DNA from: Gammaproteobacteria bacterium
Lineage (GTDB): Bacteria > Pseudomonadota > Gammaproteobacteria > Natronospirales > REEB76
DNA: 35,866 nt
Assembly (NCBI GenBank): GCA_035701605.1
Contig: DASSRV010000081.1
Span: 1-35,866, forward strand
Direction of reading: 5' to 3'
Shown here: piece by piece, positions 1 through 35,866 of the stretch
Layout: each line of letters starts with the position of its first letter
How positions within the stretch are numbered: the first letter of the stretch is position 1
Notes under the pieces: model-generated
Database searches by the model: none
What the model saw: the letters and a program-made list of their open reading frames with translations, nothing else
What the model was told of the DNA's origin: nothing
Program-made: the position numbers and the translations under genes

Positions 1-1
1 G

Positions 2-988
2 GCCTACCTGCGCCTCACCGCCAATCGCCACGACGATGCCTCGTTCGAGCGCGTCATCAACCTGCCGGCACGCGGCATCGGTGCACGCAGCCTGGACCTG
101 CTGCGTGACACCGCGAAACGCGGGAACCTGCCGTTGTGGAACGCCATCGGCGTGCTGCAACGCGATGGCCAGACGCCGGCGCGCATCAGCAGCGTGTTCG
201 CCGGCTTCGTGCAATTGGTGGATGCGATGGACGTAGCGGTGCGCGGCCTGCAACTCCACGAGCAGATCGAACACGTGATTCATGCCAGCGGCCTGATCGA
301 GCATCACAAGGCCGAGAAGGGCGAGCGCGGCGAAGCGCGCGTCGAGAATCTGGAAGAACTGGTGAACGCGGCGCGCGGATTCCAGCCGGAGAATCTGGAC
401 GGCATGACACCGCTGGCCGCGTTCCTGGCGCATGCGGCGCTGGAAGCCGGTGAAGGCCAGGCCGAGGCCTGGGAAGACTGCGTGCAGCTCATGACCCTGC
501 ATTCCGCAAAGGGTCTGGAGTTTCCGCTGGTGTTCCTGTGCGGCATGGAAGACGGCTTGTTTCCGCACCAACGCTCCAGCGACGACCTCGAAGGCCTGGA
601 GGAAGAACGCCGCCTGTGCTACGTGGGCATGACGCGCGCGCGCCAGGAGCTGTACCTGAGCTATGCCGAGACCCGGCGTCTGCACGGTGTCGAAAATTAC
701 GGCGTGCCGTCGCGTTTCCTGCGCGAACTCCCGGCCGGAGTGGTGGAGGAAGTGCGCCCGCGCGTGCAGGTGAGCCGGCCGTTCGCGGGCAGCGCGGCAC
801 CGGCCGCGAGCCTGAACCGCAGTGCCGGCGGGCTGGCGCTCGGCCAGCGTGTGCAGCATCCCAGTTTCGGCGAGGGCGTGGTGCTGGATTGCGAAGGCAG
901 CGGCGCGCACGCGCGCGTGCAGGTGAATTTCAAGAACGCCGGCCCGAAATGGCTGGTACTGGGTTACGCCAACCTCACGCCGGTGTGA
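2..988 (+). CDS. uvrD: DNA helicase II (UvrD/Rep family), C-terminal part; 5' end lies outside the window
   Basis: The frame is open from the window edge (AYLRLTANRHDDASFERVINLPARGIG...). Conserved C-terminal helicase motifs are present: LMTLHSAKGLEFPLVFL and YVGMTRARQELYLSY. Stop TGA at 986-988. Confidence 0.9.
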   Translation, partial: AYLRLTANRHDDASFERVINLPARGIGARSLDLLRDTAKRGNLPLWNAIGVLQRDGQTPARISSVFAGFVQLVDAMDVAVRGLQLHEQIEHVIHASGLIEHHKAEKGERGEARVENLEELVNAARGFQPENLDGMTPLAAFLAHAALEAGEGQAEAWEDCVQLMTLHSAKGLEFPLVFLCGMEDGLFPHQRSSDDLEGLEEERRLCYVGMTRARQELYLSYAETRRLHGVENYGVPSRFLRELPAGVVEEVRPRVQVSRPFAGSAAPAASLNRSAGGLALGQRVQHPSFGEGVVLDCEGSGAHARVQVNFKNAGPKWLVLGYANLTPV

Positions 989-1013
989 CCCGCCACTCTG
1001 CGAGGCTTCCGCC

Positions 1014-1739
1014 ATGAACGACACCCCCACCCGCAATGAGAAACCGCGGCGCGCACCCGGCAACGGCACGCTCACGCGCGAAGCCTGGAAGATTTTCCAG
1101 ATGGTCGCGGAATTCGTGGAAGGCTTCGAAAAGCTCGCCGCCATCCGTCCGGCCGTGAGCGTGTTCGGCTCCGCGCGTACGCCGGCTGCGCACCCGCATT
1201 ACGCATTGGCGGAACGGATCGGGCGTGCGCTGTCGGATGCCGGGTTCTCGGTGGTGTCCGGCGGCGGCCCCGGCATCATGGAAGCGGTCAACAGGGGCGC
1301 GCAGGCCGGCAAGTCACCCAGCGTCGGCCTCAACATCCAGTTGCCGCACGAACAGGCCGGCAACGGTTATCAGGACATCGCGCTCAGCTTCCGGCATTTC
1401 TTCATCCGCAAGGTCATGTTCGTGAAATACGCGTCCGCCTACGTGGTGTTGCCGGGCGGTTTCGGCACGCTGGACGAACTGAGCGAAATCCTGACCCTGA
1501 TCCAGACCGGCAAGACCCGCGCCATTCCCGTGATCCTGGTCGGCAGCGCGTTCTGGAACGGCCTGCTCGACTGGCTGCGTGCGCGGCTGGTGGCGGAGGG
1601 CATGATTGATGCCGCGGACCTCGATCTGATCCGTGTCGTGGATCGGCCGGAGGACGTGGTCAACATCATCTTCGATCATTTCGGTCCGCGCGGTTTCGAG
1701 CCGTCCGCCGCGGAGCGCGAACTGATGATTGATCTGTAG
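1014..1739 (+). CDS. LOG family protein (TIGR00730-type nucleotide 5'-monophosphate nucleosidase / lysine-decarboxylase-like fold)
   Basis: ATG at 1014. Motifs GGGPGIMEA and LPGGFGTLDELSE (PGGxGTxxE) are typical of the LOG family. Confidence 0.85.
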   Translation: MNDTPTRNEKPRRAPGNGTLTREAWKIFQMVAEFVEGFEKLAAIRPAVSVFGSARTPAAHPHYALAERIGRALSDAGFSVVSGGGPGIMEAVNRGAQAGKSPSVGLNIQLPHEQAGNGYQDIALSFRHFFIRKVMFVKYASAYVVLPGGFGTLDELSEILTLIQTGKTRAIPVILVGSAFWNGLLDWLRARLVAEGMIDAADLDLIRVVDRPEDVVNIIFDHFGPRGFEPSAAERELMIDL

Positions 1740-1769
1740 CGGCGGAATTGCACCAAATCTGCGTGCGCG

Positions 1770-2165
1770 TCAGTTTTCCGGCTTGCCGAGGTCCACGCCG
1801 TCCAGTTCATGCGAATAGTCGGTGGCCAGCACGCGTCGTGCCGAGGCCGCATCGCGTTGCGCCACGCACAGCTTGATGCCGCCGAGCGCAATGGCGTACA
1901 GCCAGTCCATCTGCACCATCTGCTCGTCGAACAGTCGCGCCGCGATGCCCTCCGCTGCGAGCCGGCCGAGCGCGATGTGCGCATCCGTGGTGCGATCGTA
2001 GGTGGCGACCGTCACGAACTCGTCATCCACGGTTCTCAGTTCCAGATCCGGGCAGGGCGATTCCACGCCGGACTCGTCCACCGGCCAGCGCAGGCCGCCC
2101 GCGTGCAGCCGGTGCCCGAGGCGAAGCACGGTATCCGTGATGCGGACAAAGGCGGCAACGATCAC
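1770..2165 (-). CDS. DUF2007-type small protein (putative signal-transducing fold)
   Basis: The C-terminal roughly 85 aa (VTVATYDRTTDAHIALGRLAAEGIAARLFDEQ...GGIKLCV...DAASARRVL) look like DUF2007. The N-terminal 45 aa of the maximal ORF look non-native. An in-frame GTG at 2030 is the more likely true start. Confidence 0.6.
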   Translation of the reverse strand: MIVAAFVRITDTVLRLGHRLHAGGLRWPVDESGVESPCPDLELRTVDDEFVTVATYDRTTDAHIALGRLAAEGIAARLFDEQMVQMDWLYAIALGGIKLCVAQRDAASARRVLATDYSHELDGVDLGKPEN

Positions 2166-2207
2166 GCAAGGTCCTGTCAGACACAGCCGCAGGGGGCATT
2201 GACAGGA

Positions 2208-3647
2208 TTAAAGCACAAAACCACCGTGTCGGTGACGGCGACGCAGCAGCCATGACAGGACGCACAACAGCAACAGCACGCCGCCGTTGCTCGCGCCGGC
2301 ATGGCCGGCCGTGTCCGTGTCCCCGTCTTCTTGCAGGTTGTAGATGTACACCCGGCCGGGGCCGGGCATGGCGCTGAACAGGCTGCCGGCCGGCGCGGAC
2401 TGCGCCACGGCATACGGCGCACCGACCACGCGGATGCGGCCGTCCATCGAGAGCGCCGCGCTCCAGCCGTAGGCATCGCCATTCGTTGCCGTCGGATTAT
2501 TCATGAAGTGGCTGGTTTGTTGCGGCCAGGTGCCCCCGCCATCGTGCGCGAAGGTTTGCACCACGCCGGTACCGGTGAGCCGCCCCACCAGTGCCGTGTC
2601 ACCGTGCGTGGACATTTTCACGGTATTCACGAAGCCCGTACCGATCCTGTCAGTGGCCGCATTCAATGCGCCCGCATGCGACCATTGGCCCTGATTGCGC
2701 TGGAACACATGGGCCGCGTGGCCGTCACCCGCATTGCCCGCGCCCACCAGTGCCGTGTTGCCGTCGCCCGATAAGGCCACCGTGGAGCCGAACATGCTGC
2801 CCGGTGTGTGCTCGGGATCGGACAGTACGCCGCTCGGCGCGGGCTGCCAGTTTCCGCCGCTGCGCGTGAAAACGTAAGCGCGGCCCACCGGATCGTCGCT
2901 GGAATAATTGTCGCTGCCGATGAGCGCGGTGTTGCCGTCGTCGGACAAGGCCACACCGGTCCCGAAGAAGTCGTTGCGCGCGGGCACCGGTTCCGTCAGC
3001 ACCGCAAGGGGCGTGGGCGACCAGCCGCCGCCGTCGCGCGCATACACGTACACCTTGCCTGCCCAGCGCAGGCCGGCGATTTCTGCGCAATTCGCGGACA
3101 CCAGCGCCACGTCACCGGTAGCGGACAGCGCCAGACTCTGGCCGAAACAGTCCGCGCCGTTGTCCGGGCTTTCCAGGGTGGCGAGCAGGGAACCGTCCGC
3201 GCTGTCAAATACGAATACGCGCGCCACGCCGGTATCTCCGCCGGAGGCCGAGACGAGCGCGGTCCTGCCGTTTTCCGACAGCGCCACCCTGGCGCCAAAC
3301 TCATCCAGCGCGACCGGGTCCGGGTCGTCGAGCCTGCGTGCCGGCCGTGTATCGAAATGCCTGTCACCGCGGAGGAACACGTACACGCGCCCGACTTGCG
3401 CGAGCCCACCGGATACCGTGTTCTCGATGGTTTCGGGCGCGCCCACCAGCAGCACCCGGCCATCGTCGGAGAGCGCCACCGAGGCACCGAAATCATCGAA
3501 GTTCACGCCGTTCGGGTTGAGCAGCGTGGTGGTGGGCGGGATGTCGCGGACGGTGGATGTTGCCGCAAGCAGTGGCGGCGCGCCCGTCGCGGCGCAGGCA
3601 ATCAATGCAGTCAGCAAACCGTATCCGATGCGCGCGGCAAACTCCAT
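2208..3647 (-). CDS. Secreted FG-GAP repeat protein (seven-bladed beta-propeller) with a GlyGly-CTERM-like sorting tail
   Basis: There are seven repeats of the FG-GAP_2 type: DDFGASVALSDDGRVLLVGAP, DEFGARVALSENGRTALVSA, CFGQSLALSATGDVALVSA, DFFGTGVALSDDGNTALIGS, SMFGSTVALSGDGNTALVGA, GFVNTVKMSTHGDTALVG and DAYGWSAALSMDGRIRVVGAP. A signal-peptide-like N-terminus starts at MEFAARIGYGLLTALIACAATGAPPLLAA, so the start was chosen at 3647 rather than the ORF maximum 3764. The C-terminus is ...SNGGVLLLLCVLSWLLRRRHRHGG. Confidence 0.8.
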   Translation of the reverse strand: MEFAARIGYGLLTALIACAATGAPPLLAATSTVRDIPPTTTLLNPNGVNFDDFGASVALSDDGRVLLVGAPETIENTVSGGLAQVGRVYVFLRGDRHFDTRPARRLDDPDPVALDEFGARVALSENGRTALVSASGGDTGVARVFVFDSADGSLLATLESPDNGADCFGQSLALSATGDVALVSANCAEIAGLRWAGKVYVYARDGGGWSPTPLAVLTEPVPARNDFFGTGVALSDDGNTALIGSDNYSSDDPVGRAYVFTRSGGNWQPAPSGVLSDPEHTPGSMFGSTVALSGDGNTALVGAGNAGDGHAAHVFQRNQGQWSHAGALNAATDRIGTGFVNTVKMSTHGDTALVGRLTGTGVVQTFAHDGGGTWPQQTSHFMNNPTATNGDAYGWSAALSMDGRIRVVGAPYAVAQSAPAGSLFSAMPGPGRVYIYNLQEDGDTDTAGHAGASNGGVLLLLCVLSWLLRRRHRHGGFVL

Positions 3648-4076
3648 GCCAAACGAGCCGCTGGAATGAGGCGGCACACTTGTCAGCCGTGAATCCGCCG
3701 TCATTGGAAGCATTGTTGTTCTTGTTTGCACGGTACCTTCCCTGTAGTAGTGCCGGCACATCATGTCCGCTGACTCGCTGACATTGACCGGCCCTACTTA
3801 AGGAATAGCACCGTTTCCATGAAACGCAACTCCCAGTTGACATGTTGCAGATGCCCCATTTCTTTGATTATGTAGTCTCGATTTTCGGTACAACAGGCAT
3901 TCCGTATATGCAGCAGCGAAAACGGATTCGCAATCCGGCTCAAATCCTGTAATACCGCATCGGGCATTGCTGCCGATGCGACTTACCGCCGCATCGTGCG
4001 GTCGGAAATGCACTTCGATCTGCGACATGCCGCAATGGCACACGTCCGGAATTCAATGTGTCAATGCAGGGCCTGA

Positions 4077-4103
4077 CCTCCGGTTTCCTCCGGGCACCTC
4101 CGG
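4077..4103. repeat. Three CCTCCGG heptamers phased at exactly 10 bp
   Basis: CCTCCGGttt CCTCCGGgca CCTCCGG at 4077, 4087 and 4097. Further copies or near-copies occur at 4143 (CTCCGG), 4265 (CCTCCGG) and 4275 (CCTCCC). Confidence 0.5.
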
Positions 4104-4217
4104 CGCGACCCGCAAACCGTTGCTGCTGGTTGCAAGGCGGCAGCTCCGGAAACGCAGGCGCAGTTTCCGGGAGAGGCTGGAATCCGGGGTTTGATGAAAT
4201 ACGGCTCCGCCTTCACT

Positions 4218-4266
4218 CGCGTCATTCCGGCGAAAGCCGGAATCCAGTTCTTGATAAAGCGCGGCC
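4218..4266 (+). repeat. REP-like palindromic element, copy A (8-bp stem with GAAA loop)
   Basis: cgcgtcATTCCGGCgaaaGCCGGAATccagttcttgataaagcgcg, with the hairpin at 4224-4243. It is near-identical in architecture to the reverse-strand copy at 19583-19628. Confidence 0.7.
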
Positions 4267-4318
4267 TCCGGCCGCCTCCCGAATGGGGGGTTCCCGGGCA
4301 CGCGTATGGGGCAGGAAA

Positions 4319-4354
4319 TGGCTATTACAGCTATATTGGCTATTTGAGCTATAC
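4319..4354 (+). promoter_or_regulatory. Tandem 18-bp direct repeats; candidate operator/promoter of the phd-zeta operon
   Basis: TGGCTATTACAGCTATAT (4319-4336) and TGGCTATTTGAGCTATAC (4337-4354) match at 15/18. This gives four [G/A]GCTAT hexamers at 9-bp spacing. A TATACT -10-like hexamer lies at 4350-4355 and a GAGGA Shine-Dalgarno at 4373-4377, ahead of the ATG at 4385. Confidence 0.4.
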
Positions 4355-4384
4355 TCCCGTCACTGATACGCCGAGGACGCTTCC

Positions 4385-4729
4385 ATGAGCACACCCACAG
4401 TCCGCGACAGCCGTAACCGGGCAGTCGAATCGTTCAGCGCAACGACCGCCAAGAATGCCTTTGGAACCGTACTGGAAAGAGCTTTGACCAAGGGCATGGT
4501 GACCATCACCAAACGGGACAAGGCCCGCGCCGTCCTGCTTTCAATGGAAGAATACGAAGCCCTGCTGGAACGGGCGCCCGATCCCCTGAAAACGCTCGGT
4601 GCCGAATTCGATGCCTTGGTAAAACGCATGCAGTCGCCGAAAGCGCGAGCCGCAGGCAAGGCGCTGTTCAAGGCGACATCGGCCAAATTGGGCAAGGCGG
4701 CCGTGGCCGGCGCGCGCAAGCGTGGCTGA
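4385..4729 (+). CDS. Phd/YefM family type II antitoxin
   Basis: The N-terminal fold signature is FSATTAKNAFGTVLERALTKGMVTITKRDKARAVLLSMEEYEALLE. The stop overlaps the downstream GTG start (GTGGCTGA). Confidence 0.8.
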   Translation: MSTPTVRDSRNRAVESFSATTAKNAFGTVLERALTKGMVTITKRDKARAVLLSMEEYEALLERAPDPLKTLGAEFDALVKRMQSPKARAAGKALFKATSAKLGKAAVAGARKRG

Positions 4730-5360
4730 CTCTCCGCCCTGCATCGGGGTACTGGCAGGAACCAACGGAGCGGGCAAAAGCAGCATCGCCGGGGCGTTCG
4801 TGCGTCGTGCCGGGGGCGACTACTTCAATGCCGACGAAGCGACCCGGCGCATTCGCGACGACCACCCCGGGATTTCGGAAGGCATGGCCAACAGCCTGGC
4901 CTGGAGGGAAGGACTGGCGCGTCTGCAAGCGGCGATCCGGAAACGGCATGACTACTGGTTTGAAACCACGCTGGGCGGTCGAACCGTTACCGCAACCCTG
5001 GATACGGCACTCAATGCCGGTTTGGATGTTCGCATCTGGTATATCGGGCTCGACAGCCCGGAATATCACATCGCCCGTGTGGCGGCGCGCGTGCGGCATG
5101 GTGGCCACGCCATTCCCGCCGACAAAATCCGGGAGCGTTACGATGCGAGCCGGCGCAACCTCATCCGCCTCATGCCCCGCTTGACCGAACTCAAGGTATT
5201 CGACAACAGTTTTGAAGCCGACCCGGCAACGGGAAAACAACCGGCGCCACAACTGATCCTGCACCTGAAACACGGCGTCATCCTCTCCCTGATCCATCTG
5301 CAAAAAATCCCGGAATGGGCCAAACCCATCGCGGCTGAGGCGTTGTTGATAAGCAGATAG
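4722..5360 (+). CDS. Zeta-toxin-like P-loop kinase (COG4185 / AAA-type ATPase), putative toxin
   Basis: GTG start at 4722 overlaps the antitoxin stop by 8 nt. Walker A is GVLAGTNGAGKSS, followed by a Walker-B-like WFETTLGG. The size (212 aa) and the pairing with a Phd-type antitoxin fit the family. Confidence 0.7.
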   Translation: MADSPPCIGVLAGTNGAGKSSIAGAFVRRAGGDYFNADEATRRIRDDHPGISEGMANSLAWREGLARLQAAIRKRHDYWFETTLGGRTVTATLDTALNAGLDVRIWYIGLDSPEYHIARVAARVRHGGHAIPADKIRERYDASRRNLIRLMPRLTELKVFDNSFEADPATGKQPAPQLILHLKHGVILSLIHLQKIPEWAKPIAAEALLISR

Positions 5361-5505
5361 ATGCTTCAAGGGATCCGGGTACCAATACCCGTTTCGATCC
5401 GGGAACGCCTGTGCGGAAGCATGAGATTCAAGAGGGTATCTGTCTCTAATTCTTCAGGACTTGGTATGCCTCAATACAAGACTTGAACCCAGTTCAGATT
5501 CTCCT

Positions 5506-6135
5506 CTATTTTTTCTTCTTTTTCGCCTGTGCTTCGTCTGCCAGATAGTTCTTGCTCAGGGTGGAGTGCCGTATGGCGACAGGCAGGATGCTCGGATAAA
5601 ACTGTACGAAGGTTGTATCAACGGCGCCGTGCGCTTCATGGCAGGAGTAGCAAGTCGCATCTGTGGGAATCTGTTTGGCCGGCTGCGGCGAATCCCCGCT
5701 GAATGCGAAAAATGCCCAACCACCCTTGAAGCGTGAGGTATCCTTCACGTGCACGAGTACGGAAAGCGGCTTGCCCTTCTGATAAAAGCCGTGATGATTT
5801 ATCGAGCCCTGCGTGCCGGAGGCACGGAATTCCTTGATTAACTGGGTGTGCTCCGGCCAGGTACCGGTCTTGAGAAAGGCCTGGTAGGCGATCGGATTGA
5901 CGAACACGTTCGAGAATGGCGGCTGTGCCGAGTCACCGCCTTCTTCGTTGTAGCTCATGCCCAGGTCCGAAGTCAGAAACACCCAGCTGTAGTAATCGGT
6001 CGGTGGTTTCAGTTCTCCTTTGGCCGTAAAGGCTGGCGTGCCTTTATTCAAGGCGTTGCCATCGGCACAAACCGTGGCTGGCAATACCAAGACGGCGGCC
6101 GCAACAAGTGCGGAACAAGCTACGGTGATTTTCAT
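5506..6135 (-). CDS. Cytochrome P460 family protein (periplasmic mono-haem)
   Basis: Signal peptide MKITVACSALVAAAVLVLPATVCA. Single haem motif CYSCHEAHGAVDTTFVQFYP near the C-terminus. Blocks GELKPPTDYYSWV, FVNPIAYQAFLKTG and VKDTSRFKGGWAFFAF parallel N. europaea cytochrome P460 as I recall it. The start at 6135 was chosen because the longer ORF runs into the tRNA gene; an alternative ATG lies at 6153. Confidence 0.8.
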   Translation of the reverse strand: MKITVACSALVAAAVLVLPATVCADGNALNKGTPAFTAKGELKPPTDYYSWVFLTSDLGMSYNEEGGDSAQPPFSNVFVNPIAYQAFLKTGTWPEHTQLIKEFRASGTQGSINHHGFYQKGKPLSVLVHVKDTSRFKGGWAFFAFSGDSPQPAKQIPTDATCYSCHEAHGAVDTTFVQFYPSILPVAIRHSTLSKNYLADEAQAKKKKK

Positions 6136-6267
6136 TGCGGCGGGATTCCTCATTCTGGATAAATTATTTTGAAGTAATGGCGTGGGTGTTCGTCTGGTGA
6201 CTTTTCGTACAGCAGAAGCAAAAGCGGACCGGGGTTCGAGTCCGTCCTTTGAATGCATAAGTGATAT

Positions 6268-6343
6268 TGGTGGGCCCACCAGGACTTGAACCTGGAACCA
6301 ACAGATTATGAGTCTGCTGCTCTAACCATTGAGCTATAGGCCC
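6268..6343 (-). tRNA. tRNA with CAT anticodon; elongator type, probably tRNA-Ile2 (lysidine-modified) rather than tRNA-Met
   Basis: The reverse complement is GGGCCTATAGCTCAATGGTTAGAGCAGCAGACTCATAATCTGTTGGTTCCAGGTTCAAGTCCTGGTGGGCCCACCA, which folds as a cloverleaf. The 1:72 pair is G-C, so it is not an initiator. C4-G69 and C5-G68 are present, and the overall sequence resembles E. coli ileX. The CCA end is encoded. Confidence 0.9.
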
Positions 6344-6383
6344 AAACACAAAAATCGGCTGCGATTATACAGTCTATCCAAAC

Positions 6384-6410
6384 GCAGAGGCCGCATGACG
6401 CGGCCTCTGC
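6384..6410 (-). terminator. Hairpin downstream of rpoD (possible intrinsic terminator)
   Basis: GCAGAGGCCGC-atgac-GCGGCCTCTGC forms an 11-bp stem. The downstream T-tract on the minus strand is weak (GTTTGG). Confidence 0.45.
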
Positions 6411-6434
6411 ACATAAGACCTGAATCCGAAGCTG

Positions 6435-8381
<1,947 letters not shown>

Positions 8382-8468
8382 GGTGTTCCGTGTCGGAATG
8401 GGGCGCTTTTGAAAACGCCGGAGTGAAACGCTCAATTATATCGCAAAAGGCCGCTTTTTCCAGTTAAA

Positions 8469-10229
8469 TCAATCGGTTTTCGTGCCCGGGGCGGCCTGTT
8501 CCGGGCTCTCCGGCGCCGCCAGGAGGCGGCTCAGCTCGGCCTTTTCCGCGGGGCTCAGCGCCCGGCGGCCGGCTTCGGCAATCAGCTCATCGCGACGGCG
8601 CCCGGCGGGTCGGCGCACGAGGTCGGCCATGACCGCAGCAAATTCGGCCTCCATGGCCTCCGGCGGGGTGACCAGCTCGGCCTGGGCGAGCTTCATCAGC
8701 GTGGCGCCGGTTTCGCTGCCCCGCCAATGTTCCAGCAGGCCGGCCCCGTTGATATGGGGGTGGGCCTGGGCGAATTCCAGCAGCGCCTTGAGCACCTCCG
8801 TACCCTTGAGCGAAACGCCATCCAGTTCCGCCGGTGCCCCGGCCAGCCCGGCCAGTTTCGGCTGGCTGAGCAGGAGCGCGATCGCGCGTCGCACCGGGCT
8901 GGTCAGTTGTGGCCGGGGGGCCAGCGAGGCCGCCCGCTCCGCGGCCCCGGCCCGCGCTGTCCGGTTAAGGATAGTCAAGTTTTCGGGATTCACCTGGGCG
9001 AGGCGCGCGATTTCTTCGGCCAAGAGCTCCCGGAACATGCCCGCCGGCACCCGCGCCAGGTGCGGGCGGGCGAGCTCGACGAGCCGCGCGCGGCCTTCCG
9101 CGGAATCGAGATCGGTCTGCGCGGTGAGGCTCTCGCACAGGAAGCGCGATAGCGGCTGGGCGCCGGCCAGACGCGCCTCGAACGCCTCGCGACCTTCCTT
9201 GCGCACCAGCGTGTCCGGGTCCTCGCCTTCGGGCAGGAACAGGAATTTGATGTGCCGCCCCTCGCGCGCTTCGGGCAGCGCGTTTTCCAGCGCGCGCCAG
9301 GCGCCGCCGCGACCGGCCCGGTCGCCGTCGAAACAGAACACCACTTCCGGCGCCACCCGGAACAGCCGCTGCAGGTGATCCGCGGTGGTGGCGGTGCCGA
9401 GCGTGGCTACGGCATAGGCCACGCCGTGCTGATGCAGGGCCACCACGTCCATGTAGCCTTCCACCACCATGAGGCGCGGGATGCTGCGCAGTGCCTGACG
9501 TGCTTCGTAGAGACCGTACAGCTCGCGGCCCTTGTGGAACAGCGGGGTTTCCGGCGAGTTCAGGTACTTGGGTTCGCCCTGATCGAGCACCCGGCCGCCG
9601 AAGGCAATCAGGCGACCGCGGTTGTCGCGGATCGGGAACATGATGCGTTCACGGAACCGGTCGTAACAGCGGCCGTCGTCCTTGCGGATCAGCATGCCGG
9701 TCGCGAGCAGCGCGCGTTCGGCCTCGGCACCGAGTTGTTTCAGCAAGGTGTCCCAGCCGGCCGGCGCGTAACCGATGCCGAAGCGCGCGGCGATGTCGCC
9801 GCTCAGGCCGCGCTGCTTGAGGTAGGCGACGGCCGCGGGCGTGGCCCTGAGGGCGTCGCGATACAGGCGCGCGGCCTGATCCAGCACCGCGTACAGCGGT
9901 GCATTGCCGGATGCGTTGTCCTGGGTGCCGCGCTCCTCGGGCACGTCCACGCCGACGAGTCCCGCGAGCTCGCGCACCGCGTCCGGGAACTCCATGTGCT
10001 CGTAGTCCATGAGGAAACCGATGGCGGTGCCGTGCGCGCCGCAGCCGAAGCAGTGGTAGAACTGCTTGACCGGGCTCACGTAGAACGACGGGGTTTTCTC
10101 GTTGTGGAACGGGCAGCAGGCCGCGAATTCGCGACCGTGCTTCTTGAGCGGCACGCGCTTGTCTATGACCTCGACGATATCAATGCGCGTCAGCAGCTCT
10201 TCGATGAATCCCGGCGGGATGCGTGCCAT
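8469..10229 (-). CDS. dnaG: DNA primase DnaG
   Basis: Zinc ribbon CPFHNEKTPSFYVSPVKQFYHCFGCGAHG, a TOPRIM region (VVEGYMDVVAL ... CFDGDRAGR) and a C-terminal helicase-interaction domain. Confidence 0.95.
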   Translation of the reverse strand: MARIPPGFIEELLTRIDIVEVIDKRVPLKKHGREFAACCPFHNEKTPSFYVSPVKQFYHCFGCGAHGTAIGFLMDYEHMEFPDAVRELAGLVGVDVPEERGTQDNASGNAPLYAVLDQAARLYRDALRATPAAVAYLKQRGLSGDIAARFGIGYAPAGWDTLLKQLGAEAERALLATGMLIRKDDGRCYDRFRERIMFPIRDNRGRLIAFGGRVLDQGEPKYLNSPETPLFHKGRELYGLYEARQALRSIPRLMVVEGYMDVVALHQHGVAYAVATLGTATTADHLQRLFRVAPEVVFCFDGDRAGRGGAWRALENALPEAREGRHIKFLFLPEGEDPDTLVRKEGREAFEARLAGAQPLSRFLCESLTAQTDLDSAEGRARLVELARPHLARVPAGMFRELLAEEIARLAQVNPENLTILNRTARAGAAERAASLAPRPQLTSPVRRAIALLLSQPKLAGLAGAPAELDGVSLKGTEVLKALLEFAQAHPHINGAGLLEHWRGSETGATLMKLAQAELVTPPEAMEAEFAAVMADLVRRPAGRRRDELIAEAGRRALSPAEKAELSRLLAAPESPEQAAPGTKTD

Positions 10230-10322
10230 GTGTCGTCGCGTTGCAGGTCGGGACGGAATGCACCGCCCCGCGTCCCGCTCACAGGGTGTACAAAGGATAG
10301 ATGAAGTTCACGGCGGCGGTGC

Positions 10323-10769
10323 TCAGCCGCCGAGCCGGGCCTTGATGCGCGCACTCACCGCGCCCATGTCGGCGCGGCCGGCCACCCGGGGTTTGAGCCA
10401 GCCCATGACCTTGCCCATGTCCTTGATGCTGCTGGCGTTGCTCGCGGCAACCGCCTCCGCCACCAGGGCGTCGAGTTCGGCCTCGTCGAGCTGCGTCGGC
10501 AGGTAGGTCTGGATCAGGGCGATTTCGGCCTGTTCCTGCGCGGCCAGATCCGCGCGACCGCCCTTTTCATACTGGCTCACGGAATCGCGGCGCTGCTTGA
10601 GCATCTTGTCCAGCACCGCCAGCACCTGGGCGTCGTCGAGTGTGATGCGCTCGTCCACTTCGCGCTGCTTGATGGCGGCGAGGATCAGGCGGATCACGCC
10701 GAGGCGCGGCTTGTCGCCGGCGCGCAGGGCATCCTTCATGTCGTTCGTGATCTGGTCTTTCAGCGGCAT
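10323..10769 (-). CDS. GatB/YqeY domain-containing protein
   Basis: MPLKDQITNDMKDALRAGDKPRLGVIRLILAAIKQREVDE.... It sits in the conserved position between rpsU and dnaG. ATG at 10769 was chosen; the ORF maximum is 10859. Confidence 0.85.
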   Translation of the reverse strand: MPLKDQITNDMKDALRAGDKPRLGVIRLILAAIKQREVDERITLDDAQVLAVLDKMLKQRRDSVSQYEKGGRADLAAQEQAEIALIQTYLPTQLDEAELDALVAEAVAASNASSIKDMGKVMGWLKPRVAGRADMGAVSARIKARLGG

Positions 10770-10859
10770 GGCGTGCGGTTCCTGAAAAGAACACGGCGCT
10801 CTTCTTGCGATGAGCGCCGTGTCGGGTTTGACGGATTGGCGGGCCCTGCGGCCCGGCAC

Positions 10860-11075
10860 TCAGTACAGGCGGGTGCGGCGCGAGGTTTCGCGCGACAGCT
10901 TCTTCATGTGGCGCTTCACGGCCGCGGCCTGTTTGCGCTTGCGTTCCTGGGTGGGCTTTTCGTAGAACTCGCGGCGGCGCAGTTCGGTCATGACACCGGC
11001 CTTCTCGCAGGCGCGCTTGAAGCGGCGCAGGGCGGCGTCAAAATGCTCGTTTTCCTTGACTCGTACGCTGGGCAT
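10860..11075 (-). CDS. rpsU: 30S ribosomal protein S21
   Basis: [48 protein letters not shown]... Confidence 0.95.
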
Positions 11076-11129
11076 GCGGTTCTCGCTTTTGGGCCGGGCG
11101 GCGCCTTCGCCACCCCGGAAAGGGCCGGC

Positions 11130-11158
11130 ATTCTACCGGCCGGCGTGTAGAATTGCAA
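11130..11158 (-). promoter_or_regulatory. Putative sigma-70 promoter of the rpsU-yqeY-dnaG-rpoD operon
   Basis: The minus strand reads TTGCAA-N17-TAGAAT (-35 at 11153-11158, -10 at 11130-11135). A second TAGAAT on the plus strand (11148-11153) forms an inverted repeat with it and may be the -10 of divergent tsaD. Confidence 0.45.
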
Positions 11159-11188
11159 AGCCTGACGCCACCCCGGGACCTGCTCCGC

Positions 11189-12199
11189 TTGCGCATCCTC
11201 GGCATCGAAACCTCCTGCGACGAGACCGGCGTCGCCGTCTATGACGGCGAGCGCGGGCTGCTGTCGCACGCGCTCTACAGCCAGATCGCGCTGCATGCCG
11301 AATACGGCGGGGTGGTGCCGGAACTGGCCTCGCGCGACCACGTGCGCAAGCTGCTGCCGCTGGTGCGCGGGGCGCTGGCCGAGGCGGGCAGCCGCGCCGA
11401 CCGGATTGACGGCATCGCCTACACCGCCGGGCCGGGGCTCCTGGGTGCGCTCTTGGTGGGAGCCTGTTTTGCCCGCGCGCTGGCCTTTGCCTGGAATGTG
11501 CCGGCGCTCGGGCTACACCACATGGAAGGGCATCTGCTGGCGCCCATGCTGGAGACGCCGCGCCCGGCGTTTCCGTTCGTGGCGCTCCTGGTCTCGGGCG
11601 GGCACACGCTCCTGGTGGAAGTGCAGGGCGTGGGTCGCTACACCACGCTCGGCGAATCGGTGGACGACGCGGCCGGCGAGGCCTTCGACAAGGTGGCGAA
11701 ATTGCTCCGCCTGCCGTATCCGGGCGGGCCGCACCTGGCAAAACTGGCACAGCAGGGCGTGGCCGGCCGCTTCGTGTTGCCGCGCCCCATGACCGACCGG
11801 CCGGGACTCGATTTCAGCTTCAGCGGCCTCAAGACCGCGGTGCTGACCACGCTTAAAAATGCGCCCGATGACGCCCAGACGCGCGCCGACATTGCACGCG
11901 CGTTCGAGGAGGCGGCCGTGGACACGCTCGCCATCAAGTGCGCACGCGCACTGGACCAGACCGGGCTCGATCGGCTGGTGGTGGCGGGCGGCGTGGGCGC
12001 GAACCAGTCGCTGCGCGCGCGGCTCAAGGCACTGGCAGCGGAACGCGGCGGCGAGGTGTTCTATCCGCGCGCCGAATTCTGCACCGACAACGGCGCCATG
12101 ATCGCCTACGCCGGGTACGTGCGACTGTCGGCGCAGCGCGACGTGGCGCCGACGCCGGTGACGGCACGCTGGCCGCTCGACAGCCTGACAGCGGCGTGA
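11189..12199 (+). CDS. tsaD: tRNA N6-adenosine threonylcarbamoyltransferase TsaD
   Basis: (M)[18 protein letters not shown]...SRDH...[10 protein letters not shown]...LLVSGGHT.... A TTG start at 11189 gives the canonical N-terminus. The longest ORF starts at TTG 11153, inside the rpsU promoter -35 box. Confidence 0.9.
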
Positions 12200-12278
12200 A
12201 TGGGATGAATCATTAAATTCACATTCCCTCTCCTTCCGGGAGTGGAAATTCAGGAAACAATTCTGATTCAGGAGCCAC

Positions 12279-12635
12279 ATGGACACCGTTTTCATCCGTG
12301 ACCTGCGCATAGACACCGTGGTCGGCATCTACGACTGGGAACGACGCATCCGCCAGACCGTGAGTTTCGATCTCGACATGGGCACCGACATCCGGCGCGC
12401 CGCCGCCAGCGACCGCATCGAGGACACGCTGGATTACAAGGCGGTGGCCAAGCGCATCATCCAGTATGTGAGCGAACAGGAATTCCAGTTGGTGGAAACG
12501 CTGGCGGAAAAGGTCGCGGGCATCGTGCGGGACGAATTCGGCGTGCCCTGGGTGAGACTGACGCTGCACAAACCGGGCGCGGTCAACGGCAGCAAATCGG
12601 TCGGCATCAGCATTGAACGCGGCAAACGCGATTGA
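12279..12635 (+). CDS. folB: Dihydroneopterin aldolase
   Basis: MDTVFIRDLRIDTVVGIYDWERRIRQTVSFDLDM...DTLDYKAV...LVETLAEKVA. A CAGGAG Shine-Dalgarno lies upstream. Confidence 0.9.
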   Translation: MDTVFIRDLRIDTVVGIYDWERRIRQTVSFDLDMGTDIRRAAASDRIEDTLDYKAVAKRIIQYVSEQEFQLVETLAEKVAGIVRDEFGVPWVRLTLHKPGAVNGSKSVGISIERGKRD

Positions 12636-12650
12636 ACCGGGAATCTCCGT

Positions 12651-13139
12651 GTGACTGAGGTCTTTGTCGGCATCGGCAGCAACGTACAGCCGGAAAAGAA
12701 CATCCGTTCCGCAGTGCAGCAACTGCGCGCACGCTTCGGTGCGCTGCACGTCTCGCCGGTGTACCGAAATCCCGCCGTGGGGTTCGAGGGCGACGACTTC
12801 TTCAATCTCGTGGCGGGGTTCTCCACCACGCTCGGTTTCGACGCGGTGCACGACAGCCTGGAACGCATCGAATTCGCCCACGGCCGGGTGCGCGGCGGGC
12901 CACGCTATGCGCCGCGCACGCTCGACATTGACATGCTGCTGTACGGCGATCTGGTGCGCGATGCCGCGCCGGTGCTGCCGCGCAAGGATCTCCTGCGCTA
13001 TGCGTTCGTGCTGAAGCCGATGACGGACATCGCGCCCGAACGGAGACATCCGCAGACCGGCCGCAGCTTTGCCGAGCATTGGGCGGCATTCGATGCCGCC
13101 AGCCAGCCGCTTGCGCTGGTCACGCTGACTGGCTTATAA
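12651..13139 (+). CDS. folK: 2-amino-4-hydroxy-6-hydroxymethyldihydropteridine diphosphokinase (HPPK)
   Basis: GTG start. VFVGIGSNVQPEKNI...VSPVYRNPAVGFEGDDFFNLV...RTLDIDMLLYGD. Confidence 0.9.
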   Translation: MTEVFVGIGSNVQPEKNIRSAVQQLRARFGALHVSPVYRNPAVGFEGDDFFNLVAGFSTTLGFDAVHDSLERIEFAHGRVRGGPRYAPRTLDIDMLLYGDLVRDAAPVLPRKDLLRYAFVLKPMTDIAPERRHPQTGRSFAEHWAAFDAASQPLALVTLTGL

Positions 13140-13145
13140 GAAAGC

Positions 13146-14495
13146 ATGGTATCCCCGGGCACAAAACGCATGCGAAGCCTGTGTTATGCCGTACTGAGCT
13201 GCGCGCTGGTGCTGATGGCGGGCTGCGGCGGCTCCGGCAGCGAGTTGCTGGCCGGCGGCAGCACACAGGCCGCGGCCGACGATTGCTCGATCAGCGGCGA
13301 GAACAACCAGATTCTCGGCGTCATGCAGGACTGGTACTACTGGTACAGCAACCTGCCGGCTGCGGATCCCGGGGCCTACAGCGACGCGGAGAGTTTTGTC
13401 GAGGCGCTGCGTCACCAGCCGCTGGATCGTTTCAGTTTTGTCACGAGTCAGGCTGCGAATGAGGCCTTCTATGGCGCCGGACAATACGTCGGCTTCGGTT
13501 TCAGCCAGCAGCTCGATGCCGGCAATGCCTTGCGCATCGCCGACGTGTATCCGAACAGTCCCGCGGCGGATGCCGGCATGGCGCGCGGCGACACCGTGCT
13601 TTCGATCAACGGCACACCGGTTGCCACACTGCTTGCGCAAGGCACGCTTGACAGTGCCTATGGCGATACCGAAGTGGGCGTTGAAGCAACCTTGCAATTC
13701 CAGCATCTCGCCGGCGACGTGCACACCGCGACCATGCGGAAGGCCGTGGTAACGCAGCCCAACGTAAAACTGGTGCAGACCTTCACCGCCGGCAGTCACA
13801 AGGTCGGTTATTTCTTCTTCCAGAATTTCATCCAGCCCTCGGATGCCGAACTGGACCAGGCCTTCGCGCAACTCAAGGCGGATGGCGTGGACGAGCTGGT
13901 GATTGACGACCGCTACAACGGCGGCGGCCTGCTGTCCGTCGCGCAACATCTGGGCTCGCTGATCGCGGGCAACGCCAATGCCGGCCAGTTGTTCGCCACA
14001 CTCAATTACAACGACCGCCACAGCGGCAACAACTACACGTACTATTTTGGCAGCCAGACCAATGGGCTGGCGCTGTCGCGCGTGGTGTTCATCACCACCG
14101 CCGCCACTGCTTCCGCCAGCGAGCTCATCATCAATGCCTTGAAGCCCTACATGGACGTGGTGACGGTGGGCGCGACCACCTTCGGCAAGCCGGTGGGCGA
14201 GAACGGCTTCGACATCTGCAAGGACGTGTTGTACCCGATGACCTTCAAGATGACCAACGCCGCGGATTACGGCGATTATTTCCAGGGTTTTGCGCCGACC
14301 TGCCCGGCCGCGGACGATTTTACCCACGCCCTCGGCGACAGCACCGAATCCTCGCTCGCGACCGCGCTGTACTACATCGCCAACGGGAGCTGCGGTCCGA
14401 CAGCGATCACGGCGGAGCGCACGCTGTCAGAACGCGCCGCACGCGAGCCCGTGCCGAAGCGTTACGGCTGGCGGCAGTTGGTGAATGGGTACTGA
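13146..14495 (+). CDS. S41 family peptidase (PDZ-containing lipoprotein)
   Basis: Lipobox LVLMAGC, PDZ segment IADVYPNSPAADAGMARGDTVLSINGTPV, and S41 core DDRYNGGGLLSVA ... TTAATASASELIINALK. An alternative start is ATG 13170. Confidence 0.8.
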   Translation: MVSPGTKRMRSLCYAVLSCALVLMAGCGGSGSELLAGGSTQAAADDCSISGENNQILGVMQDWYYWYSNLPAADPGAYSDAESFVEALRHQPLDRFSFVTSQAANEAFYGAGQYVGFGFSQQLDAGNALRIADVYPNSPAADAGMARGDTVLSINGTPVATLLAQGTLDSAYGDTEVGVEATLQFQHLAGDVHTATMRKAVVTQPNVKLVQTFTAGSHKVGYFFFQNFIQPSDAELDQAFAQLKADGVDELVIDDRYNGGGLLSVAQHLGSLIAGNANAGQLFATLNYNDRHSGNNYTYYFGSQTNGLALSRVVFITTAATASASELIINALKPYMDVVTVGATTFGKPVGENGFDICKDVLYPMTFKMTNAADYGDYFQGFAPTCPAADDFTHALGDSTESSLATALYYIANGSCGPTAITAERTLSERAAREPVPKRYGWRQLVNGY

Positions 14496-14520
14496 GGAAT
14501 CCCCGATTTAATTATCGGTC

Positions 14521-14538
14521 GTCGTTCCCGCGAAAGCG
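14521..14538 (+). repeat. Left half of a split REP hairpin (copy C)
   Basis: gtCGTTCCCGCgaaagcg matches the left arm and loop of the REP consensus (tcATTCC[CG]GCgaaagc). The expected right arm is missing here and reappears at 14781-14789. Confidence 0.45.
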
Positions 14539-14778
14539 CACTGCTGTCCGGAGAAAATAGACTCTGTCTCCGGGAAACGAATAAAACAAGCGGCTTGCGG
14601 ACAAATGAGAGTTACGGAGACTCGAATTTTGCTAATGCGCCGTGGCCCCGGCGAACGCCTACAGGAATGTAGGCGGTAGGGCGACGCAGGGGGCCAAAGC
14701 CGAGGCCCAGTCTGAACGAATCCCGGCCCAAGGCCGGGCGCTTATGTTGCCGGGTTTCCCCCTGGGCAGCAGTGAGGG
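14539..14778. mobile_element. MITE-like insertion of about 240 bp with 8-bp perfect terminal inverted repeats, sitting in the loop of a REP hairpin
   Basis: CACTGCTG at 14539-14546 and CAGCAGTG at 14767-14774 are perfect inverted repeats. The flanks are gaAAGCG (left) and ggAAGCG (right), which resemble a target duplication. The outer flanks CGTTCCCGC and GCGGGAATG pair as the REP stem. Internally there are several hairpins and no ORF: TCCGGAGA..TCTCCGGA, CGCCTACAggaaTGTAGGCG and CCCGGCCcaaGGCCGGG. Confidence 0.35.
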
Positions 14779-14812
14779 AAGCGGGAATGTCGAGTAAATA
14801 AATTTTCTGTGA

Positions 14813-15565
14813 TTACCAGCCCACACTACGCCCGCCATCCACGGCGAGAATCTGTCCGGTCACATACTCCGCATCGCGCGCGAGATACAGCACCGCGCCC
14901 GCGATGTCTTCCGGCGAGCCGATGCGCTTGAGCGCGGTGCGGTCCAGGATGGCTTTCTTGTCCTTGCCGTCCAGACCTTTTTCCGGCCACAGGATCGCGC
15001 CCGGTGCAATGCCGTTCACGCGCACGTCCGGCCCCAGCTCGCGCGCCAGCGAGCGGGTCAGCATGTCGAGGCCGGCCTTGCTCACGCTGTAAAGCGTGTG
15101 TCCCGTCAAAGGCCGCTGCCCATAGATGTCCACAATGTTGACGATGCTGCCGTGATTGCGACGCAAATAAGGCGCCGCGGCTTGTGCAAGGAAGAACGGC
15201 GCTTTCAGGTTGGTGCCGAGGATTTCATCCCATTCACCCTCGCCGACCTGTCCGACGGTGCTGCTCTGGAACACGGACGCATTGTTGACCAGCAGGTCCA
15301 GTGAGCCCCATTGCAGGGAAGTCTTGACCAGCGAATCGAATCCCGCCACATCCGCAAGATCGGTCTGCGCCAGCACTGCGGAGTCGCGGCGGAGGGCATT
15401 CAATTTGTTGCACAAGGCTGCGGCCTCGCCTTCGGAGCGCCGGTAATGCAGCACCACGTTCATGCCTTCCGCATGCAGGCGGCTGGCGATGATGACACCC
15501 ACGCGCCGCGCTGCGCCGGTCACCAGCGCCGTGCGTCCGGCAAGCTTTGCGGTATCATTTTCCAT
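14813..15565 (-). CDS. Short-chain dehydrogenase/reductase, pteridine reductase-like (FolM/PTR1 type)
   Basis: MENDTAKLAGRTALVTGAARRVGVIIA (TGxxxRxG), NNAS, the YSVSK catalytic Tyr-x3-Lys and GQILAVDGG. It lies next to folB-folK. ATG 15565 was chosen; the ORF maximum is 15730. Confidence 0.8.
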   Translation of the reverse strand: MENDTAKLAGRTALVTGAARRVGVIIASRLHAEGMNVVLHYRRSEGEAAALCNKLNALRRDSAVLAQTDLADVAGFDSLVKTSLQWGSLDLLVNNASVFQSSTVGQVGEGEWDEILGTNLKAPFFLAQAAAPYLRRNHGSIVNIVDIYGQRPLTGHTLYSVSKAGLDMLTRSLARELGPDVRVNGIAPGAILWPEKGLDGKDKKAILDRTALKRIGSPEDIAGAVLYLARDAEYVTGQILAVDGGRSVGW

Positions 15566-15611
15566 GTTTCCCGCCTTGTGTGGCCCCGCGTCCACTATAA
15601 ACCAGAATACC

Positions 15612-16775
15612 GTGCTGCCCGTCAAGCAATCCCTGTCCGAATTGCCGGCACCTTCGGCCGAGGCGCTGGCGCACAGTGCGCGGCTGTGCGCGCAGATCGC
15701 GCGGGAAATCGTCGCGGCGGGCGGTAGCATCGGCTTCGAGCGTTACATGGAGCTGGCGCTGTACGCGCCCGGGCTCGGTTATTACAGCGCCGGTGCGCGC
15801 AAGGTCGGCGCGGCCGGCGATTTCATCACGGCACCGGAACTGTCGCCGCTGTTTTCGCAGTGCATGGCCCGGCAATGCCGCGACGTGCTGACAGCACTCG
15901 GCGGTGGCGGCGTGCTGGAACTCGGCGCCGGTTCCGGCATCATGGCGGCGGATGTGCTGGCTGAATTGGTGCGGCTCGATTGTCTGCCGGGCCGTTACCT
16001 GATTCTCGAAGTCAGTGCCGATCTTCGCGAACGTCAGCGTGAAACTTTGCAGCAACGCGTGCCCGAGCTGGTTTCGCGCGTTGAATGGCTCGACACCCTG
16101 CCGACATCCTTCCACGGCGTGGTGCTCGCCAATGAAGTGCTGGATGCCCTGCCGGTGTCGCGTTTCCGTCACGAGTCACGGGGCTGGACGGAATACACCG
16201 TGACCGTGCAGGCCGAGACATTTGTCTGGGATACGCGGCCGGCTTCAACAGAACTGGCGGCGACACTCGCGCAACTCGAATCCGAACTCGCTTCGCCCCT
16301 GGTGCCGGGTTACCGCTCCGAAATTTGTCCACGCCTGCCGGCATTCATGGCGTCACTGGCGGATAGCCTCGAACGCGGCGCCCTGCTGTTCGCGGATTAC
16401 GGCTATCCGCGTGCGGCCTATTACCATGCAGAGCGCAGCATGGGCACGCTCATGTGCCATTACCGGCAGCGCGCCCACGACGATCCCTTTCTCTATCCCG
16501 GCTTGCAGGACATCACCGCGCACGTGGATTTCACCGCCGTGGCGGAAGCCGGCACGGTTCACGACCTGGAACTCGCCGGCTACACCACACAGGCGCACTT
16601 CCTGCTCGCACTCGGCATCGCGGATCAGGCCCGCGATCTCGAAAGCGCACGTCAGATCAAACTGCTGACCCTGCCGGAAGAAATGGGCGAGCGGTTCAAG
16701 ATCATCGGTTTCACCAAAGGCATCGAACCGTCGTTGCAAGGCTTTGCCCTGCGTGACCTGAGCCACGGCCTGTAA
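15612..16775 (+). CDS. Class I SAM-dependent methyltransferase, MidA/NDUFAF7 (DUF185) family
   Basis: FERYMELALYAPGLGYYSAG...GDFITAPELSPLF...VLELGAGSGIMAADVL...ANEVLDALPV. An in-frame GTG at 15612 avoids overlap with the divergent SDR gene; the ORF maximum is 15462. Confidence 0.8.
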   Translation: MLPVKQSLSELPAPSAEALAHSARLCAQIAREIVAAGGSIGFERYMELALYAPGLGYYSAGARKVGAAGDFITAPELSPLFSQCMARQCRDVLTALGGGGVLELGAGSGIMAADVLAELVRLDCLPGRYLILEVSADLRERQRETLQQRVPELVSRVEWLDTLPTSFHGVVLANEVLDALPVSRFRHESRGWTEYTVTVQAETFVWDTRPASTELAATLAQLESELASPLVPGYRSEICPRLPAFMASLADSLERGALLFADYGYPRAAYYHAERSMGTLMCHYRQRAHDDPFLYPGLQDITAHVDFTAVAEAGTVHDLELAGYTTQAHFLLALGIADQARDLESARQIKLLTLPEEMGERFKIIGFTKGIEPSLQGFALRDLSHGL

Positions 16776-16882
16776 CAGCCATTGCGGCTATCTGGTTATT
16801 ATAGGGACATGAATCGTCTGACGTTACGGCGTGCTTTGCCGCGTAATAGCGCGGCACCCGAGCGCCCTCCGGAGTGAGATGT

Positions 16883-17170
16883 TTATCGGCGCTTGGGCGG
16901 CCAATCTTGCTTGCCGTGCAAGACACGAACGATCTGCACCGTATCGTTCATGAGTACATAGACAATGAAATAAGTCGTGCGGTTGACAATCAACTCGTGC
17001 GTGCCCGCAACGCGCCCTGTTCGCCCCATCTTCGGATGGTAGAGCAGGCGACTGGCTGCCGTCGCAATGCGATCAACAACTTGTTTTGCGGCGGCAGGAT
17101 TTTCTTGCGCGATGTATTCCTGTGCGTCAAGGAGTTGGCGCAGCGCTCTCCGAGTCCACTTCAGTTTCAA
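16883..17170 (-). CDS. ParE/RelE family type II toxin
   Basis: (M)KLKWTRRALRQLLDAQEYIAQENPAAAKQVVDRI...GRTGRVAGTHELIV..TTYFIVYVL..DTVQIVRVLHGKQDWP. TTG 17170 gives the canonical N-terminus; the longer ORF starts at TTG 17191. Confidence 0.8.
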   Translation of the reverse strand: MKLKWTRRALRQLLDAQEYIAQENPAAAKQVVDRIATAASRLLYHPKMGRTGRVAGTHELIVNRTTYFIVYVLMNDTVQIVRVLHGKQDWPPKRR

Positions 17171-17360
17171 TCTGTACCCCCCATTTGGCAAAAGCGGATT
17201 TTATTTCAGCATCAGTTGCGAACTCGCCGCGACGCGCTTCTTCAAGCCCTGCTTCGATTTCTTGGCGTACGTAGGCTTCGTAAAGCACGTCCTTCCACTC
17301 CGCGCCATCGGGCAAGTGGTCCGCCAACCAGTGCAGTTCTTCTTTCAGATTTGCCGCCAT
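17127..17360 (-). CDS. Putative antitoxin partner of ParE (small acidic protein)
   Basis: ATG 17360 is preceded by a GGAGGA Shine-Dalgarno. MAANLKEELHWLADHLPDGAEWKDVLYEAYVRQEIEAGLEEARRGEFATDAEIKSAFAKWG.... It sits immediately upstream of parE and overlaps it. The family assignment is uncertain. Confidence 0.6.
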   Translation of the reverse strand: MAANLKEELHWLADHLPDGAEWKDVLYEAYVRQEIEAGLEEARRGEFATDAEIKSAFAKWGVQIETEVDSESAAPTP

Positions 17361-17507
17361 AACATCCTCCAGCGTTACGGCAATTCTACGCTCTGCCGTC
17401 GGGCCTCTTCCACCGGCTCCTGGCCCGGACTTTGGCAATAGGCTCGAATACACGCTTCGATTCCTGCGGGCGGATAAAGACCCCCGCCTGCGGCGAAAAG
17501 GCGCGGC

Positions 17508-17536
17508 TTGACATTGCCTAATAATTCGATAATACT
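17508..17536 (+). promoter_or_regulatory. Putative sigma-70 promoter of arsR
   Basis: TTGACA (17508-17513), a 16-17 nt spacer, then TAATACT (17530-17536). The arsR ATG (17543) lies about 7 nt after the -10 with no Shine-Dalgarno, which suggests a leaderless transcript. Confidence 0.35.
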
Positions 17537-17542
17537 AGAAAT

Positions 17543-17920
17543 ATGAAACATAAAGACGCAGTCCATGCCCTGGGAGCCCTGGCCCACGAGAGCCGGCTCA
17601 CTATCTACCGCCTGCTGGTCCAGGCCGGCCCGGCAGGCCTGGCGGTGGGCGCCATTGGCGAGAAGCTCGGGCTTCCGCCTGCCACGCTGTCGTTCCACCT
17701 CGCGGGCTTGCGCCACGCCGGGCTTGCGAACGCCCGGCGCGAGGGTCGCATCCTCTACCAGGCCGCCGACTACGGCGCCATGAACGACCTCGTTGCCTAT
17801 CTCTCCGAAAACTGCTGCCAGGGCGCCGGCTGCGGCATCACCGCGCGTGCGCCCAAGTCTCGTTCCACCCACCAGGAGCCTTCCCATGAAACGTCTGCAC
17901 GTTCACGTCGCCGTCGCTGA
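17543..17920 (+). CDS. arsR: ArsR/SmtB family metalloregulatory repressor
   Basis: The winged-HTH region reads LAHESRLTIYRLLVQAGPAGLAVGAIGEKLGLPPATLSFHLAGLRHAGL. A C-terminal Cys triad, CCQGAGC, is present. There is no Cys in the alpha-3 ELCVCDL position. Confidence 0.85.
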   Translation: MKHKDAVHALGALAHESRLTIYRLLVQAGPAGLAVGAIGEKLGLPPATLSFHLAGLRHAGLANARREGRILYQAADYGAMNDLVAYLSENCCQGAGCGITARAPKSRSTHQEPSHETSARSRRRR

Positions 17921-18332
17921 TCTCGGCAAATCCATCCGGTTCTATTCCACCCTGTTCGGCACCGCGCCCACGGTCGAGAAGCCCGATTACGCCAAGTGGA
18001 TGCTGGAAGATCCGCAGTTGAACTTCGCCATTTCCGCGCGTGACCGCAAGACGGGCGTGAATCATCTCGGCATCCAGGTTGCGGACACGGCCGAGTTGGA
18101 AGCCATCGGTGCACGACTCAAGGCCGCGGAGGCGGTCACACGCGCGGAACAGGACGTCGCCTGCTGCTATGCGCGCTCCGACAAGTACTGGGCGGAAGAT
18201 CCACAAGGCGTCCGCTGGGAAAGTTTCCATACCCACGGCGAGACCACAGTGTACAGCGACCCTCACGCCGGGGAGGCAGCCAATCCCTGTTACACACCGA
18301 CGCAGGGTCCCGGTGCCGCGCTTCCGGCGTGA
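17886..18332 (+). CDS. arsI: ArsI/CadI-type VOC (glyoxalase fold) metalloenzyme
   Basis: An AGGAG Shine-Dalgarno precedes ATG 17886. MKRLHVHVAVADLGKSIRFYSTLFG...NHLGIQV.... A vicinal Cys pair lies in DVACCYARSDKYW. The gene sits directly after arsR and overlaps it by 35 nt. Confidence 0.75.
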   Translation: MKRLHVHVAVADLGKSIRFYSTLFGTAPTVEKPDYAKWMLEDPQLNFAISARDRKTGVNHLGIQVADTAELEAIGARLKAAEAVTRAEQDVACCYARSDKYWAEDPQGVRWESFHTHGETTVYSDPHAGEAANPCYTPTQGPGAALPA

Positions 18333-18373
18333 GATTCACAGTTAAGCCGCTCACAAACTGGCAAGACCCGGCT

Positions 18374-18688
18374 TCACTTCTGTGGCACCAATTTGACCTT
18401 CAGGTCGCAACCGACGGCTTGCGCGTACCGCTGAAGGGTAGCAATGGAAGGGGCGTGCTTTTTACCGGCTGACTCGAGCCGCGAAATGGCGCTCTTGGTG
18501 GTGCCCATGCGTTCCGCGACCGCATCTTGAGTGAGGCCGGCCCGCGAACGCGCCTTGAGCATTTGACTGGCGAGCTGGTACTCCAGCTCCAGAGCCTCAT
18601 ACGCCTTTGCGAAGCCTTTGCGCTTGGACGCGCGTGCCAGAAAGGCTTGATGATCGTGTGGTACGGGTTTGTAACGGAGATTAGCCAT
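18374..18688 (-). CDS. XRE-family HTH antitoxin (HigA-like)
   Basis: HTH segment LTQDAVAERMGTTKSAISRLESAGKKHAPSIATLQRYAQAVG. The ATG overlaps the stop of the upstream toxin remnant (ATGGCTAA). Confidence 0.8.
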   Translation of the reverse strand: MANLRYKPVPHDHQAFLARASKRKGFAKAYEALELEYQLASQMLKARSRAGLTQDAVAERMGTTKSAISRLESAGKKHAPSIATLQRYAQAVGCDLKVKLVPQK

Positions 18689-19006
18689 GTTGCAACTCCT
18701 TGACCCGCTTGCGGGCCAGCTTGAGCTCCCTGTCGGGAGTCTCTTGCGACTTCTTGATGAAGGCGTGGACTACGACGATGCGTTTATTCAACAGAAAGCA
18801 GTAAAAGGCACGGCCCATACCGGAACGCCCGCGGGGCCTGAGTTCAAACAACCCCTCTCCGAAGGCGCGTGAGTGGGGCAGCCGCAGGTTTGGCCCTACT
18901 CAGCGAGGAGTTCGGTCAGACGGGCGTAGTCGGCGACGACATCCACCGGCCAAGACTCGATCTCTGCCAGAACGCGCGGCTGGAAGTACTCGATCTGGTA
19001 CGGCAT
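18681..19006 (-). pseudogene. HigB/RelE (Gp49-like) toxin gene disrupted by a frameshift
   Basis: On the minus strand, ATG 19006 opens MPYQIEYFQPRVLAEIESWPVDVVADYARLTELLAE, followed by TAG at 18896-18898. The next frame continues GPNLRLPHSRAFGEGLFELRPRGRSGMGRAFYCFLLNKRIVVVHAFIKKSQETPDRELKLARKRVKELQHG to TAA at 18681-18683. Together the two parts give a complete toxin of about 108 aa. Neither piece appears in the ORF track. Confidence 0.65.
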
Positions 19007-19013
19007 GAATCAT

Positions 19014-19031
19014 GTTAGCAAAAGCGCTAAC
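19014..19031 (-). promoter_or_regulatory. Inverted repeat upstream of the higB remnant (candidate HigA operator)
   Basis: GTTAGC-aaaagc-GCTAAC lies 8 nt upstream of the higB ATG. Confidence 0.3.
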
Positions 19032-19133
19032 TATGCGCAAGGGGTTTGTAGTGGCGCATGATGCTAAAGCCTTTCGGTGCATTGGAGCACGGCAGAAATG
19101 TTACTCGGCGCAGTAACTTGTTGGGTAACAGCG

Positions 19134-19466
19134 TTATTCGAACCAACCGCACGACTTGGCTTCTTCCATAACCGCACTCAAGTCTCGCGGGTCAAGAAAC
19201 GTCGAATATTGCCCACAGACCCACATGCCTCGGCGTTTTTCCTTCCATCCAAGCATGTAATAACCGAGACGAAGTGCTGTGCCGCCCGAATCCCATCGTA
19301 TAGGTTGAAAGCAGATCAGCTTCTGTGGAAGACCCGTTTCGGGGTGTAGTATTTCGTCGAGGACGGTGAATCGGATTGGTTTACCGTCGATGGCCTTAAT
19401 ATCTCGGATTTTACCAATATTGTCTGGCCATTTCGGAAGGCCGAGATCTGAGTATGACTGCGCCAT
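19134..19466 (-). CDS. Hypothetical protein (110 aa), AT-richer than its surroundings
   Basis: ATG 19466 is preceded by an AAGGAA Shine-Dalgarno. MAQSYSDLGLPKWPDNIGKIRDIKAIDGKPIRFTVLDEILHPETGLPQKLICFQPIRWDSGGTALRLGYYMLGWKEKRRGMWVCGQYSTFLDPRDLSAVMEEAKSCGWFE. I recognise no family. Confidence 0.5.
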   Translation of the reverse strand: MAQSYSDLGLPKWPDNIGKIRDIKAIDGKPIRFTVLDEILHPETGLPQKLICFQPIRWDSGGTALRLGYYMLGWKEKRRGMWVCGQYSTFLDPRDLSAVMEEAKSCGWFE

Positions 19467-19582
19467 TGCTGTTTCCTTCACGCTCAATAATAAATAGATG
19501 TTTTGCAATGATATTCCAGTAACGATGGAAAGTAGTCCCGACTACCGGTTCGGTAACCAGTTTTAATTGAAGGTGGCGAAGC

Positions 19583-19628
19583 CGCGCTTAATCAAGACCT
19601 GGATTCCCACTTTCGTGGGAATGACGAT
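19583..19628 (-). repeat. REP-like palindromic element, copy B
   Basis: The reverse complement is gatcgtcATTCCCACgaaaGTGGGAATccaggtcttgattaagcgcg, with the hairpin at 19603-19622. It lies immediately after the cca stop codon. Confidence 0.7.
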
Positions 19629-19635
19629 CAGGAGT

Positions 19636-20853
19636 TTACTTGTGGTTTTGCAAAATCTTGAGTCTCGCGCGATGTAACTGCTCGCCAATCTCCGCCCCAC
19701 TGAGACCGGCAATATCGCCCAGTGACCGCACAGTAACCGCTTGCGTCGCAGCGAAGGCGCGTCGCAGATACGCGGCTTGCGGAAAGGGCGTGTCTTCAAG
19801 CCCGGTGCGACCACGATGATCCGCCTCGCAGGCAGTCAGGAAGAATTCAAAACGTTCCGGGCGCCGGAACGCATCCACCGATTCGAGCAGTTTCAGAACG
19901 GTATCCGGCCGCATTTCCTCGACCTTGTGTACCTGACCGTGATGGCGAGCCACGAGCACCGCCAGCTCGCGCAGTTCGCGCGGCACTCTCAACCGTTCGC
20001 AGAGGGCCTCAACCAGCTTCACGCTGCGCGCTTCGTGGCCGTAATGATGCGGCAGGATGTCGGCCGGCGTGGTGCCCTTGCCGAGGTCGTGCACCAGCGC
20101 GGCGAAGCGCACGGCAAGCTCACCTGACAGGCGCGCGGCCTGATCCACGACCAGCATGACGTGCACGCCGGTGTCCACTTCAGGATGCCACTTGGCGGGC
20201 TGCGGCACACCGAACAGGCGATCCAGTTCCGGGAACACGCGGGCGAGCGCACCGCAGGCACGCAGCGCGGTAAAAAACACCGACGGCGTTTCGGTTTGCA
20301 ACGCCTTGGCGGTTTCCTGCCAGACGCGCTCGGGCACCAGCGCATCCACTTCGCCGTTTTCCGACATGGTGCGCATCAGCGCCAGGGTTTCTTCCGCGAT
20401 GCGGAATCCCAATGACGCAAAGCGCGCCGCAAAGCGCGCGACACGCAATACGCGCACCGGGTCTTCGGCAAAGGCCGGCGACACGTGCCGCAGCACGCGC
20501 GCGTCCAGATCGCGTTGACCGTGGTAGGGATCAATCAGCGTGCCGGCTTCATCTTCGGCGAGGGCGTTGATGGTGAGGTCGCGGCGGCGCAGGTCGTCTT
20601 CCAGCGTGACATCGGGTGCGGCATGAAATTCAAAGCCGTGATAGCCACGCGCGGTCTTGCGCTCGGTCCGCGCGAGCGCATATTCCGCATGCGTCTCGGG
20701 ATGCAGGAACACCGGGAAATCCTTGCCCACGGGCTGGTAACCGCGCGCGGTCATGTCGGCGGGCGTGGCGCCCACCACCACGTAATCGCGTTCCGTGACC
20801 GGCAGACCCAGCAAGCGGTCACGCACCGCGCCGCCGACGAGATAGGTTTTCAC
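19636..20853 (-). CDS. cca: Multifunctional CCA-adding tRNA nucleotidyltransferase (with HD domain)
   Basis: GTG start at 20853, 4 nt after the upstream stop. (M)[25 protein letters not shown]...[10 protein letters not shown]...[10 protein letters not shown]...VHDLGK...HHYGHE. The upstream part of ORF 19636..21201 is a read-through artefact. Confidence 0.9.
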
Positions 20854-20857
20854 AGAC

Positions 20858-21790
20858 TTACTTGCCCGGCGCTTCGCGTACCGGCAAGGGTGCATCGCAG
20901 ATGCCGACGTGCCCCGGCGGTTCCTTGTAGAAGGCCCCGTGACGATTGCGCGTGGCATCGAGCAGACGTGCGAACGACTTGCTGTCGGTACGCAGCACCT
21001 GCAAATGGAGACGCTGTTTAATCGGCACATCGGCAGCCAGCCGGACGGACACAATCGGGGTGCGCAGCGCCGGGTCGGTATAAATGCCCAGCGGTCCCGT
21101 GCCGCGTGGCAGGGCGGACAGCCACTCCATGCCCTGAACGACGCGACCGACCACGGCCAACTGGTGATCCAGGCGGCGCGGCGCCTGCCCGATCGGTACA
21201 TACAGTGTATTGCCGTTGCCGCTCATCGGATCGTTGTCACGCGACACGCCCACCATGCCGTAACACTGCACCAGCCAGGCCCGGCCGGTTTTGGGATCGC
21301 GTCCCACCGGCAGGCCGTCCACGAAGCCGACCTGCGGCGCATACACGTCACCGTCCGGCAGCAGCGTGAAATGCCCGATGCCTTTCATCGGCCGTGTGTA
21401 TTCCGGCGGCAGCCGGGTTTTCGCCGTGCCCATGGATTTGGCCTGTTTGGGATCGTCGGCGGGGTCGCCCCATTGCACGACGAAATTATCCTGCACGCGG
21501 TACACGCTGGTGCCGTCGAAATAATGTTCGCGCACCAGGGTCTTGATGTTGGCGACGTGCGCGGGCGCCCAGTCCGGCGCCAGTTCGATCACCACCAGGT
21601 GATCGTGCGCCAGCCGCATGTATAGCGTTTGGGCGGGATCGAGGCTGCGCCATTCATCCGGCCGGGACGCATCCAGAATCTGCTGGCGGGTCGGCGTGGG
21701 GCGGTCGTCCGCCGCGGCTAGCGCGGTGCTGACGGCACACAAGACAATAGCCAGCAGGCCACACAGCAATCCGCTTCTGTTACGCGACAT
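20858..21790 (-). CDS. Secreted cyclophilin-type peptidyl-prolyl isomerase-like protein
   Basis: A signal peptide [27 protein letters not shown], followed by a cyclophilin-like core: [44 protein letters not shown] ... [24 protein letters not shown]. Confidence 0.75.
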
Positions 21791-21833
21791 GAATGTGCTC
21801 CCCGTCGAAATGCCCGGTGTGATGATACCCTTT

Positions 21834-22010
21834 AACTAATACCTCTCTCAAAATTATCCCCCCGTTCGTGTTTAACCCTTCGACTACGCGCTTGCGGCGC
21901 TACGCTCAGAGCCTGCCCCGGACTTGATCCGGGGGCGAACGGGATTCTGAGATAACTTCTAATACCTCTCGCAAAATCCCCTCACCCAACCCTCTCCCGG
22001 TGGGAGAGGG
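21834..22010. repeat. Composite intergenic repeat cluster
   Basis: A direct repeat CTAATACCTCTC[T/G]CAAAAT..CCCC occurs at 21836 and 21959 (12/12 core). The first copy is followed by an 86-bp element bounded by CCCGTTCG (21861) and CGAACGGG (21936), with an inner hairpin CCCCGGActtgaTCCGGGG. The second copy is followed by the hairpin CCCTCTCCCggtGGGAGAGGG (21990-22010). Confidence 0.55.
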
Positions 22011-22034
22011 ATTCGATTCATTTTGAGATGGTGC

Positions 22035-23399
22035 CTAGCCGATCCAGAGCGTTTTGACATTGGTGAACTCGTGGATGCCGTGGCGTGCGAGTTCGCGGCC
22101 ATACCCGGAGCGTTTGATGCCGCCGAAGGGCAGACGCGGATCGCTCTTGACCAGGCCGTTGACGAAGGCGCTGCCGGATTGCAGTTGCCGCGCGAAGGCT
22201 TCGCCGCGTTTGCTGTCACGGGTCCAGACACTGCCGCCCAGACCGTAACGGCTGCCGTTGGCGACACGCAGGGCTTCGGCCTCGTCGTGCACGCGAATGA
22301 GGCTGGCGACCGGGCCGAACAGTTCCTCGTCCCAGGCGCGCATGCCGGGCGCGACACCGTCGAGAATGGACGCGGTATAGAACGCACCCGGGCCGCTCAC
22401 GGGTTCGCAGCCGAGCAGCGGTTTCGCGCCTTTCTTGATTGCATCCTGCACCTGCGCGTGCAAGCTGTCGCGCAAGTCCAACCGCGCCATCGGTGCGAGC
22501 GTGGTAGCGGTCTCTGCGGGATCACCCGGCTTGAGCGCGGCGGCACGCGCTTTGAACTCGCGCAAAAAATCCTCCACGATGTTATCCACTACGATGAAGC
22601 GCTTGGCCGCGATGCAGCTTTGTCCGGCGTTCTGGTAACGCGATTTGGCGCCCACTTCCGCGGCCTGCGCGAGGTCGGCATCTTCCAGCACCACGAAGGC
22701 ATCGGAGCCACCGAGTTCCAGAACGCATTTCTTGAGGACATCGCCGGCGGTGGCGGCCAGCGCGCGGCCGGCGCGTTCGCTGCCGGTGAGCGTGACAGCG
22801 TGGATGCGCGCATCGCGGATGACGCCGTCCACCATCGGGATGCCGATCATTAGGGTGCGGAATACGCCGTCCGGATAACCCGCTTCGCGAAACACCTGTT
22901 CCAGCGCCAGCGCGCAACCCGTCACGTTGTTGGCGTGTTTCAAGACCATGCAGTTGCCGGCAGTGAGTGCGGGGGCGGCGGCCCGGATCACCTGCCAGAA
23001 CGGGAAATTCCAGGGCATGATGGCGAGCACGGTGCCGAGCGGCTGGTAAGCGACGTGGCTCGATGTGGCATCACTCGCCACGTTCTCGTCGGCCAGCAGG
23101 GCGGCGGCATGCTCGGCGTAGAACGTGCAGCAGCGTGCACATTTCTCGATCTCCGCGCGCGCTTCCCCGAGGAGCTTGCCCATCTCGGCGCTCATGAGCG
23201 CGGCATAGTCGTCGCGATGCGCCAGCAAGACTTCGCCCGCCCGATGCAACAGCCCGGTGCGATCACTCAGTGAGGTTGCGGCCCAGGATGGAGTGGTGTC
23301 GGCAGTGTGCGCAAGCGCCGCGTCGAGTTCCCTGGCGTCCCATTGCGGATATTCACGGATCGTATCCCCCGTTGCGGGGTTGATTGACTTGAAATTCAC
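22035..23399 (-). CDS. NAD(P)-dependent aldehyde dehydrogenase, succinate-semialdehyde dehydrogenase-like
   Basis: GTG 23399 is preceded by an AAGGAGG Shine-Dalgarno. (M)NFKSINPATGDTIREY...MSAEMGKLLGEARAEIEKCA...PWNFPFWQV...LELGGSDAFVV...GQSCIAAKRFIV. Confidence 0.85.
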   Translation of the reverse strand: MNFKSINPATGDTIREYPQWDARELDAALAHTADTTPSWAATSLSDRTGLLHRAGEVLLAHRDDYAALMSAEMGKLLGEARAEIEKCARCCTFYAEHAAALLADENVASDATSSHVAYQPLGTVLAIMPWNFPFWQVIRAAAPALTAGNCMVLKHANNVTGCALALEQVFREAGYPDGVFRTLMIGIPMVDGVIRDARIHAVTLTGSERAGRALAATAGDVLKKCVLELGGSDAFVVLEDADLAQAAEVGAKSRYQNAGQSCIAAKRFIVVDNIVEDFLREFKARAAALKPGDPAETATTLAPMARLDLRDSLHAQVQDAIKKGAKPLLGCEPVSGPGAFYTASILDGVAPGMRAWDEELFGPVASLIRVHDEAEALRVANGSRYGLGGSVWTRDSKRGEAFARQLQSGSAFVNGLVKSDPRLPFGGIKRSGYGRELARHGIHEFTNVKTLWIG

Positions 23400-23464
23400 C
23401 TGTGCCCTCCTTCGATGCCTGCCATCGGCATGACGCCGCAACCGCTTCACGTTACCCTAGGCGC

Positions 23465-25396
23465 ATGACTAGGATGTCTCATCTCGTCGCGGGCCTCATG
23501 CTCGCCATGTGCTGCACAATACCGGGGAAAGCCGCCCCGGATCTGGCGGCGCAACGGGCGGCATTCAAACAGGCCTGGGCGGCCGCGCAGCACGGCGACC
23601 TCGCCAAGCTTACGCCTTATCTCGAATCCCTGTCGGGATACCCGCTGTACCCGTACCTGCGTTTCGCCTATCTCGACGCCACACTGGCCGAACAACCCGA
23701 CGACGTGGTGCAGGCGTTCCTGAAACAGCAGTGGGCGTTGCCGGTGGCGGACGATTTGCGCCAGGACTGGCTGCTTGCCGTGGCGCGGCGCGGCGACTGG
23801 AAAACCTTTCTCGCCAATTACCGCGACGAGGACACGCCGCCGCTGCGTTGCGCGGCGGCCAGCGCACACCTGGCCGGCGACGACGCAGCCGATCACGACA
23901 ACTGGGTGACGGTTGCCCTGCAATTGTGGCTGAGTGCAGGCCCGACGCCGGACACGTGCACGGCGGCGTTCGCCTATCTCGAACAGCATCAGCTCGTCAG
24001 TGTGGACATGCGGCTGCGGCGCGTGACGCTGGCGCTGCGCGCACGCCAGTATGCGCTGGCAAAAACACTGCTACCGGCCCTCGACGACGCGAGCCGCAGT
24101 TGGGCGCAGGCCTGGCTGGACATGGCCGCGGATCCGCGCCGCGTGCTGGCGCATGACGCAAGCCCGGACACGGCGCCCTACCAGGAAATGCTGATTGCCG
24201 GCGTGCGTCAGGTGGCGCGCCGCGACCCCGCGCGTGCGCGGCATCTGTGGCACAGCCTGCAACAGCGGCATCATTTTGCGCACGATGACGAAGACGACAT
24301 GCAGCGCTTGCTGGCGCTGCAATACGCCTGGCACCTGATGCCGGATGCACGCCGGCTGCTGGCGGCCGTGGAGCGGCCCGACTTCGAAGTGCTGGGCTGG
24401 CGCGTGCGCTGTGCACTGCGTGCGCAGGACTGGCCGGCGGTGCTGCGCGACATTGACGCACTCGGTCGCGCCGGACGGGCCGACACCTGGCAGTACTGGA
24501 AAGCGCGCGCGCTGGCCGCCACCGGCAAGGACGCCGCGGCGCGCGACATCTATCAGTCACTCGCGGTCGGTAACGATTACTACGCGCTGCTCGCGGCGGA
24601 CCGTCTGCAACAGGCTTACGCATTTCCGCAGCAGGCCAGCATGCCCGCGCCGCAGGTCATGCAGCAGCTTGCCTTGCGCCCCGCATTCCTGCGCGCCCGC
24701 GAGCTGGTGCACGCCGGCCTGTATGACTACGCGCAGCAGGAATGGCAGACCGGCGTGAAAGACCTGTCGGATCCCGCGCAATGCCAGGCCGCGCTCCTGG
24801 CATCGGAATGGGGCTGGTATGGCCGCACCATCCAGACTTTCGCCAATGCCGGTTGCTGGCAGGATGCCACGTTCAATTATCCGCTCGGCTATCGCGACAC
24901 GCTGCTGCCGGCGCTGCACAAGCTGCACGTGGATCCCGCCTGGGTGTACGGACTGATCCGCGCCGAGAGTCTGTTCTTCCCGGGCGCAGTGTCGGGGGCG
25001 GGCGCCATGGGCCTGATGCAGCTCATGCCGTCCACCGGCCGCGATGTGGCGCAGCGACTCGGCCTGACCCTCGATGAGGATCGGGACCTGCTCGATCCGC
25101 ACACCAGCCTGACACTCGGCAGCCATTACATGAGCCGGCTCCTGGAACGCTTTCACGGCAGCGAGCCGCTGGCGACCGCGGCCTACAACGCCGGCGCCAC
25201 GCGCGTCACCGAATGGCTGCCGCCGGCGGGCGACGCCATGCCGGCCGATGTGTGGGTGGACAGCATTCCCTACGATGAAACCCGCGCCTATGTGCGGCGC
25301 GTGCTGGCGCAGGCGGTGGTGTTTGATTGGCGCCTGGACGGCAAACCGGCGCGGTTGACGGCGCGGCTCGGTACCTTGCCGACGACCGGACCCTGA
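23465..25396 (+). CDS. slt: Soluble lytic murein transglycosylase (Slt70-like)
   Basis: A signal peptide, then a long alpha-superhelical N-terminal region and a C-terminal SLT domain: GLIRAESLFFPGAVSGAGAMGLMQLMPSTG...AAYNAG. Confidence 0.85.
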   Translation: MTRMSHLVAGLMLAMCCTIPGKAAPDLAAQRAAFKQAWAAAQHGDLAKLTPYLESLSGYPLYPYLRFAYLDATLAEQPDDVVQAFLKQQWALPVADDLRQDWLLAVARRGDWKTFLANYRDEDTPPLRCAAASAHLAGDDAADHDNWVTVALQLWLSAGPTPDTCTAAFAYLEQHQLVSVDMRLRRVTLALRARQYALAKTLLPALDDASRSWAQAWLDMAADPRRVLAHDASPDTAPYQEMLIAGVRQVARRDPARARHLWHSLQQRHHFAHDDEDDMQRLLALQYAWHLMPDARRLLAAVERPDFEVLGWRVRCALRAQDWPAVLRDIDALGRAGRADTWQYWKARALAATGKDAAARDIYQSLAVGNDYYALLAADRLQQAYAFPQQASMPAPQVMQQLALRPAFLRARELVHAGLYDYAQQEWQTGVKDLSDPAQCQAALLASEWGWYGRTIQTFANAGCWQDATFNYPLGYRDTLLPALHKLHVDPAWVYGLIRAESLFFPGAVSGAGAMGLMQLMPSTGRDVAQRLGLTLDEDRDLLDPHTSLTLGSHYMSRLLERFHGSEPLATAAYNAGATRVTEWLPPAGDAMPADVWVDSIPYDETRAYVRRVLAQAVVFDWRLDGKPARLTARLGTLPTTGP

Positions 25397-25440
25397 ACAT
25401 CGCGCTATGCTGGAGGCGGCGCAGCAGCGGCAGCACCGGC

Positions 25441-26358
25441 ATGACACGACCCCGGCTTTGCATTCTCGGCGGCACCGGCTTTGTCGGCCGGCAGGTGACA
25501 GCGGTGTTCGCGCGCCACGGTTTCGACATCACCGTGCTGACACGCGCGCCGGCACGGCATCGCGAACTGCTGGTGCTGCCCTCGGTGCGGCTGGTGCAGG
25601 CGGACGTGCACGATCCCGCCACCCTGCGAGCAGCGTTTGCCGGCTGCGAGGGCGTCATCAATCTGGTGGGGATTCTCAACGAGCGCGGGCACCGCGGGCG
25701 CGGCTTCACGCGCGCGCACGTCACGCTCGCGCAGAACCTGCTGGAGGCTTGCACTGCGGCCGGCGTCACACGTCTGTTGCACATGAGCGCGCTGAATGCC
25801 GGTCCGCAGGCGCCGAGTCATTACCTGCGCAGCAAGGGCGAGGCCGCACGCCGCGTGCTGGCGGCGCAGGGCGCGCTCGGGGTCACGGTGTTCGAGCCGA
25901 GCGTGATCTTCGGCGCGGGCGACAGTTTCATCGCGCGCTTCACGGCGCTGCTGCGCGTGATGCCAGTGTTTCCGCTGGCCTGTCCGCGTGCGCGTTTCGC
26001 GCCGGTGTGGGTGGGCGACGTGGCGGAGGCGATGTGGCGGAGCTATGCGCGACGCGACAGTTTCGGCCAGCGTCATGCCCTGTGTGGCCCCACGGTGTAC
26101 ACGCTGCGCGAGCTGGTGAAGCTGGCCGCGCGTCAAGCCGGATTGCGACGCTGGATCGTCGGACTGCCGCGTTGGGCAAGCTGGCTACAGGCGGCGAGCA
26201 TGGAATGGCTGCCGGGCAAGCCGTTCTCGCTCGACAATTACCGCTCACTGAAACTCGACAGCGTCTGCAACGGCAAGGACGGTTTCGCCGCGCTCGGCAT
26301 CACGCCGACCCCGCTCGACGCGGTGCTGCCGGAATATTCCGGCAACCTTCCACGCTAA
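25441..26358 (+). CDS. NAD(P)H-binding atypical SDR, complex I NDUFA9-like family
   Basis: MTRPRLCILGGTGFVGRQV (GxxGxxG Rossmann), ...YLRSKGEAE-like YxxxK (HYLRSKGEA). Confidence 0.8.
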   Translation: MTRPRLCILGGTGFVGRQVTAVFARHGFDITVLTRAPARHRELLVLPSVRLVQADVHDPATLRAAFAGCEGVINLVGILNERGHRGRGFTRAHVTLAQNLLEACTAAGVTRLLHMSALNAGPQAPSHYLRSKGEAARRVLAAQGALGVTVFEPSVIFGAGDSFIARFTALLRVMPVFPLACPRARFAPVWVGDVAEAMWRSYARRDSFGQRHALCGPTVYTLRELVKLAARQAGLRRWIVGLPRWASWLQAASMEWLPGKPFSLDNYRSLKLDSVCNGKDGFAALGITPTPLDAVLPEYSGNLPR

Positions 26359-26361
26359 CGC

Positions 26362-27921
26362 TTACTTCGCGGTATTTTCCGGTGCCGCGGTGCGCGGGCC
26401 GGCATCGCGCAGCCAGCCCAGCAGTTCCCGGAGTTTGGGCGGCGCACCGGTATTGAGCAGGCCGATCTTGAAAATGCGGCCCGAGGCGTACAGCACCAGC
26501 ACCACGGTCGCGATCAGCAGCAGGGTGGTGAAGATGTAGTCCGTCACCGGCGGCGGCGCAGCCGAGCGGTTCATCATCAGGAACGGGGTCAACGGCGGGA
26601 TGTAGGACAAGACGCGTGCCCAGATCGCGCTGGGATCCTTGACGATCGGAATCATCAGAATCAGTGGCAGGGTCATCGAAAGGATGACCGGCGTCACGTA
26701 GGGCTGGGCTTCGCGGATATTGTTTACCGAGGCGCCGATCGCCCCCAGGATGGAAGCAAACAGCAGGAAGCCGAGCACGAAATACACCAGGAACCAGACG
26801 ATGTTGCCGACCGAGATGCCGGCCAGCACCGCGGCGACGGTGCCGCCCAGGGTAAACAGGGCGCCGGTGCCGGCCACCAGCCCCAGGATCAGTATCAGCC
26901 AGCCGAGCACCATGGTGATGCCGACACCGGCGACGCCGAGCGTCTTGCCGGCCACGATGTCGCTGGATTCGATGGCTGACAGCAGGCTTTCCGCGATACG
27001 CGTGGATTTCTCCTCGATGGTGGACATCATCAGCAGTTGCGCGATCGGCATGATGGCGAGGAACAGCAGATAGACGTAGCCCACCGGTAGCCACTGCGCG
27101 ACCTGTTCCGCGGTGGTGGCGGTCTTGGCGCCCTTTGCGGTGACCAACTGGCTGTCGAAATCCACGTTCTCTTGCAGCCACTTGGCCTTGTCGGCGGACA
27201 AGCCGGATTGCGCAGCCTTGCGGGTCTGCACCACGGTGGTCACCAGGCGGCCGAACCAGTCGCGCAGATCGGTGTCGGTCAGGTTGAGCGAGGCATAGGT
27301 GTATTTCGCATCCGGCTTGAGCGGATCGGTCGGCAGATCGAACCAGGCGAACAACTTCTTGCTGTTCACCGCCGCGCGCAGGTTCGCCGGCGCCTGCGTG
27401 ACGAGATGGAAGCGCGCGATGGCGAGATTGTGATCCAGCGCGCTCGCCTGTTTCGGCGTGAGCGTGCGATACCACTCGATCAATGCCGCGCGTTGCTGCC
27501 AGATCGCGAGTGCATCGGGTTCGGTGGGTACGGGCTTGCCTGCGGCGAGCGCTTCGCCCAGCGTCTTGCGCCGGTCGTCATGAAGTTTTTCGGCGGCAGG
27601 CTTGATCTTCGCCAGCACCGTCGGCAGGGTCTTCACGTCCACGGGCGCGGTGTGTGCGGCGAGCCTGATGAGCCGCGTGTAATCGCTCGCCGCAATGCGC
27701 TGTTCCACGGCCGGCATGATCCAGCCGGAGTGATCCACCACCACGTAATCCTTCGCGGTCTGGAATTGCTGGATCAGGATCGGAATGAAAATGAACGCCA
27801 GCAGGATGGCAGGAGTCAGCAACAGGCCGATCCAGAAACGGGGGCGCGCCACATAGGCGACGTAGTCGCGCTGGGCGACCAGCAAGATGTTACGCAGCGT
27901 CACGGGCGTTCTCCACGGCAT
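26362..27921 (-). CDS. ABC-2 type transporter permease (NatB-like, with a large extracytoplasmic loop)
   Basis: An N-terminal TM segment, a soluble loop of about 230 aa, then five hydrophobic segments in the C-terminal half. The gene overlaps the upstream ATPase gene. An alternative GTG start lies at 27903. Confidence 0.8.
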   Translation of the reverse strand: MPWRTPVTLRNILLVAQRDYVAYVARPRFWIGLLLTPAILLAFIFIPILIQQFQTAKDYVVVDHSGWIMPAVEQRIAASDYTRLIRLAAHTAPVDVKTLPTVLAKIKPAAEKLHDDRRKTLGEALAAGKPVPTEPDALAIWQQRAALIEWYRTLTPKQASALDHNLAIARFHLVTQAPANLRAAVNSKKLFAWFDLPTDPLKPDAKYTYASLNLTDTDLRDWFGRLVTTVVQTRKAAQSGLSADKAKWLQENVDFDSQLVTAKGAKTATTAEQVAQWLPVGYVYLLFLAIMPIAQLLMMSTIEEKSTRIAESLLSAIESSDIVAGKTLGVAGVGITMVLGWLILILGLVAGTGALFTLGGTVAAVLAGISVGNIVWFLVYFVLGFLLFASILGAIGASVNNIREAQPYVTPVILSMTLPLILMIPIVKDPSAIWARVLSYIPPLTPFLMMNRSAAPPPVTDYIFTTLLLIATVVLVLYASGRIFKIGLLNTGAPPKLRELLGWLRDAGPRTAAPENTAK

Positions 27922-28798
27922 TCAGGAAGATCTGCTTGAGCGAGGCTTCGCGAGTGTCGAAGCGGCGGATGCGCACGCGCCCGAGCAGGGTTTGCAGCAG
28001 GGCCTGGGCATCGGCGTCGTCCGCAAGTTGCAGTTCCGCATGCTGGCCGGAATCGTCCGCGTTCAAGACCCCCGGCAATGCGGCCAGATTGCCGGCATCG
28101 CCCTCGTAATCGAGCAGCACGGTGCGCCCGCCGGAAGCCTTGACCTCGCTCAGCGAACCGGAGACCTTGTGGCGTCCGCGATCAATGATGATCACCGCGT
28201 CGCAGATCTGCTCGGCGTGTTCCACCACGTGCGTGGAGAAGATCACGGTGCGGCCTTCGCGCTTGTACTGCTTGATGAGTTCCAGCACCATCTCGGCGTT
28301 CACCGGATCGAGACCCGAGAACGGCTCATCCAGCACCACCAGCTCCGGATCGTGCAGCAGCGTCGCAATCACCTGCGCCTTCTGACCCATGCCCTTGGAC
28401 AGGGTGTTGCACTTGTCCTTGAGCCGCGCGCCGAGGCCGGCGTTCTCGAGCCGCGTGCGGGCACGGTCCTGGGCGTCGCGCCGGCTCAGGCCGCGCAGGC
28501 GCCCGAAGTAGCTCACCATGTCGAGCACGCGCATGTCCTTGTACAGGCCGTTTTCTTCCGGCAGATAACCGATACGCGCACGCGCCGCTTCCGGGCTTTG
28601 ACCGCCCAGCACCGTGACACTGCCGGCGTCCGGCGACAGGATGCCGGTGATCATGCGCAGCGTGGTGGTCTTGCCGGCACCATTGGGACCGAGGAAGCCG
28701 TAGATGCTGCCGGCCGGCACGTTCAGCGACAACTGGTTCACGGCGGTGTGGCTGCCGAAATACTTGCTGGCATCCCGGATGGTGATGGCATCGCTCAT
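27890..28798 (-). CDS. ABC transporter ATP-binding protein
   Basis: Walker A GPNGAGKTT, signature LSKGMGQK and Walker B LVVLDEPFSGLD. ATG 28798 is preceded by a GAGGGA Shine-Dalgarno. Confidence 0.9.
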   Translation of the reverse strand: MSDAITIRDASKYFGSHTAVNQLSLNVPAGSIYGFLGPNGAGKTTTLRMITGILSPDAGSVTVLGGQSPEAARARIGYLPEENGLYKDMRVLDMVSYFGRLRGLSRRDAQDRARTRLENAGLGARLKDKCNTLSKGMGQKAQVIATLLHDPELVVLDEPFSGLDPVNAEMVLELIKQYKREGRTVIFSTHVVEHAEQICDAVIIIDRGRHKVSGSLSEVKASGGRTVLLDYEGDAGNLAALPGVLNADDSGQHAELQLADDADAQALLQTLLGRVRIRRFDTREASLKQIFLNAVENARDAA

Positions 28799-28875
28799 GC
28801 GCGTTCCCTCGTCGAAAGTGCCGGAATTATACGGGAGCGAAGTGCGGAAGTAAGGTGACAATCGTCAGCAGTTGC

Positions 28876-28905
28876 AAATGAAACGGGGCCGCGCTGCGGC
28901 CCCGT
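28876..28905 (-). terminator. Intrinsic terminator after the DUF2914 gene
   Basis: The minus strand reads ACGGGGCCGC-agc-GCGGCCCCGT followed by TTCATTT. Confidence 0.6.
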
Positions 28906-28928
28906 CTGTATCCATCTGGAAGAGGCGG

Positions 28929-29450
28929 TTACTTCGCGCCACCACCGGCGGCGGCGTCAGTTGCGGCGGCCTTGGTGTACTCGAAGGATTTCTTCGTCAG
29001 CACGTTGCCGGCGTCATCCAGCACTTCCACGCTCCAGGTGCCGGTCATGACCGGATCGAGGTTCTTGCTGGAATAGGTGCGCCAGCGCGCGGCCATCGGG
29101 TGCAGCTTCACTTCCGCGACGGTGTTGCCGTTGAAGCTCCAGCGGTGCGTCACGGTCTGGCCCGACATGTTCTTGAGATCCGTGAAGAAGTAGATCTTGG
29201 TGTGACTGTTGTCGAGCGTGGTGACGTCGTCCGTGGGTTCGTGGTCGGCAACTGCGGTGGTGAACTGCGCGCGCGCCACTTCGGCTGCCGCGGCAGCGGA
29301 TTTGTTCTGGCTCGGTGCGGGCATGGCGCTGGCCGCGGCGGGCGCCGCCGTGCTGCTTGCGTCCTGGGGTGCGGCGGCCTGGGCCATGCCCACCGTCAGC
29401 AACATACCGCCGCACACGGCGGCGAGGATGGTTTTGTCAGTCTTGCGCAT
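28929..29450 (-). CDS. Secreted DUF2914-like protein
   Basis: A signal peptide MRKTDKTILAAVCGGMLLTVGMAQA and an Ala/Ser/Pro-rich linker. The C-terminal domain reads FTTAVADHEP...KIYFFTDLKNMSGQTVTHRWSFNG...WRTYSSKNL...GTWSVEVLDDAGNVL. A GAGGAG Shine-Dalgarno is present. Confidence 0.65.
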   Translation of the reverse strand: MRKTDKTILAAVCGGMLLTVGMAQAAAPQDASSTAAPAAASAMPAPSQNKSAAAAAEVARAQFTTAVADHEPTDDVTTLDNSHTKIYFFTDLKNMSGQTVTHRWSFNGNTVAEVKLHPMAARWRTYSSKNLDPVMTGTWSVEVLDDAGNVLTKKSFEYTKAAATDAAAGGGAK

Positions 29451-29594
29451 GGGACAATCTCCTCAGTCAATTTGGTGTAGTTATGGAATGCCTGACCCCA
29501 AGTGCACGGAACCGGACGGTCCGGGGGTGGACTTGAGTATAGTGCGCCGCCGGCGCGTGGGCGGCCCGGTTATACATAATGGAGAATGACGAAC

Positions 29595-30155
29595 ATGCGC
29601 TCCGTTTCCGCAGTTCTGCTGGGACTGATGCTCTGCACCACGCCCGCGATGGCAGCCGATACCCTGGGGTTTTCGTGGCTGGGTGCGTCGTTCGGCACGC
29701 TGCGTCCGGAGCAGGGCGCGCGCGGCCATGCCGAGACGCTGACGCTCGGCTACGCGCTCAGCGATCAGGCCTTCATGTATGCGGACGGCGACGCGCAGCA
29801 TTTCGATACCGCCGACCTGCGCCGTTACGATTTCGGCGTCGGCATCAACAGCGATCCCGCGGCGGGCTACGTGGTGTTCGCCACGGTCGGCTGGAACAAC
29901 CTGGGCGTGGATGCGGCACCGGCCGGCCGGCGACGGCACGGTTTCGATGCCAGCGCCGGCGTGCGCGCGCTGCTCGCGCCGCACTGGGAGGTGTATGCGC
30001 GTGCGCGGTACACGCACAATCCGCTCGCGGGCGCGTCCAGCGACGGCGCGGCCGGCGTGCGTTATCAATTCACGCCGTCCCTGAGTCTGGATCTCGGCGT
30101 GGATGTCGCGCCGGAGCAGACCGCCTGGCGTCTGGGTCTGCGGCTGTATTATTGA
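29595..30155 (+). CDS. Small outer-membrane beta-barrel protein (predicted)
   Basis: A signal peptide MRSVSAVLLGLMLCTTPAMAA, alternating hydrophobic strands and an aromatic C-terminus LGLRLYY. A GGAGA Shine-Dalgarno lies 9 nt upstream. An alternative ATG is at 29586. Confidence 0.6.
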   Translation: MRSVSAVLLGLMLCTTPAMAADTLGFSWLGASFGTLRPEQGARGHAETLTLGYALSDQAFMYADGDAQHFDTADLRRYDFGVGINSDPAAGYVVFATVGWNNLGVDAAPAGRRRHGFDASAGVRALLAPHWEVYARARYTHNPLAGASSDGAAGVRYQFTPSLSLDLGVDVAPEQTAWRLGLRLYY

Positions 30156-30160
30156 GCATC

Positions 30161-30643
30161 ATGCGCATCGTGCCCGCCCTGCTGCTGTGTCTGCTCACCG
30201 TGTCCGGCGGCGCGGCACGGGCCGCGGACTGGTCGCTGTACTGGGGCGCGGAGGCGGGGCTGCTGTTGCCGCAAGGCGAACGCAATCGGACCGGTGTTCA
30301 GGCCGTCGGACGCCTCGGATTGCAGGCCGCGCGGCTGCCGGGATTCGCGGCGGAAGCGGAGCTCGGCACCACGCTGAAAGCCGCGCAATATCGCAGCAGC
30401 GATCTCAAGCTCACCACACTGGCCGGTTACCTTGCCTGGCGCAGCGCCGGGCGCTGGTATTTCAAGGTGCGTGGCGGCGGCCTCTGGGAATGGACGCGCC
30501 TCGGCGCGGGCCGTGCCAGCGATGGCGGCCTGAGCGGCGGATTCGGCGGCGGCTACCGTTTTGACGACGGGCGCAGGCTGGAACTCGAATTCACCGTCAT
30601 CGAGCGCAACGTGAACATGCTGAGCCTGAGTTACCGGTTTTAG
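30161..30643 (+). CDS. Small outer-membrane beta-barrel protein (predicted), tandem to the previous gene
   Basis: A signal peptide MRIVPALLLCLLTVSGGAARA, a beta-strand pattern and a C-terminal ...MLSLSYRF. It is embedded in the composite ORF 29579..30643. Confidence 0.6.
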   Translation: MRIVPALLLCLLTVSGGAARAADWSLYWGAEAGLLLPQGERNRTGVQAVGRLGLQAARLPGFAAEAELGTTLKAAQYRSSDLKLTTLAGYLAWRSAGRWYFKVRGGGLWEWTRLGAGRASDGGLSGGFGGGYRFDDGRRLELEFTVIERNVNMLSLSYRF

Positions 30644-30695
30644 CATTCAAGAGACGCGACTTCCCCGAGCCAACGCGGCCTGACGCGATAGTGCC

Positions 30696-30728
30696 GGAAA
30701 AGACAAGGGCCCCTGCGGGGCCCTTGTC
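30696..30728 (-). terminator. Bidirectional hairpin terminator between the OMP gene and degQ
   Basis: GACAAGGGCCC-ctgcg-GGGCCCTTGTC forms an 11-bp stem. The minus-strand reading is followed by TTTTCC. Confidence 0.6.
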
Positions 30729-30750
30729 GCGTGTGGTGCAATGCCGCCGC

Positions 30751-32124
30751 TTACTGCAGCACCAGATAGAACGCCTGATCGCCGCGGCGCACGCGCAAGG
30801 CCACGCCGCCCTTGGTCTTGTCGAGTGCCTTGCGGAATCCCGCCACATCGGTGACAGGGGCGCGATTGACCGCGGTGATCACGTCACCGGGACGCAGGCC
30901 GGCCTGGAATGCCTCGCTGTTGCGCGCCACGCCGGTGACCTGCACGCCTTTCACTTCGCCGTACAACGGCGAGCTGGCGTCCAGATTGCTGACCGAAAGG
31001 CCACGCAGTTCCGGATGGTTTTCGCCACCGACACTTTCCGATTGCCGCTTGCCGATGGTCGCGGTAATCGTGATCGGCTTGCCGTTGCGCAGGATGCCGA
31101 GCGTGACCTTGCTGCCGATGCGCATGACGCCGATGGCGTTGCTGACATCCGCCGCACTGGCCACCGGCGAGCCGTTGACGCTGGTAATCACGTCATTGGG
31201 CCTGATGCCGGCTTTCTCGGCTTCCGAACCCGGCACCACCTGCGTCACCAGTGCGCCCTGATTGGCCTGGATGCCGAGCGGCCCGGCCAGATCCGGCGAC
31301 AGGTTCTGCACCCCCACGCCCAGTACGCCGCGTTCCACCTTGCCGTACTTGATGAGCTGCTGCATCACGGACTTGGCCATGTTGATCGGAATCGCGAAGC
31401 CGATGCCGATGTTGCCGCCGCCGCGCGACAGGATGGCGGTGTTGATGCCGACCAGGTTGCCGGCCAGATCCACCAGCGCGCCGCCGGAATTGCCGGGGTT
31501 GATGGAGGCGTCAGTCTGGATGAAGTTCTCGTACTTGCCGTCGCCGATTTCGCCGCGGCCCTTGGCGCTGACGATGCCGGCGGTAACGGAATGGTTGAGG
31601 CCGAAGGGATTGCCGATGGCGACCACGAAATCGCCGACTTCCAGCCGGCCGGAATTGCCGAGCGGGATGGCGGTCAGGTTCTTGGCGTCAATCTTGAGCA
31701 CCGCGAGATCGGTATCGGGATCGGTGCCCACCACTTTCGCCTTGAACGTGCGGTTGTCGTACAGCCGCACCGTGATCTGATCCGCGTTCTCCACCACGTG
31801 GTTGTTGGTGAGGATGTAACCCTTGTCCGCGTCCACGATCACGCCCGAACCCAGGCTCTGGAACTGGCGCTGGGCCGGCATGTTGGGGGTACCGAAGAAT
31901 TGCTGGAAGAACGGATCATTGAAAAACGGGTTCTGTTTCACTTCCACGTGCCCGCGCGTGGACACGTTGACCACGGCCGGGGTCACGCGTTTGATCATGG
32001 GCGCGAGTGTCGGCACCGGCTGGCCGTTGACGAACGGCGGCGGCATGTGGGCGGTGGCGTTGAATGCAAGCACTGAGAAAGCGACCGCGCACAGCGCGGC
32101 AATGAAGCTCGAATGGCGTTTCAT
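30751..32124 (-). CDS. Periplasmic serine endoprotease, DegP/DegQ (HtrA, Do) family with two PDZ domains
   Basis: A signal peptide [25 protein letters not shown]. The catalytic triad context is ILTNNHVV ... DLAVLKI ... [10 protein letters not shown]. Two PDZ segments follow. An AGAGGGA Shine-Dalgarno is present. Confidence 0.9.
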
Positions 32125-32290
32125 GCTGATCCCTCTTGTCGTGATACACAAAGCCAGGGCACGGCGTGTGTGCCGTGCCGTGCGCAGATGAAATGCGGCA
32201 GCACCCCCGTGCTGAAAAGCCGTATTGCGGGTGCCGGCGCGTCCGTCGCGGGGTGAAACTGGAAAATGAACGGACCGGGGCCGGCCTTGC

Positions 32291-32319
32291 TACAGACGCG
32301 CGCCGGGCCGGAAAGTTCC
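32291..32319 (-). promoter_or_regulatory. Putative sigma-E (RpoE/AlgU-type) promoter upstream of degQ
   Basis: The minus strand reads GGAACTT-N16-TCTGTA (-35 at 32313-32319, -10 at 32291-32296). The -35 is embedded in the 3' arm of the hsp20 terminator hairpin. Confidence 0.35.
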
Positions 32320-32338
32320 CCGCCATGCGGCGGGGAAC
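32315..32338 (-). terminator. Hairpin terminator after the hsp20 gene
   Basis: The minus strand reads GTTCCCCGCC-gcat-GGCGGGGAAC followed by TTTCC. Confidence 0.5.
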
Positions 32339-32352
32339 CTTGACGGGCAGGC

Positions 32353-32787
32353 TCAGGCGGCTTTCACCGTGATGCGTTTCGGCTGCACCCTGGCGTGCTT
32401 CGGGATCACGATCTCGAGCACCCCGTGTGCACCGTGCGCGCTGACGCCTTCCGCGTCGGCGGTGTCGGGCAGCGTGAAGCGGCGGAAGAACCGGCCGCTG
32501 ACGCGCTCCACGCGACGCCAGCCCTCATGCGCCTCGCGGCTCTCGTCACGGCGCTCACCGCGCAGGGTCAGTACGCCGTCTTCCATGGTCACCTCGATGT
32601 CTTTCGGGTCCACGCCCGGGATGTCGGCGCGGATCACGAAGCGCTCGACCTCCTCCTTGATGTCCACCGTCGGCACCCAATCGGTGGCGGCCTGCGCGCT
32701 CTCGTCGGGCGTGCGCTCGAACAGGCGGTTCATTTCATTGTGCAACTGGGTCATCAGACTCCAGGGCTCATAACGGATCATGCTCAT
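32353..32787 (-). CDS. Hsp20/alpha-crystallin family small heat-shock protein
   Basis: WVPTVDIKEEVERFVIRADIPGVDPKDIEVTMEDGVLTLRGERR...RFFRRFTLPDTADAEGVSAHGAHGVLEIVIPK. Confidence 0.9.
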   Translation of the reverse strand: MSMIRYEPWSLMTQLHNEMNRLFERTPDESAQAATDWVPTVDIKEEVERFVIRADIPGVDPKDIEVTMEDGVLTLRGERRDESREAHEGWRRVERVSGRFFRRFTLPDTADAEGVSAHGAHGVLEIVIPKHARVQPKRITVKAA

Positions 32788-32825
32788 GGCGGGTCCTCCA
32801 GGTTCAGTGCCATTTCCGATGCTCC

Positions 32826-32857
32826 ATAAGTGCGGGCGCTTGCGCGCTTCTCAAGGG
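32826..32857 (-). promoter_or_regulatory. Putative sigma-32 (RpoH) heat-shock promoter of hsp20
   Basis: The minus strand reads CCCTTGAGA-N12-CCCGCACTTAT, compared with the consensus CCCTTGAA-N13-15-CCCCATNT. It lies about 45 nt upstream of the GGAGGA Shine-Dalgarno and ATG. Confidence 0.35.
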
Positions 32858-33044
32858 TCCGGGCCGGCCGGCCGGCGTGGAACACGCGAAATTCCACCGG
32901 GAGCTTCCCTTGCCGAAAGCTTTGTGGTTTACTCGCCGCATCCCAGATGTTGTGTTCAGCACTGCGACCCATCCGGCTCCGAAATGAGCTCGGACAGGCC
33001 GTAACTTATTTGCATAAGTCTTTGAATCAAAAGAAAATATTTAT

Positions 33045-33073
33045 TTGACAAACGCCCGACCCCGGACTACGCT
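33045..33073 (+). promoter_or_regulatory. Putative sigma-70 promoter of nrdJ
   Basis: TTGACA (33045-33050), N17, TACGCT (33068-33073), inside an AT-rich stretch. This implies a leader of about 195 nt. Confidence 0.3.
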
Positions 33074-33100
33074 TTAGACGTGCATGATGAGGCTGCATAG

Positions 33101-33116
33101 GCACAACATCTTGTGG
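33101..33116 (+). promoter_or_regulatory. NrdR-box-like palindrome in the nrdJ leader
   Basis: gCACAACATCTTGTGg matches the recalled NrdR box consensus acaCwAtATaTwGtgt at about 12/16. I could not find a convincing second box at the usual spacing. Confidence 0.25.
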
Positions 33117-33274
33117 TTGTGCTTCCCCAGCTTTTGCACAGTTTATCCACGGATTTCAGGACCCCGGTCTGCAAGGGAAGCGATGGTGCAGACCCCAGCA
33201 ATACCAATAACAAGCAGGGTGGCTTGCCCCGCGCAGGGCGCCCGCATGCAAAACATGGAGCGCAGGCTTAAGTT

Positions 33275-35866
33275 ATGAAACCCGCAGAGCAAATGGTTGC
33301 CCTCGTTACCGAGATCCCCGTGCAGGAAGCGTCCGCAGACATCTGGGACAAGAAGTACCGCCTCAAGGCCAAGGACGGCACGATTCTGGACCAGACCGTG
33401 GACGACACCTGGCAGCGCGTGGCGCGCGCCCTGGCGGACGTCGAGGCGCCGGAAAAGCGCGAGCAGTGGTACGGCAAGTTCCTGTGGGCGCTCAGGCACG
33501 GCGCGATCCCGGCCGGCCGCATCACCTCCAATGCCGGCGCGCTGGCGCACAAGCCCGCGACCTCCACCATCAACTGTACGGTGTCCGGCACCATCCGCGA
33601 TTCCATGGACGACATCCTGGGCAAAGTGCACGAGGCCGGGTTGACGCTCAAGGCGGGCTGCGTGGCGCCCGGCACCTGGGTGCGCACCGAGCACGGGCTG
33701 GTGACGGTGGAACAGGCCGTCGGCGAACGTCACCGGCAAATCCTCAGCTATGACAGGGACGCCGGTCGTTTCGAGATGCGCCCGGTCATCAAGCACCTGA
33801 CCGTGGACGTGAAGCGCGCCGACAACATCGAAATCGTGGCCAACGGTGCGTCCCTGAAAACGTCCATCCGGCATCCGGTACTGGTGTACCGGCAGGGTGC
33901 GCTGGTGTACGTGCGTGCCGATGACGTGCAGCGGGATGACGCGCTCGTCCAGCATCGTTTTGCCTGGTCTGCCGATCCGGCTGGCGTCATGAACGCCTGG
34001 TTTGCCGGGGCGCACCTGGGGGATGGCAGCGCGCACGAAAAGAAAATGGCGTACAAGCCGACGCGCGCGTCGTGGGCGGCACGCGCCCGGTCCGCCGGCG
34101 CCCGTTTCGTATTCAAGATCCGGGCCGCGGAACGCGAAGTGGTGGAACGCTACGCGGAATTCTTCCGGGGCTTTTGCCGGAGCGAGGCGCAGGTCGCGGC
34201 GGCCGTGACGTCGAACGGTACGCCAGTATGGGATTACGCAGTCGCCAGTTTTGCCGCAAGCCGGGCCGTGGAACTGATTGACGGCCAGACCGGCAGCAAG
34301 ACCGTATCTCTGCGCGTCCCCGCCTGGATCAAATCGGAGCCGGAAAAATATTTCCTGCCGTTCCTCGCCGGTCTGCTGGACACGGACGGGACCGTCAGCC
34401 GCGAACGCGGCAGCGCCAGTCTCGCCACCCAGAATTACACCTTTGCCCGCGAACTGAAGGCGCTCCTGGCCCTGTTCGGGGTGCATGGCGCGCTGACCGT
34501 TCGCAAGCCGCGCAGCCACGCATTGAACGGGCACGAGGTGCGGGACAGCGGCGGAGTGATGCTGAAAATTTCCGATTCCGCCTTCCTGCAACGCGTTGCG
34601 CAGTACATGGCGGACAGCGGCAAGCGTACGCGGATTCTGGAATGCGCCAGCCAGTCGGGGCAGTACGATCATTACCGGATACCGGTGGCGCTGCGCGACG
34701 CCCTCGCCGAGCAATCCGCCCAGCTTGCGCACACCGAACGGCAGGCGCTCGGCTTCTATCATGGCTACCATCTGGGAGAAACGGTCAGCCGGATCTGGCT
34801 CGACCGCTGGGAAACCCGCTTTCCGCGCCTTGCGCCGCTCATCGCATTTGCCCGCACGCTGCGTCCGGTGGATGCGATCCGCCGTGCCGTGGATTTGCCC
34901 GAAACTTTTTACGATTTCGAGGTGGAAGGCAACCACAACTATCTCGCCGGCAACGACGGGTTGCTCGTGATCCACAATTGCGGCATCGGCTATGAATTTT
35001 CCACCATGCGTCCGCGCGGCGCCTATGTCGCGGGCGCCGGGGCCTACACGTCCGGGCCGCTGTCGTTCATGGATATCTACGACAAGATGTGCTTCACGGT
35101 GTCGTCCGCCGGCGGCCGGCGCGGCGCGCAGATGGGCACCTTCGATGTCGGCCATCCCGACGTGCTGGATTTCATTCGCGCCAAGCGCGAGAACGGCCGG
35201 CTGCGGCAGTTCAACCTGTCGCTCCTGGTGACGCGCGATTTCATGGAAGCCGTGAAGGCCGATGCGGACTGGAAGCTCGCGTTCCCCCTGGACAAGAAGG
35301 AAGTCGAGAGCGGGGATATTGCTCTCGACGATGCGGAACAGGTGGTGTGGCGCGAGTGGCCGACCACCCAGGGCTACATCGTGAACGCCGCGGGCCTCGT
35401 CGCCTGCAAGGTGTACAAGACCCTGCACGCGCGCCGCGTGTGGGACATGATCATGGCCTCCACCTACGACTTTGCCGAGCCCGGCTTCGTGCTCATAGAC
35501 AAGGTCAACGAAATGAACAACAACTGGTGGTGCGAAGACATTCGCGCGACGAACCCGTGCGGCGAGCAACCGCTGCCCCCTTACGGCGCGTGCCTGCTCG
35601 GGTCGATCAATCTCACCAAGTTCGTGCGCGATCCCTTCACCCCCAAGGCCCGCTTCGACTGGGACGAGTTCCGCGAAGTCGTCAAGGTCTTCACGCGGAT
35701 GCTCGACAACGTCGTCGAGGTCAACGGCCTGCCGCTTCCCGAGCAGCGCGAGGAGATAGCGCGCAAGCGCCGTCACGGAATGGGCTTCCTCGGCCTCGGT
35801 TCCGCGATCGCTTTGCTAGGGCTTCGCTACGGCTCGCCCGAGTCGATCCAGTTCACCGAGGACGTG
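33275..35866 (+). CDS. nrdJ: Class II (adenosylcobalamin-dependent) ribonucleotide reductase NrdJ, intein-containing; 3' end lies outside the window
   Basis: I translated this frame by hand from ATG 33275 (in-frame TAA at 33269) to the window end (864 codons) and met no stop. The N-extein reads ...AIPAGRITSNAGA...TINCTVSGTIRDSMDDILGKVHEAGLTLKAG. The C-extein reads CGIGYEFSTMRPRGAYVAGAGAYTSGPLSFMDIYDKMC...GGRRGAQMGT...ATNPCGEQPLPPYGACLLGSINL. It is missing from the ORF track because it has no stop inside the window. Confidence 0.9.
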   Translation, partial: MKPAEQMVALVTEIPVQEASADIWDKKYRLKAKDGTILDQTVDDTWQRVARALADVEAPEKREQWYGKFLWALRHGAIPAGRITSNAGALAHKPATSTINCTVSGTIRDSMDDILGKVHEAGLTLKAGCVAPGTWVRTEHGLVTVEQAVGERHRQILSYDRDAGRFEMRPVIKHLTVDVKRADNIEIVANGASLKTSIRHPVLVYRQGALVYVRADDVQRDDALVQHRFAWSADPAGVMNAWFAGAHLGDGSAHEKKMAYKPTRASWAARARSAGARFVFKIRAAEREVVERYAEFFRGFCRSEAQVAAAVTSNGTPVWDYAVASFAASRAVELIDGQTGSKTVSLRVPAWIKSEPEKYFLPFLAGLLDTDGTVSRERGSASLATQNYTFARELKALLALFGVHGALTVRKPRSHALNGHEVRDSGGVMLKISDSAFLQRVAQYMADSGKRTRILECASQSGQYDHYRIPVALRDALAEQSAQLAHTERQALGFYHGYHLGETVSRIWLDRWETRFPRLAPLIAFARTLRPVDAIRRAVDLPETFYDFEVEGNHNYLAGNDGLLVIHNCGIGYEFSTMRPRGAYVAGAGAYTSGPLSFMDIYDKMCFTVSSAGGRRGAQMGTFDVGHPDVLDFIRAKRENGRLRQFNLSLLVTRDFMEAVKADADWKLAFPLDKKEVESGDIALDDAEQVVWREWPTTQGYIVNAAGLVACKVYKTLHARRVWDMIMASTYDFAEPGFVLIDKVNEMNNNWWCEDIRATNPCGEQPLPPYGACLLGSINLTKFVRDPFTPKARFDWDEFREVVKVFTRMLDNVVEVNGLPLPEQREEIARKRRHGMGFLGLGSAIALLGLRYGSPESIQFTEDV
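33659..34978 (+). mobile_element. Intein (Hint splicing domain plus LAGLIDADG homing endonuclease), 440 aa, inside nrdJ
   Basis: It starts with Cys (CVAPGTWVRTEHG) and has a block-B-like KTSIRHPVLV. Two LAGLIDADG motifs are present: WFAGAHLGDGSA and FLAGLLDTDGTV. The C-terminal blocks read FYDFEVEGNHNYLAGNDGLLVIHN, followed by a +1 Cys (CGIGY). Confidence 0.85.

What the first reader, a model, noticed from the sequence alone, without database searches (positions are those of the whole stretch)
33659..34978. Full-length LAGLIDADG intein interrupts the class II ribonucleotide reductase gene and is hidden from the ORF track
The + strand frame starting at ATG 33275 stays open to the window end, so no stop-delimited ORF was reported for it. 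Its translation is an NrdJ-type RNR up to ...HEAGLTLKAG and resumes at CGIGYEFSTMRPRG.... The 440 aa in between carry every hallmark of a class 1 intein. These are Cys1 (CVAPGTW), a block-B S/TxxH (SIRH), two dodecapeptide endonuclease motifs (AGAHLGDGS and LAGLLDTDGT) and the terminal ...GLLVIHN followed by a +1 Cys. Both LAGLIDADG acidic residues are present, so the homing endonuclease may still be active. Base composition looks like the host gene, which suggests long residence. The insertion lies in a highly conserved substrate/effector-proximal loop, as is typical for inteins.
Basis: partly seen in the sequence, partly recalled or inferred. Interest (0 to 1): 0.7.

Follow-up and report, generated by a model that had tools for sequence, protein, structure and literature searches.

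The report
Intact homing intein inside nrdJ
The B12-dependent ribonucleotide reductase gene at the end of this bacterial window carries a complete 440-residue self-splicing intein with its own DNA-cutting enzyme; this is a real and well-preserved example of a well-known kind of selfish element, not a new one.

Summary
The + frame from ATG 33275 stays open for 864 codons to the window end. Codons 129-568 (nt 33659-34978) are a clean 440-aa insertion between LTLKAG and CGIGYEFS of a class II RNR (NrdJ). Intein-free homologues that are 85-88% identical read KAG|CGIGY without a gap.

The insert has every class 1 intein hallmark and two LAGLIDADG motifs with both catalytic Asp. It passes the Pfam and NCBIfam intein and LAGLIDADG thresholds. 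Its AlphaFold model matches PI-PfuI, the Pyrococcus furiosus RNR intein endonuclease, best (TM 0.66).

The same roughly 440-aa intein sits at the same codon in at least 74 other genomes, mostly Gammaproteobacteria. In that family the endonuclease region is as conserved as the splicing domain, with dN/dS about 0.04-0.25. Some pairs have inteins far more alike than their host genes, so the family is still moving.

Intein GC3 is 0.78 against 0.88 in the exteins, an offset typical of the family and not evidence of long residence. PI-PfuI sits two codons downstream (GG|TG), so the two inteins are related but not strictly allelic.

Verdict: a new member of a known kind, of low to moderate interest.

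The parts
33275..33658 (+). nrdJ N-extein, codons 1-128 (MKPAEQ...HEAGLTLKAG). It includes the Ribonuc_red_lgN domain and the redox Cys in STINCTV.
   Evidence: It aligns end to end with intein-free 715-aa NrdJ homologues.
33659..34978 (+). Intein, 440 codons: Cys1 ... His439-Asn440.
   Evidence: AlphaFold2 model with pLDDT 81.5 and pTM 0.83. Best Foldseek match is 1dq3 PI-PfuI, E 4.5e-18, TM 0.66.
33659..33973 (+). HINT splicing domain, N-terminal lobe (intein aa 1-105). Block A is CVAPGTWVRTEHG; block B is GASLKTSIRHPVLV (nt 33845-33886).
   Evidence: Beta-rich in the model. C1, T68, S69 and H72 are invariant in 74 family members. The boundary is approximate.
33974..34570 (+). LAGLIDADG endonuclease core (intein aa about 106-304). 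Motif 1 is AWFAGAHLGDGS (nt 33995-34030, D122); motif 2 is LPFLAGLLDTDGT (nt 34355-34393, D243).
   Evidence: Pfam LAGLIDADG_3, 42.5 bits. Helices 110-120 and 228-243 in the model. Fold matches to I-DmoI and I-Tsp061I. D122 and D243 are present in 74 of 74 members.
34571..34858 (+). Helical accessory region between the endonuclease core and the C-terminal splicing lobe (intein aa about 305-400). It is presumed to be DNA-binding.
   Evidence: Six helices in the model. PI-PfuI, TliVMA and PI-SceI all carry accessory domains. The DNA-binding function is inferred. The boundary is approximate.
34859..34978 (+). HINT splicing domain, C-terminal lobe (intein aa 401-440). Block F is ETFYDFEVEGNHNYLAGNDG; block G is LLVIHN.
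   Evidence: TIGR01443 intein_Cterm. It aligns to the PI-PfuI C-terminus ...TFYDLTVENYQNYLAGENGMIFVHN. D419, H439 and N440 are invariant.
34979..35866 (+). nrdJ C-extein, first 296 codons, starting with Cys+1 (CGIGYEFSTMRPRG...). It runs off the window; about 290 more codons are expected. It contains the intact NPCGE thiyl-radical motif at nt 35552-35566, a second known intein site that is empty here.
33102..33115 (+). Possible NrdR box, the palindrome CACAACATCTTGTG, 160 nt upstream of the nrdJ start.
   Evidence: It is the only match in the window, with 0 mismatches, to CACWANATNTWGTG. The consensus was recalled from the literature on NrdR regulons. Its function was not tested.

Best explanation
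nt 33659-34978 encode a bifunctional class 1 intein nested in frame in the class II (adenosylcobalamin-dependent) ribonucleotide reductase gene nrdJ of a high-GC gammaproteobacterial chromosome.

Inferred mechanism, following the canonical class 1 pathway:
- The roughly 1155-aa precursor is translated.
- Cys1 makes an N-S acyl shift at Gly(-1).
- Cys+1 attacks the thioester, giving a branched intermediate.
- Asn440 cyclises with the help of His439 and releases the intein.
- An S-N shift joins ...LKAG to CGIGYEFS..., restoring the conserved K-x-G-x-G-x-G...LRP strand of the RNR barrel. Only the spliced protein is then an active reductase.

The excised 440-aa protein is a monomeric double-motif LAGLIDADG endonuclease with an extra helical accessory region. 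It most likely still recognises the uninterrupted ...CTCAAGGCGGGC|TGCGGCATCGGCTAT... allele and cuts it. Repair from the intein-bearing copy then spreads the element (homing).

Shown here: the clean insertion, the complete motif set, the fold, purifying selection on the endonuclease part across the family, and recent horizontal movement of family members. Inferred only: splicing and cleavage activity of this particular copy.
For: - Clean 440-aa insertion relative to intein-free homologues, which read LTLKAG|CGIGY in 118 of the 120 best-scoring extein homologues (listed hits to the spliced extein); Cys+1 is native to the host clade.
- Profile hits above curated cut-offs for Intein_splicing, intein_Cterm, LAGLIDADG_3, Ribonuc_red_lgN and Ribonuc_red_lgC.
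- Best PDB sequence match is PI-PfuI, E 1.8e-8. The AF2 model (pLDDT 81.5) has PI-PfuI as best fold match (TM 0.66), followed by the TliVMA, PI-SceI and PI-TkoII inteins and then I-DmoI-type enzymes.
- 74 loci from GTDB genomes carry an intact intein at the identical junction, nearly all of exactly 440 aa.
- Mean column conservation is 0.74 for the endonuclease region, 0.74 for HINT-N and 0.82 for HINT-C.
- C1, T68, S69, H72, D122, D243, D419, H439 and N440 are invariant in 74 of 74 members. The window copy deviates at only 1 of 154 columns that are at least 95% conserved.
- dN/dS of the endonuclease region is 0.04-0.25 in 33 close pairs, and 0.09-0.15 for the window against its five nearest relatives. 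This is similar to the splicing domain and the exteins.
- There is evidence of mobility in the family. In L043/L052 the intein has dN 0.012-0.023 and dS 0.09-0.17 against extein dN 0.093 and dS 0.40-0.44; L025/L029 and L047/L056 behave likewise.
- Intein-bearing and intein-free alleles are interleaved in extein similarity: 20 of 65 intein+ alleles have an intein-free nearest neighbour.
- Syntenic relatives L081 and L082 (Hsp20-DegP-DUF2914 upstream) lack the intein.
Against: - No experiment shows splicing or DNA cleavage for this copy or any member of this clade.
- The window ends 296 codons into the C-extein, so integrity of the rest of nrdJ is unknown.
- The one deviation from the family consensus lies in splicing block F: the window has G-N-H-N-Y where 99% of relatives have x-H-N-N-Y. 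Its effect is unknown.
- dS against the nearest relatives is 1.2-1.8, close to saturation, so the window-specific dN/dS values are rough.
- Purifying selection on the endonuclease region would also be seen if it were kept for a reason other than homing.
Confidence: 0.85

Rival explanations
1. The intein is splicing-competent but its homing endonuclease has lost cleavage activity. The element is now inherited only vertically and is on the way to becoming a mini-intein or being lost (the late phase of the homing cycle).
For: - The window clusters with L001-L006 in both intein identity (72-80%) and extein identity (83-91%), which is compatible with vertical descent.
- Degenerate relatives exist: P0026 has a 381-aa intein with a deletion, and P0169 has AYWGDSS in place of AHLGDGS.
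- Inactive endonuclease domains with intact-looking motifs are documented for archaeal VMA inteins (PMC8966425).
Against: - Both catalytic Asp are kept.
- Only 1 of 154 conserved columns deviates, and that column is in the splicing block rather than the endonuclease.
- The endonuclease region has dN/dS of 0.09-0.15 on the window's own branch pairs.
- Length is exactly the family mode of 440 aa.
Confidence: 0.12
2. The intein is retained because it benefits the host. For example, it could act as a conditional (redox- or stress-gated) switch that delays maturation of NrdJ through a Cys1/Cys+1 disulfide, or its endonuclease region could have acquired a host function.
For: - Strong purifying selection acts over the whole element in more than 70 species.
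- Both junction nucleophiles are Cys, and the site is inside a catalytic-barrel motif of an essential enzyme.
- Conditional splicing of other inteins is known from the literature. This point is recalled and was not tested here.
Against: - Many close relatives, including syntenic ones, do without the intein.
- The distribution is patchy.
- Intein similarity exceeds host-gene similarity in some pairs, which points to selfish spread.
- Nothing in the sequence distinguishes it from ordinary homing inteins.
Confidence: 0.05
3. It is not an intein at all. It could be a lineage-specific NrdJ domain, a pseudogene insertion, or a chimeric misassembly.
For: None was found. The only formal gap is that the gene is truncated by the window end.
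Against: - Orthologues lack the segment precisely.
- All splicing blocks, profile hits and the fold are intein-specific.
- The same arrangement is seen independently in at least 74 assemblies.
- The frame is open throughout.
Confidence: 0.01

Closest known systems
PI-PfuI (Pfu RIR1-1 intein of the Pyrococcus furiosus class II RNR; PDB 1dq3)
   Same: It has the same host enzyme family and the same K-x-G-G-G-x-G...LRP motif. It has the same architecture: a HINT domain split by a double-motif LAGLIDADG endonuclease plus an accessory domain. Block B is the same (T-S-x-x-H) and block F/G is very similar (TFYD..VE...NYLAG..G....HN). It is the best PDB match by sequence (E 1.8e-8) and by fold (TM 0.66).
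   Different: Only about 17% identical over the structural alignment. The PI-PfuI junction is GG|TG with Thr+1 (PMC10287962), which is position -8 from the Arg of LRP. The window intein is at AG|CG with Cys+1, position -10, two codons upstream. One is archaeal and hyperthermophilic, the other a mesophilic gammaproteobacterial lineage.
The same-site intein family in gammaproteobacterial nrdJ (Luteimonas, Rhodanobacter, Dyella, Dokdonella, Sulfuricaulis, Thiohalomonas, Methylonatrum, Halomonas sp., Competibacteraceae and Methylococcaceae MAGs, and others)
   Same: The junction is identical (LTLKAG|C...VIHN|CGIGYEFS). Length is about 440 aa. Identity to the window intein is 58-80%. The window is a member of this family.
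   Different: The best match is only 80% (L001), so this exact copy or organism is not in the collections searched. Public records label these proteins 'hypothetical protein' or 'LAGLIDADG family homing endonuclease, partial'. I found no open-access paper describing this allele.
The second nrdJ intein site NP|CGE, e.g. Azotobacter chroococcum NrdJa aa 321-690 (PMC4465626)
   Same: It has the same host gene and is also a LAGLIDADG-type intein. It co-occurs with the window-type intein in 23 of 48 complete related genes.
   Different: It is a different site, immediately before the thiyl-radical Cys, and a different intein of about 375 aa starting CVTADT. In the window this site is empty: NPCGEQPLPPYG is intact at nt 35552 onward.
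PI-SceI (yeast VMA1 intein), TliVMA and PI-TkoII inteins
   Same: They are bifunctional inteins that combine a HINT domain, a LAGLIDADG endonuclease and an accessory DNA-binding domain. They are significant fold matches (E 1e-13 to 1e-9).
   Different: They have different host proteins and sites, 12-15% identity and lower TM-scores (0.45-0.60).

Membership tests
Class 1 intein (HINT/Hedgehog-intein splicing domain) | An in-frame insertion that is precisely absent from orthologues, with the flanks rejoining into a conserved host motif. | tested here: met
   A 440-column gap in five intein-free NrdJ between LTLKAG and CGIGYEFS. 118 of the 120 best-scoring extein homologues read LTLKAGCGIGY.
Class 1 intein (HINT/Hedgehog-intein splicing domain) | Nucleophile at intein position 1 (Cys/Ser) and at extein +1 (Cys/Ser/Thr). 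| tested here: met
   Cys1 (TGC 33659-33661) and Cys+1 (TGC 34979-34981). Cys1 is invariant in 74 of 74 relatives; CG follows the intein in every junction listed.
Class 1 intein (HINT/Hedgehog-intein splicing domain) | Block B T/S-x-x-H, block F Asp, and block G penultimate His with terminal Asn. | tested here: met
   T68-S69-I-R-H72, D419 and H439-N440 are all invariant in the family. PI-PfuI has the same T-S-x-x-H block B. Caveat: in block F the window has N425-H426 where relatives have H425-N426.
Class 1 intein (HINT/Hedgehog-intein splicing domain) | Match to curated intein profiles above threshold, and a HINT fold. | tested here: met
   PF14890 scores 38.8 bits against a cut-off of 35.8. 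TIGR01443 scores 27 bits against 15.6. Foldseek hits to intein structures and mini-inteins, with the top five matches at E 4.5e-18 to 1.9e-9.
Class 1 intein (HINT/Hedgehog-intein splicing domain) | Autocatalytic protein splicing demonstrated. | not testable with these tools
   This needs expression of a minigene and detection of ligated exteins plus free intein.
LAGLIDADG homing endonuclease (monomeric, double-motif, intein-nested) | Two LAGLIDADG helices, each ending in a catalytic acidic residue. | tested here: met
   AWFAGAHLGD122GS and LPFLAGLLDTD243GT, which are helices 110-120 and 228-243 in the model. Both Asp are present in 74 of 74 members.
LAGLIDADG homing endonuclease (monomeric, double-motif, intein-nested) | Profile and fold match. 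| tested here: met
   PF14528 scores 42.5 bits against a cut-off of 22.5. Fold hits to I-DmoI, I-Tsp061I, E-DreI and I-WcaI with TM-score normalised to the target of 0.48-0.64.
LAGLIDADG homing endonuclease (monomeric, double-motif, intein-nested) | The endonuclease domain is under purifying selection, not decaying. | tested here: met
   dN/dS is 0.04-0.25 in 33 family pairs and 0.09-0.15 for the window against L001-L006. Conservation equals that of the splicing domain.
LAGLIDADG homing endonuclease (monomeric, double-motif, intein-nested) | Site-specific double-strand cleavage of the intein-less allele, and homing. | not testable with these tools
   There is only indirect support: intein similarity exceeds extein similarity in some pairs, and the distribution is patchy.
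PI-PfuI / Pfu RIR1-1 allele (strict allelic membership means the identical insertion point) | The same insertion point in the host motif (GG|TG, +1 at position -8 from the Arg of LRP). | tested here: not met
   The window junction is AG|CG with +1 at position -10. The PI-PfuI junction GG|TG is taken from PMC10287962. The window intein is therefore a relative in the same motif, not the same allele.
Class II ribonucleotide reductase NrdJ (host gene) | RNR all-alpha and barrel domains, the NPCGE thiyl-radical loop, and closest homologues being adenosylcobalamin-dependent RNR. | tested here: met
   PF00317 and PF02867. TIGR02504 NrdJ_Z is the best family at 370 bits; this is below its 399.95 cut-off only because the protein is truncated and interrupted. 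Homologues that are 85-88% identical are named adenosylcobalamin-dependent RNR. Best PDB match is T. maritima NrdJ 1xje.
Class II ribonucleotide reductase NrdJ (host gene) | A complete, uninterrupted reading frame to the natural stop. | not testable with these tools
   The window ends at codon 864 of an expected total of about 1155.

The most novel reading that the evidence does not exclude
The intein is more than a parasite. Its retention at full length under strong purifying selection in more than 70 lineages, with Cys at both junctions inside a catalytic-barrel motif of an essential enzyme, might reflect domestication as a conditional (for example redox-gated) post-translational switch on deoxynucleotide supply. 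A more modest variant has actual support here. This intein lineage has hopped between three staggered codons (-10, -8, -6) of one Gly-rich RNR motif, wherever a Cys/Thr nucleophile is available. That would be a documented case of short-range ectopic transposition of inteins.
Probability: 0.08. Interest if true: 0.55.

Novelty: new member of a known kind. Interest (0 to 1): 0.25.

Why it matters
- **Annotation.** The practical point is that the gene would be missed or mis-called. A stop-delimited ORF list shows only a spurious 877-aa antisense ORF. Public relatives are mostly labelled 'hypothetical' or 'partial LAGLIDADG endonuclease' rather than nrdJ with an intein.
- **Biology.** RNR is the classic intein host, so one more intein is expected rather than surprising. 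This clade is nevertheless large, uniformly full-length, under selection and apparently still moving. That makes it a good natural system for studying the homing cycle in mesophilic bacteria. It is also a possible source of a new rare-cutting endonuclease and of a Cys/Cys splicing domain.
- **Staggered sites.** Related inteins sit at staggered positions in one motif. This bears on how inteins reach new sites.

Tried and rejected
- **Source contig.** An exact-sequence look-up of the neighbouring DegP-like protein found nothing.
- **Upstream RNA elements.** Rfam found nothing upstream of nrdJ at gathering or E<=1 thresholds, so there is no B12 riboswitch. No sigma-70-like promoter was found by the simple scan.
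- **Phage origin.** tblastn of the intein against 50,697 phage records gave only two weak partial LAGLIDADG hits, so there is no sign of a phage source.
- **InBase allele letter.** Soucy et al. 2014 list rir1-b in Thioalkalivibrio, Xanthomonas and a zetaproteobacterium, but the text does not give the site. I could not decide whether rir1-b is this site or the NP|CGE site, so I assign no letter.
- **YN00 dN/dS.** It failed on most window pairs because of saturation; NG86 values are reported instead.
- **Second-intein regex.** My regex for the second intein confirmed only 10 loci although 23 have the extra roughly 375 aa. The remainder were not inspected individually.
- **Composition as a sign of recent arrival.** This was rejected because the GC3 offset is family-wide.
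- **Co-conversion signature.** TATGAATTT at codons +5 to +7 occurs in 25 of 74 intein+ alleles against 3 of 80 intein-free alleles (p about 1e-6). It weakens to 4 of 41 against 0 of 39 among high-GC3 alleles and is not phylogenetically corrected. I treat it as suggestive only.
Full report
**Observation**

Translating window 33275-35866 on the + strand gives 864 codons without a stop. An in-frame TAA lies at 33269, immediately upstream of the ATG. Because the frame runs off the window it is absent from the mechanical ORF list. That list shows instead an 877-aa antisense ORF, 33143-35776. The antisense ORF has no Pfam hit and the mirror-image GC-by-codon-position pattern of a shadow ORF: 0.82/0.46/0.65 against 0.65/0.45/0.83 for the sense frame.

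**What it is**

Pfam places Ribonuc_red_lgN at residues 18-88 and Ribonuc_red_lgC at 563-863. Between them lie Intein_splicing (38.8 bits, cut-off 35.8) and LAGLIDADG_3 (42.5 bits, cut-off 22.5). NCBIfam gives NrdJ_Z as the best family and intein_Cterm above its cut-off.

A search with the conceptually spliced extein returned thousands of NrdJ proteins. The best are 715 aa, 85-88% identical, and have no intein domains. Aligned with the window protein they show a single clean 440-column gap between LTLKAG and CGIGYEFS. 118 of the 120 listed read LTLKAGCGIGY, so Cys+1 is a native residue of this NrdJ clade and not something the intein brought in.

Against T. maritima NrdJ (1xje), Cys+1 aligns with G161 of the K-V-G-G-G-V-G-S-N-F-S-E-L-R-P strand. 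The site is therefore in one of the most conserved RNR motifs. Its proximity to the effector and substrate loops is prior structural knowledge and was not tested here.

**Structure**

An AlphaFold2 model built on a 9-sequence family alignment has pLDDT 81.5 and pTM 0.83. It shows beta-rich N- and C-terminal lobes, two long helices at the LAGLIDADG motifs (110-120, 228-243) and a helical region at about 305-400.

Foldseek against the PDB ranks PI-PfuI (1dq3), the intein endonuclease of the Pyrococcus furiosus RNR, first at E 4.5e-18 and TM 0.66. The TliVMA, PI-SceI and PI-TkoII inteins follow, then free-standing double-motif enzymes such as I-DmoI. PI-PfuI is also the best PDB hit by sequence, with a striking C-terminal match: TFYDFEVEGNHNYLAGNDGLLVIHN against TFYDLTVENYQNYLAGENGMIFVHN.

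**Family and evolution**

The intein alone finds 47 protein clusters, all NrdJ fragments from Gammaproteobacteria-type MAGs. A scan of one genome per GTDB species found 135 encoding loci, of which 80 were fetched. The taxa include Luteimonas, Rhodanobacter, Dyella, Dokdonella, Sulfuricaulis, Thiohalomonas, Methylonatrum, a Halomonas strain, Competibacteraceae, Methylococcaceae and some Zetaproteobacteria.

In 74 of the 80 loci I could extract an intact intein at the identical junction LTLKAG|C...VIHN|CGIGYEFS, almost always of exactly 440 aa.

- Column conservation is the same in the endonuclease region (0.74) as in the N-terminal splicing lobe (0.74).
- All catalytic residues of both activities are invariant: C1, T68/S69/H72, D122, D243, D419, H439 and N440.
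- The window copy deviates from the family at one of 154 columns that are at least 95% conserved. This is an N-H for H-N swap in block F.
- Codon-level comparison of 33 pairs with at least 80% intein identity gives dN/dS of 0.04-0.25 for the endonuclease region, like the splicing domain and the exteins.
- For the window against its five nearest relatives the values are 0.09-0.15, with dS near saturation.

The endonuclease part is therefore being maintained by selection and is not decaying.

Several observations point to ongoing mobility in the family.

- In some pairs the intein is much more similar than the host gene. For L043/L052 the intein has dN 0.012-0.023 and dS 0.09-0.17, while the exteins have dN 0.093 and dS 0.40-0.44. 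L025/L029 and L047/L056 behave the same way.
- Some hosts have inteins of very different composition. In the Halomonas locus L080 the intein GC3 is 0.47 against 0.89 in the exteins.
- Intein-bearing and intein-free alleles are interleaved in extein similarity space.
- The two closest intein-free relatives with DNA in hand (L081, L082) share the window's upstream synteny Hsp20-DegP-DUF2914 but have an uninterrupted nrdJ.

The window's own copy clusters with L001-L006 in both intein and extein. That fits vertical descent within that small clade.

**Composition**

Overall GC is similar, but GC3 is 0.78 in the intein against 0.87-0.89 in the exteins. Across the family, intein GC3 is lower than extein GC3 in 71 of 74 loci. 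The mean offset is 0.11, and intein GC3 tracks host GC3 with slope about 1. The window is therefore typical, and its composition argues neither for a recent arrival nor specifically for long residence.

**Relation to known inteins**

A profile search of 1.84 billion representatives found 186 proteins at E<=1e-10. I parsed the C-terminal junctions of 74 long hits, counting from the Arg of the LRP motif. They show that relatives of this intein sit in the same RNR motif but at three staggered positions:
- +1 residue at -10: ...K-x-x|intein|C-G-[IV]-G..., 25 proteins, the window's site.
- +1 residue at -8: ...G-G-G|intein|[TC]-G..., 46 proteins.
- +1 residue at -6: ...G-G-G-V-G|intein|T-D-I-S..., 3 proteins.

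The PI-PfuI junction is GG|TG (PMC10287962). That is the -8 site, two codons downstream of the window's. The two inteins are therefore relatives in the same motif but not strictly allelic.

Within one divergent clade (the CVEEN... inteins in KRR-type NrdJ), the nearest neighbours of the -8 inteins are -10 inteins at 40-44% identity. This suggests short-range site shifts within the Gly-rich motif. That is a side observation on the wider family and rests on pairwise identities only.

A second, unrelated intein of about 375 aa starting CVTADT occupies the NP|CGE site in 23 of 48 complete related genes. It corresponds to the Azotobacter chroococcum NrdJa intein described in PMC4465626. That site is empty in the window.

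**Mechanism**

The canonical class 1 pathway applies by inference. The steps are an N-S shift at Cys1, trans-thioesterification to Cys+1, Asn440 cyclisation assisted by His439, and an S-N shift. This restores KAG-CGIGY and hence an active reductase.

The excised protein is predicted to be a monomeric double-motif LAGLIDADG enzyme that cuts the uninterrupted junction and spreads by repair-mediated homing. Splicing and cleavage were not testable here, and they are the main residual uncertainty.

A weak hint of co-conversion or target preference is that the AT-ending codons TAT-GAA-TTT at +5 to +7 occur in 25 of 74 intein+ alleles but 3 of 80 intein-free alleles. This is not corrected for phylogeny, and it fades among high-GC3 alleles.

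**Context**

The window is ordinary bacterial chromosome. It carries rpoD, dnaG, tsaD, a tRNA, an S41 peptidase, an aldehyde dehydrogenase, an SLT transglycosylase, an ABC-2 transporter, DUF2914, DegP and Hsp20 upstream of nrdJ. No riboswitch lies upstream of nrdJ. A perfect NrdR-box-like palindrome lies 160 nt before the start.

**Verdict**

This is a genuine, intact member of a large and apparently still mobile intein family in gammaproteobacterial nrdJ. It is a new member of a known kind, of low to moderate interest.

Noticed in passing
window 33143-35776 (-): An 877-aa antisense ORF overlaps almost the whole nrdJ/intein frame. It has no Pfam hit and a mirrored GC-by-position pattern (0.82/0.46/0.65). 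It is a shadow ORF typical of high-GC DNA and a trap for ORF-based annotation.
   Followed up: yes
window 33102-33115 (+): CACAACATCTTGTG is a perfect match to an NrdR-box-like palindrome (CACWANATNTWGTG). It is the only match in the window and lies 160 nt upstream of the nrdJ ATG in a local GC trough of about 0.50. A weaker half-related sequence, CCCAGATGTTGTGTTC, lies near 32943. Regulation by NrdR is plausible but was not tested.
   Followed up: partly
window 35552-35566 (NPCGE); loci L002, L004, L006, L013, L018, L021, L024, L025, L029, L031 and others: About half of the related nrdJ genes (23 of 48 complete ones) carry a second intein of about 375 aa (CVTADT...) immediately before the thiyl-radical Cys (NP|CGE). 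This is the site of the published Azotobacter chroococcum NrdJa intein. That site is empty in the window.
   Followed up: partly
proteins P0175-P0307 (distant relatives found with the intein profile): Relatives of this intein occupy three staggered points, 2 and 4 codons apart, of the same K-x-G-G-G-x-G...LRP motif. The +1 residue is at -10 (25 proteins), -8 (46 proteins, including the PI-PfuI-type GG|TG junction) or -6 (3 proteins). In one clade the nearest relatives of the -8 inteins are -10 inteins. This suggests short-range site shifts that follow wherever a Cys/Thr is available.
   Followed up: partly
window 34991-34999 (codons +5 to +7 of the C-extein, TAT GAA TTT): Three consecutive A/T-ending codons sit right after the intein in a gene with GC3 of 0.88. 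The same 9-mer is found in 25 of 74 intein-bearing alleles but 3 of 80 intein-free alleles. It may be a co-conversion tract or a target preference of the endonuclease. The comparison is not phylogenetically controlled.
   Followed up: partly
window 34931-34936 (intein aa 425-426): The only departure of the window intein from 154 near-invariant family columns is Asn-His where 99% of relatives have His-Asn, in splicing block F. The window order resembles the canonical H-N-[FY]-x-A of many other inteins. The effect on splicing is unknown.
   Followed up: no
L080 (Halomonas sp. McH1-25), L064/L066, L045, L057: In these genomes the intein GC3 is 0.2-0.4 below that of the host nrdJ; in L080 it is 0.47 against 0.89. 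This is far beyond the family-wide offset of 0.11 and suggests recent acquisition from lower-GC donors.
   Followed up: no
L081 8334-9107 and L082 8268-9035 (downstream of intein-free nrdJ): A separate TSCPD-domain gene of about 255 aa follows nrdJ in the syntenic relatives. The same is probably true just beyond the window end. In L082 a DndB/methyltransferase/restriction-like cluster follows it.
   Followed up: no
window 6271-6343 (-), 6435-8435 (-), 8469-10229 (-), 11153-12199 (+): The window holds a tRNA gene, rpoD, dnaG and tsaD, which form the conserved macromolecular-synthesis neighbourhood. This confirms that the window is chromosomal and not from a mobile element.
   Followed up: yes
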